A stretch of 64,000 bases of DNA from Euprymna scolopes (lineage: Eukaryota). Location: assembly GCA_053919585.1 (NCBI GenBank), contig CM132800.1; one strand, 5' to 3'. Below the pieces are notes generated by a model. That model was given only the letters and a program-made list of their open reading frames with translations. It did not search any database and was not told the DNA's origin. Position 1 is the stretch's first letter. Every line of letters starts with the position of its first letter. The translations under genes were made by a program, and so were the position numbers. Shown in pieces: positions 1 through 64,000 of this stretch.

Positions 1-1772
1 GACAAGTCCTTTCTAGCAGCTCCTGCCCAGATGTGGCAACAGTATTCCATCCTTGGACGTGCCTGGCTCTTATATAGATAAAGAATTGTATCAGCAGTGA
101 GATATCTACCGGATCGATAGAAAGATCCCACCATTTTTCCAGCGGCCTTGGCAACAGATTTGATGTACGTGTTCCATTTAAGATCAGGAGTAATGGTCAA
201 GCCCAGAAGCTTGTCAAAACTTGAGGCCTCCTGAAGACGAGAGCCATTCATTTCAATTGATGCCAGATAGGGATCAGAATGTTGATGATGTAAAAAGAGA
301 AGCTTGGTTTTAGATGCATTAAAAGTAACCAGCCACTCCTTTCCCCATTGTACTATGTGCTCAAGATCAGAGGAGAGAGAATCAGAGAGAACTTAGTCAT
401 TTACTGTCTTAGATGTGCTACCATAAATGGTAGTGTCGTCAGCATAAATGTCTACAAATGATGTAAGGATGTGATTTGGTAGATCATTAATGTAGATCAG
501 GAAAAGAGTTGGGCCCAGAATGGACCCCTGAGGGACACCAGCATTAATACTGTGAGCTTCTGATTTTTGCCCCTCAACTACTACTCTTATGAACCTATCA
601 GAAAGAAATGATTTAATAATTGAGAAGACATTTCCAGCTATACCATAGCTAGAGATCTTGTGAAGTAAACCTTTATGCCATACCCTATCAAAGGCCTTAG
701 ATATGTCAAGAGCAATTGCCCTAGAAAGGTTGCCTCCATCGAGAGATTTTCTAATCCTATGAGATATAACTCTAAGCACATCTGCTGTAGATCTAGGAGA
801 ACGGAAACCATATTGAGTGTCACTAAGAAGGTTATTTTTGTTGAGATGGTTGATTACTTCTGTATTTAACACAGATTCCAGCAACTTACTCATGACGCAC
901 AGGAGACTTATTGGCCTCTACTGAGAGGAGGATGAGCGATCACCTGAATTCTTAAATACAGGGCATACTGATAAAATTTTCCAGGATGATGGGAAGCTAT
1001 TCTCCTTAAGACAACGTTTAAATAGTTTTGTAAGAATGGGCGTTAGTTCAGGTTGAAGTTTTTTTAGTACTATAATTGGAATACCGTCAGGGCCAGTTGC
1101 TTTACTGGAATCAAGGTTTTTGATTAGCTTGGCAACATCACGTACAGATATTTGTATATCACATAGTGTGTTTTCTGATACAGGCGGAAATATTGGGGGT
1201 TGACGGCCTTGGTCGCAAAGGGTAGAATTAGCTGCAAAGTTCTTGGAAAAGAGTTTGGCCTTGTCTGATGCTGACGAGATTACCTCAGGTCCATTGATGA
1301 TAGTTGGGATAGAGCACATGCTTCTGTTCAGGATTCTGTTTGCTATTTGCCAAAACTGGTGGGAACCAAGCCATTGCTCAGCTACTTTGGACTTGACGGA
1401 TTGAGCATACAACTCTCTTGCGTTCTTTATTACTTTCTTGCAATGGTTGCTGGCAGTCCTGAAAGCAGCTTTAGTTTCCATACATCTATTACGTTAGAAG
1501 CAGTGGAAAAAGTGATTTCTGTGCGCAATGGCAGCAGCACATTCTGGAGAGAACCATGGCTGGCTGTTAGGTTTTTGCTGAAACTTTTTCGAGGGTATGA
1601 AACGATCAATACCTACAATTAACCATTCCATCAGGTCTGATACTATAGAGGATACATCCTTTTTAAACATGGAACGCAGAGATAGATCCGATATAAATGT
1701 ACGGAAGCTATCCCAGTCAGCCTTAGTGTATCGATATACTGTACGATGGAGAGGTACGTCTGGGGACTTAAT
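1..1772 (-). mobile_element. CR1/L2-group LINE, 5'-truncated and stop-disrupted ORF2 (RT); runs off the left edge
   Basis: ORFs 1494-1814, 918-1481 and 393-893 are consecutive pieces of one ORF2: [44 protein letters not shown]. Confidence 0.92.
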
Positions 1773-2719
1773 ACATTTCATTTTGCATATATTATTATCA
1801 TCTAAATTTAACATAAACTAATCACCTATTTTTATGCCAGAAATTTCTAACTGAATAGCATTTAAGAGTATATAACTGCACGTAAAATCAGGAACAAGCA
1901 ATAGAAAGGGAATGAGTTGGCCTGGCACCACCTACTTCCGGAAGAGAGAGACTCCTTTGTTCAAAAACAGGTTGCTCAAAACAATTTAGTTTCAACACAT
2001 TGAGTATTGAACAGTTCGATAGAATCAGTTTATGTTAGATACAAAAAGTCTCAGTTCTCGGTAAGAAGGACACAGTTTCCGGTGAAGACAACAATATCTC
2101 AAAGTCCTGGTGTCTATAAAGAAAGATGAAGAAGGAAAGCCCACTCCTCACAAATTTGTTGGTTCGTTACAGAAACAATCGCCTCAAAACTCCTCTGATC
2201 TTTGCACTCAATGACAACAACACCTTGTAATTCGCTACAGACCATCTTCCAAGTGGTCTCCCGCTGTCACCTTTATGCTAGCGAACGCCAACCAAGTTTG
2301 CTTGCATACGGCCAAGTTCATCTCTTGCCAATCCTCACAACTATGAGATCACGTTTCCCATAAGACTGACTCACCATAATAGTGGTGTTTCTTCCTGCAG
2401 ATCAATTACTGCCCTACATGCCAGACACAAACAAACCCTCTTATGTCGAGAGCTAAGGTTAGTCTCACTTTCATGTCCACAATAACAAAGAGAATCTATC
2501 TCCCCCCCCCCCAAGAAAAATAAGATTCTACTTTTTGAGGGGATTAAACACCTTGAAAAATTAAATTACCGGTTAAAATTAAAAAAAAAAGGATTAAGAA
2601 TAGGAGATCATCTTCTAAATTTGGGTCAGAAGTTTCTAACTAGATAACGTTTTAAAGACATATAACAAATCATAGTGACTGCTAGTGGTGGAAATCGAGT
2701 AGATTTAAATTATTTAAAA

Positions 2720-2945
2720 GGATAGCTCAACAGGAACTTGTTCACATTGGACTTGAAACGAATATGTTGTAGTCAGCTGGAAAACATCCCAGAAGAACAG
2801 AGTTCCACAGTCTGGTAGTTCTATGAAAGAAGCTTTGTTCATGGAATTTGCATTTAGATTAAGGTACAGATAGAGAGTGGTTGTAAATAGACGAGTGCTT
2901 TTTGTGAAAGTTTGGTGGGGGGGGATTGAAGTTCAGACGAGCACT
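2720..2945 (-). mobile_element. 3'-end fragment of the same LINE group
   Basis: Nucleotide similarity to the ORF2 C-terminus at 17530-17700 (ttgtagtca..gagttccacagtc..ttcatggaat). Confidence 0.75.
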
Positions 2946-3199
2946 TTTTTTTTGCCAAGGTGATTGACAATTTCCCTTGGAACTAATTACTGATTTATTT
3001 TAATTCTGTTTTAATATAATAATCATATTTATTTACCTTGTGATGCTGTTATTAATAATTCAAATCAAAAGAGTTCCTTTTTGTTTGACAGCTTGAATAT
3101 GGAATTAAATTTTTTTTATAAATATTTTAGAAATACTTTTGTACGTTAAAACGTTCCTTATGCTAAACTGAAACAGAAAATATACAGTTTAATTGTATA

Positions 3200-3854
3200 T
3201 AGGATGGAACGATAAAATTGTTGCCATAGAAAAACTACATGATTCCATTTCCGTTTGATGAAAACCAGTTTTCTTCTCTTGTTGCAATGCATCAGACGAC
3301 CCACGCTTATGGTCTTTGGTGTGGTTTCAAGTGAGGGCCACATCATGCCACCTCACATCTTCAAAGTCGGCTTAAAAGTCAACACCAAAGTGTACCTGGA
3401 TGTGCTAAAGAGTGTGGTGATCCCCTGGTGCAATCAGGTAGTCGCTGGCAGAGCCTGGGTTTAGCAGCAGGACTCGGTGCCAGCCCATAAGTCCAAAGAG
3501 ACCCAGGTGTGGCGTCAGAAGGAGTTCTACAACTTTATACTCTTCTTTCACTGCCCCCTTCCTCCTCTGACCTGAACCTACTTCCTTTGGTAATACGTCT
3601 AAAATATCACCAATATGACCTCCCACATCACCAAAGCCAGCCTGATCGCCGCCATCACTGAGCTCCTGCCGGCGCTTGTGGAAAAGGCATACTCCCAGTT
3701 CCAGACTTGTATCAAAGCATAATTGAGGCTCAAGGTGGCTACATTGAATTTATGTCAGCTCTATTACATAATGAATTGATTTTTTCAATAAAAGTTTTAA
3801 AATAAAACTGTAATGTTGTTTTCTTTAAGGCGACAATTTTATCATTCCACCCTG
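3200..3854 (+). mobile_element. Internally deleted Tc1/mariner (maT/DD37D-like) DNA transposon
   Basis: Imperfect 26-bp TIRs (TAGGATGGAACGATAAAATTGTTGCC versus CAGGGTGGAATGATAAAATTGTCGCC on the - strand), TA at both flanks; MVFGVVSSEG..KVNTKVYLDVL..W*QQDSVPAH. Confidence 0.85.
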
Positions 3855-4073
3855 TAAATGCATGCGTGTGCACACACACACACACACACACACTTTCATC
3901 CACTCTCTATGATAGTCAGTTGTTGTCTTTCTAGGTCCAGTTCACAAGTAAAATTTTTCTGTTGTGAGGGACATTCTGAAGATCTCCAACCTGACATTTA
4001 AATAAGTGGTAGACAAAGCAGTGATAGTCCATAAAGTCCTCAGCTTTTTAGTGAGGCACAGGCTACATTGTTT

Positions 4074-4420
4074 GTTTGTTTGTTTGTTTGTTTTTGTTTT
4101 ACGGCATATCAACCCTTTTCGGGTTATTTAATGCCGAATCCAAAGATTTTGAAGAAAAATTTTTTTAATAGAGTATATTTGTTGTTTTCACGTCGGTTTC
4201 TATTTAACCCATAGTTGGGACCCTAACAGGTACTACCACTCCGGGTCAGAGTGGACCTGGGAGCAATGGTAATTAAAGGGTGGCTCCACACTCCCCAAAG
4301 CCCACAAGCTGGGGTCTCACCACTGGATATAGTTTAAGGTCATATCCAGGACCCCCATTGAGGGACTTTTACCCTCTGCAGGGGGGCAGTCGGCGTATTC
4401 TAATGCCCCACCGACAGGGA
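4074..4420 (-). mobile_element. SINE with (AAAC)n tail and 17-bp TSD; central domain resembles RUDI/V-SINE (from memory, unverified)
   Basis: TSD CACAGGCTACATTGTTT at 4057-4073 and 4421-4437; (GTTT)n tail; core CCCAGGTCCACTCTGACCCGGAGTGGTAGTACCTGTTAGGGTCCC on the - strand. Confidence 0.85.
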
Positions 4421-4636
4421 CACAGGCTACATTGTTTTTTAATTTAGAGTATATGATTCCTAGTGTTCCAGTATTTTTATTTGGTTACATATGGCATATC
4501 ATAGTCTTTTAAATCACATGTTCGTCCAGTAAATGTCTAAAGCAGGCATTGTATATTTAAAACCATTACTTAAATTCACTTCAGTCATCCCGGCATATAT
4601 TTTAAACGAATTTCATACAGCACCTTCCTTCTAGAG

Positions 4637-4765
4637 CAGTGGTTCCCAACCTTTTTTACATGGCGGCACACTATTGAGTTTATTTAAACTTTTGCGGCAC
4701 ACCTATCATAGAAAATTACTATTTTATACTCATAAAGCCTTTTTGCAATGAAATTTAAAAAAAAA
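4637..4765 (+). mobile_element. Left end of a hAT (Charlie/Buster-type) non-autonomous element
   Basis: CAGTGGTTCCCAACCTTTTT terminus preceded by TTCTAGAG (NTCTAGAN-type target); no right end seen. Confidence 0.6.
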
Positions 4766-5215
4766 CAGGTACACTTTAGTGTTGACTTTTAAGCCGGCTT
4801 TGAAGATGTGAGGTGGCATGATGTGGCCCTCACTTGAAACCACATCAAAGACCATAACCGTGGGTCGTCTGATGCATTGATCTGTACCCTCAAGCGTTGA
4901 ACCATCCAGATTTGCATTTTGAGGGTGCTGGCAATGGTCCTGTTGTCATAACTTGGATTGGTAGAGAGCATGAGTTGTACAGTGGTGCATCTCTCATCTT
5001 GCTCGTTGAATATTGTGTCACTTTCAGACATGATAGAAGGCTTCTGTCATTCTTGGATTTGTACACAACTGGCCAAATAGTTGATGGCCTGCAACAAAAT
5101 AAACAAAAGATATCGTTTGTCAATTGTCATCAGCTGCTATTTCATTGGCTAAGCATTTCAGCACCTTCCGTCAGTTTACATAACCTGCTCAGAATATGCC
5201 GATAATAAGGCGGTC
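4766..5215 (-). mobile_element. Second deleted copy of the maT-like transposon, inverted relative to 3200-3854
   Basis: 4766-4880 is the reverse complement of about 3287-3400; upstream N-terminal HTH-like peptide NRTIASTLKMQIWMVQRLR. Confidence 0.8.
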
Positions 5216-6968
5216 TGCAATTTGCATAAGTACTCTATCAAAAATATCAAAAGTTGATATAAAAAAAATTAGTGTGTAGGATGTCTATTTAAATTAATTT
5301 TTTCATAGATAACATATGCATGTATCTCAGCATTGTTTATACTAACATAATTTATTGTGCTATCATAATTAAATATTTAATTTAGGAAGATTATTTAATA
5401 TACTGTTATTTAAATTGCCTTGTGGATGAGATTCTATCATTATCTCCGTTGAGACAGACATTAGGTTTTTGGACTTTTTTGTTTCATTTTACCTCAGTTG
5501 TTCTCAGAAATCAAGGGAGCTAACTCTTGAATTCTATATGAGATACATACATTTGGAACTAACGCTCGGTCTCTATATGAGATACATAGATATTCAATTA
5601 TTTCAGTAAATTTTTCCTTTACATTTCAAATACTGAGTCACTAACGAAGTTGAGAACATAATTTTGCAACGTTCTGGTTGAGGAGATTTTCTATCTGGTG
5701 ATGATTATATCTTATTTATTATTCATATCTGTATTTGTATGTGAGTCTCTTATTTAATGTGTGCGCCATGATCGTCTGTCAATGTATGTATGTCTATGGG
5801 TGTGGTCATGTCCCATCTAGTGTGTGTGTAAATGTATTTCGATAAAGTCACCATACCTCTTTTTTCTGTCTCTTGGTCTTCTTTGGGGATACTTTCCTTG
5901 CCGTCACTGGTTGATGCTGGAAGAGATGTTTGACAAAGGACATAACACAGATCTCTCGCATGGCTTCTTTATTTCCTAATAAGTGAATGGGGTTGGAAGC
6001 ATCGCATTGTCGACCACTCAAACTTTCTTATGCTTCTTTCTTTTCCGACTCAGTCTGAGTCCTGAAATCAGGAGGCAACCTCTCATGTCCGTCTCACACA
6101 AAATCAGAAGGCAGACTCTTTTTTCATGCAAACGAAAAATATCATTTTTCTGTCTTTTTTCTTCATGCATTGTTTTTTTTTTTTTTTTTCACACAAACTC
6201 AAATATCTCGGTTGTCATCGCTGACCCTAGCTACCATGTTTGACATACGTCAACCATAACCCCTTGAACTGTTTTTGCACTAACCAACCTGTCAGCAACT
6301 CCAATTTCCAACATGCCGGCATAACCCGAGATATATATCAATTTTCCTCTTCCCCAATTGACCATTTAAGTATGCTATAGTATGTCTTTCTTGTCGTTTC
6401 TTGGTTTTACTGGATTTCAGAGCAAGAATTCCTTTATTCTGGTGGAGTATCTAGCTTCGTACTGTTACTTGATGTAGCATCACTTGGAGAAGGTGCACCA
6501 TTCCTTGTAAAAGCCAGTATGGGTTAGTCATACTGAGGAGATCTTATTTGAGCTGCGAATACCATGTTATTTTGAATATATTAGTCCGGGTTTACTTGTA
6601 GGGAAATGCATCCTCGTGCCAGGTTATTCTGACAAAACCCTGTACAGAGAGCTCTTAACCACTCAAGGATAGTATATAGTAGGCATTCAAGTTATTTGTT
6701 TGTCACTATGGTTATATAAAGCCTGGCACCCACATCATTTGACCAATTGTTACCAAATTTGATAACAATAGCGGACATGGTCTAACTTAGAACTGATTTA
6801 ATTTTGGGATATCTGTCATAAGTGAAAAGGTGAAAATCTCTCTTTTAGCAACAACTTCAATTTTGTTCATCGTAGGGAATTGGATTTTTTTTTTTTTAAT
6901 TTGATGAATGATCTAATACTCTCTGATAGCAGTAACCACCATACAAGATTTCATTCTGATAAGATAAA

Positions 6969-7420
6969 TATTTTGTCACTCATGCACTAGTGTGAAGGTG
7001 CAACTTTTGGTTTTCACTTGGGACATTTGGAGAGTGCGTAGCAGAGGCAGACAAGTGTACATCAGGGGGCTGACAACTCTGTTTTATGTTATAGGTTTCT
7101 TATATTTATTTTAATTCAATAAATGTGTAACAAAAACTTTCTCAACAAAAAAAACATGCATTCGAAAATTTCAGAATTTTGGCATTGTCACAAAAATAAC
7201 ATTTTTAGTCTTTAATTTTTGTTAAAAAACAACTGCATTTTGTGTTATTATAATTTATTAAATCTATTTAAAAAAAAACAAAAAAACATGCATTTATTGT
7301 TGTGAGATTTTCGATTTGATCTTTAAATTGCATTTGTCTACCCCTGCTATGCACTCTCTAAATGTCCCAACTGAAAACCAAATAAGTTGTACCTTTGCAC
7401 TAATGCATAAGTGCCAAAAT
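6969..7420. mobile_element. MITE with about 90-bp imperfect TIRs
   Basis: 6969-7058 is the reverse complement of 7331-7420 (ggttttcacttgggacatttggagagtgc / gcactctctaaatgtcccaactgaaaacc). Confidence 0.75.
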
Positions 7421-7479
7421 CTTTTGAGTTATCAATGCTTCCGTAGTATATCTTCTGGAATATTTATTACAATATGAAG

Positions 7480-8090
7480 AAGTAAAGAGTAAATAAGATT
7501 TTGGTCTATCCTTATGTTGTCAGGTAGAGGTATGCAATCTCACCACTTGTTTTTGTTCATATACTTTCTACTATCAGACCATGTATGGAGTACTGTTGTC
7601 ATATTTAAGTTGGTGAATCTCTACTCCATTTGAAGGTTATTGATAAATTACAGAAATGTATCTGTAATTTGATTGGCCTCCCTTAAACTTTCTTCTTCAC
7701 TGCAATCTCTCTCTCAGAGACGTGATGTTGCTAATCTCAGTCTTTTTTTTATAAATACTATTATGGCATGCGTTCTTCAGAATTGCCTAATCTATTCCTT
7801 GCTTCCTTTATTTTAGCTTGTTTAACTCATTAATTTAGTGGTCTCCATCAATTTGCTGTTTTAATACCTCATTGTAATACAGCTTCCTATTCCAGTAGCT
7901 TCTTTCCAATAACTGCTAAGTTGTGGAACTCTGTTCCTGCTCACTTTTTTTCCCCCGACCTACAGCCTCGGTCTTTTCAAGACTAAAGTCAATAGGCATC
8001 TTTTATATTGTGATAACTACTTTTTGTTTTTGTTAGCTCCTTACATTAAATGGCTTCATGCTTTGTCTGAAGCAACTTTCGTTAAAAAAA
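7480..8090 (+). mobile_element. Decayed 3' fragment of a CR1/L2-group LINE (different subfamily)
   Basis: IRPCMEYCCHI, SLQSLSQRRDVA and LWNSVP-like peptides with stops; A-rich end. Confidence 0.8.
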
Positions 8091-8374
8091 TATACTTGGT
8101 TTGAAAAAAAAAATGTTAACAAATCTTCAATCGTTGTTTGGTAGGATTTTAAACTAATAAGATCTAGGTCATTAATTTTTTTTTTTTCAGAGTTCAACAG
8201 ATTTTTTTAAAATAAAATAAAATGAAAGTCAAAGAATTGTGGCATTGGAATTTAACAGAAATTATCGGTATGTGTCTAGTAGAACATATGTTTTGTTTTA
8301 AGTAAGTTTGGATAGGTTAAAAGTGCTTGATTGGAAAGGATTTTGTGACAAATAAAAATCACAATACTGTTTCC

Positions 8375-8827
8375 ATTATTTGGATTCGTCAGACAACTAT
8401 TCTCATCTTGGATGTTATTCTCAAATTTGTCAAACTTGGGATCTTTATGTCAAACTCGGGAATCTGTATGACATTTCGAACTAAGCCCTTTTATTGAATT
8501 CACGAAAGTAGATTGTAAGTATTCTTAAAGATTTTAGATTCTTAGTTAGTATCGTCTGGAGTGAGGATTGAACCTTCGACCTCCTGAAGCTTTTCATATA
8601 AAACTGATTACTATTTGGCACCTGAATTATTTACGTTAAGACTTCTACCCGGTTATGGTTAACGGAATGAGAACAATTTACTTCTGTGGATTAAATAAAA
8701 GGTTCAGTTTGAAATTTCGTACAAGTTCCTGAAATTCTACATAAAGATTTCTCAGTTCAATAAGATACACCTGAAAAAGGTTGGAAGTTACATTGACTGG
8801 AACGTTTTGAAAATAAAATTCAAGATT
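8375..8827 (-). mobile_element. tRNA-headed SINE with hammerhead-like tail plus inverted 3' segment (copy 1)
   Basis: B-box-like GGTTCAATCC at 8565-8574 (-); the 8640-8827 arm is inverted relative to 8375-8510 and contains CACCTGAAAAAGGTTGG..GGAACGTT. Confidence 0.7.
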
Positions 8828-8832
8828 TTTTT

Positions 8833-8985
8833 TTATGGAAATCGCCCGAGACAAGACATGAAGCCAGTTGATGTAAAGAGCTAAAAAAATACTACTTCAA
8901 GGTCAAAAACTAACAAAGAATAAGTGTTAGATGGATAGATTCCGACCCAGAAAACAGCAATTCTTTCCCTTATGTCACAAACATC
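8833..8985 (+). repeat. Interspersed repeat, possibly an RTE-like 3' end; inverted copy at 14890-15040
   Basis: About 150-bp similarity (gatggatagattccgacccagaaaacagcaattc); weak EIARDK peptide. Confidence 0.55.
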
Positions 8986-9339
8986 GTTCACGGAATGTGA
9001 GGACTAAAAGATAAATTAAGAAAATGTTAAGGAAAGCGTTAAAAGTATACCCGAGGTCAAAATGATTTTAGAATTAGCCTTTTAAAAACTTTAAGATTAC
9101 TTTTTTAATTTATCATTGTCACAGAAAACCAGAAACGATGTTAGTGATTACTTTGTAGTTGTCGACATTCGAGAGTGATTTTGAAGTATTTAAACTGGCA
9201 GGTAGAAAGTAATTTCTGTCTAAAATTAAAGTTTATAAGCAACAGTCAAGTATTATGGTTTACTTGTGTTCGTCGTTATTTTTCAACCACTGCCCTATTG
9301 TAGAAATGATGAAATTAGAAGAATTTTAACAATAAAAAT

Positions 9340-9853
9340 GAATTATTTGGATTATTCAGACAACTGTTCTTTTCACAAGTGTTATTTTTACAAGGTTTCA
9401 GCCGATGTAATCTCCAACCTTCAGGTGCATCTTGTTAAACTCGGGAATCCTTCTATCAAACTAGGAATCTGTATTTCAATCAGAACCCTTTATTTAATCG
9501 ATAGATGTAGCATCCTTTGATTTCATCAATCATGACTAGCTAGAAATTTTAAATAATTCGCAACCGTATTCTTAGCATTGCCTGCACTGAGGATTGAATC
9601 TTCAACCTCCAGAAGTATAACTTTTACAACTGAATTTTACCAAGTACTTTATCCACTGCACCACAGGTTTGTGGATTAAATAAAGAGTTCCATTCGAAAT
9701 TCTGTGCAGATTCCCGAGTTCGATGAGATACATCTGAAGAAAGTCGAAACTTACATCAACCGAAACGTTTTGGAAATAACACTTAAGATGAGAACAGTAG
9801 TCAGAAGAATTCAAATAATATGAATAATCAATCCTCATCTCAAAAATTTAGAA
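9340..9853 (-). mobile_element. tRNA-headed SINE with hammerhead-like tail plus inverted 3' segment (copy 2, best preserved)
   Basis: A box TGGTGCAGTGG at 9653-9663 (-), B-box-like at 9591-9600 (-); 9340-9500 is inverted to 9670-9820; CTGAAGA at 9734-9740 and GAAAC at 9762-9766. Confidence 0.78.
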
Positions 9854-10345
9854 ATGGAACATTTTTTTATTTAATTACAGTTGAGTCACCAGTTATCAAC
9901 ATGCACCCCAGTTTCTGCTTCCAAATTACCGGACGAAATTCCTCTTTGGAAATGTCCGATGAAGTTTCCAAATCCAAATTATTGGACAATCCATCTTTAA
10001 ATTCATGATTCCATTACTTTCCTCATAATTATCCATAGCTGTTGAATGGTCTGCCTCTAAAGCAGGATGAAGATCATATATGTAACATGGGCTTTTTTAA
10101 AAAATTGGAAAACCTTACTCAAAAATTTATGTTTAAAACGTCATATCACAAAATATTGAAATCTTATTCTATTTAAATCTTTTAAAAATTAATTTTTTTT
10201 TAGAATTCTGTTTTTTTTTTGTTGTAATTTAACTGATTCTAATATATATTATTGCAAAAAAAAAAAAACATTGATTTAAAACATAATAACACTGATTTTA
10301 TGTCCATTTTTTATTTACAACTTCAAGTAAGTGAAAAAATGATGG

Positions 10346-10348
<3 letters not shown>

Positions 10349-10413
<65 letters not shown>
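10349..10413. repeat. (TA)n microsatellite
   Basis: Direct reading. Other (TA)n/(CA)n tracts at about 3870, 19693, 20556, 21000, 31094, 31180, 32377 and 44861. Confidence 0.98.
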
Positions 10414-10418
<5 letters not shown>

Positions 10419-10869
10419 AATAACTATTTTTTAATTATTTCTTCAGCTTTAAAAAATGTTTCAATTTTTATGGACCTAAGTTTATTTTGTTTAGTTTTCG
10501 TAACATGAAATATGGAACACCTAAAAAAAATATTTTGCCTACAATATTTGAGGAAATCTGCTTTTAAAATATAAGTTAATTTAAAATTGAATATATATCG
10601 GAAATTTCATGAAAATCTAACCATTAGTTGATTTTTACTAGATTTTTTAAACATGGGTGTGTTTACGGCTTCAAAACGATCACTACATAGGAATGTTGTT
10701 TTTAAAGTGTCAATAACGTAAACACGATTTTAGTCTCGCATTTTTATTATTTTCATATGCTGCAAAAATCTTTTTTTTAATTATAGCAAGTTTGTTTGAA
10801 GCTTCTTCCTTTAAATGGCTTAAAAATTATGATAATATTAAATTAAATTATAGTTCCATCGTTACATAT

Positions 10870-11300
10870 AGTGGGGGGTATGTCTGTGTCTAGCGTTGGA
10901 AGTACCTACTGATCCAACTACACCGGAAATAGCATATGCATTCCTGCCTTTTGCCCTTACAATTCTTTGGAATGTGAACACTCTGCCCACTCCAGAAGCA
11001 ATTGATTTTGACATGTAAGTCCCACCTCTGCTGATCTTTAAGGTCATCATGAGTCGACTGCACAGCCATTACAACATTCTTCCTGAGTTCTGTTCATCCC
11101 CGATGATGCCTCATGTATGCTCAAGTAGCTGTTCAATTGGCATCGCCTCAATGCTTAGGGATGTATATGAAAATCTGTTTAGGCAACCCTCTAAACAGAA
11201 TGGCCAGCTTTTTTGATGCCACAAAGAAGACATCCACTGTAGTCTCCGGATGGTAAAAAGTTCATAGACTGTATAAAAAGCCATCTTATTTAACCCTGCA
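10870..11300 (-). mobile_element. Degenerate gag fragment of a Gypsy-like LTR element related to the one at 22.9-25.4 kb
   Basis: Manual translation gives HPETTVDVFFVASKKLAILFRGLP and decayed zinc knuckles CFWSGQSVHIPKNC..CYFRC. Confidence 0.5.
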
Positions 11301-11759
11301 TCAAGTCAAGCAAACACAAAAAGTCTATTAACAAAAGTATGTTACAGAAGTACACATCATGATTCGGGGGTGGGGATGGGGTGGGGGCATAACTCCACGA
11401 ATCGTTAATATCTATTAGCAAAATATTTAATAGAAAAAAGTATCAAATAAAAATACCGAATGTGGCACAAGGTAAAATAAAGGGGGATAGGAGTTAATGT
11501 TGACCTATCTAACATTTATTTAACATAACTAGTCTCTTTCACCATAATACTAGTATCACTACATGAATAACCTACTTAAAATCTGAAATAAGAATATATA
11601 TACACATGATGTAGGAAGTTGGGGAACATTTAATATAAACATTTTATATACAAAAAAATTAAAAAAAAAAACAATGGAAAATTTACGATAAAATATTGTA
11701 TGTTAGGAAATGTGCCAGATAAGCAGATTTGCCAATCAAAAAAAGATGCATGTCCGCTA

Positions 11760-14700
11760 AAATTAACTTTATTCAAACACCTCAAAAGTGGGCTCTGTCA
11801 AAACAGCAATTCCCTGTCAAAACAGCAAATCTCTCATCTAATTAGGGTCGGGAACGGGGATTATCAAACTAAAATGGAGTAAAAGAAAAAGAAAAAAACT
11901 TGATGGGAAGGACAAAAATAAAATGGGCCTTATGACGTTATGCATACACTAGCTAAGTTAGAATAAAAGTAGGGAAAACCTAAACTAACCTACTCTCGCC
12001 TAATCAGATTGACACAGTGTCAATGTTCATTTCAGCTAACCAAAATGCTTTACCAAAAGTAGGTCCAACTGCCACTTGTGATTATCTCCATTCACTCAAC
12101 ACAAATGCAAAACGTTCACCCACCTTTCATTAAAGTTTGCCAAAGCGAGTTTCATCTTCTCTAGCTAGGTATGCATTTTCAGGCGATATTTGAAAATGAG
12201 AACAAGGTGAAGAGCAGTGAAGGTCTCCTGCGGGGAAATTCCTTCTGTTGCATCAACCAAATCACACTTCTCATGACAGCTAGAAAACAAAGACAGACAT
12301 AGAATTCTTCCTTCTTTATGGTTGGTGCCCAATTGCAGCATGCCGAAATTGAATCTGGATCAAAGAATTCTCTGTTCTACATGTGAAGCATGTTGCATTC
12401 AACTAACTAACACAATGAACACACGATAGTGCAGTGTAAATAGTATGGTCACTATATTTCTCCCAGTGTCTGCATCAGACACAACTAGGTGTCTCTGTAA
12501 AGCTTGCTGTATAAAATCTTTGCCAACCCACAGGGTATTTCTTATTATCAACCTTGTGAGTGATGCCTCATAAGCACCTCATCCAAGGTGCCCAAGGCTA
12601 TATTAAGTGGTGCTCCCCATTTATAAAACTGAGCTTCTCAATTGTATCATCTCAAACAGATCCTCTCATCATAACCCTATATAGTGCCTTATGGGGCAAC
12701 ACTTGGGTATCAGAGAGGCTTTCTTTCATTCATAGAAGTAACTTCAGCAACTGTCAATGCTCGCAATAAAAGGAGCACCTGTTTTGGGGCAACTTGTGTA
12801 CCTCCTCCTCAGCCGAGGATACACTTTTCAAAGCTGAGAAGACTTTCTTGGTGTTTTTCTTCCAGAATTCATCGTCTCCCTCACATGATGTACACATTCG
12901 GTCTGGGTAGATTAGTCAAAACGTATGCCAACAAATCTCAATGTTTGGTACACCCAAACTGCCTTCAGACAGATGTAGGTAACAGATTTTCTGACTAACC
13001 ATGGTTTGCTTTCTATACCACAAGGACGTGAAAAGTGCATGCACTAGAAATGCTAGTAAGGTTTCCTAGAGTGGAAGCAATGATAGATGGTAAAGGATGA
13101 GAGGATAAATGTACAAATTGCACACCTCTACTCAATGTTTCCAAGTAAGGTTTCTCAAAGACCACAAACGTGCTGTGGCCTGAACCGCTTCCAATATTTC
13201 TGACCAATTTTTCTCCAACTAGACATCAGAACCAAACCAGATCCGAATATCTTGCATGCCCATCTGTCCAGTTAAAAGGGGCCCTGAAAGAATACTCCAT
13301 CCAGGCACCAATGGATAAGCCCACAAACTTATAACAGTTAATTTTGGTCCCTGTCACCTATTCATACCATCTTATTTCTATGTCAACGACTCTAATCTTA
13401 GCACTACTGATTATAAGCATGGTGACATCATTGGCATAGGTGAAGTATTTAATCATGGTACAAGCACCAGGTAAAGAAAACCGCAAAAGACCAGATCCAC
13501 CTTAAGCCTACAAAGGAAAGATTCCAACACAAGCACATAAAGCATTGATTAAAGTGGACAACCTGGACAGATTGAAAGGTTTCAATCTCATACCATTTAC
13601 TTCTACCAGTGCACCAGATTTTGCATATAAGAAGCAAATCCAAGAGGACCAAATCCAGCCGAGGAAAGAACAGCCTCTAAGTAACAATGATCAATCCTAT
13701 CAAAAACTTTGGACTGATCTAAATTGATCAGCATGTCTTCAATGTCGACTTTTTCTATTATCAAGGATATCATGTGCAAATTTTACTGGATTGTCCGGCC
13801 CTTAACAGAACAAGTCTGTTTATAAATTATAAAGTAGATCATCGATTCCAGGAGTTCTATCTAACTTGACCTATTTTAGGGCCTCCAGGACTTCTTCCTC
13901 TTTTATATAATCTTTGCACCCAGCTGCTTTAGTCACGTCAAGATGAGGAAAGTTGGCTAAATAGGCATTGAACTTAGCCATTGTCAGACTGAGCTCCCTG
14001 GTAAAGAGATCCTGAAAATAAGAGCAAAAACCTTTCAAGCTCTCATTGTTTGTGGTCACAGTATGTCTGGCCGGCAATGTGACACTCAGTAGACAGTCAA
14101 CGTTTCTCTGTGCGCAATGAAGCAGCTATATTTATTACCTCAATTGGCACGCTCTTTAACCTAGCCCTAACTAAGATTCCCTAATCCTCCTTGTTATTCA
14201 GGGATTTCAATTCTGTCTTAATTATAGTAAAACTACTGCTATTCCCCTCTCTCGCCGTTCAATCTAATCTAGATTCTAGTGTCACTTTTGTTATCCTAAA
14301 ATTAAGGTTGAGTTGGCAACTGTATAATTGGCAACAAAGGATTTAATTACTTTTTAAAATGTCCCCACGACTTATTCTCAATTATAGCTCTCATCAGTTT
14401 ACTCTGTATGGTTAGTCAAAGCTCTTTCCAGAAGTCCTCCAAATCAAATAACAATATGTTCAACTATCAATACCTAGCCATCCTAGGTTTAATGCTAAGC
14501 TTACCCAAATCCGGACGAGCCTGTGGTCCGAATAAACTTCTTTTTTTTTTTACATGGGGGTCACCACTTATCAAGGCCCGGAGGCCACTCAGGGATAAGG
14601 GCTATATTGTGAAAACTTGAACAGTCTAAAAGCCCAATGTTGACTCTCCTAATTAAGAACTGATCAATGTAACTCGAACATTGTACCAAATTGGAACTGC

Positions 14701-14800
14701 AGCTACCTGTCCAAGTCCATACTATGTCACAGGGTTTTTCATTCTGGTACTTAGTGACAAGATCAAACCTATCGATAAAATTTTAAATCATTACATCAAT
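11760..14800 (-). mobile_element. Heavily decayed Tx1/L1-clade non-LTR retrotransposon ORF2 (EN-RT)
   Basis: FDLVTKY..WTW (EN), IKEEEVLEALK, QTCSVKGRTIQ, LINLDQSKVFDRIDH, YANDVT (YADD-like); AATAAA near 11770 on the - strand. Confidence 0.78.
14541..14612 (-). mobile_element. Extreme 3' tail (stem-loop plus poly-A) of the CR1-group LINE, nested in the Tx1 copy
   Basis: Matches 17375-17437 and, in reverse, 28250-28300. Confidence 0.85.
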
Positions 14801-15195
14801 GTTTAGATATTAATATATTTATTGTTTCTGGATATAAGTTCATCATTCCTAAAATAAGTAGATCAGCTTACCCCATGATAATGAGAGATTTTTTTGACAA
14901 AAGAGGAAGAATTGCTGTTTTCTAGGTCAGAATCTATCCATTTAACACTTATCATTGGCTGGTTTTTCACCATAAAGTATTTTTTTAGCTCCTCACATTA
15001 AGTGGTTTCATACCTTGTCTGGAGCGATTTCTATACAAAAAAATTGGAACAAGTAATCCAGATATCTGATTTCACATAGCGAGTATTTATCTGAGTTTTA
15101 CTTGAATGCATTCAGTAAAGTTATGTGATCCATGATTATGTAGAAGGTTTGCTTTGCCAATGTAAAAAATTATGAAATAAGTTGTGGAAATTTGT

Positions 15196-15420
15196 ATTAT
15201 TTGAATTCTTCAGACCAATCATCTTAAGTGTTATTTTCACAACGTTTTGGTTGATGTAACCTCCAATCTTTTTTATGTGTATCTTGTCAAACTTCGGAAT
15301 CTTTCTGCCTAACATGGGAATCTGCACAGAATGTTAAACAGAACCCTTTATTTAATCCACAAGGGTCACATGCTCTTGTTCCATTAGTCATGACCTAAGT
15401 CCTAAGTAATTCACAATTAC
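15196..15420 (-). mobile_element. 3' part of the tRNA/hammerhead SINE (copy 3)
   Basis: Same tail sequence (tcacaacgttttggttgatgtaacctccaa..gaaccctttatttaatccac). Confidence 0.7.
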
Positions 15421-16112
15421 TGGGACTGACCTTCACTCCTGATCTGAAATGGAACACATACATCAAATCTGTTGCCATGATCGCTGGAAAATGGTTGGAT
15501 CACTCTACTGCTCCAGTAGGTATCTCACTACTGATGCCATCCTCTATCTGTATAAGAGCCAATATACCCTGCAATGAAGTACTGTTGCCATATCTGGGCA
15601 GGAACTGCTCAGCACGCCCTATCCAGCTTTGATAGACTTCAAAACCAGTTTCGAAACCCAGTAGGTGATGCCTTTTTCTCTTCCCTGCAATCTCTTTCAC
15701 ACAGAAGAGACGTTGCGAGCCTGTCCCTGCTCTATCATTATTTTTATGGAAAGTGCTTGACTAAACTCCAAGCTATGGTTCCCTCTTGCCAAACTTTCAC
15801 AAAAAAACACTCGACTAGCTACAACAACTGTATACAATTTCTCCCACTCTCTATCTGTGCCTAAATCTAAGCACAGCTTTCATGAACAAAACTTCTTTCC
15901 CAGAACTGCCCGCCTGTGGAACACTGTACTTCCCGGTTGAATACAACATGGTAGCCTTCAAATTCAAAAGTTCTTTGTGAGCCATCTCCATAATCAAATT
16001 CTACCCAATTTACACTATTTAACGATTACTACACCACCACCTTACATTCAATAATCCTTATCCTCGAGTGGCTTTTAGGTCTTGACAAGTGGTGATTCCC
16101 AAGTAAAAAATA
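15421..16112 (+). mobile_element. 5'-truncated CR1-group LINE 3' fragment
   Basis: MKYCCHIWAG..SLQSLSHRRDVASLSL; 3'UTR stem-loop and A tail. Confidence 0.88.
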
Positions 16113-16201
16113 AAAAATTGTATTTTGAGTATCATTAGTGAATATTTATCTGAGTTTAACTTGAATGCATTTAGTAAAGTTTTGTGATCTGTGTTTATGT
16201 A

Positions 16202-17190
16202 CGAGGGGCGTGCAATAAGTAATGCTCCTGACCCACTTCCCATAACAGTAGAGCAACGAAACTTGGCACAGTTATTAGTCTTTCTCTACATAGGAACCAC
16301 CCAGAGTTATGCATTTCTCTCATTGTTTCATGCAGCTCTGGAGACCGTTTTTGTAGAACACCCCAGGTTGGTCCTCCAACCACAATGTGACTTCAGAAAT
16401 CAAGGCTGCATCATCTGGGAAACGCTTTCCTTTCAAAAACCACTTCATGGCTAGGAAGAGGTGAAAGTCAGAGGGTGCAAGGTCAGGAGAGTAGGAAGGA
16501 TGGGGAGGATTTCATAACCACACACCCATGCTTCTGATCTGGCGACATGCAAGTTGTGGATCGGAGCGTTGTCCTGCAGGAGGGGGGTAACTTTGCTGAT
16601 CTTATCCCGCCTCTTGATTTTGATAGCTTCCCTTAATTTCCTGAAAAGTGAAGCATAATAGGCTCCTGTAATTGTGGTACCCTTTGCCAGGAAATCTCTC
16701 ATCACTACTCCGTCTTGGTCCCAGAAGACTGTGAGCATGATCTTGCCAGCGGAGGGCTGCACCCTTGCCTTCTTTGGAGATGGTGAGTCCAAGTGCTTCC
16801 ACTGCATTGACTGAGCTTTGGTCTCTGGATCATAGTGATGGACCCAGGTTTCATCCTGTGTAATCAGTCTTTTGAAAAACTTTGACTCGTCTTCTTGGCA
16901 CATCTCCAAATTCATCCTCAAGCACTCGACGCGTTCTCGCTTCTGGAATGGTGTGAGCAACCTGGGAATCCATCTGGCAGACACCTTATGCATATGCAAA
17001 TGGTCATGAATGATAGTTTCCACATATGCAAATGGTCATGAATGATAGTTTCCACAGACCCTGTACTAATCTTGACATCTTGGGCTATTTGGCGAATAGT
17101 AATGCGCCGATCTTCCAAAATGGCAGCCTCAACTTGACGGACAGATGCTTCATCAATGGCAGAAGGGGAGCGACAATGTCTGGGAGCTGT
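16202..17190 (-). mobile_element. Mariner (DD34D) transposon, 5' part lost; transposase pseudogene
   Basis: TIR CGAGGGGCGTGCAATAAGTAATGC after TA; KVSARWIPRLL, TQDETWVHHY, QDNAPIH; a 32-bp tandem duplication at 16991-17054 causes a frameshift. Confidence 0.92.
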
Positions 17191-19258
17191 TTTCACAATG
17201 TTTTGGTTAATGTAATCTCTAATCTTCTACATGTGTACCTTGTCAAACTTCAGAATTTTTCTGTCCAACATAGGAATCTGTACAGAATTTGAAACAGAAC
17301 CCTTTATGTAATCGACGAGGGTCACATGCTCTTGTTCCCTTAGCTATGATCGGGTAGCAGTTCTAAGTTTTTTTTGTTTTTTTTTACATGGAGGTCACCA
17401 CTTATCAAGGCCTGGAGGCCGCTCAGGGATAAGGGTTATTGTGTGTACAGTAATCAATGAGATAGTGTTGTAGTAATCATTATAGTATTGGAGATTTGAT
17501 AGAGTGTCTTACTTAAGAGGGCGGTTTGTCAGGAATTTGTTTATGTTGGATTTGAAGACATCCAAGTTGTAGTCAGGTGGGAAACAGGCAAATGGAAGAG
17601 AGTTCCACAGTCATGCACTTCTGAGAAAGAAGCTCTGCTCATGGAATCTACATTTGGATTTAGGCACAGATGAAGAGTGGGGAAAATTATTGACAGTAGT
17701 TTCAGCCAGACGGGTGTTTCTCATGAAAGATTGGCGAGGGGGGATGAGAGATTGCAGCTCAGACGAGCACTTGCCATGGAAATAACGATAAAACAAAGAC
17801 AGGCTCACAACGTCTCTTCTGTGGGAGAGAGGCTGCAGGGAAGAGAAAAGGGCATCCCTCACTAAGCTACAAAGTCTATTTTGTACTCTGTCAAGGCAAG
17901 ATAGGCTGTTTTTAGCAGCTCCTGCCCAGATGTGGCAGCAGTACTCCATCCTTGGACGTACTTGGCTTTTATACAGATTAAGAATTGCATCAGTAGTGAG
18001 ATATATTCTGGAGCGGTTGAAGGATCCCACCATTTTCCCAGCGTTCTTGGCAACAGGCTTGATGTAAGTGTTCCATTTCAGATCAGGAGTAAAGCTCAAA
18101 CTCAAAGGCTTGTCAAAACATGGAGCCTCCCCAAGACGACAGCCATCCATTTCAATTGATGCCAGATGGGGATCAGAGTGTTGATGATGTAAAGATAGAA
18201 GCTTGGTTTTGGATGCATTAAAAGTAACCAGCCACCACTGTACCACACGTTCAAGATCAGAAGAGAGAGAATTAGAGAGAACCTTGTCATTTACGGCCTT
18301 TGATGTGTTGCCATAGATGGTCGTGTCATCAGCATAGAGGTCAACGAATGATTTAAGTATGTGTTTTAGGAGATCATTGATGTAGATCAGGGAGAGAGTT
18401 GGGCCCAGGATGGACCCCTGAGGGACTCCAGCATTAATACTGTGGGCCTCTGATTTCTGCCCATCAACCACTACTCTTATGAACCTATTGGAGAGAAATG
18501 ATTTAATGATTGAGAAAACATTTCCAGTGATACCATAGCTGGAAATCTTGTGAAGTAGGCCCTTATGCCATACCTTATCAAAGGCCTTTGATATGTCAAG
18601 AGCAATTGCCCTGGAAAGGAAGCCTTTGTCAAAAGATTCACTAAATCTATGAGATATAACCGTTAGCACATCTGCTGTAGATCTTTCAGAGTGGAAACCA
18701 TATTGCATGTCACTAAGAAGGTTGTTTCTGCTGAGGTGGTTAACTACTTCTCTATTTAATATGGATTCCAACAACTTACTCATGACACACAGGAGACTTA
18801 TTGGTCTGTACTGAGAGGGAGATGACTTTTCATCTGAATTCTTAAATACAGGGCATACTGATGAGGTTTACCAGGGTGTTGGAAAGCACTTCTTCTTAAG
18901 GCAACACTTAAACAGTTTTGTAAGTATGGGGGCAAGTTCTGGTTGGAGCTTTTTCAGTACTATAACTGGAATGCCGTCAGGGCCAGTTCCTTTACTGGAA
19001 TCAAGGTTCTTGATTAGCTTGGCGACCTCACACACAGATTTTGAGTATTTCCCCGCACTGAGGATTGAACTTTCGACCTCCAGAAGAATGCAACTTACAA
19101 CTGAATGCTACCAAGAACTTTAACCGTTACACCAAGGACTTTTCGAAATTCCATGCGGATTCCCAATTCTGCCAGAAAGATACCTGAGTTCGACAAGATA
19201 TAGCTGAAGAAAGTCGGAAGTTATGTTGAATTAAATTATCAATCCTCACCTCAAAAAA
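17190..19258 (-). mobile_element. tRNA/hammerhead SINE (copy 4), split by the LINE at 17368-19039
   Basis: Tail at 17190-17367; head at 19040-19140 with A box TGGTGTAACGG (19124-19134, -) and B-box-like 19062-19070; inverted arm 19141-19258 contains CTGAAGA. Confidence 0.72.
17368..19039 (-). mobile_element. CR1-group LINE, 5'-truncated, with RT region, 3'UTR and poly-A
   Basis: 390-aa ORF 17611-18783 with [33 protein letters not shown]; T tract at 17368-17385. Confidence 0.95.
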
Positions 19259-19260
19259 AA

Positions 19261-19390
19261 ATCATAGTCTAGTATCTGTTCTGATGCTAGACTTACCCTT
19301 TTCTGTCCTCGGTCAGTGGAGGAGAAATCCTTCATGACTGAGACAATTTTTATTTTTGTTCCTATCCAGAGAAGCTAGATTTTCTCCACA
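19261..19390 (+). ncRNA. U2-snRNA-like variant or U2-derived repeat, 5'-truncated copy
   Basis: ATCATAGTCTAGTATCTGTTCT resembles U2 nt 26-46; the body matches 59535-59655 and 61566-61685; ATTTTTG Sm-type site. Confidence 0.65.
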
Positions 19391-19690
19391 TCAAAAAATC
19401 GATCTTGTGTTTAACTTTGCCCCGTGGGGAGTTAAGTAAATAGGAACATGTAATATATTCAACTGCATTGAGTTAACTAATGCAGTCTTAGATGTCTTTT
19501 TTTTAATATATCATATCTAAATTGTACTTCATATATAAATAGTTATTACTTCAGCTGATATATATTTGTGGATTATTTGGATTATATCAATAAGTTGGGG
19601 TTTTGTCAATTTGACATGCTCCCAGCCAATCTATCATTGAACTATATATATAATGAGTTGTGAAACAGCGAAACAGTACTGTATGTGGAT

Positions 19691-19765
<75 letters not shown>

Positions 19766-19768
<3 letters not shown>

Positions 19769-20554
19769 CGCAGTTTTAACGAAAAAAGAAAATGCTCATC
19801 AAAAAAGGATCCCCATTCAAAACGTAAAAACCACAGCTGATGGCCCTTTCGACAAGTACTTCGACATGAATAATTATCCCGTGGGACTCTAAATAGCACA
19901 ATTCTCACTGGAATAATATTCACAAATTTCCTAGCTTCAATTTGATATGACATATGAATATAAACCTTAAACAGATGACTCCCTACAGCACTTTAAAGAC
20001 ACAAAAGCAAATACAAATCGAGAACGAAAAACGACGACTAATGCTGCAAAGCTACGATGTCTACAACTACGTCTGCCGGACAAGTATAAATACAGCGAGT
20101 TATTCCAACCAGAGGCAGACCAGCCCGGTTTGTCAAGCAATGAGAATCCCTCCATCAGCAACCGACTCAACACAGCAGCAGCAGTCATGTCCACGCAGAA
20201 CTGTTTTGACTACCTCCTCGACAACGGCCGAATCCAGTAGGAGCAACACTCGCCGTTAACGCACCCGAGTCCCAACAGTTCAGCTACTCAAGCCAACACG
20301 TGTTTCCTGCAGCCACTAGTGAAGACCTCACAGCTGCGCCTCTTCCAACACCAGCTGGATTCCAACCCTCAGCCTGAGACCTCCTACCACCATTCAGTTT
20401 CTTTAACAAAAATAAACCTGAACGGATTTATATTCGTTCACGACGGTACCCCCGTGTTTGTCATCTCTTCTTTGCCATTGTCGTTTTTGCATCTTTTTCT
20501 TGCCTGTGTCGTCTTTTAGTTGTAAGGTCGATTGCCACCGGCATTCGGCCCCGC

Positions 20555-20558
<4 letters not shown>
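19766..20558 (+). mobile_element. Probable solo LTR inserted in a microsatellite
   Basis: TGTCGCAG..CCGCAACA ends, TATAAA at 20085-20090, AATAAA at 20411-20416; diverged paralog at about 29608-30540. Confidence 0.62.
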
Positions 20559-20624
<66 letters not shown>

Positions 20625-20627
<3 letters not shown>

Positions 20628-21654
20628 CTACTTCATTTACTCACATAAATTTAATATACGAAAATATAGATTTATGCGTAAACTTTAAGTATTTACTTCA
20701 AAAGTGCTCAATATGTAGGTAGAGCAAGTTAGTAATTTATAAAATATATATGGCGATTAAGCTACACTGAATATTCTGCGTTTCATCCACTATAGGATTC
20801 GTCAGACTTATGCGCGAATTCTGTGGTTGCTTCTTGTTTTTATATATGTTGAGGATTTCTAGTTAGCCAATCAGCTTTCTAGTATCCACCGCGTCCCTTC
20901 CTATCAGCCAATGGGCATGCATTTTATCGAACAAAGGATCTGTTTTATGACTAGGTTAGTGGTTTAAGGTAGATCTTTTCCTTCCTTTTTTTTTTTTTAT
21001 ATATATAAATATACCTATGTGTACACACATACATGCACATATATATACATACATATATATATATATATACATATATGTGTGATCGTTTGAGTATATTCAT
21101 GTTTATTTAATTTATTTATTTGTTTGTTTTCCATTGTTATTGTTAGTTTTAAAGCTATTTTGTATCGCTATCCTAGAGTAAGTTTTATTTTGTAAACACA
21201 GTTGTTTGCTATTTCTCGTCTACAGTTTAATAGATTTTGAGGTTCTTTAAAGTACAGGATAGCAAATTTTTCATGGAGGCATAATTTACATGGGTCGTCT
21301 AAATGTTTGCACGTGGTAGCTTGTCTCATTATTTTCCATTCGACTACCGGCAAATGTCCGCTTTCTTTGAGTTCCCAGTATTTATTCGCTAGTGTTGTTT
21401 TTATACGGTGTTTTTTATTTTTTTAATGTACTTTTATGGTCATAGTATTGGGCTTTGAAATCTAAGGAAGTCATGCCTATGTAATATTTCTTGTTATTCG
21501 GGTTTTCTTTCGCAAATATTGTTGCTTGATAAACTACACTTTTTGTTAGACATTTATTTTGGACTGGGCAAAGTGTGCGGTGTCTACAATTGCATTTTTC
21601 TTGTTCGTTATTAGTATTTTTATTTATGGTATGGTTGTTCTTGTCCGGGGTTGG

Positions 21655-21708
<54 letters not shown>

Positions 21709-22708
21709 TCTGCTAGTGTTAGTTTTATTTCTGTCATGGTGTCTACTTTTTTTATTGTTTATTTTGTTGTTGTTTACATTGTTTTCATTTAGTATTTTGT
21801 TATTATGTGCTTTAATTATCATCTCTAAATTTTCGCAACAACTGTAAGATAACTTCAAGGTATTTTTATGGAAGATTTTGTCTAAGGGGTTGGTTGCGGG
21901 AAAGTGTTTTTCAATAAGATCTAGAAATTTCTTGCCAAGTTTTGTTTTTAACATTTGATTGTATGGGGCCGTATACCAAATTATAGTTCTTTTTCTTCTA
22001 TTTTTAATTTTATTATAGTTGTTGGTGTTTTGTTGCTTATATTTGATATCGATATTTTTGTATCCACTATTTTTTAGGGCTGTTTCGTAGATATTGGTTG
22101 ACCTGTTAAATGCATTTTCATCGCTTGAGTTATTACTGAGTCTACTTACGATCGAGTTAGGAATGTGTTTTATAATTGATGGTGGGTGGTTGGACTTAGG
22201 GTTTACGTAAATTGGAGTAGCGTTATCTTTTAAGTATGCTTCATATGTGTTTTTATCTAAGTTTAATGTGACGTCCAGGAAGTTAGTTATTTTTATGTTA
22301 GCTGATACGTCCGCTTTTAGGCCTAATTTTTTCATTTCTTTGTGTATGATTTTCTTAAAGTTTTCTCCCTTGACTTTGTTGGAGTTTTTTTTTATAGCTA
22401 GTCCGTCATCTCTATATAGGCCGATATCTGTAGTATCGAATATGCTTGTAAGGGTATATAGAATGAATAATCCCACAAGATCTGATGCCTCGGCAGAGTG
22501 TCATCGCCAAATCGAACGAATTTTTCATTTTAGTTTTTATCCATTGGTTACTGTTATTTATTAGAACTGATTTTCTACATTTTTTAATGATGTTGATTTC
22601 TTCTGAGGATATATCAGTGTATGCCTCGGCAAATTCTAGGGCAATGTTAAAAAGTTCTTCGGATATTTCAGTGTAGCTTAATCGCCATATATATTTTATA
22701 AATTACTA
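20625..22708 (-). mobile_element. Penelope-like element (Naiad-type), 5'-truncated; RT plus GIY-YIG endonuclease
   Basis: YRDDGL, NFLDVTLNL, SNHPPSII, CNCRHRTLCPVQNKC (CxCx5Cx5C), VVYQ..YYIGMT, CKLCLHEK; 42-bp inverted pLTR piece 22667-22708 versus 20730-20771; TA-repeat flanks. Confidence 0.92.
20758..20810 (-). ncRNA. Type I hammerhead ribozyme in the PLE pLTR
   Basis: UAAGU CUGACGA AUCC-UAUAGU-GGAU GAAACGC-AGAAUAUUCA-GUGUA^GCUUA: full catalytic core, stems I-III pair, GUA cleavage triplet. Confidence 0.88.
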
Positions 22709-22879
22709 TATATACAGTGATGATCATATTTATTGGCACGGTAAAATAAAAGTTAAATTTTGTCTAATAAATTCTAAAAAAGGGATTAAATTAAAGAAAA
22801 TAACAAAGTATATTATGTATTTTTAACTGGCCTTTCCGATGCAGCAATCAGATTTTAGAAAAAATAAATAACAAAGGAA

Positions 22880-25389
22880 CAACAACACCATACATTCAGC
22901 TCTTTGCCGTCCACACACTGCGCAGATTTTAAGGTTTCGAACATCATACGATGTAGTACGGCGTCCCTTGCTTCATCATCCCAGCCCTTCGTTACCGAAC
23001 TTACTCTCCTTCTGAGTATTCCGCAAGCCACACGAAGCCAACCGCACACCGGAAAGTGCCCGACAAGTTGACCACACAGGGAAAAGATTGTTCGTCGCGT
23101 AACAATACTGGGAGCCTCCGGAATTGCATTTCCTCGCTTCCACCGCAGTTCATTGCGTTCCATCCTGACTGCCAATCCCAGCACCCGTGCACCGTCCTTC
23201 AACTGCTCCGGGTTCTTGCACTCCAACCCGAACTGCGCGAGGTGTTCTCTCACACGGGTCGCGGGCACCACGTCTTCATTGACAAAAATGTCATCAATGT
23301 AAGCAGATGCTGCGCGGCTTATAACTTCTTCCTGAGATAGTACTTCGCTGACAATTGCTCTCATTATCAAGGGAGCCACATTCAAACCAAACCCCAGACG
23401 GGTCAGACAGTATTTTTTCCCATCGATTTCCACAGTCTGGTATGGCCACAGTGTCTCATGGACCCGGACTTGTAGGTATGCTCTTCTGAGGTCCAGTAGA
23501 GACACGTTAGCACCTTTTTGTCTCCACTCACGCAGCTTAGCCGCACAAACATCTGCGTTGGCTGTAAATGCGTCTACGTAATGATTTCGCTCCCGGTAGT
23601 CCATCACCGGGCGCACTTTGGCTTTGTTCTGCTGTATCACAGCCATCAAGGGAATTAGACCTTTGGGGGGTCCCAATTTATCCTCTGGGTATGGCACGAG
23701 CCAACCATTATCTATCCAGGTGTGGAGCTCCTGCATGTATTCTTCACGAATTTCTGCTGGCACTGGGTACTCTGACACTCGATTATGCAGCCTTTCAGGG
23801 GGGTGGTCCACAGACCATTTCCACGATGCGGTCCACCTTCGGTTTTGATGGTCAAAGGTAGCAGTGAAATCTGGTTCATCGATAGAAATGGCTGCGCATT
23901 TAATACTTTTCCTGGCGCCCAGCCGCACTGATCCTGTAGGCTTGACAACGACACCTCCTAGAGCTTTTATGGCATCGATCCCTAGAAGCAAGTCAAATCC
24001 CAGTGGCTTGCCATGCACACATCGACTCTGGCAGACACACCTTCATCAGTGGATACAGAGACCGTTCCAACACCGCAGCACGCATGGGACATTCCACCAA
24101 TGGTGTTGACATTCACGTTTGTTTTTCTCCAAGACCGGCACCGGTCTGCATGTAAAATTGTCCTGGAGCATTCTGTATCAATAAGAGCCAAACATCGCGT
24201 CCCGTCAACATGGATGCTTATCACCGGGAGCGTCGTGTTCACATCTTGGTTGGGAAGGAGACTGGCGCTTATGCGTCCTCCCTTTGCTCGTTTCCCGAGT
24301 AGTTCCGAGCCCAGTGTCCACTCTCACCGCAACGGTAACACCGTGTTCCACGTTTTCGACAGTCCCTTGCAAGGTGGCCTTTAACATTGCATTTGAAACA
24401 GGTCACGTTAACAGGATTATTCTGAGCCCTGTTGTTGGGTGAGCGTGTGGCCGCAACCACATCCTGATTTTGTTCGCCAGTCGTCGTCAAAATTCTCGCT
24501 CTCGACATTAGCTCCCCCATGGTCAGGGCTTTGATGTTCGGCACCTGTTGAAGAGCAATTGAGATGGTGTCAGGGAATCCAGTGACAAAAATTAATTTTG
24601 TGAGTCTCTCTAAGCTTTCTCCTGTGAATCTGGCCAATCCAACCAACTGCCTGATTTTGTTGGCGTACATATCCACACATTCACCAGCCCATCTAACCAT
24701 AGTTATTTTTCTATATGCTGCAAACGCATCATCAGTAAATGCCTCCTTTAATCGAGCCTCAATCTGGTCTATTTTCTTTTGATCGTCCTCCTCCATTTCC
24801 ATGTAGAGGGCGAGCGCATCGCCTTCCAGGTATAAAGGTAGCAGACTCGCTACGTCATCCACCTGCTGAAGTTGTGCGACAAGTCTCACTTTTTTCAGCC
24901 ACGCTACAACGTCTCCCTCGCCAGAGAACGGCTTGATAATATCACTGCTTATCCGCACCTTCGCCACATTCGGGCTGAAATAGCTTGAAACAAAAATGTA
25001 GTAGGCAAAAAAAAAAAAATGTTCTGTCAGCAACAGTACAACTTCAAAATAGTCAATATCGCCCACCTCCAGAAGAGAGGGAATTCCTGTCCGTGATAAC
25101 CGTGGTAAAAGAAGACACACTCCAATCGCCAGAAACACCCACACACACAGTTTGCAGGACACTGCCGACTCGTCTCTAGCCTCCTGCTTTTATAGTGGCC
25201 GGGAATTATCCATTTGCATAATCAAATGAGAAAGAAACGTGATTTTCCGAGAGTTGCATGGGGTAAATGCTAATAAAAACCCCCGGACGCCATCTTGGAA
25301 TTCTCTTTTCCTCCCAACCGGTGACACAACAGACGTACCCGAGGTAAGCTCTTTTTCCCCTCATTTTAGTTATTGCTACTTCTGCTACA
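22880..25389 (-). mobile_element. Gypsy-like LTR retrotransposon: probable 5' LTR (24997-25389), gag, protease, RT; truncated at the start of RNase H
   Basis: gag with CFKCNVKGHLARDC knuckle, LIDTEC protease, RPVMDYR/LGFGL/YIDD RT; LTR ends TGTAGTAG / CTGCTACA with TATA near 25190 (-). The LTR limits are tentative. Confidence 0.85.
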
Positions 25390-25537
25390 CCTCCATAGAA
25401 TAGAAATATGTCACAGAGTTTAACAACTTTTTTTTTAGAATATTGTGATAAGCATGTTTCAGTTTGAACAGGTGTGGTATAATAAAATCATGGAGCCTAT
25501 CTGGCTTTCATAGAACGGTTTTTAATTTTTTTTAATA

Positions 25538-25857
25538 AAATATAATTTAAGAAAAAGAAGTTGTTTGTGAGTAATGTTGAAACCAATTTAGGTAACTGAA
25601 ATAGGATTTGACCAATATTTAAATAAGTTATGATAAAAATGGAAGTGTTAAACTATTTAATATCATTTTCTGTCTGTGTGTTCTTATCCCTTTTAAGTAA
25701 CTATTTTTTTTATATCAAAGTTACTTAAAGGCGTTTAGTTTAACCTTTCCATTTTTTTATCATAAACTATTAACATATTGGTCAAATCCTATTTCAGTCA
25801 CTTAAATTGGTTTTGACAATATTTCCAAATAAATTATCTTACCTAAACTATATTTTA
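25538..25857. mobile_element. Palindromic MITE
   Basis: 25538-25660 is the reverse complement of about 25733-25857 (ctgaaataggatttgaccaatat / atattggtcaaatcctatttcag). Confidence 0.72.
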
Positions 25858-25986
25858 GGGGGAAAAAAACAAAAATTATATTTTAGATGGCAATTAATTT
25901 ATTATGATTATTAAATAAATAAAAGAATTAAATAATGAGGTAGAGAGAGTATGCCAAAGTAAGACACAGAGTCGATTTTATGAAGT

Positions 25987-26753
25987 GTAAATGAAGATTG
26001 TGGGGACATGATGAGAATTGGCAGCCAACCGGATGTTAACGCATCCACCATGAGAGACAAAATAAAAAATCGTCGTTTGCACATGGCTCCACGCATCGCT
26101 TCCACTTAGGAATAAAAAAAAATAAGATAACCACAAAATAATTATCAACCAATGGCAGAGCTCCACGCCTAAAAATTAACACCTCAAATATCACAGTCAC
26201 TGGGAGCCAGTTTGCCACTATAAAAACGAGGTATTTGAGGGAACCGAAAGGAGGGAACAGGAGATTTTCACCCAGCTGCGTCAGTGAACACACGGACATT
26301 CTCCCACCCGACCTAAAGAATTGAAGAAGAAAAAGAAATAAGGCACCAGTGAACTGAAGCCGACTACGCTCTCATGTTATGGGCCAAACGCCTTCAACTC
26401 TAAACAATGCCTAATTTACACAAACCAAAGAAGAGAGAGGAGGAGAAAGATGACGAAGACGCCGGGCTGCTAGCGCTGATGAAAGAAGTCACTCGCTTTC
26501 CAGTTACAAGCTAGGACACGCATCACCGACAGCGGGATGACTGGCAGACCCTAACCCTCTCCATCGTCCAATAGATACGTTACATTTTACGAACATTCAC
26601 TCCTTGTCAATTCATACATACCTACAAAATAGTTTACGAACATTCATTCCTTGTCAATTCATACATACCTACAAACATTTTACGAACATTCATCTCCTTT
26701 GTTAAATCCCTTTTTCATAAAAAATCGACGCCATAAATGGTGAACCCGCCGAC
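25987..26753 (+). mobile_element. Putative LTR followed by a PBS-like sequence
   Basis: TG start, CCAAT near 26149, TATAAAA near 26219, about 50-bp tandem repeats at 26581-26692, then TGGTGAACCCG at 26738. Confidence 0.42.
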
Positions 26754-27469
26754 CACGATGAAATCGCACATTCCAAAAATAAATAAATAATAATAATAAA
26801 AGGACAGACGTATTATTGCTGAAATTAAGAGAACCCATTTTTTTTTTTTTTTGCTCAAATAATTTACGTGACTAAAATAAGAATTGGCGAACAATTATAC
26901 AAACACCAACCTACCTCAGTTGATTGAAACGAGGAAAGAACAGATACTGAATTTTTAATTATTCATTCAAAAATAAAATTAAAATTCTTTTTGCCATGAT
27001 AGATACTGCACTTGAAATTATTTATTAACACATAAAACATATTTTATTTACAAATATTTTTTTAATGATTTCTTGAAAATTTCAAACTCAAAGAAATGGA
27101 GTTTCTTTATTTTTCACATATATCGTTATAGTTTGGTTCATCAAATTAGAATTTATTTTTTTAACTGAAAATAATTTAAAAATAGAAAAAGAAATTTTGG
27201 TTATAATCCTTTCATCACATCTCATTTTATCCAAAATCAGTTTGGAAATACCACAAAACATGTTTCATGTATGGATTTTTATGCGTACCATTTTATGATC
27301 AAATATAATTCTTTCAATCATTTTCACAGAAGTCAAACTCTCTTCCATCAGTTTGCAGTTGATAGGTTTGCAAAAGTTGAAGCAAAAAAACTTTTATATA
27401 TGAAAACTCATTAAAACAAGCTAAGGATAGATACCTACATACATCTCAAAGGTCATATAAATAACTATA

Positions 27470-28296
27470 TAGCTCAGATATGCATATTACCTTCTAGCTT
27501 CACAGGTAGTTCACAATATATGCATGAAAGGAACCAAGATGCAATAAGATGTAAGAAATTATTCCATGTTTTGACAAGCTTCTGGGTTTGACCTTTACTC
27601 CTGATCTGAAATGGAACACGTACATCAAATCTGTTGCCAGGGACGTTGGGAAAATGGTGGCATCCTTCTACCGCTCCAGAATATATCTCACTACTGATGC
27701 AATTCTTAATCTGTATAAAAGCCAAGTACATCCAAGGATGGAGTACTGCTGCCACATCTGGGCAAGAGCTGTTAAAAACAGCCTATCCTGCCTTGACAGA
27801 GTACAAAATAGACTTTGTGGTTTGGTGGGGGATGCCCTTTTCTCTTCCCTGCAACCTCTCTCCCACAGAAGAGACGTTGCGAGCCTGTCTTTGTTTTATC
27901 GTTATTTCCATGGCAAGTGCTCGTCTGAGCTGCAATCTCTCATCCCCCCTCGCCAATCTTTCATGAGAAACACCCGTCTGGCTAAAACTACTGTCAATAG
28001 TTTTCCCCACTCTTTATCTGTGCCTAAATCCAAACGTAGATTCCATGAGCAGAGCTTCTTTCTCAGAAGTGCATGACTGTGGAACTCTCTTCCATTTGCC
28101 TGTTTCCCACCTGACTACAACTTGGATGTCTTCAAATCCAACATAAACAAATTCCTGATAAACCGCCACCTTAAGTAAGACACTCTATCAAATCTCCAAT
28201 ACTAATGATTACTACAATACTATCTCATTGATTACCGTACACGCAATAACCCTTATCCCTGAGTGGCCTCCAGGCCTTGATAAGTGGTGACCCCCA

Positions 28297-28330
<34 letters not shown>

Positions 28331-29345
28331 ATGGAAGACTAGACCTGTTTATCATAATTACTTCAAATCCAAAGTGGAAGGAAATTCAAGATGAAGTTTT
28401 CCCTGGACAAACATACATTAATGTACAAGATCTATTGGCCAGAGTGTTTCACCTGAAGATAATCAAAGTGATGAATCTGATAAACAAATCAGAAATCTTT
28501 GGCCTACTATGATGCTACATGTACACAATTCAGTGGCAAAAAAGAGGCTTGCCTCACGCGCATATATTATTGTGGCTTACCAGAAAAATCAACTCCAATT
28601 AAATTGATTACATTATATCAGCTGATATACAAACTGATCCAACCTTATTTGATATAGTAAAGAGTCACATAATGAATGGACCTTGTGGTAATATCTATAG
28701 AAATTCACCTTGCATAGTTGATGGCTTATGTACAAAAAGATATCCTAAAAACTATCCACTTGAAACTCAGTTTAGTGAGGATTGTTATCCATCTTATAAG
28801 AGAAGATCGCCTGAAGATGGTGGCTTTAAAACTATGGTTGGCAATAGGTGGAGTGTACCTTACTCTTCCTTACTTTCAAAGACATGCAATGCTCACATAG
28901 ATGTTGAAATTTTGTGATTCTGTGAAATATATCAAATATGTTTGCAAATACATAAATAAGGGATCTGGTGCAGCCATGTTTTCCTTACAAAAAAATGTTA
29001 GTGATGAACTTGGTAGATATATCGGTACTAATGAAGCATTTTAGCGCATTGTAAGGTTTCCTATTCATGAAAGGCATTCTCCAATCCAACAACTTGCAGT
29101 TCATCTTGAAAAGTGTCAGAGGGTTTATTTCACAAACAAAAATGCTTGCCAAGTTGCCCTAAGCCCAAAAGATACAACTCTTACTGCATTTTTAAATTGT
29201 GTGAATAAGACAATATTACACATGGAGTAACAATATTACACATGGAGTAACAACACATGCAAGGAAGAAAACGAGGAGCTAATGCTGAGGGTTATCAAGG
29301 TGTAAAATTTGACACTACAATTGGAAGAGTTTACTCTTGTTATAT
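27470..29345 (+). mobile_element. Helitron Rep (HUH) domain pseudogene fragment
   Basis: LPSSFTGS..YMHER, DLFII..NPKWKEI, QWQKRGLPHAHILLWL, GPCG..SPC..CTKRYPK, NAHIDVE, KYVCKYINKG, LAVHL. Confidence 0.92.
27563..28325 (+). mobile_element. Young 5'-truncated CR1-group LINE inserted into the Helitron
   Basis: TSD AAATTAT at 27556-27562 and 28326-28332, long poly-A, near-identical to the reverse complement of 17385-18126. Confidence 0.95.
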
Positions 29346-29511
29346 CGCATATCCTCCATATTTACATGAATAAACAGAAACCAGCAGGAGCAGCGACAGT
29401 GATAATAATGGCGACGCTAAGACAAAGCCTGTTCGTTGATACAACGCAAATAAACACACTAAACACATACAACAAAGTAGACACTTTAAATATCCACACT
29501 AACGTCTGTAC

Positions 29512-29585
29512 TTACAATAACCCTTATCCCTGAGTGGCTTCATGGCCTTGATAAGTGGTGACCTTGTGAAAAAAAACAAAAAAAA
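29512..29585 (+). mobile_element. Isolated 3' tail of the CR1-group LINE
   Basis: caataacccttatccctgagtggc..ggccttgataagtggtgacc plus A tail. Confidence 0.8.
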
Positions 29586-29607
29586 CCCAACTTCAAATCC
29601 CATTTTT

Positions 29608-30540
29608 GTTATGTACACACATCAATAGAATTACTTGCACCTCACTTCAACAAAGAAAACCGCCAGAGGAAGCCACACATCAAAAGAAAATTCAAAATAC
29701 AAAACACAAACATCACAGCAGATGCATCTCCGGCAACATATAAACACAAATAATTATTTCAAGAAACACTGCAGCAGTACAACACCTACTAGAATACATT
29801 CACAACTTTCTTAGCTTTAAATCGATATAACACATGTATACAAAGAGCAAACAGATGACTCCCTACAATACATTAAAACACAAAAAACAAACACAAATAA
29901 AAAGCGAAACGATGACCAGCGATAAAAGCCGCCTTTTGCCTACTACTACGTCTGCATCACAAGTATAAAAATGTCAGCTTTTTCGACAAGCAACTAGATC
30001 GGCCCACATCGGCCCCTATGTGGCAAGCTGTGAATCTCGCTCCGTCAGCAGCCGTTAACCCCTCACCAGCGACACTAGCTACTGAAATTACTGCGCCACA
30101 GCCGCACTGCCGCCATCTCACTCGTGATACTGGACAACAAGCCTTGAAGACTACTTCTCTTCTGCCACCGGCACCGCCACATCACCACAGCTCACCAGCT
30201 AACAGCTGTTAACCCCTTGCCAGCGACACCAACTATTGAGGATCGCTGCACCCGTATCCCAGACACCAGAACTCTAAGCCACGTTTCTGCATTCGCACCC
30301 CCCCACACCTCAGCCTGACGATAACTTAGGTCATCGCCAAGTTTATATCAACACCTGACCAGCAGTCTTACCGACGCCCCACTGCCATCATCATCAAATT
30401 ATCCTGACACACCAGACAGTTCGTTTCATGACCGTTTAAACTTTAAATACAACGTTTAAACTCAACCCTTTCGTTTGTTATTTTCTTGCTTTCCATACGC
30501 TCAGTTTTGTAATATAACACTCTGTGCACCCACGTCACCA
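29608..30540 (+). mobile_element. Diverged second copy of the 19766-20558 LTR-like repeat
   Basis: Shared blocks aaacagatgactccctaca and actacgtctgc..caagtataaa. Confidence 0.55.
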
Positions 30541-31175
30541 TGAGTGTTTCTTTTTTGAGACTCCTTTGTCGTGAAATAAGAGGACGACTTCATTTTCATT
30601 TCTAAGAACTATTGATGGACAAAGTGCTGGCAAATACTATACTGTTTTATATGGTTTTACATTCTCTTTGCAATTGAGAAATTGAAATAGGTCAATGTGT
30701 GCAGGTAATAGATTTTCTGTTTTATTCTGCTTTTCCAAAATCATGTATTTTGTTGCTCACTCTTAGCTACGACGAACAACAAAGTTGATATAAAAATATA
30801 TATTTCTGCAAAATTTTACTTTTCTTTTCATCATATTTTGCTTTGGTTTTGATACCCCAAAATTTGAAATTATTTTTTCACACGCACACCCTCTTTTCAT
30901 AACCTTTCATACTATCATACATCAGGGTCCATTTTTTTAAGGCTCTTTCTGAACCCAGTCAACTGTTCGCAGTTTTTGAACCCAGGGTACTTCTACTCTA
31001 TGAAAAAGGACGACATCACAAAATAAGCCTTATTTTTTGGAAAGTTGCAAAAAAACTATGATTCATCCTTTATGACGTCATTCATTTCAAATAAACACAC
31101 ACACACACACACACACACAGAAAACGAATAAAGAAAAGTGATTAACTTTTATACTTTTCGTATTCTTTTTATATA

Positions 31176-31231
<56 letters not shown>

Positions 31232-31569
31232 TATTTTTTATTCGCTCTTCCATCCTGCTCTCGTACCCCCTCCCGCTTGTGTCTTAATCATTGAACTCGT
31301 TCGTCTCTGTCCACTCCTTCGTCCTTTATCACTGGCTTTCTGTGACATCATCCAGTGTGTACGGTGACAAAATAACATAACCAGCTACATAACAAACAAG
31401 CTCCATAGAGTGTTAGCACAATTAATATCCAGTTAGTCTGAAGATAAAAAGTCACTTCCAAAAGAGTACAACTAAGTCTCCCTATCTCTGGTATAAGTTT
31501 GCGAATTGGAAAATAAGATTGAAGACTATGAGAGGTAGAGGATAAGTGGTGGAGGGGTGACTAAGTGGA

Positions 31570-31700
31570 GAACGGAAGTTGCCACAGCTAATCACGTGAT
31601 CGAGAGGAGCGGGGCAAGGCGTGTCACGTGACCCACATCTATAAATACCAGTCGTCTTTTTGTTGCTTTTGCCTAAACCGATAGTGTCTGACGGGGGCGG
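31570..31700 (+). promoter_or_regulatory. DDX3/PL10 proximal promoter
   Basis: CGGAAGT (ETS) at 31573, ATCACGTGAT at 31591-31600, GTCACGTGAC at 31623-31632, TATAAATA at 31640-31647, GGGGCGG near 31694; GC/CpG-enriched; about 200 bp upstream of the ATG. Confidence 0.7.
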
Positions 31701-31861
31701 TAAGTCAGCATTTAAGTAATAGAACAAAAAAAAAACTAAAAAAACAAACCAAAAAAAATAAAAACAACAAAAAGCAAACCGAACCTAAAAATAAAAACAC
31801 TACTTTTTTTTCTCTTGTTTCGAGGTGGCACTTCTTATTTCCCCAAAACACGTAGAGTAAT

Positions 31862-31906
31862 ATGCCTAATGTTTCCAACCAAAATGGAAAGGGTCTAGAA
31901 CAGCAG
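31862..31906 (+). CDS. DDX3: DDX3/PL10/belle DEAD-box helicase, coding exon 1 (MPNVSNQNGKGLEQQ)
   Basis: 45 nt, CAG|GTAAGT donor, phase 0; matches the DDX3 N-terminus (human MSHVAVENALGLDQQ|FAGLDLN). Confidence 0.9.
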
Positions 31907-32376
31907 GTAAGTGTGTTTTTAAACAAAAAAAAAAAAAAAAAACAAAAGAAAAAAAGTTATTTTATTAATTCTGTGTTCATAAATAATTGTGTATATAGAT
32001 ATGTATGTAATCTTTCATAATTAATTTCAGTCCAATTTATTCAATTTTAAAATCTGTGTTGTAATGTAACCATTTCCCTTTTAATTAAATATCGTATTTT
32101 CTAATCAAATGTGGTTTAAATATATATTTTTGTTTACTTAAATTTGTCTAAATTTGATAAAATTTCCTCCCTCCTCGACTTGAAATATTTATTTGCCGTC
32201 TACGGTTCTCAACCACTCTACAAAAGAGCACTTCTGCCATGCTTTTTTTTCGAAAGTCCCTTCTCAGCCTAAAAAAAAATTTAAAATATGAACTACATAA
32301 ACAGCTTGGATGTTAAAGTTTAACAAAATAGAAACTTGGGTAAATATACTAACAATGAAAGTAATTGTTCGTGTTT

Positions 32377-32434
<58 letters not shown>

Positions 32435-33899
32435 GACAAGCGAAAAGTGTATGACGTACAATAAAGAAAAATGGGGGACAAAGATGCAATTTTTTTTTTT
32501 TTTTATAGCTTGAATATTAATACTGTAAATATCCTAAATTAAATCTTGTGTAAATATCTACTCAACTTCTATATCTATATAAAAAGTATATACAGTAGAG
32601 AAGTTTAAAAACAAACCAAAACGGTAGAACTCTCGAGTCCTATAACGAACTCTTATCTTTCAACTCTTTTTTTTTTTTCTTTTTTTGTTATATAATTTTT
32701 AATCTAGCATTTTTATAAGTTAAATATTATGTTTTTGTTTGTTTTTATTCTGTTTATCTGAACTTTTTTTTTTTATCTGTGTTGTATAGCCATTTTCCTC
32801 CTTGCAGGTTATGACTTGCTTTCCGAAGATGGCGATCCTCTCATTTTCTACACGATGGCTTTCTTGCTTAAAAAAAAAAAAAAAAAAATCCTACCGATAT
32901 AAACCTCGAACGGCGATAATTTTACCTTTTATTTTACTTACTTGACCTGATTTTTAATCTAAATACCTCTCCGTTTTAACTAGATGTAAAATTATAAAAG
33001 TAAAATATACTTTTAAAAATCCCCCCCCCTCATTTACTTTTTTTTTTTTTTTAAGAACCCTTTCATGCACGTGTTCAGAATAGAGCAAAGAATTATTTAA
33101 ATTTAAAAAAAAATGGAGTGATTTCTTTTTTAGATTATGGAAATATTTAAAATTGAATTTCTCAAAGGAGAAAAATAAAGTTTAATTGTCAAGGTCGTTT
33201 ATTTCCTTGTCTGATTTTAAATGCACGAAAAATGCATGATTATAATTTTTTTTATTTCGCGATTTTTAAATATAAAAATGCTGACACAATTAAAAAAAAA
33301 ACATTGGTTTTTAATTTCAAACGTTTTTGAATATAAACTTCATTTTTATGAATGAATCTTACTAGAGAGTAAACGTAAATATTTAAGAATTTTCGTGAGA
33401 ATTATATTTTTCTATTAAATGTTTTTCCAGTTTACCAGATTTTTAACAATTTAAGATGTAACTTTTTGCAGCAAGTATTTATTGAAAAATAAAGAAATGT
33501 AAATTTAACTTTTAATCTAATTTTAAGTGACCGGATTTTAATTTTACGGCTCTGAATTTTTACATACTTTTAAAAGTAATAACTTTTAAATTCAACTTTA
33601 CTCGTTTAGCGACTCCATTATTTCTCTTTCCGTAAATGTCAAAATATTAAATTTTTCTACGTTCACTTAGAATATATTAAAATATTTACTGAGAACATAT
33701 TAAATATTTCGTATTTGAAATCTAATGTATAAAAAACTTCAAATGCAGATTTCCAATTAAAAATTGGGGTGCAAGTTCAAATTGGCACTTATGCCGATAA
33801 ATAAAAAATGAAAACTTATCGTGTACACGGTACACCTCTTACAGAACTCATATTCAAAAAATTACGTAAATTAAGTATTAATAAAAATCAAAATTAGTG

Positions 33900-36800
33900 T
33901 ATAGTATTTTAAAGTTCAATTAAATTTTTACGATACCTTTTAAATTGTTAGGTGAAAGTACAGAATAGTTACGGAACACCTCATTTAAAGAATGGCTTTC
34001 TAAATAACTTTATTTCAGCATGATTCAATAAGTACACATAAATCTCAAAATTTAAGGTTTGTAGCGATTTTATTACTAAACCGCATTTAATTGAACCTGA
34101 GGCTTATTGTTCACCCTCGACATTTCAATTTGAGTTGTCTCCCTTAATTTATTTAATCGGATTCAGTACTGGACCACGAAAACACGACTCGTTTAAGCAC
34201 CGATCTGAACTTACGTCGAAGCTAATGCATAAACAGAAATTACCGTGTTTTTTAAATATTTTCAAGCTTTACGGTATCTTAAATTGTTAGGTGAAAGTAC
34301 AGATTAGTTAGAAAAAACTCTCCCCCTTCCCATTTAAGAATGGTGTTCTAAATGTTATTGCAGCAGTGCAGCACGGTCTCTGCACAAGTACCAAAAATGT
34401 AATGACAACATATTAGCAAATTAAACAGTTTTTAACTAATCTCTGAATCTATTTAAAGTAAAAATGAATATACATTTTGGTGCTAATGCACTTTCTGATC
34501 AACGCTATTTTTTAAATCGTATTTCCAAGTTTAAAGTTTTGATGTGTTTTTTTTTTTTTTTTGTATTCAATTGTAAGGTTAAAGTACAGAATAGGTACAA
34601 AACACCCTCCCCTCCCATGTTAAGAATGGCTTTTTAAATAACATTATTTCAGCACGGATCAATAAGTGCATGAGTTCCACGTTAACAAATGTAAAATGCG
34701 ACGATATTCGAATTAAAACATTCGAGTAGTTGTCAGAATTTTTAATTTCAGTAAAATAGTTACTCAGAACAATGAGTTAAGTTTCCGAATTGCCCATTTA
34801 TGATTAAAATCTAAAAATAAAGAATTTTTAATACTTTCTACGAAAATTAGAATATTTTCTATACGATTTTCTCATTTCCTTACTGGTTATTTTCTACTTT
34901 AAAATCCACTTATCTCTTAGGACTTGACTTGTTGCTACGTACTGGTATAGTTACTTTGGGTATTTCCTCACTTAAGTATTAAAAAAAACGGTAAATTTAT
35001 ACAAACACCGTGACAGCGAATTAACCCTAACCCTAACGCTGTCACGGTGTTTGTATAATACCAAAAAAACGGTACTACTGCAGAGAGTGATCCGGACGTA
35101 AATAATAACGTTATTTAAAAAGCCATTAACATGGGGAGGGTGAGGGTGTTTTGTACCTATTCTATACTTCAACCTTACAATTGAATAAAAAATATATCAA
35201 AACTTTAATTAAACTTGAAGATACGATTTAAAAAATAGCGCGGATCACTCTCTGCACTAGCACCAAAAATACTGCTAATTATAAGTCCAGAACATTTACG
35301 CAATGGCATCAGACGAAAATTTAAACGTATTTTTCAAAAATTGAGTCACGATATTCGTTTCAATTTTATGGCGTCCCTTTGTTTTTATTTTTTTATTAGG
35401 ATTTTATTTTAGAGATGAAAAAGTATTTGACTTTTAAAATGTGAATTACATTATGTAATTCACTTTAAAAATGCCGACTTAAACTAGAATATTTTTCCTT
35501 TTCATTGTCGTGTCGCTTTCGTCTCGAATTTCAACAAAGGGACTTAATCCATGTTTGTTTCCTAATGTATGGTCGCTTATTTCTACAGAAGTTTCATTAT
35601 CCCCAAAACCACTTGAAAAAAAAAAATGGTTTACTTAAAACTAATATTTATGTATATTATTACATGCTAAAATTAATTTATAACTGGTTTAATCCGCTTC
35701 GTAAACAAAACGAGTTGACCAAGAAAAACGAGACCAATATATGAATTAACTTTCAGTCGTTTTATTGCATTTTCTTGACTTGACATGCCATGCCATCCTT
35801 TCGAAATCAAATCAGTTATTTGGCAATTCGGAAGCTTGTTCTAAGCGAACTGTTTTACTATACAGATTCGAAAAAGTTGTCACATATATAATAAAAAGAG
35901 GTTATCAGCGGCAAGATAGGTTACTTTTTTTTTTTTTTTACCTAACTGGATAAGTTAGTATTTTTAATGCAAAATGTCTATTCGGTTCGAAAAACGAGTT
36001 TGTTGAACGCTGCCGAAGAACAAGAAAAGATGGCCGCGATGTCTTTGAAGACTTGATAATCACTTCAAAATAAGAAATAGACAAAATGGTGGTAAAAACC
36101 CACCCAATGTCACAGTAACATTTATTGGGTGGTTTTCTACCACCATTTGGTTTCATATATTTTTAAATGATTATCAAGTTTTAACAAACATTGCGGCCAT
36201 CTTTTTTTCTTCGGCAGCGTTTCAACATTACTCGTTTTTCGAACCGAATGAACATTTTTACATTAAATAAAATACTAAACTTTACCAGTTGGGTAGAAAA
36301 GTAACGGTCAATTTATATGCCCCAGCGTATTATAAACACCCCCAACCTCATGTTAAGAACGGTTTTCGGAATAAGCGCCCCCCCTCATGGTAAGAACGGC
36401 TTTCGAGGTTGGGTGTTTATTCTGAAAACCGTTCTTAACATGGGGAGGTTTGGTGCTTATAAATACGCTGACACGTCGTAAATATTGACTAAACTTGTCA
36501 TTGAGAACATTAGGCACGGGCAAAAATGGAGTAAAGATAAGGTGGACAGTTTTGAAAGCCGAATTATTTTTTTCTGTAAGTTTTCGTCTACTTTTTATTG
36601 GGTGCTTCTGCACTTCATTGCAGAAATTAGAGACGCCATTTTATTTCACGCACTTGCAGTCCAAATCCAGGGGAGACATATCAAACTATGACCGAAGCAA
36701 AGCATGAAATAAATAACCCAAAAATTAAACTTCCGGGAAGAACTATGAAAAAAGTAAATAAGTGAAAGAACATATATCCGTAATTGTTTAATTTGAAATG

Positions 36801-37720
36801 TTTCGATTTAATTAATGAGAATCGGAAATTTTTTCATGGGACATTTTTTTTATTAAAAACAGAAAATGACATGTTCACGATTGTTAAAACTGGGTGAGCG
36901 CCATTTGAAAACCGAAACATTTATTGTATAAAAATTTATCAAAATATAATCGGAAAAACATTTATTGAAAAGTTTGCGTAAAAAATAATTTTAAAACAAT
37001 TTTGTAATGAAAGCAACATTGGATTTTTATAATCCAGTTCTATTTATTTTTTTGGTACTAGTGCAGTGGAGTGCACTAGTAGTGCACTGTGCAGAGAATG
37101 ATCCGGACGTAGGTAATGTTATTTAAAAACCCATTCTTAACATGGGGAGGGGAGGGTGTTTTGTACCTATTCTATACTTCAACCTTACAATTGAATAAAA
37201 AAAAATATAAAACTTAAACTTGAAAACACGATTTAAAAAATAGCGCTGATCACTTTGCACTAGCACCTTTTTTTTTTTTTTAACAAATAATTTTAAACGT
37301 TTTTTTAATTAAAGCAACTTTGAAAGATCAACCAAATTAATTTAAATTGTTTTTTCTTTAACGGAAGTGGGTTGGTTTTATTTTTCCCTTTGCGGAAGCA
37401 ATACAATGATGTCTCCCCTGGATTTGAACAGCAAGTGCGTGAAATAAAATGGCGTCTCCAATTTCGACAATAAAGTGTAGAAGCACCTTTTATTGTATTT
37501 AAAAAATTAAAGACAAGTGGATTTTCAGAAGAAAAAATGGTGCTTGTGCACTTTTGCTACCGTGCTGAAATGTTATTTTGAAAGTCATTGTTAACATGGA
37601 GAGGGTGTTTTATAACTATTGTGCTTCCTAACAATTTAAAATATCGTGAAACTTGAATTTAACCTGAAAAAAAAAAAACTATTTGAAAATAGCGCGGTGG
37701 CAAGTGCACAAGCACGAAAA
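33900..37720. mobile_element. Cluster of an approximately 200-bp MITE family (M1) in intron 1, in both orientations
   Basis: Core CCCATGTTAAGAATGGC; TIR GGTGCTAGTGCAGAGAGTGATCCG, clearest at 35071-35264. Other copies at about 33900, 34260, 34480, 36320, 37053, 37540 and 55150. Confidence 0.75.
35845..36310. mobile_element. Foldback MITE family M2, intron 1 copy
   Basis: tatacagattcgaaaaagttgtc..ggcaagata..acctaactggata shared with 60450-60935, 62216-62500 and 62716-63292; internally palindromic. Confidence 0.72.
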
Positions 37721-37721
37721 A

Positions 37722-40152
37722 TTTGTACACGTGAAAACAAGTTATGAAAAATGTTTTCACGGCGAGTCAATTCAACTACGTTCTTAAATTCAATAAATTC
37801 ATCGTAAAAATCCTTTGAAAGATAAATATTAGTTTTTTTTATCTATTTCAAAGATGATTAGTAAAGTCCGAAAATATTGAATTAAAAAAGGCACTAGGTG
37901 TATCAGAATTTTTGTAGGAATTTTTAACACCCCCTAACACGAAACTGCGAACAAAATATAAAAAAACTCGTAATTTCTCTTGTAAAGGTGGGTTGTTGTT
38001 TTTTTTATGGATTATACTTCCAAATTAAACTATTAAAGTTCTATAAAACGTAATAGAAATATTTTTATTTTTTAAAACAGTAATGAAATTAATTGAATTT
38101 TACAAGCTCAGTATTTTTCAATTTTTAAACGTTAAAAATCTATCAATTTTTCTCTTGATTCAATTTTTACGATATTTTCAGGGTCAATGTGAAATTTTAT
38201 GCTCTTTCCAATAAACTGAATATAATATTTTAGAAAAACGTTTTTAAATTCACGCCCCCTCATTTTCAAATGTCTATTGAAAAGTAAATTTACTTACCAA
38301 AGTTTTATATCATAAATTGAAAAGATCAAATATATTCAAATTTAAAGCAAAAAAAGTTTTTTAGAAATTTACCTGTAAAGTCCGAAGTTTAAAACCTTTT
38401 TTAAACCACGTTTAAAAGAGAAAAAAAATTTTTTTTAATGAAACCTTGGTCCTTTTAACTGAAAATTAGGGCTTGAATTACATTTTTCGAGTAGTTATAA
38501 GCTTGGAAAGACAGGTGGTCGAATTAATTCACGCCTCCCATTTTAAAATGTGTTAAAAAGTAAATTAATTTACTCAGGAAAGTGTTATATATGACAAATT
38601 GAAAATAAAAGATCAATAAATCTAATTTAAAACAAAAGTAATGTTTTTTTTTAGAAATTTACCTGTAAAGTCCGAAGTTTAAAACCTTTTTTTAAAAGAA
38701 AACTTTCTTTTTTTTGTTTTTTTTATGAAACCTTGGTCCTTGCTCCTTTTAATTGAAAAAAAATTAGGGCTTGAATTACATTTTTCGAGAAGTTATAAGC
38801 TTAGAAAGACGGGTGGAATTCAATATTTTTCACAAAATTTCTGACACGCCTAAAAAGGCCCCTTGTTTGTACAAAAAATAGCTTAATTCTCTCCCAGAAG
38901 CCAGATTCTTGTTTTGCAGAATACCAACTGAAGTCTCTAAAGATTGATTATACAGAATCACAAAATCTGACAGCCGAAAGGCTCTGAAAATGACTTCAGG
39001 TAGTTAAAGGAAGATAGAAGTGAGTTTTTTCTAGCCGTGCATCCGTACATTCCTATCACAAGCGTTTGTATGATTTTTACCATTTTAAATTTATTTTTCT
39101 GTTACTGCTTTTAATTTTTTTTCATAGCTATAAAAAACTTTACGGCAAGTTTTACATTCATGCAAGTAAGGTTTTTGACCCCTCCCTTTGCTTAAAAATT
39201 AACCAAAAATCAGGAAATTAACCAATTTTAATGAAATTTTCACTATTTATCAAAATGATCATGGAATCTAATAAACTAATTTTTATTTAAATCTTAGTGG
39301 AAATGTATTTTGTTTAAACAAAAAAATATTATGTTATGGTTTCAGTAGTAAATAAAAACGTAAGAATTTATTGCTTTTTTTATAAATAAAGCATCGTAAT
39401 TTGTAACAAATTTTCACAGGAACATTAGGAAAAAAGGCTCAAAAGTCTGTATTAATGAATTAGATATAACTAGAAGAAAAAATTTCTCAACTACCGATAT
39501 TACCATTGGATTAAGCATTGTTTAATATTTTTACACAAAAAAAATAATAGCAAAAATATTTCTATTTTTTTTTAAATTACAGATTTCGCATAACTTTTAT
39601 ACGCAAGATTTTAATTTCCTTGCTCGCAAGAATGTAAAACTTTCAGCGTAACATAATTTTTATATAATCTCGAACAATAATTTAAAAAAAAATTTAAAAA
39701 CAGGAACATAAAAAATAATTAAATTAAATAAAAATTGATACGAACATTCAGAATTGGAATGTATGGATGCACATGGGGGGGGGGGAGAAATGACACCCCT
39801 ACCTCTTTACTATCATGACTTCATTTTAAAATGGCGTTTCGATTGGTTGAAATTTTGGGCCTCCTTATAATCGTGTTTACAAATCTTTTTGTTGCATTTT
39901 TAGCAAACGGTAAATTATTTGCTTTTTAATGGCTAATGAAGTTATTTTTGTGCAAACAAGGTTTTTTGTTTTTTTTATTTTTTATTCAATTCAATATCTT
40001 AGGACTTTACTAATTATCTTTGAAAACTAAAAAACAAAACTAATATTTATCTTTTAAGGGATTTTTACAATATATTTAACTTCAAAATTTAGCTGAATTG
40101 GGTAGCTTGCCGTGAAAACATTTTTCATAACTTTTTTTTTCACATGTACAAA
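37722..40152. mobile_element. Non-autonomous DNA transposon remnant with about 150-bp TIRs, an internal 290-bp tandem duplication and a nested MITE
   Basis: 37722-37875 is inverted to 39995-40152; direct repeats at 38240-38525 and 38530-38820; inverted ends at 39003-39055 and 39757-39812. Confidence 0.68.
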
Positions 40153-40624
40153 TATTTTTTTCCTTTAGGAAATTAACTTTAGTCTCTAATCTTCCAAATA
40201 CAATCAAAAAGTAGTTGGAAACCTACAAAAAAATTATAAATCGGTTTTCAAAAATAGGCCCCCCCCCCCTATTTTATTTACATACTTGACCCTTACTTTG
40301 GGGTCAATTAATAGTAATTTTCAAATATGTACTTAAAAATAAACTTTCAAAAATTCAATCTTTCAATTTGATAGTGAATATAAAGATATTTTTAAATACG
40401 CCAGTTCTATACACCAGCTACTTGATTTTGATAAATGAATGATATAAGGCCAGTTTGAATTCACTTTTTGAAAGCATTTCTCTAGAAGTGCATTTTATCT
40501 TATGTTTTAATTATATATGTGGAAAAGTTATAAAAATAACACTTGTTTATCAATCTATTTTATTGAAATTTTCTTGATTACTTGATTAAATATTAATCTT
40601 TGAGATTTGTATTATACTTTCCAG

Positions 40625-40721
40625 CTTGCTGGGCTAGACTTGAACAGTACTTCACCCCCAAGACCTGCTAGAGGTGGCAAGAGTGATTACTTCCCCAGTC
40701 AATCAAGACCGATTTCCAATA
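40625..40721 (+). CDS. DDX3: DDX3 exon 2 (LAGLDLNSTSPPRPARGGKSDYFPSQSRPISN)
   Basis: tttccag acceptor, A|GTGAGT donor, phase 1; AGLDLN nuclear export motif. Confidence 0.9.
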
Positions 40722-43700
40722 GTGAGTCTATCTTTTTATTTTATGACATTGTTGACTTGGTTATGTTTTGGTATTTGTGCATTATTTTGGGCAATTCTTT
40801 TGGTTTCAACTAAAAGTTTAGGAAGAACTTTGATACTTCTGGATAGTGTTTTATTGAATGCTTCCCCTTTCAATAATTAAAATGAAAGCAAAATAATTGT
40901 CCAAAATAACACTAATGCGCAAGTGCTCACGTTTATGAGGGGAAAGTATGGTTTTATATGTAAATCAACTCTGATAATTTTAAAGTGTTTGATTTGGTAC
41001 TAGTGCATCCTTTGAACTAGACGTAAATCAGCATTTGCTCAGCTTTCCCTGGAACATGACATCAACAGTTCTGGTTTAGCTGCTGTCTGATGTAACATGG
41101 CGATTAGCCAATCACAACGCTGCTCGGTTAGTTTCAACACAACGCGCGTGCGCACAAGTGCTACTCCCAAGCAACAGACAAGAAATTGGATAAATATTGG
41201 AAGAGGGGAAAAAGGCACCATTTCTTACATGAGTCTGGAAGGGAAGAGCAAAACATGAATTTGACTCTTGGCTCAATAGCTAGACACCGGATGCTGTAAT
41301 TGACTTGTCAACTGCGAAAACGACTGACAAAAACAATACAATGTGCAACATGCAGCCACAGGTGCAGCCTAGCAAAAAAGGGAGCATTACCGACTGCTAT
41401 GGCTGGAGACGTTTTCTTGGAATTAGAAAAATCTTTCAGCTACTCCCAGTCAATTGGCAAAAAAAAAAAAACCCTAATCCATCCTCTTAACTTTAACAAA
41501 AAAATACTTGAAAAAGATCATACCTCAAATAAATGCTTCTAAAAAGTGGAACTTTAAAAAACGTTTGTTCCAATTTTCCTTCATAAATAATAAAAAAAAT
41601 TACTTGAAAGAAAAGTTCTTTTCCAATTTTTTTTTTTTTTTTTCAATTTTCCTTAATCACTTTTAAACAAACTTGCTCCAAAAGATTTTTTAACCTTTTC
41701 TTGTAAACATTTGCTTGAAATTATCTGATAAATGTTGAAAAAATTCATTGGAAAATTACCTCTTTACTATTTGCTTTTGATATAACCTTTGCTTCACAGT
41801 TACTAAAATTACGGTAGGTTTTTCTGTTTTTTTGTTTTTTTTCTACATTTAACATTTTGCTATTTTCTTTTATGTAGCGTTGATTTCATCGGTGACACTC
41901 GGCATAATCTGGCTGATGCTTTCTAGGGAAAGTCGAGCAAACGCTGAGTTATGTCTGGTTCAAAGGCTGCACTATTGTTTCATTTGTAAATCGACTCATA
42001 ATTTTAAAGTGTTATATTAGATTGAATTGGATGCTTTTATCAATTCTTTAAGTTAAACCGATTTTTAATCTTTAATTTCAATAAAAAATGATTGTAACTT
42101 ATTTTGAATTTAGTATAATTAGATTGAAAAATGTGAATACATTTAAAGATATTTCTTTGCTATGAAAACATCTGATCTGTCTTGTTTGTACATTCAAAGA
42201 TTTTGTTTGAATTAAGCCATATTAAGTATAAACTACTTGGTCATAGTTTTGTGCTTAGGTTAGGCAGCTTTTGTGGGAAATTCAAATTTGACATTTTATG
42301 CTTCTCAGCCCCTTTGCTTAATGTTTATCTGCATCCCAGGAAATTAAGTAAATTTTGCTTAAAGCAATTTACTCTAAATATTGTTTTTGCAGATAAATTT
42401 CTTTACTGCTTTGAAATAAATTTTGAACCTATTGCAATAATTTTCTGCTTTAGAAAATATTTATAATATCCCTATTTTCTGTATGTATTAAAGGAAATCA
42501 TGACCGTCAGATTTTGAAGAAATTTGATTCAAGAAAAATGATTCTGAACTCTTCAGGTTACAAAAGTTCCATTTTTAGAAAATGACATCCTGCATTATGT
42601 GAAAAGCATACAATTTTATTAAAGCTTTAGTAGTTTTATTTCTGATTTTCCGAGTTGATAAATATGCTTAGTATATTTCAATTCATACAGATTTTGTATC
42701 TATTACAGTCAATTCTCTATTGAATACTGTTTTGTGCCTAATATATAGTAGTGATTTCAAAAAAATCCTTGGTTGCCATCAGTTAGAATTGAAACTAAAA
42801 CATTTAGCGCTCATTAGGTAAGAAAGATCAATTAATAAAATTTGGGCATCAATAGAAAGTAAATTTCGGCAAATTGAAATGGTTTATTTTTACTTGCTGC
42901 TATGTCTGTATGCATTATTCATTCATCCAAACAATGATTTTACTTGTTATAAACCATTCTTGATATATGGTTAGTATTTCCTGTTAATTTCAGTCAGTTA
43001 TGACCAGTAGTTGAGTTTATCGGTTAAATATTTTCACATGCACACATCTACTTATGTATATAGAATACTTATAAATGTATTTACTTTATGCTTTGGAATA
43101 TTTAGAAATGTGTAGTGATCAGATTTTATCCGAAACAGTCCTTTCTTTTAGAAAGTACTAGCAAGGCTACCCTGCATTGCCTGAGTGTTTGGAGATGTGT
43201 TGAGCACGAAAAATGTTTGTAGGCAGACAGGCTTGACCTGTAACCATGTTGCTCGGGTATTTCAAAAGTGTTAGTAGGCAGGCAGACAGGCTCAAACCAG
43301 TGACGTGAAGGCGAATAAGTGAAAGAAAATGTGAAAGCTTATCGCTACGCTACGAGGTCATAGGATTTGAAAAGCATTCAAATTTAACGATGTCAATCAA
43401 AAAGCTGACTTGCTAAGTGAATACGCAGGTGCAGAAATGAAGGTTGGCTGAAGGCCAGTTCAACTTTCTGCTGTTTCATTTGTTCCCCCCACGATGTTGA
43501 GGAAACCAAGCTCCCACGAAAAAGGGGGAGCTCTCAAAATGAATAGCAATTGTCTGGTATGAAGGGTATTCCCCACATTGATCCAAGCTGATTGCCTTCA
43601 AGATGTGCCACGAAGGGCAGCGAGCTGATTGTATTGGATTCAGTTTCGCTTTATTTATTTATACGAGAAAAAAACACTGTAAGCCAGTTTTTTTTAAAAA

Positions 43701-44677
43701 ATTTTTTTAAACTCGCTCCAAATAAATGTAAACAACAATCCTTCGTAAATCGTAGATATTACAATCTAGGGAGTATATAAAAAGTTCTCAAATATAGTGA
43801 ACCCCCGCGAAAAAAACCTTCGCTGGACATACAAAAATGCGCATGACCATCTTTGTCTTATATATGTATATATATGGATCATTTCCCTTTATTCTCTCAA
43901 AAGTAGGTGCTTAGAATTACACTATATTATAAAAAATACAGAAAAATCTGATGTACTTGTCATGGAATGGAGATGTATTACAAAAGTTACGTAAATTGAT
44001 AAAATATTTTTAAGAAAATCCAAAATTATTTTTAGCAATTAATTTTGTCAGCCCATGAATCTCGATAATTGAATTGTCCCCCCTTGAAAAAGAGGAAGTT
44101 TCCAGCTCTTTGGTCTAATCATAAAAATTGATTCTCATATTTAAAAAAATAAAATCAATTTGTGATTTTTTTTTTTTCTTTGACAAGTACATGCATCAAA
44201 GATTTTTTTTTTTTTTTTTTTTTTTAGTCTAATTCAAAAAAAAAAAAAAAGGACCAGGAGGTTTTTTTTTTTTTTTTAAATCTTGCATCACCTTAATTTT
44301 TCAATTTATAATTTACCATCTGCTCTTTATTTTGGCTAGTTTATATTTGGTATGGCTTAATGATTACAATTTTTTAAACTTTAATGAAAAAGATGTTTAA
44401 ATATTAATTGGTTTTCATATTAATGACCAGAAAAATAGATGACTTTTGCTTTAGCTTAATTATAAAGACTTTGGGGTTTTATCAATTTGATTTAATAAAA
44501 TCCTGTTGATAATACTTGGTTGATGACACGTTCTGTTCAGTTAATCATAATTGTAAACACTTTGATGTCCTTCAATCAAAGGAATTAAAAGTAAATTTGT
44601 GATATAATTTTGAAACATCACTTAAAGACTTTTTTCCTTCATCCAAAATTTCTCAAAGTCTTCCTTTATTTATATAG

Positions 44678-44815
44678 GTCCTCCTCCTCCTCCTGCCAAA
44701 CAGCCTGAGCGCTATGTGCCACCACACATGCGTGGCGATGGGAGCAGTCAAATCTCCCGTGGCAATAGTCTTGGAAGAGATTTTGGTGGCCCAGAAGATG
44801 ACAGGCGACCTAGAG
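44678..44815 (+). CDS. DDX3: DDX3 exon 3 (PPPPPAKQPERYVPPHMRG..RRPR)
   Basis: 138 nt, phase 1-1, AG/GTGGGT; RYVPPHMR corresponds to the conserved YIPPHLR motif. Confidence 0.9.
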
Positions 44816-44857
44816 GTGGGTGGTGAATTTTTTAGTTACATTTTCAATTAGAATTAA

Positions 44858-44899
<42 letters not shown>

Positions 44900-46641
44900 T
44901 TGTACAAACTAGACGTTTTCATTTTGTATCGCTTCTAGCAATATCTTTTTTCAAAACATCAATTGTTTAATGCATTAATGTTACTTCAGTTCAGGTTTTC
45001 CACGAAGGTGATGTATAATTTTTTTATTATTCAATGACCATTGTTTTAAATCATTTATTCATTCAAATTTGAAATACTGGGAAAACATTCAGCTCAAATT
45101 ATTTTGATTGTTCAAATGCAAATTTTTTTCATAAACTTTAATCTGCAGTTTAAAATTAAAAACTGTGCACCATCTCCATTTTAAATAGCTTTTGGTTGCT
45201 AATATCTTCATATATACAAAATTTCCTTTCTCTATTTCCCTATTATACATCTCTCTTGAGTTTGCCTGCAATGGTGCTGCTTTAAAAATTTCAAACCTTT
45301 CTAAAATTGCTTTGAATCTAAAAAAGCTATATTTTGGTATTTTCATATTTTCCTGTTGTGGTGCCAAATTTGCTTAGAAACTTGAAATGTTGCTGCTTTT
45401 TTAAGATAACATTTTTCTTTCAATGGCTTGGCTTAGTTCACTTAATGATAAATTTCTAAATATTCTGGAATTTTTGCACTTTTTGTCATGCCGCCACATT
45501 CATATTAAAGATCCCAGTTTAAAGCAAATCTTTAATACATACACCTCGACTCTTTTAACTAAAGTTATGTAACATTTATTGCTATTTAATTTAAAATAGC
45601 CTCAAATATATTTGTCCATCCACTGACATCTACTTTTAGAGCCAGCTTTTAATATTAAAGTCTAAACATGTGAAAATCAGTAAAACCTGAATATTGATTT
45701 TCAAGAAAATAACCATCTTGGATGAAAAAGACCAATTTCAAAACTCTATTAGATTAGAAATAGCTTTTCAGAAAATCCTTAAAGAGCTTATAGTATTCAG
45801 ATTGCAATCCTACTTTTAATCACTGTTCACAGCAAACACTGATTGTGGTGACATTCATTTCATTAAAAATGAGACCTATTTAGAAAAGATCCATGTAGAC
45901 AAACCTCATACCCACATGAAATTTTTTTCTAAAATTGATAACAAATTTGAACTATTCTCATCTGGAGTGTTTTAAAATGCTCAAGTTAAGAACAATAATC
46001 TCAGTCAGAAACATAAATTGTTAACATTAATTTACCTCAATACTTTGTACATTTAAGACATGAAATTAGTCCTCAGATGACCCACGTTGTGTCCATAAAC
46101 ACAAAAATATTAAGTTATTTAATGATTTGACTTTGTTTGCAAGAGTTTAGTTACCAACTATTATAAAGTGTTTGTTTGGGCTATAAATATAGCTAAGCAG
46201 TTATTTAAAATTTCTAGGATTGATGCTTTTTGAGTGAAGCAGTATTGAAATTGTCTTTCTATTTTTAAGTTGATTAGGTTAGTATAATTAGTCTGTAATT
46301 TTCTAGAACAACTTACCAAAACCATGTTTCGTTTGATTTCAAATTTCTATAACAAGTTATGAAAATATTCTTTGGTATTAGCTAATTTTTAATTTTTGAA
46401 TGTCATTTTTCTCTTGGTTTCTTTTTATATCTTATAAAGTATCTAAAATGTTTCTACAAGGATTATTTAATGTTCTTGAATTAAAATATTTACTTTCATG
46501 TTCTTACATGCTTCTCAAAGTAGACTATCTTGGTTTAGTTTTGTCATAAAAAATCAAATACCTATGTGTGAAAGGTAAAAGTTTAGGAAATAGTTTCTTG
46601 TTTTTTACAGTTAAAATTTTTTAAAATTTGCATTTGAGCTG

Positions 46642-46676
<35 letters not shown>

Positions 46677-46961
46677 AAACATTTTGACTTCAAATGAATT
46701 CCCATGTGCATAAAATTATTTGGACATTTGCTTGGTTGTGAAATTCCAACTTGAGGCTTTGCAATGTTTATTTGTAATAATGAAAAATTTTATAAAGCAC
46801 ATGGTTTGCTCATATTGAGCCGTCTCAAATCTATTCCATATTTCCATGAATGAATGACTTGTTGCCTTTCTGTATTTAACTTGAATTGCAGAGAGGCTGT
46901 TTCAATGAGGATGCTACTGAAATGGAAAAAAAATAATGTATTATTGTTTCCCCCGCTTTAG

Positions 46962-47048
46962 ATAACTTCATGGTACCGTATGCCTCTGTTCAGCGAGGTG
47001 CTTACATTGGGGTTGGGGCCTTGCCACCCCAAGGACTTGCCCAACCAA
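46962..47048 (+). CDS. DDX3: Candidate extra or cassette DDX3 exon (DNFMVPYASVQRGAYIGVGALPPQGLAQP)
   Basis: 87 nt, symmetric phase 1-1, open in the correct frame, ttttag-like acceptor (cgctttag), GTACGT donor, GC-rich island. Confidence 0.6.
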
Positions 47049-49636
47049 GTACGTTATTTAAGTATGCAACCTGGGTATGCTTCAGCTGATCTCTTTCTCT
47101 TTAGTATCATTTTTAGTAATGCATGCTGTTTCCTTTTAAATATCTTCTACTCGTATTTAACTGAGCTCATCACCTGTGGGTTTTCCTCTGCACTTGTAAT
47201 GCCATTTATGGCTTTCTGTGGGTATTATTGGCCATCCTCCATGGTAGCCCCCCCCCCTCTCTCCTCTATTATACTACTATTGCTGCTGCTGTATTCTGCA
47301 CTTTCTCAATGACTACAGAAGAAACTTTCTTCTGTCCTCTTCTTGGTTGATGGGTTCTCCAAACAAATGTCTTTTCATGTAAACTTTCCACGCTATCTTG
47401 TCATTATCTTCCTACTTTTTATTTTTGTCTTTTCCATAATTTTTGTGCAAATTGTTTTCGGCCTTTGCTTAGTGAATCTAGAATTCACTTGATTTTCCAA
47501 AGTAAAGCAGGAATACAAAGTTTTCAAAGGGACATGTTAAAATTTTATATGCAGTTATGTCATAAGAGTTAAATGAAAATATTTTAAATCTCCAAAATGT
47601 TCCTGAAGCTATTTTCGCGTGAATTTCGAAGAAATATTGACTTGAATACTCATCTTCAATAGGGCAGGTTGATTTGCAGCTTTTTTTTTTTTTTCTTCAG
47701 AAAATCAACATGGCACTGGTGATAATAGCTGGGATTTGATAAGAATACCAAAAATTAGATTCCTATCTTGAACAGAAAATTGAGCATTTTTAAAAATCGT
47801 GTAGAAAAATGCTGAGAAATCCTCCATTTTCATAGCATTTTACACAACACTGACTTTGAAATTTCACTTTTTATAAAAAATCCAATTAAAATTGATATAT
47901 TTATATGAAATACATTGAAAGAAAAATAAATACATGAATTATAATTTTAATTATGAATCACAACTAGCAAAATATCTTAACTTTTATTGCATTCATTAAA
48001 CAAATTGTAAAAAAAAAAAACAAAAGCTAATTAACAACTAAGTCTTTTAAACTCCACAACTAAAAGATATGTTGATGTATTACACAATGACAACTTTTAT
48101 TTTAATTTTTTTTATTAAATGCAATAATATAAACTGTTATAATAGAACTAAATTGTTCTGTATAATTTCCTTTTGAGGAAAATGATCTAATTTGCTAGCA
48201 CGATGGCTTTGTAATAATGTATCTATCTTGCTTCCTGTCCATATACAACTTTTTGAGAAAAATCAAATTTGATGAATGTGTAGCTGCAAAATTGATAGCA
48301 ATCTTTTTCAGTCTTTTATTTTAAGTTTCTCACTATTTCTGGAAAAAAAAACAATTTGAAAACACCTTTTTTTTATATTTTGGATTTAATATGAATAAAA
48401 CTGACTGTTTGGGTAAATTGAGAAAACTAAAATTTAATGGATCTCGCTTGAATTCCCTCATCTCTCACATCCAATTCATCTGAGTTTATTACGGATATTA
48501 TATTTTCCGGAAGTAGTACAAAAGCATTATTTTTTTACTGTTTAAAACAGTAATTTGGATTTCGGTTAACTTTTGTTCTCTGAATAATTAAAATATACTA
48601 TTGTTGGTTAAAAAAAAATTGTCTGTTTGGATCTCAAACCATCTGCACTCTTGGATGGTAAATTTGACCAGAATGTTTAATTTATCATAGTGTTTGAGAA
48701 TAAACACCTCCATAGACACACCATAAACACATTAACCTTGTGGCTTATGTTAGCCATCTTGCTTGATTCAAGGGCCAAATTTTCTAAGCTTCATATCTTA
48801 GGTTAACTTCTCGAAATGTCAACAGCATACTCAAAAAGTAACCTCTGGTCTTCACACTTAAATTGTTTCTTCTGCTGTCAGATAATGATCGGGAGAGACT
48901 AATTTTTTTAGAATTCTATTTGAGGCAAATCTTGATAATTATTGATACAGTTTCCCCCAAAGGACCAGTAAATGTTGTTAGGCTTTTTGTTGTTCCATCA
49001 ATTAATTTAAAAATTGCTGTAAATGGCAGTTCTTCTAGTGGAACCTGACAATTGCAAAATTTGCATATTTAATAATAGAGCCAGATTACATAATAAATAC
49101 CAATATATTTTATTTTCCACAAAAAAGAACATAATTGCAGTTGAATCTATAGAATTAATTTTACCTCCTTGTTAGGACAAGTGCAGACTGCCTTTTTGAC
49201 AATTTTCTGTCTTGCACTTTACTGCAAAGTCATCACATCTCAAGACAGGAAATTTACAGCTACAAGAAAATATATCAAACAATCTGTCTAGCAGTTCCTT
49301 CATTCTTTTCACTTTGAATGCTGCAAGAGATTTCCTGTCAATCTGTTTGGCCCTATTATAGCCTTAACAAGGGAAATTGTGGATTAACTACTTGCCAAAT
49401 ACTAATTCCTTAGCAATTAACTTAGAAATCTCACTATTTTTTAAGTAGGGATAACTGTTTTCAAGGAAATAACTAAACTGGATGACTTATGAAGTGAGGG
49501 TGCTGATCATCCAAACGACAAAGTGGACCAGCAAATTTTGTGAACCACTTGTTAAAACTGAACGTTTTTTTCTTAATATAAAACTGGAGTATTACCATAT
49601 TTTAATAAAAATTTTAAATGGAATGGATGTGAAATA

Positions 49637-49709
49637 TTAGGTTGGTGCAAAAATGTTTTTGACGTTCATTTGAACGTCAAAAAATGGCATTATTTTTGCA
49701 CCAACCTAA
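49637..49709. mobile_element. 73-bp MADE1-like mariner MITE
   Basis: TA|TTAGGTTGGTGCAAAAAT...ATTTTTGCACCAACCTAA|TA. Confidence 0.92.
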
Positions 49710-52211
49710 TAGAAAAACAAATTAAAAAAGATAAAACCTGTTTAAATTCACTGCAGACACTTGAAATATATATTTTAAACAAGTCTTTTTTGTTTTTCTT
49801 TCGAAATAAGCCTAAATCGTAATGTTTTCAAATTAAATAATAAACAAATGTTAATTTTCAATATCAATAATGAGCGTGTTTTGCAACTGAAATCTAAAAT
49901 GTTTCCGCCCAAAAAAAGTTCCTGAAATGAAAAAGCGAACTTTGTTCGTTATTATTTAAAAAAAACATAATTTTGCCTTTACACTTAATATTTATTTTAA
50001 TTCATTATCCTCACTCGTTTTATTCAAAAATGTAGTTTAAAACATTCTAAATAATTCCATTTTAACATTACGGTTTGTTTTGATGACTGGACGTTCTTGA
50101 CAATTCACCGAAAAACTTCTAATAGCTTTAATTTTTCAACTTTTAAAGTCATTTCCTCAAGCAAAGAATGATTTTGAAAAAAATATTTCGTGTAGGCCTC
50201 TTCTATGTCAAACCCCAACTATCACCATTGCCTCACCGGGATTCCAAAATCAACCTGCCCTAATGTTCAATTCCTCTGCACATTATCAGCATATGCATTT
50301 TATGAAAAGATGGAGAAATCGCCTCTTCACCTAATTTGTATCTAATCTACATTAGAAAGTTTTGTTCACATTTGGTTAAAATAAAAACGCAAAATAGAAC
50401 TATTTGGTAAAGCTATTCTGGTTACACAAGCTTTAAACTGTTTAATTTTTCCTACTTTTTAAATTTACTTTTTTGAGAAATATATTTCTAATTTATAAAA
50501 ATGTTTCAACTCTAATGTATCCTCATAAAGGCTTTTTAAAATCTAGAATTTAATTCTAAATACTTTATATCTATAATTCCTTTTTGCATTTTAATTATTG
50601 GTTTTAATCTTCAATATTGCTCTTTACTATATCAATCATAAAATTTTTTTTTTTTACCCTCCCCTTTGCCACTTAAGTTTTAATAGAAAATCAACCAAAC
50701 AAATCTTTGTCTCGGCACTTACAGCGTGTTTCACAAAATTGTACATTTCATCCCCATCTCAAAATGACAATATTAACAAAAATGCCTCAAATACATATTC
50801 TCACAAAAATGGTAGTGAACACTTTCACTCTTCATCCATTAAATCCTCTCACTCTCCCCACATCACTTGGTGGGTATAATAATTTCTACGATTTTTTTAA
50901 GCATATAAAAACAATAACTGCAGAGCTTCAGGGAGAAGGGGCCTACATTCATTGAAGATTCCTTTCATTTCCCTTTTAAAACAATTGCCTTACATTTAAT
51001 TTACAGTTCAATATCAATTGCAACTGCCGTAATAAAAAGTACATTTAAGTTGTATTTATCTTATGGGACCAAAATTGAATCTCTTTACATTATGTTCAAC
51101 ATAATTTTATAAGTAATATTGCAGAAAGCTTCTTGCTCTCACCTGGGTTAGTTTTTAGCATCCCAAATTTTATCTGAAACAAATTCATGAGCCGGAAGAT
51201 TTCCAGTTTTGGTTAGAAGTAAATCAAATACGTGTTAAAATCAGGAAAAGTTTATATTTTATATAATTTATTTTGCGTATTCACTCGGGTTGATTGATTT
51301 TAAGATTAGCCATGAAATCTCTTGACTTAATCTTTCCTAAGCAAGACTACCACATGAGCAGTTAGTGTATTATAATTTGATATTTGCTGTGCATTTGTTC
51401 TAGTAATTCTTTAAAATATTTTCTCTAAAGACTAACTGAAGTTGATCAATTTAGAGCAAATTTGCATATGGGTTTATTAGACCAAACTTGAAAGCTTTTG
51501 ATTCTTAATTTTCAATCTTGATGTAAAAGATTTGTAGAAAGTTTTAAGATGGCATTTGCTTTTAGAGGGCAAATATGAATGTAGGAATTAAATAACTCTA
51601 TGCATTATGAGAACCAACTTGGTGTTTAAATTTTTTTTTTCATTTAAACAAAACCTTTATAAATGGCAGAAGATGCTCTCACCGAATCCATATTTTAATG
51701 TCACAGGACTAAAATCTTTAATTTAGCAACTCCAGATCAATTAATTTGCAGCAACACATATCCGGAGCTATTGCAACAATCAACTCCTCAATTTTCATTA
51801 AACTTGACTAGCTTTTGCTTTAGTGAAGAAAACTAAAACATAACTAAGAAAAAATTTTCTAGAAATGCAAGAACCCATTCTTAATTACAAGGAAAACATC
51901 CATATATATTCCTTAATGATACGTCATGGGAGCTATTTAGACGCTAGTGTTGCATGTGATATTTGTCCAGGCTATATTTAAAAAAAAATTCATTTACTTA
52001 TGACTAAAAGTTTAGTTGTCCACAGCAGGCAAAAAATATGAATTTGATAAATAAAATGGCTCTACAGAAAAAAAAATAATTCTGGAATTTACACTAGACA
52101 AACTAGTAATTTCCGAGTCAAAGAAAATGTAATTTAAATCTCTGAAACCTTCCTGGTATTTAGTTTGAAAAGCTTGTCAATGTTTACTAATTTTTCTTGC
52201 TTTTGATACCA

Positions 52212-52248
<37 letters not shown>

Positions 52249-54431
52249 ATGATTAGTATTTAGTTCTGTTGTAATATTTTGGAACCAATCCATTCTAAAG
52301 TGATTTGTGTCTAATCCTATGCATGTTTGTCTTTTGTAGTGACATTGTGTGAAATAACTGTTTTTATACAATTTGTATTTTGAACTGGTTTTCAGATTTA
52401 TTTAGAAAATTCCATGATTCTGTGATCTGCATTTTAAAAACGAGCAAAAAAAAAAAAAAAAAATACTATTAATATACATGAGCGAGCTGTGATTATGAAG
52501 TCTTTGAATGAGAACCAGTGATGCAGATATTTTTACTTGGTTAGTTTAGTTTTTTTGTTTTTTGCATGACTGATTTTGTTGAACAAAATCAGTCATGCCA
52601 AAAACAAATTAAAATGCTAAAAAGTATTAAAAATAAGGTATCACATAGTAAAACAGAATATACAGGTCACACTTAAGATATTACTATGGATGTACTTGTG
52701 CCATACACTAATCTTTGATAACTTATATAAATTTGCAAGAGCAAAGTAATTAATTTAACAAATCACCTTCAGAAAAACAATCTAACCTACCAAAAGAACA
52801 CATTGCCCTCGCCATACACAATTCTCTGACTGTAGTAATGACTATGCTTTCATTTGGACTCTGAGTTGCACGAGCACAAGAATCCTGACTAACGCGAGAG
52901 TAAGCAAAGGTACATCATGGTCAATTTCCAAACCCCAGAACTAACATTGTTTACATTTACACAACTGAATTACAAGACACCACTGTTGTAATTGTGTGCT
53001 TGTTTTGTATTATGAAATTCAGGTTAACAGAAAATCAACACCACTTTTCCTTGAAGCACTTGGATTTGGAATTCCCTTCCTGTTTCTCCAATCTTACTGA
53101 AATGCACAGATTTAAATCATGTGAACATCTTGGTAACCAGCTCTTCACCCAGATTGCCCTGTTGCCCTTAAATCTGGCACCTATCCTTTTTTTTTTTTTT
53201 TTTTTTCCTCATTAATCATATGCTTTTGGGTGAAATAAGAGGTGCTAAAAATGATCACACAATGGAAAATGCAGAAGTTTTGCAGATTCATCTAATTGAG
53301 AGTAAACTTGCACAGTGAAATATTGGAATGGTGTTGCTCACTAGCAGTTGTGGCCGACATTTGTGAAAGAAGCAAATAAACTGGCAGTACAAAAAATAAG
53401 ACTATACAATAACTGAAAATAACATTGGGGAAACAATGTTCCCAAATAACATAAATGCTACCCAATCAGATGAGATAGTATTAAGCAGTTTAAATTGGGC
53501 ATAAACATCTAATGGACTCAAAGTTGCACTTGTGCCTCTTCAGTAATCAATTAAAAATTTTCTCAGAATATAGAAAAACATAGCAAGCAATATTATGTAA
53601 AATCTTATCATGCTGTTCAGAAACTTTCAAATCATATACTATCTAAAAAAATATAGTTTCCATCTAATACAAATGAATGACTTCAGGATTTAAATTTTAT
53701 AGAGTAGAATTATGGATTATATACATGTATAGTATATATTGTTTTTAATGCTAATATGTAGTTAAAGCAAAAATTGTTTAGGACTTAAAATTTTTAATAC
53801 TGTTGATGTTTACTCATTTATGCTTATGCTTAAATTTATCCTTTGAAACCTGACTCCTATCATAAACTTGACATCAAAGCTATAATTGTTTTAAGATAAT
53901 ACCTTCAGTTTTATACATAATAAAGTTAAAATAGGTCAGTTGGTAGAACGTCAGGCTGAAAAAATTTTTTTTTTGTCATTGCATCTGCTCTATTTGTTGG
54001 GAATTATTTGACTATTAATACAATATTTTCCATTTCTAAAATTAGATAAGATCTCTATTTAAAAACGAGAAATTTCATAATGTATTAAAAAAAAGTTTAT
54101 AAACACTCCTTATATAATATAGTGTATGGCACAAAATGACTGGATTGGTGTGCTCTGAAATAAAATTTCTATAAACAAATAAATTTTGAAGTAACTTTAT
54201 ATCAAAATTGCACTCAACCAGTTAAGAAAATTGATGCACGCACGCACATAGTTTATTGCCTTCTTTTAAAATCCCCCCCCCCCACCTCTCTGAGATCAAC
54301 AGAATTAATAAAATTCACAATCAAATATTTCAATCTATGCCTTGTCCTCAGCTTCAATTTTGAATTGTGAAACATTGTTTTAGTCATTTAATAAGCATTA
54401 TTCAAAATGTGCAAAATTGTCAACTCTTGGC

Positions 54432-54469
<38 letters not shown>

Positions 54470-56294
54470 TGATGCTCTGCTTTAGTTCAAAAATAGTTTA
54501 AAGGTGGTTTTGGTAGATATCTTTTAAAATCACTTCAGATAAGTCTGGGGGCTTAATATTCAGTGCATGTGAGACCAATTTAGTCTCACATGCACTGAAT
54601 AGATCAACATATCCCTGACAATAACTGGCAATAAAATACTTTTTTTTTTTTACTAGGGAAAAACTGAAGATTTGTGACATCCTGTTAAAAATTTTCTAGT
54701 TCCAGAACTTCGGTTTTCTAAGGAATTACTTAGAAAATTTAATGTTAATGCTTTTAATTTTATATTATGAAACTTGGAAGATATGTTTTTTTTTTAACGA
54801 AATGTTTATTTCACTAAAATGCCTGGCGTGCATGGTTGTAAATAAAATTTGAAAACGCTTTTCCATATAAACCCATTCAAAATTGAGGTGAAAGTGCAGG
54901 GGGGGGAGCACCTGAAGATTTACCTTTTAAGAAGTGGATTTCTTTTTTTTATATATTCAACTGTTTACAGGTGTAATCGGGTCTGCTGCAAACAAATATC
55001 AGTTTCGTCACTGACAAGAATTATTTACAAACATAACACATTCACTAGTCCGTGGTTACTGGTATAGTTATGTCTGGCCACCATTTTTTTTTAAAAAACT
55101 TTCATGTATGATGAAGTGGGTATTCATTCGCAGAAGACTGCAGTTATTGTAGCAGCCCCCCCACCACCACTAACCTCCCCATGTTAAGAATGGCTTCTGG
55201 AACACCACTCCCCAACCTCCCCATGTTAAGAACGGCAAGTTTTTCCAAAAGAAATCCTTTTTTTCCTTGTTAAAAAAAAGATGGCAGCCATTGCACAAAC
55301 GCTATCATAGAAAGTATTGGATTTTTACGGTGTTACTAATGTACGTTATTCTTGTCAGAGAATTTAAACTGATATCAACTTAAGGATAAATCTTCGGGTG
55401 GTCCCCCAGTGCACTTTCATCTTAATTGAAGTTTATATACTAAATGATACATGCTAAAATTTTAATACATATTTTACTTAAAAAAAAATAAATAAAAAAT
55501 CAAAAAATAATCACAATTAGTGTTTGGGATAATAAAAGTTAATTGTATACAAAAATGACATGTTTGAAAATAGTACTGATTTTAATTTTTAACTGATTTG
55601 TGGAAGATCTTGTGTATTGGGGTTTCTCATGAAATATTGACCAGTTGGTAAGATTCCTGAATGTCAGAAATTACAATTGGATAGTTTAGGGTTTTTTTTG
55701 TTTTTTTTTGTCAATGGAAGGTTTGGAGTTAACTTAACAAAACACAAGATGTTTGGATTTTGTCAACATATTTGATCAAAATCAACTCATTTAAATGCAT
55801 GTAAATTTTTGACATTCAATCAAAACTAATAGGAAAATTAAAAATAATCAACAGGTTTCTTAATGACTCTCAAAGGTCTTAGGACCAACAGAACTATTAA
55901 AGATGTCTGCTTTGTGTAAAATATTTAGTCCATACCATCAAGTAATTTTCAATGTTAGACCTTTAAAATCAATGGAATGGGCTGAAGAAAGTGATATTGT
56001 TCTGGTTATCTTTGCTCAAACCTCTTGCATCTCTGCAACCTATTTGATGTCTTCGAACAAATTGTCAAAAAGACATTACAGAATAAATTCTTAACATGTA
56101 GAATAACTTGACAAACACGTGATTAAATATATGAACCATAATTTGATAGTTCTCCAGTTTTTAGATCAATTTAAAATTAGTTTTCTGCAGCATTGGATGT
56201 TAAATAGTTGATTTTATATTTTGTACTTTTATTTTTTTTTTAAATTTCATATTGTGATTTTATTTTAAAACCAAATTATACCATTTCATTTTAG

Positions 56295-56427
56295 ATTATG
56301 ACAGAGGCTACCAATCTTCTGGTCGCCCCCTTTACAACAACAGCTATAACTCTGGATCAAGAGGAGGCAGTAGCTATAACAGCTATGATAGACGTGGGGG
56401 ATCTACTTATCAGCGTTACAATGGCCG
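56295..56427 (+). CDS. DDX3: DDX3 exon (YDRGYQSSGR..RGGS..RYNGR), RGG/Y-rich disordered region
   Basis: 133 nt, phase 1-2, ttttag acceptor, CG|GTAAGT donor. Confidence 0.88.
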
Positions 56428-56789
56428 GTAAGTTATGTTTGTGAAGGGAATGTTATGAAACCTAAAATCTTCAAATTTCTGTAGATCTTAAATTTTTGTA
56501 GTTAATTTTAAGTCTTATAGTTTGTTTTTCAGCTACTTTTTAAACAAGTTAGTACGGAAGCTAGACCTTGAATGTTTGAGACTTAGTGTACATTTTTTCA
56601 TGTTAAACTAGGAAAAATTCATTTTATAGTAAAATTATTTCTCCTTTACACTATAACCAACATTTCAATTTTTCTTCTAATGCTAAAATTTGGCCTTTTA
56701 ATACCTTTAGATTACAAAATTAGTTTTTTCTGAAATTTTGCCACAAATTGTATTTCATTAAATAGATGTGCACAGTAAAAAAATTTTTT

Positions 56790-57480
56790 TTGCAAAAATT
56801 TCCATTATGTCCCCAGGGGCTCAAGAGGTCAAAAATGGCAAAAAATGACACATTTGCCCCATAACTTTTGATCCACCCATTAGATTTTTCTGAAATTTGG
56901 CCAAAGTGTGGAGCCCATTGTTAATATAAATCCAGTATGGGTGACCCTGATAAAATTCTGGTTCGTGCTCCCAGGGACTTTTAGTGCTAAAAAATGCCCC
57001 TTTCTGTGGCACTTTTTTTCATGTCTCAACAAAAACTTTGTCTGACCATGTAGTGGTTTTACACGGTGGTCAACTCAAATATGTTTTAAGGCCTGAAACT
57101 GCATCATTATCCACTTACACTAGGATTCGGCATCCCCAGAGGCTCAAGAGGTCAAGGACACATTTTGCCCCATAGCGTTTAATCTATCCATTAGATTTTC
57201 CTGAAACTTGGCCAAAATGTGGAGGCCATTGTTCTTAATATAAATTCAGTATGTGTGACCCTGGCAAAATTCTGATTTGCATCCCTTTGGGACTTTTAGG
57301 GCTTTAAAATAAATGCCTTTTTGAGCTTTTTTTAAGTTACTCAAAAACTTGATATGCATGTCTATATAGTGATTTTCCATGGTACTGAATTCAAATATAC
57401 GTCTTAAAGTGTGAAACTGCACTGTTTGTCCATTTTTACTTGGATTTGGCATTCCGAGGAGCTCAAAAGGGGTCACAAGA
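56790..57480. repeat. About 320-bp tandem repeat (two or more units) inside an unclassified repeat
   Basis: ggctcaagaggtcaa..ccattagatttt..ttggccaaa..gtgaccct recurs at about 56818 and 57140. Confidence 0.8.
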
Positions 57481-58095
57481 AAAGTTTACATCACAGAATT
57501 GAAGAAACGGGTGTTTCCAATGTTGATGATTCTTGCAAGGGAAAGTGTGTTGCTTGGGACGATTGAATTGCAATCATGCAAAGTGGTTGAAGTACCCAAA
57601 AGCATTGTAATTTCTTGGACGCTCAGGCACCATGATTGTGCCAAAAAAGAGCGAAAAAATGTGATAAGTTCAAATCAAATTACTCAATTTTTAACTGACA
57701 GAAGTAATTTGTTTTTTGGATTAACTTGACCTTCACATTAATCTTTTTTTTTTTTTTTTTACGTAAAAGTATATTTTATTTCGTAAAACATACCTCAATA
57801 TCTCAAAAGTATCCAGATTTATGCATTGTTAGCACTATAGCTACTTAGTTTTATTTAAACAGGACTAACCAAAATATATAGAATGTCAAACGAGTATGAA
57901 AACCCATTTAGATCAATTGTGGTGACCTTGGTGTCACCAAGTAATCTTTAACAAAATAAACATGGAAGATAAATTTATAAAGCTTGTACACATCCCCATC
58001 CTACCCAATTGAAATTATGCTCAAAATGTTGGATCTATACATAACTACAAATTCTCTTGTATCAGATCATTCACAATGGTTTAACTGTATACATT

Positions 58096-58281
58096 AAATG
58101 ACTGATAAGTAGGGCTAGGACAACAGCATATTTTCATTGTTTTGACTCAAGTTTATATCCGTTGCCATCTTATATGCTTTTATATAGCGATGTGGTTCTT
58201 GGTTGATTAACTGTCGGATATATACTGGAGTCAAAACAATGAAAAGAATATACTGTTATAGCCCTACTGATGAGTCATTAA
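58096..58281. mobile_element. Small palindromic MITE about 85 nt upstream of a DDX3 acceptor
   Basis: ttttcattgttttgactc..tatatccg is inverted to cggatata..gagtcaaaacaatgaaaa. Confidence 0.75.
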
Positions 58282-58367
58282 ACCAAAAGATTAGAATTTA
58301 ATTCAAGCAAATATTTTTGTTTAAATGCTATTTTTTTTAGTATATTTTGAAAATTTCTTTTATTCAG

Positions 58368-58649
58368 TGTTGGCAGTAATCAACCTAGTGATGGCCGTTG
58401 GAACAGGCCAGAGAGACAGAGCAGCTTGCCACCTCAACAGAGACCGTTTCCCAGTCGGTGGGACAACTTAGATGATGATAGAACAGCACCCCCACAGAGT
58501 GGTGGTGGTGGTGGTGGTAGTGGTGGTTCAACATGGGGCTCTAACAATCGCTGGGATAATAATCGCCAAGACTCGCGGTGGCGAAATGAAGATTATAATA
58601 AAAGAGAGGATTGGTCGGTACCTCTGCAAAGAAATGAAAGAATGGAGGT
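58368..58649 (+). CDS. DDX3: DDX3 exon ending DWSVPLQRNERME; the gene continues beyond the window
   Basis: 282 nt, phase 2-2, ttcag acceptor, GT|GTAAGT donor; matches DDX3 DWSKPLPPSERLE. Confidence 0.92.
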
Positions 58650-59284
58650 GTAAGTGTCTTTTTTTTTTCTTCCCCCCCCCCATCTTCACTTTCGGCTTAT
58701 GGAGTTAGCTCCCTATAAATCTATCAAGATGAAAAGTGTTGGGATTCTTCCAGGCAGTAGAAAATGTCCATGGACAAATCAGTCTTGTAGAAGGAAGGAT
58801 ACTGTTTTGGAAGGAATAGCTCATTATGCCACATTAACTCTAATAAAAGTTCATTTCAAATTATAAGAATCACATTACATCAATTAATAGCTCAACGAAT
58901 AAGGGTTGAAATTAATTTTGATTTGCATTTTTTTTTTTTGTCTGCACATTAAACTTGTACAAAAATAAAATTTTATTTGGAAGTGTTAGGACTGTATAAC
59001 CACGGCCACTTGAAATATAGAAGGCCTGTTAACTGAAAAATGCCTACAAGTGATGTAGGTAAGATTTGTCAAACAATCACTGTCGATACTATATGAGGCC
59101 ATTTTTAAAGATTTAAAACGTGTTAAAGAAAATAAAAGGAACCCAATTCGATTAATAATGAAACTGAACTTTATTCAATATAAAATATAAATATTATCTA
59201 TGTGAAATTACGTAATTTTAAAGCAATATAAAATCTAATAAAACTGAATTATCAATTTAGGGAACAAACATATTAAACACAAGC

Positions 59285-59655
59285 ATTTCTTGGCCCGAAG
59301 GCCAAGATCAAAGTGTAGTATCTGTTCCGGCAGATACTGCAATCAAAGACCATATGTGGGGTTGCTCCCACATATAAGACCTTGGTCAATGTAGGGGCAA
59401 CCCTTCATACCAATTGTCACTAGCCAGCTCTCCTTTCCCACCCATCAGGAGCTGGTCCCCTTTTCCCTCCCCCCTCCCTCTCTACATTTAAAAAATGGCC
59501 TTGTGCCTAATTTGCTCAGTGGGGAAGCAAATAGTCTGTTCTGATGCTACACTTGACCTTTTCTGTCCTCAGTCAGTGAAGAAATCTTTCATAACTGAGA
59601 TTATTTTTGTTCCTATCCAGAGTGCCCTTTATTGGGAAGCTGGATTTTGCCCACA
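59285..59655 (+). ncRNA. U2-snRNA-like variant or U2-derived element, interrupted by a 207-bp insertion
   Basis: TTCTTGGCCCGAAGGCCAAGATCAAAGTGTAGTATCTGTTC matches the U2 5' end; TCTGTTC at 59321-59327 and 59535-59541; ATTTTTG Sm-type site and 3' hairpin. Confidence 0.75.
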
Positions 59656-61537
59656 AGATTATGCTGGAATATTTAAGTAGCTATTACTTTAAATACAAAA
59701 ATTATATTAAAAATTTTGGTTTTCTGTTCTATATCCATTTCTCTCTCCCCCGCCCCCTGTTTTTTATCAATGTGTAGCGTATTTTCATCAGTTACATGGT
59801 TAGGAATCCTGTACTCCGCTATAGTCTTCATTTTCATATCCATGCAGAATACTTGAATAGGAAAATGAAGTTAACATAACTACTAAAAGACAATCATAAT
59901 GTGAACATTGGTTAAAAACTAAGAAAATATATTAAACATCTACGTTATTAGATCAGGGTGATAATGAATTTGGGAAGGGACATTATTTCACTCAATGAGA
60001 GTTGTCTCACAGGCCATCATCAGTGAATGAATGCTCACTGGCAGTAACCTGTGGTGTTCCCTGGAAACCAAGTGACAAGTCTCCCCAGATTTCCAGTGTT
60101 CTCCACCTCTTCACTTGTGCAGATGATTGAATGTTATAGCAACAGCCGGTGTCATTGATTTCTTGTTGGCATCAGCCATTGGTGTTTCCTGGGGTTTTGG
60201 GCGACAAAATGCCTCCCCAAGGTACCAGATTTAAACTGCACACTTCCAGTGGAGATCTGGTTAGTACTCTCCCACCTTGGTCTTTCCATCCTCTCTAACC
60301 CTTCATGACTAGTTGGTGTGGCACCATTCGATGTCATCTATACCAGTTTTTCTTTGTTTGTTTTTTTTATAAGGGTGCTTGTGTAGTGTATGCACATGTA
60401 TTTTAAATAGTATTTCCAAGTTAAATTCAGTTTTTATGCTATCTTTTTTAGGTTTGTTTTACTATACACTCAAAAAAGTTGTCAAAAAACAAATATTTAA
60501 CAAATGTGATCAAAGGCAAGATAAATGACTTTTCTACGTAACCGAATAAGTTTTTAGTGTTTTTATTTGATGTAAAATGTTTATCGATATATTTGAAAAG
60601 GACAAATGGCGGCGAGCTCGCTGTTGAATCCTTTAATTTTGGGGAAATGAGTTCAAACTTAAACTATACAAAATGGTAGGCTGACATATATTGAGTATTT
60701 TTCTATGTCATGGTAATCTACATTGAGTGAGTTTCTAACAGTATTTTGTGTAGTTTTTTAGTTGGAACTTATTTTCCCAAACTTAACATATTCAACAACT
60801 AGCTTGCTGCCATTTGTCTTTAAATATATCGATAAACACTGATTTTCGAACCTAATAAACCGTTTATATTAAATAAAAATGCTAAAAACATTCAGTTAGA
60901 TAGAAAAGTAATTTATCTTGCCTTTGATAACATTTTTTCTTTTTTTTTTTTTTTTTTCCATTAAATTGTTAAGTGAAAGTGCAGAATAGTTACAAAAAGT
61001 TAGTATATTATGTTGGATTCAAATTATCCCCATTTTCAGTTATAATAATTATCCAAATGGAGAATTTTTCTTTCTAAGAAAATACATGGACGTTTACCAC
61101 AGCCATATTTTTTATGCCTATTAGCATGACCACTTGGTTGAACACAGGAAACTTTAGGTACCCTTTACCTGCACGTCAATTTGGTAATGACGTCACACTG
61201 TCATGTTCACTGGCCTCCTCCCTCAGTAGCCATGATATAACCACGGCCACCGAGAGTAAGAAGGCCTGTTAACTGAAAAATGTCTGCAGGCAATGTAGGT
61301 AAGATTTGTCAGACTGTCAGTACTATATGAGGGCCATTTGAAAAAGAGCAATAAAACATTTTTTAAAAGAAAAAGGAACACAGTTCGATTAATACTTAAA
61401 CTGAACTTTATTCAATATAAAATATAAATATTATCTATGTAAAATTGAGTAATTTTAAAGCAATATACAATTTAATACTGATAAAACTGAATTATGAATT
61501 TAGGGAACAAACAATTAAAGAAACATTAAACAAATAT

Positions 61538-61685
61538 TTTTTGGCCTTCGGAACAAGATCAGTGTATCTGTTTTGATGCTACACTTTACCTTTTCTGTCT
61601 TTGGTCGGTGGAGAAATCTTTCATGACTGAGATTATTTTTGTTCCTATCCAGAGTGCCCCTTATTGGGAAGCTGGATTTTCTCCA
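61538..61685 (+). ncRNA. Uninterrupted, more decayed copy of the U2-like element
   Basis: TTGGCCTTCGGAACAAGATCAGTGTATCTGTTTTGATGCTACACTT..; ATTTTTG at 61635-61641. Confidence 0.68.
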
Positions 61686-62715
61686 AGATTATATCTTGAA
61701 ATATTTAAATACAGAAACTAAAAGTTTTGGTTTTCTCTTCTGTCCATTTTTTCCCCACGTTTTTCATCAAAATGTGTAGCGTATTAGTTGTCTCACAAAC
61801 CATCAGTGATTGCTCACTGGCAGTAACCTGTGGTGTTCCCTGGAGACCAAGTGACAACAAGTCTCCTCAGATTTCCAGTGTTCTCCACCTTTTGACCACT
61901 TGTGCAGATGATTGAATGTTATCGCAACAACCGTTGTCACTGATTTCTCGTTGGCATCGGCCATTTGGGTCACAAAATGCCTCCCCAAGGTACCAGATTT
62001 GAACTGCACACTTCCAGTGGAGATTTGGTCAGTACTCTCTCACCTCGGTCTTTCCATCCTCCCTGACCCTTCACAACTAGTTGGTGTGGTGTGGCGCCAG
62101 TCGATGTCATCTACAGCAGTTTTTTTTTTATTATTATTACTATTATGATAATAATAAGGGTGCTTGTGCAGTGTATGCACATATTTTAAATATTTTCAAG
62201 TTAAATTAAATTTTAGGTTTGTATTGCTGTATACATAGATTCGAAAAAGTTGTCAAAACAAATCACAAATGTTATCAAAGGCAAGATAAGTTATTCTTCT
62301 ACCTATCTGGGAAGGTTTTTAGTGGTTTTACTCACTTTAAAACGTGTAATCGCTTCGAAAATCATACAATGTTTATCGATATATTTTTTAAAAAAATGTC
62401 GGCATGTTTGTAACTTATTTTGCCTTTGATAACATTTATTTGTTATATATATATTTTTTTTTTTGACAACTTTTTCGAATCTGTGTACAGTAAAACAAAC
62501 TCGTTATGTAAATTATTTACAGTTAAAATGTTATAAAAAACAAAAGTTTTAAATGTTTCAAAGAAATGAATTACGCCCCGTGGTAAAATATTGATAATTC
62601 ACCAATCGTTAAAAAAAAAAAAAAAAAAAAAAAAAAACTGAAAAATGCTTACTTTAAAATATTTGTAAATACTCAGTGAAAAGTTAAAAGAACGGACTGA
62701 AAAATATACAAATTG

Positions 62716-63292
62716 GGGTTTATAGATTCGAAAAAGTTGTCAAAAAACAAATATATAACAAATAAATGTTATCAAAGGCAAGATAAGTTACTTTTCTACC
62801 TAACTGGATATGTTTTCAGGGTTTTTATTTAATGTAACATGTTTATTCAGCTCGAAAAACATACTGTGTTTACCGATGTATTGGAAAATTATAAATGGCG
62901 CCCAACTCTCTTTAACACGGTAAGTTTGGAAAAAGGTGCTATAAATATAAAATTAGACAAAATACTGTTAGAAACTTGCTCAATATATATTACAGTGACA
63001 TAGGTTGACATATTCTGTGTTTTTTTTTTTAATAGTATTTTGTCTAGTTTATTATTTATAACACCTTTTCCCAAACTTACCGCGTTAAAGAGTCGGGCGC
63101 CATTTTGAATTTTCCAATACATCGGTAAACAATGTATGTTTTTCGAGCTGAATAAACGTGTTACATTGAATAAAAACAAAAAATATATCCAGTTTGGTAG
63201 GAAAGTAACTTATCTTGCCTTTGATAACATTTATTTGTTATATATTTGTTTTTTGACAACTTTTTCGAATCTGTGTACAGTAATACAAACCC
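62716..63292. mobile_element. Foldback MITE M2, best preserved copy (arms of about 230 bp)
   Basis: GGGTTT..AAACCC ends; near-perfect inverted arms. Confidence 0.85.
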
Positions 63293-64000
63293 AAAAATTG
63301 CTTGTTTTGCAGTGAAAAAAAAAATAAATAAATAAAATGAAATATTCGACTTTCTCCAATAAAAAGTTCAAACACGAATTCACTTACGATATTTTGATTA
63401 AAATTATCCCAAATGTGCAATTATAATTATTTTCCGAATGGAGAATTGTTCTGTCTTTAGAACATACATGGACCATCGGTAACACATATTGGTAGCCATA
63501 TTTTTTTATGCCTGTTAGCATGACCACATGGTTGAATACCGGAAGCTGTCTATACCTACAACTTAATTAGGAAATGACGTTACGCTGTCATATGCATCGG
63601 CCTTTCTCGGTAGCCACGGTATAACGCTATCAAAGGGAACTAACTCCTTTTCTGTAAAAGGCAGTTACACCACACACACCCACTTTAACTTGGGCATGGT
63701 AATTCTCGTGCGGCATTTTTTTTATAGCGCCCACAGACTGGATAAAATTGGACCACATGAAAACCTATAGAACTAAAGTTGGATTATAAACAATAGGTTT
63801 GGAAGAATCACTTTTCAGTTTTAGAATTGAAAAGGACATTCATAACAGTACCATAGACAACTATTATATTCAATCTAAAATTTCAATTTTTAGAGCCAGA
63901 CTCATAGTATGAAGTTTAAAAATTGCTATTCAGTTTGATTTGTTAGCTTAAATGTTACATAAGTTTTTGAAATTATAATTTTGTATGTTCGATAATTCTT

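What the first reader, a model, noticed from the sequence alone, without database searches (positions are those of the whole stretch)
59285..61685. Dispersed U2-like RNA family with a self-masked branch-point recognition sequence and a retained Sm site
Seen: three copies (19261, 59285, 61538) of an approximately 150-nt unit. It starts with the U2 5' end: stem I perfected to TCTTGGCC-CGAA-GGCCAAGA, then GTGTAGTA. Stem IIa is replaced by GATGCTACACT, which pairs back over the branch-point recognition sequence in an 11-bp hairpin. The 19261 copy shows a compensatory double change (AGTCTAGTATC/GATGCTAGACT versus AGTGTAGTATC/GATGCTACACT). Next come a hairpin (CTCRGTCA..TGACTGAG), ATTTTTG at about nt 98-105, and a 3' hairpin (ATCCAG..CTGGAT). 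Known: the U2 Sm site sits at about that position, and U1/U2-derived SINEs (SINEU) are described from crocodilians. Inference: this is either a divergent Sm-class U2 paralog (decoy or regulated snRNA) or an invertebrate U2-headed SINE that neutralises its own splicing activity. Two copies lie in sense orientation in a DDX3 intron.
Basis: partly seen in the sequence, partly recalled or inferred. Interest (0 to 1): 0.88.

Follow-up and report, generated by a model that had tools for sequence, protein, structure and literature searches.

The report
Decayed U2-headed short retroposon copies
The three repeats are old, dead copies of a short non-coding jumping element whose first ~47 bases were copied from U2 spliceosomal RNA; they are not a working U2 variant, but they show an unexplained hairpin that folds the element's start back over the U2 piece.

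Summary
The three copies are real, but they come from only two insertion events. Copies B (59284-59654) and C (61539-61685) lie in an old ~2.3-kb tandem duplication. Copy A (19266-19389) is 5'-truncated and has a target-site duplication.

U2 homology covers only U2 nt 1-47. Rfam U2 scores 42.4 bits, below the gathering score of 46, on the B head only. The head ends within one base of where a nested 207-bp element (59328-59534) has inserted with a 7-bp TCTGTTC duplication. That is the published Keno/Utopia U2 target site.

The "self-masking" hairpin is real. It exists because the body begins with an inverted copy of about 14 nt of the U2 head. The unrelated nested element begins with the same kind of fold-back (12 bp).

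The single compensatory pair is not significant. ATTTTTG is common in this AT-rich DNA and lacks the purine flanks of an Sm site. The B/C body diverged no more slowly than its flanks.

Best reading: a SINEU-like, U2-headed, tailless non-autonomous retroposon whose head is a carried-along target flank. A decoy or regulated snRNA is not supported.

Earlier notes of this scan report the same kind of element, very abundant, elsewhere in this genome.

The parts
19266..19389 (+). Copy A: 5'-truncated unit. It starts at the first paired base of the fold-back (U2 nt ~30) and ends ...GATTTTCTCCAC. It has a 7-nt internal duplication and a ~16-nt deletion in the 3' hairpin.
19247..19265 (+). Upstream copy of the target-site duplication of copy A (CACCTCAAAAAAAAATCAT). 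Its partner is 19387-19403 (CACATCAAAAAATCGAT).
   Evidence: only 1.3% of genomic 25-mers align this well
59284..59327 (+). Copy B head: U2 nt ~3-47, holding stem I (59288-59307), GTGTAGTA (59313-59320) and TCTGTTC (59321-59327).
   Evidence: (Rfam U2 42.4 bits, E 1.8e-6, gathering score 46)
59328..59534 (+). Nested 207-bp unrelated non-coding element inserted in the U2 head. It is flanked by the 7-bp duplication TCTGTTC (59321-59327 and 59535-59541). Its first bases, GCAGATACTGCA (59330-59341), fold back on TGTAGTATCTGT of the head (12 bp).
   Evidence: the empty site is seen in copies A and C
59535..59654 (+). Copy B body: 3' arm of the fold-back (59543-59556), hairpin 3 (59568-59599), ATTTTTG (59603-59609), hairpin 4 (59615-59645), 3' end GATTTTGCCCAC.
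61539..61685 (+). Copy C: uninterrupted paralogue of B with a decayed head (GTAGTA reduced to GTA, stem I 3' arm GAAC, loop TTCG) and a well-kept body.
58995..63625 (+). Two units (58995-61241 and 61236-63625) of an old ~2.3-kb tandem duplication that carries copies B and C.
58369..58650 (+). DDX3/PL10-type N-terminal exon (...EDWSVPLQRNERMEV) followed by gtaagt. Copies B and C lie in the intron that follows it, in sense orientation.
   Evidence: the gene name rests on recalled motifs and was not confirmed by a search (one search was uninformative)

Best explanation
The unit is a ~160-nt non-autonomous, non-coding retroposon. It has a U2-derived head (U2 nt 1-47), a ~115-nt unrelated structured body and no poly(A) tail. 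That makes it a mollusc-type relative of the crocodilian SINEU elements. The window holds two ancient insertions: A, and the ancestor of B and C, which was later copied by a local 2.3-kb tandem duplication. All three copies are now decaying neutrally.

Shown:
- The composition of the unit.
- 5' truncation plus a flanking duplication in A.
- The same 3' end in two independent insertions.
- A head that stops within 1 nt of the end of the TCTGTTC duplication made by the nested 207-bp element, which has landed at the known Keno/Utopia U2 site inside the B head.

Inferred:
- The head is the upstream half of a U2 target. It was carried along when an element sitting in a U2 gene or U2-like head was transcribed from the U2 start.
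- The element is copied by a U2-site-specific LINE through target-primed reverse transcription.
- The head lets the cDNA anneal to U2-like targets, as R2 RNAs that keep upstream 28S sequence do. It also makes every copy a new landing site.

The fold-back over GUAGUA arises because the body starts with an inverted copy of about 14 nt of the U2 head. It belongs to the biology of the 5' junction of U2-site elements. It is either a scar of snap-back priming or a functional RNA or DNA hairpin. It is not a device for masking splicing activity.
For: - Three copies with exact shared 21- and 22-mers.
- Rfam: nothing at gathering score. U2 scores 42.4 bits on the B head only, and its alignment beyond nt 47 runs into the nested insertion. 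A scores 16.5 bits and C has no hit.
- The flanking duplication of copy A has p~0.013, and A is truncated at U2 nt ~30.
- A and B share the 3' end ...GGATTTTSYCCAC, with no similarity beyond it.
- B and C sit in a tandem duplication. Substitution identity is 0.893 in the body against 0.854 and 0.880 in the flanks, so the body is not constrained. The head identity is 0.656 plus deletions.
- The nested 207-bp element has the 7-bp duplication TCTGTTC. A and C show the empty site.
- The published Keno/Utopia 3' junction begins TCTGTTCT (PMC4640811).
- Both fold-backs are significant: duplex energy -19.1 and -18.2 kcal/mol, at most 2 of 10,000 shuffles reach them, and 0 of 1622 genomic 24-mers do.
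- The body and the nested element are otherwise unrelated.
- Internal T4-T5 runs argue against Pol III transcription, as for SINEU.
- The R2 precedent for retained upstream target sequence is in PMC3774820.
- Earlier notes of this scan on other parts of the genome report very abundant U2-headed retroposons and a Keno-like LINE partner. I did not check them.
Against: - Only three old copies from two events could be examined.
- No LINE in the window shares the tail.
- The flanking duplication of B is only 6 bp (CACAAG) and weak on its own.
- There is no poly(A) tail, unlike all described SINEU.
- The reconstructed unit is strongly structured (z about -6.4). Stem variation in hairpin 3 is mostly G-U compatible on the sense strand (6 of 7 pairs). 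Some RNA-level constraint on the source gene is therefore possible.
- The single-stranded AUUUUUG between two hairpins does have an Sm-site-like layout.
Confidence: 0.85

Rival explanations
1. A functional divergent U2 paralogue (an Sm-class decoy or regulated snRNA), held here as a small tandem gene array. Its branch-point recognition sequence is kept inactive by the fold-back until it is unwound.
For: - The U2 5' end includes GUAGUA.
- The fold is strong and has four hairpins.
- AUUUUUG is single-stranded between two hairpins.
- There is one both-sided change in the fold-back.
- Two copies sit in a 2.3-kb tandem repeat, as snRNA genes often do.
Against: - C has lost GUAGUA and part of stem I. 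B is split by 207 bp. A lacks nt 1-29 and sits between flanking duplications.
- The body is no more conserved than the flanks.
- There is no U2 homology beyond nt 47, and the score is below the Rfam threshold.
- The Sm-like heptamer lacks purine flanks and is common in this 34% GC window: 57 hits.
- The same fold-back is found in an unrelated inserted element.
Confidence: 0.04
2. These are not a propagating family. They are sporadic chimeric retrocopies, each made independently when a LINE reverse transcriptase switched template from some RNA onto U2 snRNA, like the human U6/U2-L1 chimeras.
For: - Template switching onto snRNAs is documented and was invoked for SINEU heads (PMC4494074).
- Only two independent events are visible here.
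Against: - A and B/C share the same head-body junction, the same fold-back and the same 3' end, although they differ by ~17%. Independent switches would give different junctions.
- The junction coincides with the U2-site duplication boundary rather than a random U2 position.
- Earlier notes claim very many copies (not checked here).
Confidence: 0.05
3. A DNA-level repeat only: part of a larger DNA transposon or a segmental duplication, with no RNA intermediate.
For: - B and C were indeed multiplied by DNA-level tandem duplication.
- MITE-like palindromes lie nearby.
Against: - Copy A shares only the ~125-nt unit with the 2.3-kb repeat and nothing beyond it.
- A is 5'-truncated with a ~14-19-nt flanking duplication. 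The unit has no terminal inverted repeats.
Confidence: 0.03

Closest known systems
SINEU (U1/U2 snRNA-headed SINEs of crocodilians; Kojima 2015, PMC4494074)
   Same: - Short non-coding retroposon with a 5' head copied from U2 snRNA.
- Internal oligo-T runs that argue against Pol III transcription.
- No recognisable internal promoter.
- A suspected link to Tx1/Keno-type LINEs, some of which carry the same snRNA head.
   Different: - SINEU was reported only from crocodilians, and all its families end in poly(A). This unit has no A-tail.
- Here the head ends exactly at the Keno/Utopia cleavage site.
- Here the body starts with an inverted copy of the head.
- The partner LINE and the copy number were not testable here.
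Keno (Tx1 clade) and Utopia (NeSL-like) U2 snRNA gene-targeting LINEs (PMC4640811)
   Same: - The nested 207-bp element sits at their site, with 3' flank TCTGTTCT.
- The family's U2 head ends at that site.
- Tandem or stacked insertion in U2 sequence is described for Utopia-1_NVit.
   Different: - The elements here are ~160 and 207 bp long and non-coding.
- The target is a U2-derived head inside another retroposon, not a U2 gene.
- No Keno or Utopia ORF is in the window. The RT fragments present are unrelated to the unit.
R2 elements whose RNA keeps upstream 28S sequence (Eickbush et al. 2013, PMC3774820)
   Same: - A site-specific non-LTR element whose template RNA carries the upstream target flank at its 5' end. 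This is proposed to anneal the cDNA to the target and give uniform 5' junctions.
- The R2 5' region also contains a segment complementary to that upstream flank (P1').
   Different: - In R2 the complementary segment is part of an HDV-like ribozyme, and its two strands lie at least 23 nt apart.
- Here the arms are 4-6 nt apart, which cannot form an HDV-like fold. No ribozyme family matched.
Canonical U2 snRNA (Rfam RF00004) and snRNA retropseudogenes
   Same: Nt 1-47: stem I, GAUCAAAGUGUAGUAUCUGUUCU. The three-A form is, from my recall, also the Drosophila form.
   Different: - No stem IIa/IIb and no stem-loops III/IV.
- No homologous Sm region.
- Retropseudogenes contain only snRNA sequence; here ~115 nt are foreign.

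Membership tests
U2 spliceosomal RNA (RF00004) | Reaches the Rfam gathering score (46 bits) with the full-length model | tested here: not met
   No hit at gathering score. Copy B scores 42.4 bits, but only nt 1-47 align credibly and the rest runs into the 207-bp insertion. A scores 16.5 bits. C has no hit.
U2 spliceosomal RNA (RF00004) | 5' end with stem I and the branch-point recognition sequence GUAGUA | tested here: met
   Present in copy B at 59288-59320. GUAGUA is also present in A. It is lost in C.
U2 spliceosomal RNA (RF00004) | Stem IIa/IIb and 3' stem-loops III and IV homologous to U2 | tested here: not met
   The body has no U2 similarity by covariance model. Stem IIa is replaced by the fold-back.
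U2 spliceosomal RNA (RF00004) | Sm site RAU(3-6)GR, single-stranded between stem-loops | tested here: inconclusive
   UUAUUUUUGUU is unpaired between hairpins 3 and 4. Both flanking bases are U, not purine. ATTTTTG occurs 57 times in the window.
U2 spliceosomal RNA (RF00004) | snRNA-type upstream PSE and downstream 3' box | not testable with these tools
   No reference PSE for this taxon was available. A is 5'-truncated, and B and C share their upstream sequence only because of the duplication.
SINEU / snRNA-headed SINE | Short (<500 bp) non-coding retroposon with flanking duplications and frequent 5' truncation | tested here: met
   The unit is ~160 nt. A is truncated and has a ~14-19-nt duplication (p~0.013). 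B has a 6-bp CACAAG duplication, which is weak. Two independent insertions share the 3' end.
SINEU / snRNA-headed SINE | 5' head derived from U1 or U2 snRNA | tested here: met
   (U2 model positions 1-47).
SINEU / snRNA-headed SINE | 3' poly(A) tail (all described SINEU; PMC4494074) | tested here: not met
   The copies end ...GGATTTTCTCCAC / ...GCCCAC, directly followed by the flank.
SINEU / snRNA-headed SINE | Many dispersed copies with subfamily structure, mobilised by a Tx1-type LINE | not testable with these tools
   No access to the rest of the genome. The metagenome and viral scans were blank or gave chance hits. Only unverified earlier notes speak to this.
Keno/Utopia-type U2-site insertion (applies to the nested 207-bp element) | 3' junction immediately followed by U2 TCTGTTCT... 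| tested here: met
   ...GCAAATAG|TCTGTTCTGATG at 59534/59535. The published junction is in PMC4640811.
HDV-like or other self-cleaving ribozyme at the 5' junction (R2-type) | Match to a ribozyme family, or a nested double-pseudoknot layout | tested here: not met
   No ribozyme family at E<=10. The fold-back arms are only 4-6 nt apart.

The most novel reading that the evidence does not exclude
The fold-back is a functional module shared by elements that ride behind this U2 head. Each such element starts with an inverted copy of the U2 sequence just upstream of the cleavage site. Its RNA (or cDNA) therefore forms a hairpin, and its DNA a palindrome, centred on the TCTGTTC cleavage interval. This could act as an RNA mimic of the double-stranded U2 target that the site-specific LINE protein binds. 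Or it could make the head of each copy a better landing site than the U2 genes themselves. Either would explain self-targeting and stacking.
Probability: 0.25. Interest if true: 0.7.

Novelty: new variant of a known kind. Interest (0 to 1): 0.45.

Why it matters
In the papers I could search, snRNA-headed SINEs are described only from crocodilians. How they get their heads and how they are transcribed was left open (PMC4494074).

This window shows three things in one place:
- The U2 head stops within one base of the end of the duplication that a U2-site insertion makes.
- A second, unrelated element has landed in that head.
- Both elements start with a fold-back onto the head.

This supports a simple origin for snRNA heads: they are the co-transcribed upstream half of the target of a site-specific LINE. 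It also points to a junction hairpin that can be tested.

For annotation, these copies should be masked as repeats and not called U2 variants or snRNA genes.

Tried and rejected
1. Search for more copies for covariation. A metagenome scan with a conserved 18-mer gave 19 loci that share only the 18-20-mer, which is chance. A viral-contig scan with the fold-back 20-mer gave nothing. Covariation therefore rests on three sequences and is underpowered.
2. Rfam in permissive mode on all three copies. Only the U2 head matched. There was no ribozyme, and no match to any other snRNA family.
3. Constraint test on the B/C pair. The body is not more conserved than its flanks (0.893 against 0.854 and 0.880 substitution identity). 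The higher BLAST identity of the body came from indels in the flanks.
4. Shared tail between the unit and the nested 207-bp element. The only shared piece is GGGAAGC, which is not significant.
5. Partner LINE in the window. The RT fragments at 17611-18783 and 393-893 are LINE-type. The 21.4-25.2-kb element has a retrovirus-like RT. None shares sequence with the unit.
6. HDV-like ribozyme idea for the fold-back. Rejected on geometry and for lack of any hit.
7. Snap-back origin of the 5' arm of copy A at integration. This is unlikely, because A keeps the same T.G wobble as B and C rather than a perfect complement.
8. Confirming DDX3 through solved structures failed, because the exon lies in the disordered N-terminus. 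The whole-database protein search was not used, because its length filter would exclude full-length DDX3 for a single-exon query.

Full report
**Observation.** The unit occurs three times on the + strand.
- A 21-mer spanning the fold-back and a 22-mer spanning ATTTTTG each hit exactly three places, where none is expected. BLAST at word size 7 finds no further copies in the window.
- Copy A is 19266-19389. Copy B is 59284-59654. Copy C is 61539-61685.
They are never all together in one intact copy.
- B has the full U2 head but is split by 207 bp (59328-59534). C is contiguous but its head has decayed. A starts only at U2 nt ~30.

**B and C are not independent.**
- They sit at equivalent positions in two units (58995-61241 and 61236-63625) of an old ~2.3-kb tandem duplication.
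- In a global alignment of the units, substitution identity is 0.893 in the unit body. It is 0.854 in the upstream flank and 0.880 in the downstream flank. The head is the worst-kept part, at 0.656 plus deletions that reduce GTAGTA to GTA.
- Nothing therefore suggests selection on these two copies since the duplication.
- The only part of the 2.3-kb unit that recurs at 19.3 kb is the ~125-nt element itself. The element is thus a discrete mobile unit that was duplicated passively here.

**Retroposon hallmarks.**
- Copy A is 5'-truncated. It is flanked by CACCTCAAAAAAAAATCAT and CACATCAAAAAATCGAT. Only 1.3% of genomic 25-mers align that well to the upstream flank.
- B is flanked by CACAAG on both sides. 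This is weak on its own.
- A and B end at the same place (...GGATTTTCTCCAC and ...GCCCAC) and share nothing beyond it. Target-primed reverse transcription truncates 5' ends, not 3' ends. A shared 3' end in independent insertions therefore rules out the unit being the 5' part of a longer element.
- There is no A-tail.
- T4-T5 runs inside the unit argue against Pol III transcription, as Kojima noted for SINEU.

**Extent of U2 homology.**
- Rfam finds nothing at gathering score.
- In permissive mode, U2 scores 42.4 bits (E 1.8e-6, gathering score 46) on B. Only model positions 1-47 align convincingly. The rest of that alignment runs into the nested insertion and is spurious.
- A scores 16.5 bits and C scores nothing.
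- The body therefore has no detectable U2 ancestry. The 'retained Sm site' is not in a homologous context.
- ATTTTTG occurs 57 times in this 34% GC window. In all three copies it is flanked by U on both sides rather than by purines. Its unpaired position between two hairpins is Sm-like in layout only.

**Where the head ends.**
- U2 homology runs through ...GTAGTATCTGTTCT and then stops.
- In B, the 207-bp element is inserted with a 7-bp duplication, TCTGTTC (59321-59327 and 59535-59541). A and C show the empty site.
- Its 3' junction...AAATAG|TCTGTTCT, is the junction published for the U2-targeting LINEs Keno and Utopia (PMC4640811).
- The family's U2 head therefore ends within one base of the end of the duplication that a U2-site insertion makes.
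- This is what is expected if the head is the upstream half of a U2 target, transcribed together with an element sitting at that site. A random template switch onto U2 snRNA would not predict it.
- The B locus itself now has the arrangement 'U2 head + new element'. That shows how a new headed family could arise.
- R2 gives a precedent. R2 RNAs that keep upstream 28S sequence are proposed to use it to anneal the cDNA to the target, which gives uniform 5' junctions (PMC3774820).

**The fold-back.**
- With the insertion removed, B folds into four hairpins at -55.1 kcal/mol (z about -6.4).
- Hairpin 2 is UCAA-A-GUGUAGUAUC / GAUGCUACAC-UUGA: 14 bp around the loop UGUUCU.
- The 3' arm is an inverted copy of the ~14 nt of U2 sequence just upstream of the cleavage site (13 of 14 bases plus one indel).
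- The nested element has no other similarity to the family body. It nevertheless begins GCAGATACTGCA, which pairs with UGUAGUAUCUGU of the head: 12 bp, two of them G-U, with loop UCCG.
- Both duplexes are beyond all 1622 genomic 24-mer controls and beyond at least 99.98% of shuffles.
- Two unrelated elements behind the same U2 site share the feature. That ties it to retroposition at this site and not to masking of splicing activity.
- I cannot decide here between two origins.
  - It may be a scar. The cleaved top strand could snap back on itself before switching to the cDNA.
  - It may be a selected hairpin or palindrome.
- A, B and C share the same fold-back, so in this family it is inherited with the template.

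**Covariation.**
- One pair differs on both sides: G-C in B, C-G in A.
- At ~17% divergence, about 0.1 such events are expected by chance in 11 pairs. This is suggestive only.
- Hairpin 3 has seven variable pairs, and six stay paired through transitions (G-U compatible). About half would do so by chance (p~0.06).
- Quasi-palindrome template-switch mutation can produce 'compensatory' changes in DNA without any RNA function. The window holds a probable example. The stem I loop of B (CGAA) is the reverse complement of the C loop (TTCG), and the B stem is perfect while the C stem is not.
- The 'perfected stem I' may therefore be private to B.

**Comparison with the literature.**
- SINEU are short retroposons with U1 or U2 heads. 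They are known only from crocodilians, all have poly(A), and they are linked to Tx1-Mar LINEs that cluster with Keno. Some of those LINEs carry the same heads (PMC4494074).
- The present unit matches in head, size, non-coding nature and oligo-T runs.
- It differs in three ways: it lacks poly(A), its head is bounded by the target site, and it has the fold-back.
- I found no description of a mollusc U2-headed SINE in the held library. That library is incomplete.

**Earlier notes of this scan.**
- Notes and follow-ups on other parts of the same genome describe tens of thousands of U2-headed retroposons, a Keno-like partner LINE with the same 47-nt leader, self-targeting arrays, and fold-backs 'in each variant'.
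- The scan has therefore met this kind of element before on other DNA.
- I could test only what the window offers: the head length, the nested insertion and the second fold-back. These agree with the notes.
- Copy number, the partner LINE and the taxon ('mollusc') remain unchecked by me.

**Verdict.**
- The sequence observation is real but over-read.
- The SINE alternative is right, and the snRNA-paralogue alternative is not supported.
- The three copies are dead relics.
- What remains interesting is the origin of the head from the target flank and the recurrent fold-back at the junction.

Noticed in passing
window 58995-63625: Old ~2.3-kb tandem duplication inside the intron. Each unit begins with a CRE-like TGACGTCA/TGACGTTA motif followed by a short 'ATG...GTAG|gtaag' piece (about 61186-61310 and 59020-59062; a partial third copy at 63566-63625). 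It could be a duplicated promoter and first exon, or part of an unclassified repeat.
   Followed up: partly
window 60445-60956, 62208-62500, 62724-63297: Palindromic, MITE-like foldback elements (inverted halves 70-86% identical) inside the duplicated units. Unit 2 carries extra copies.
   Followed up: no
window 59296-59299 vs 61547-61550: The stem I loop of copy B (CGAA) is the exact reverse complement of the copy C loop (TTCG). The B stem is perfect and the C stem is not. This looks like a single quasi-palindrome template-switch mutation.
   Followed up: partly
window 26937-27020 (- strand): Two U2-site-like 12-13-mers (CAAGTGCAGTATCTATC and TCAGTATCTGTTCT) lie about 60 nt apart in AT-rich DNA. 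They may be a relic of another small insertion at a U2-like site, or chance.
   Followed up: no
window 21415-25162 (- strand): A retroelement with zinc-knuckle ORF, a retrovirus-like RT (best solved-structure hits are retroviral RTs) plus DUF7047, and a 353-aa ORF without a Pfam match. It is probably an LTR- or DIRS-type element.
   Followed up: partly
window 17611-18783 (-), 393-893 (-), 16451-17023 (-): Two LINE-type RT fragments and a mariner-type transposase fragment. None shares sequence with the U2-headed unit.
   Followed up: partly
window 19100-19258: Copy A is inserted directly after the A-rich end (…CCTCACCTCAAAAAAAAA) of another repeat, which another first-stage note calls a tRNA-headed SINE. 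The A-run is part of the flanking duplication of copy A.
   Followed up: no
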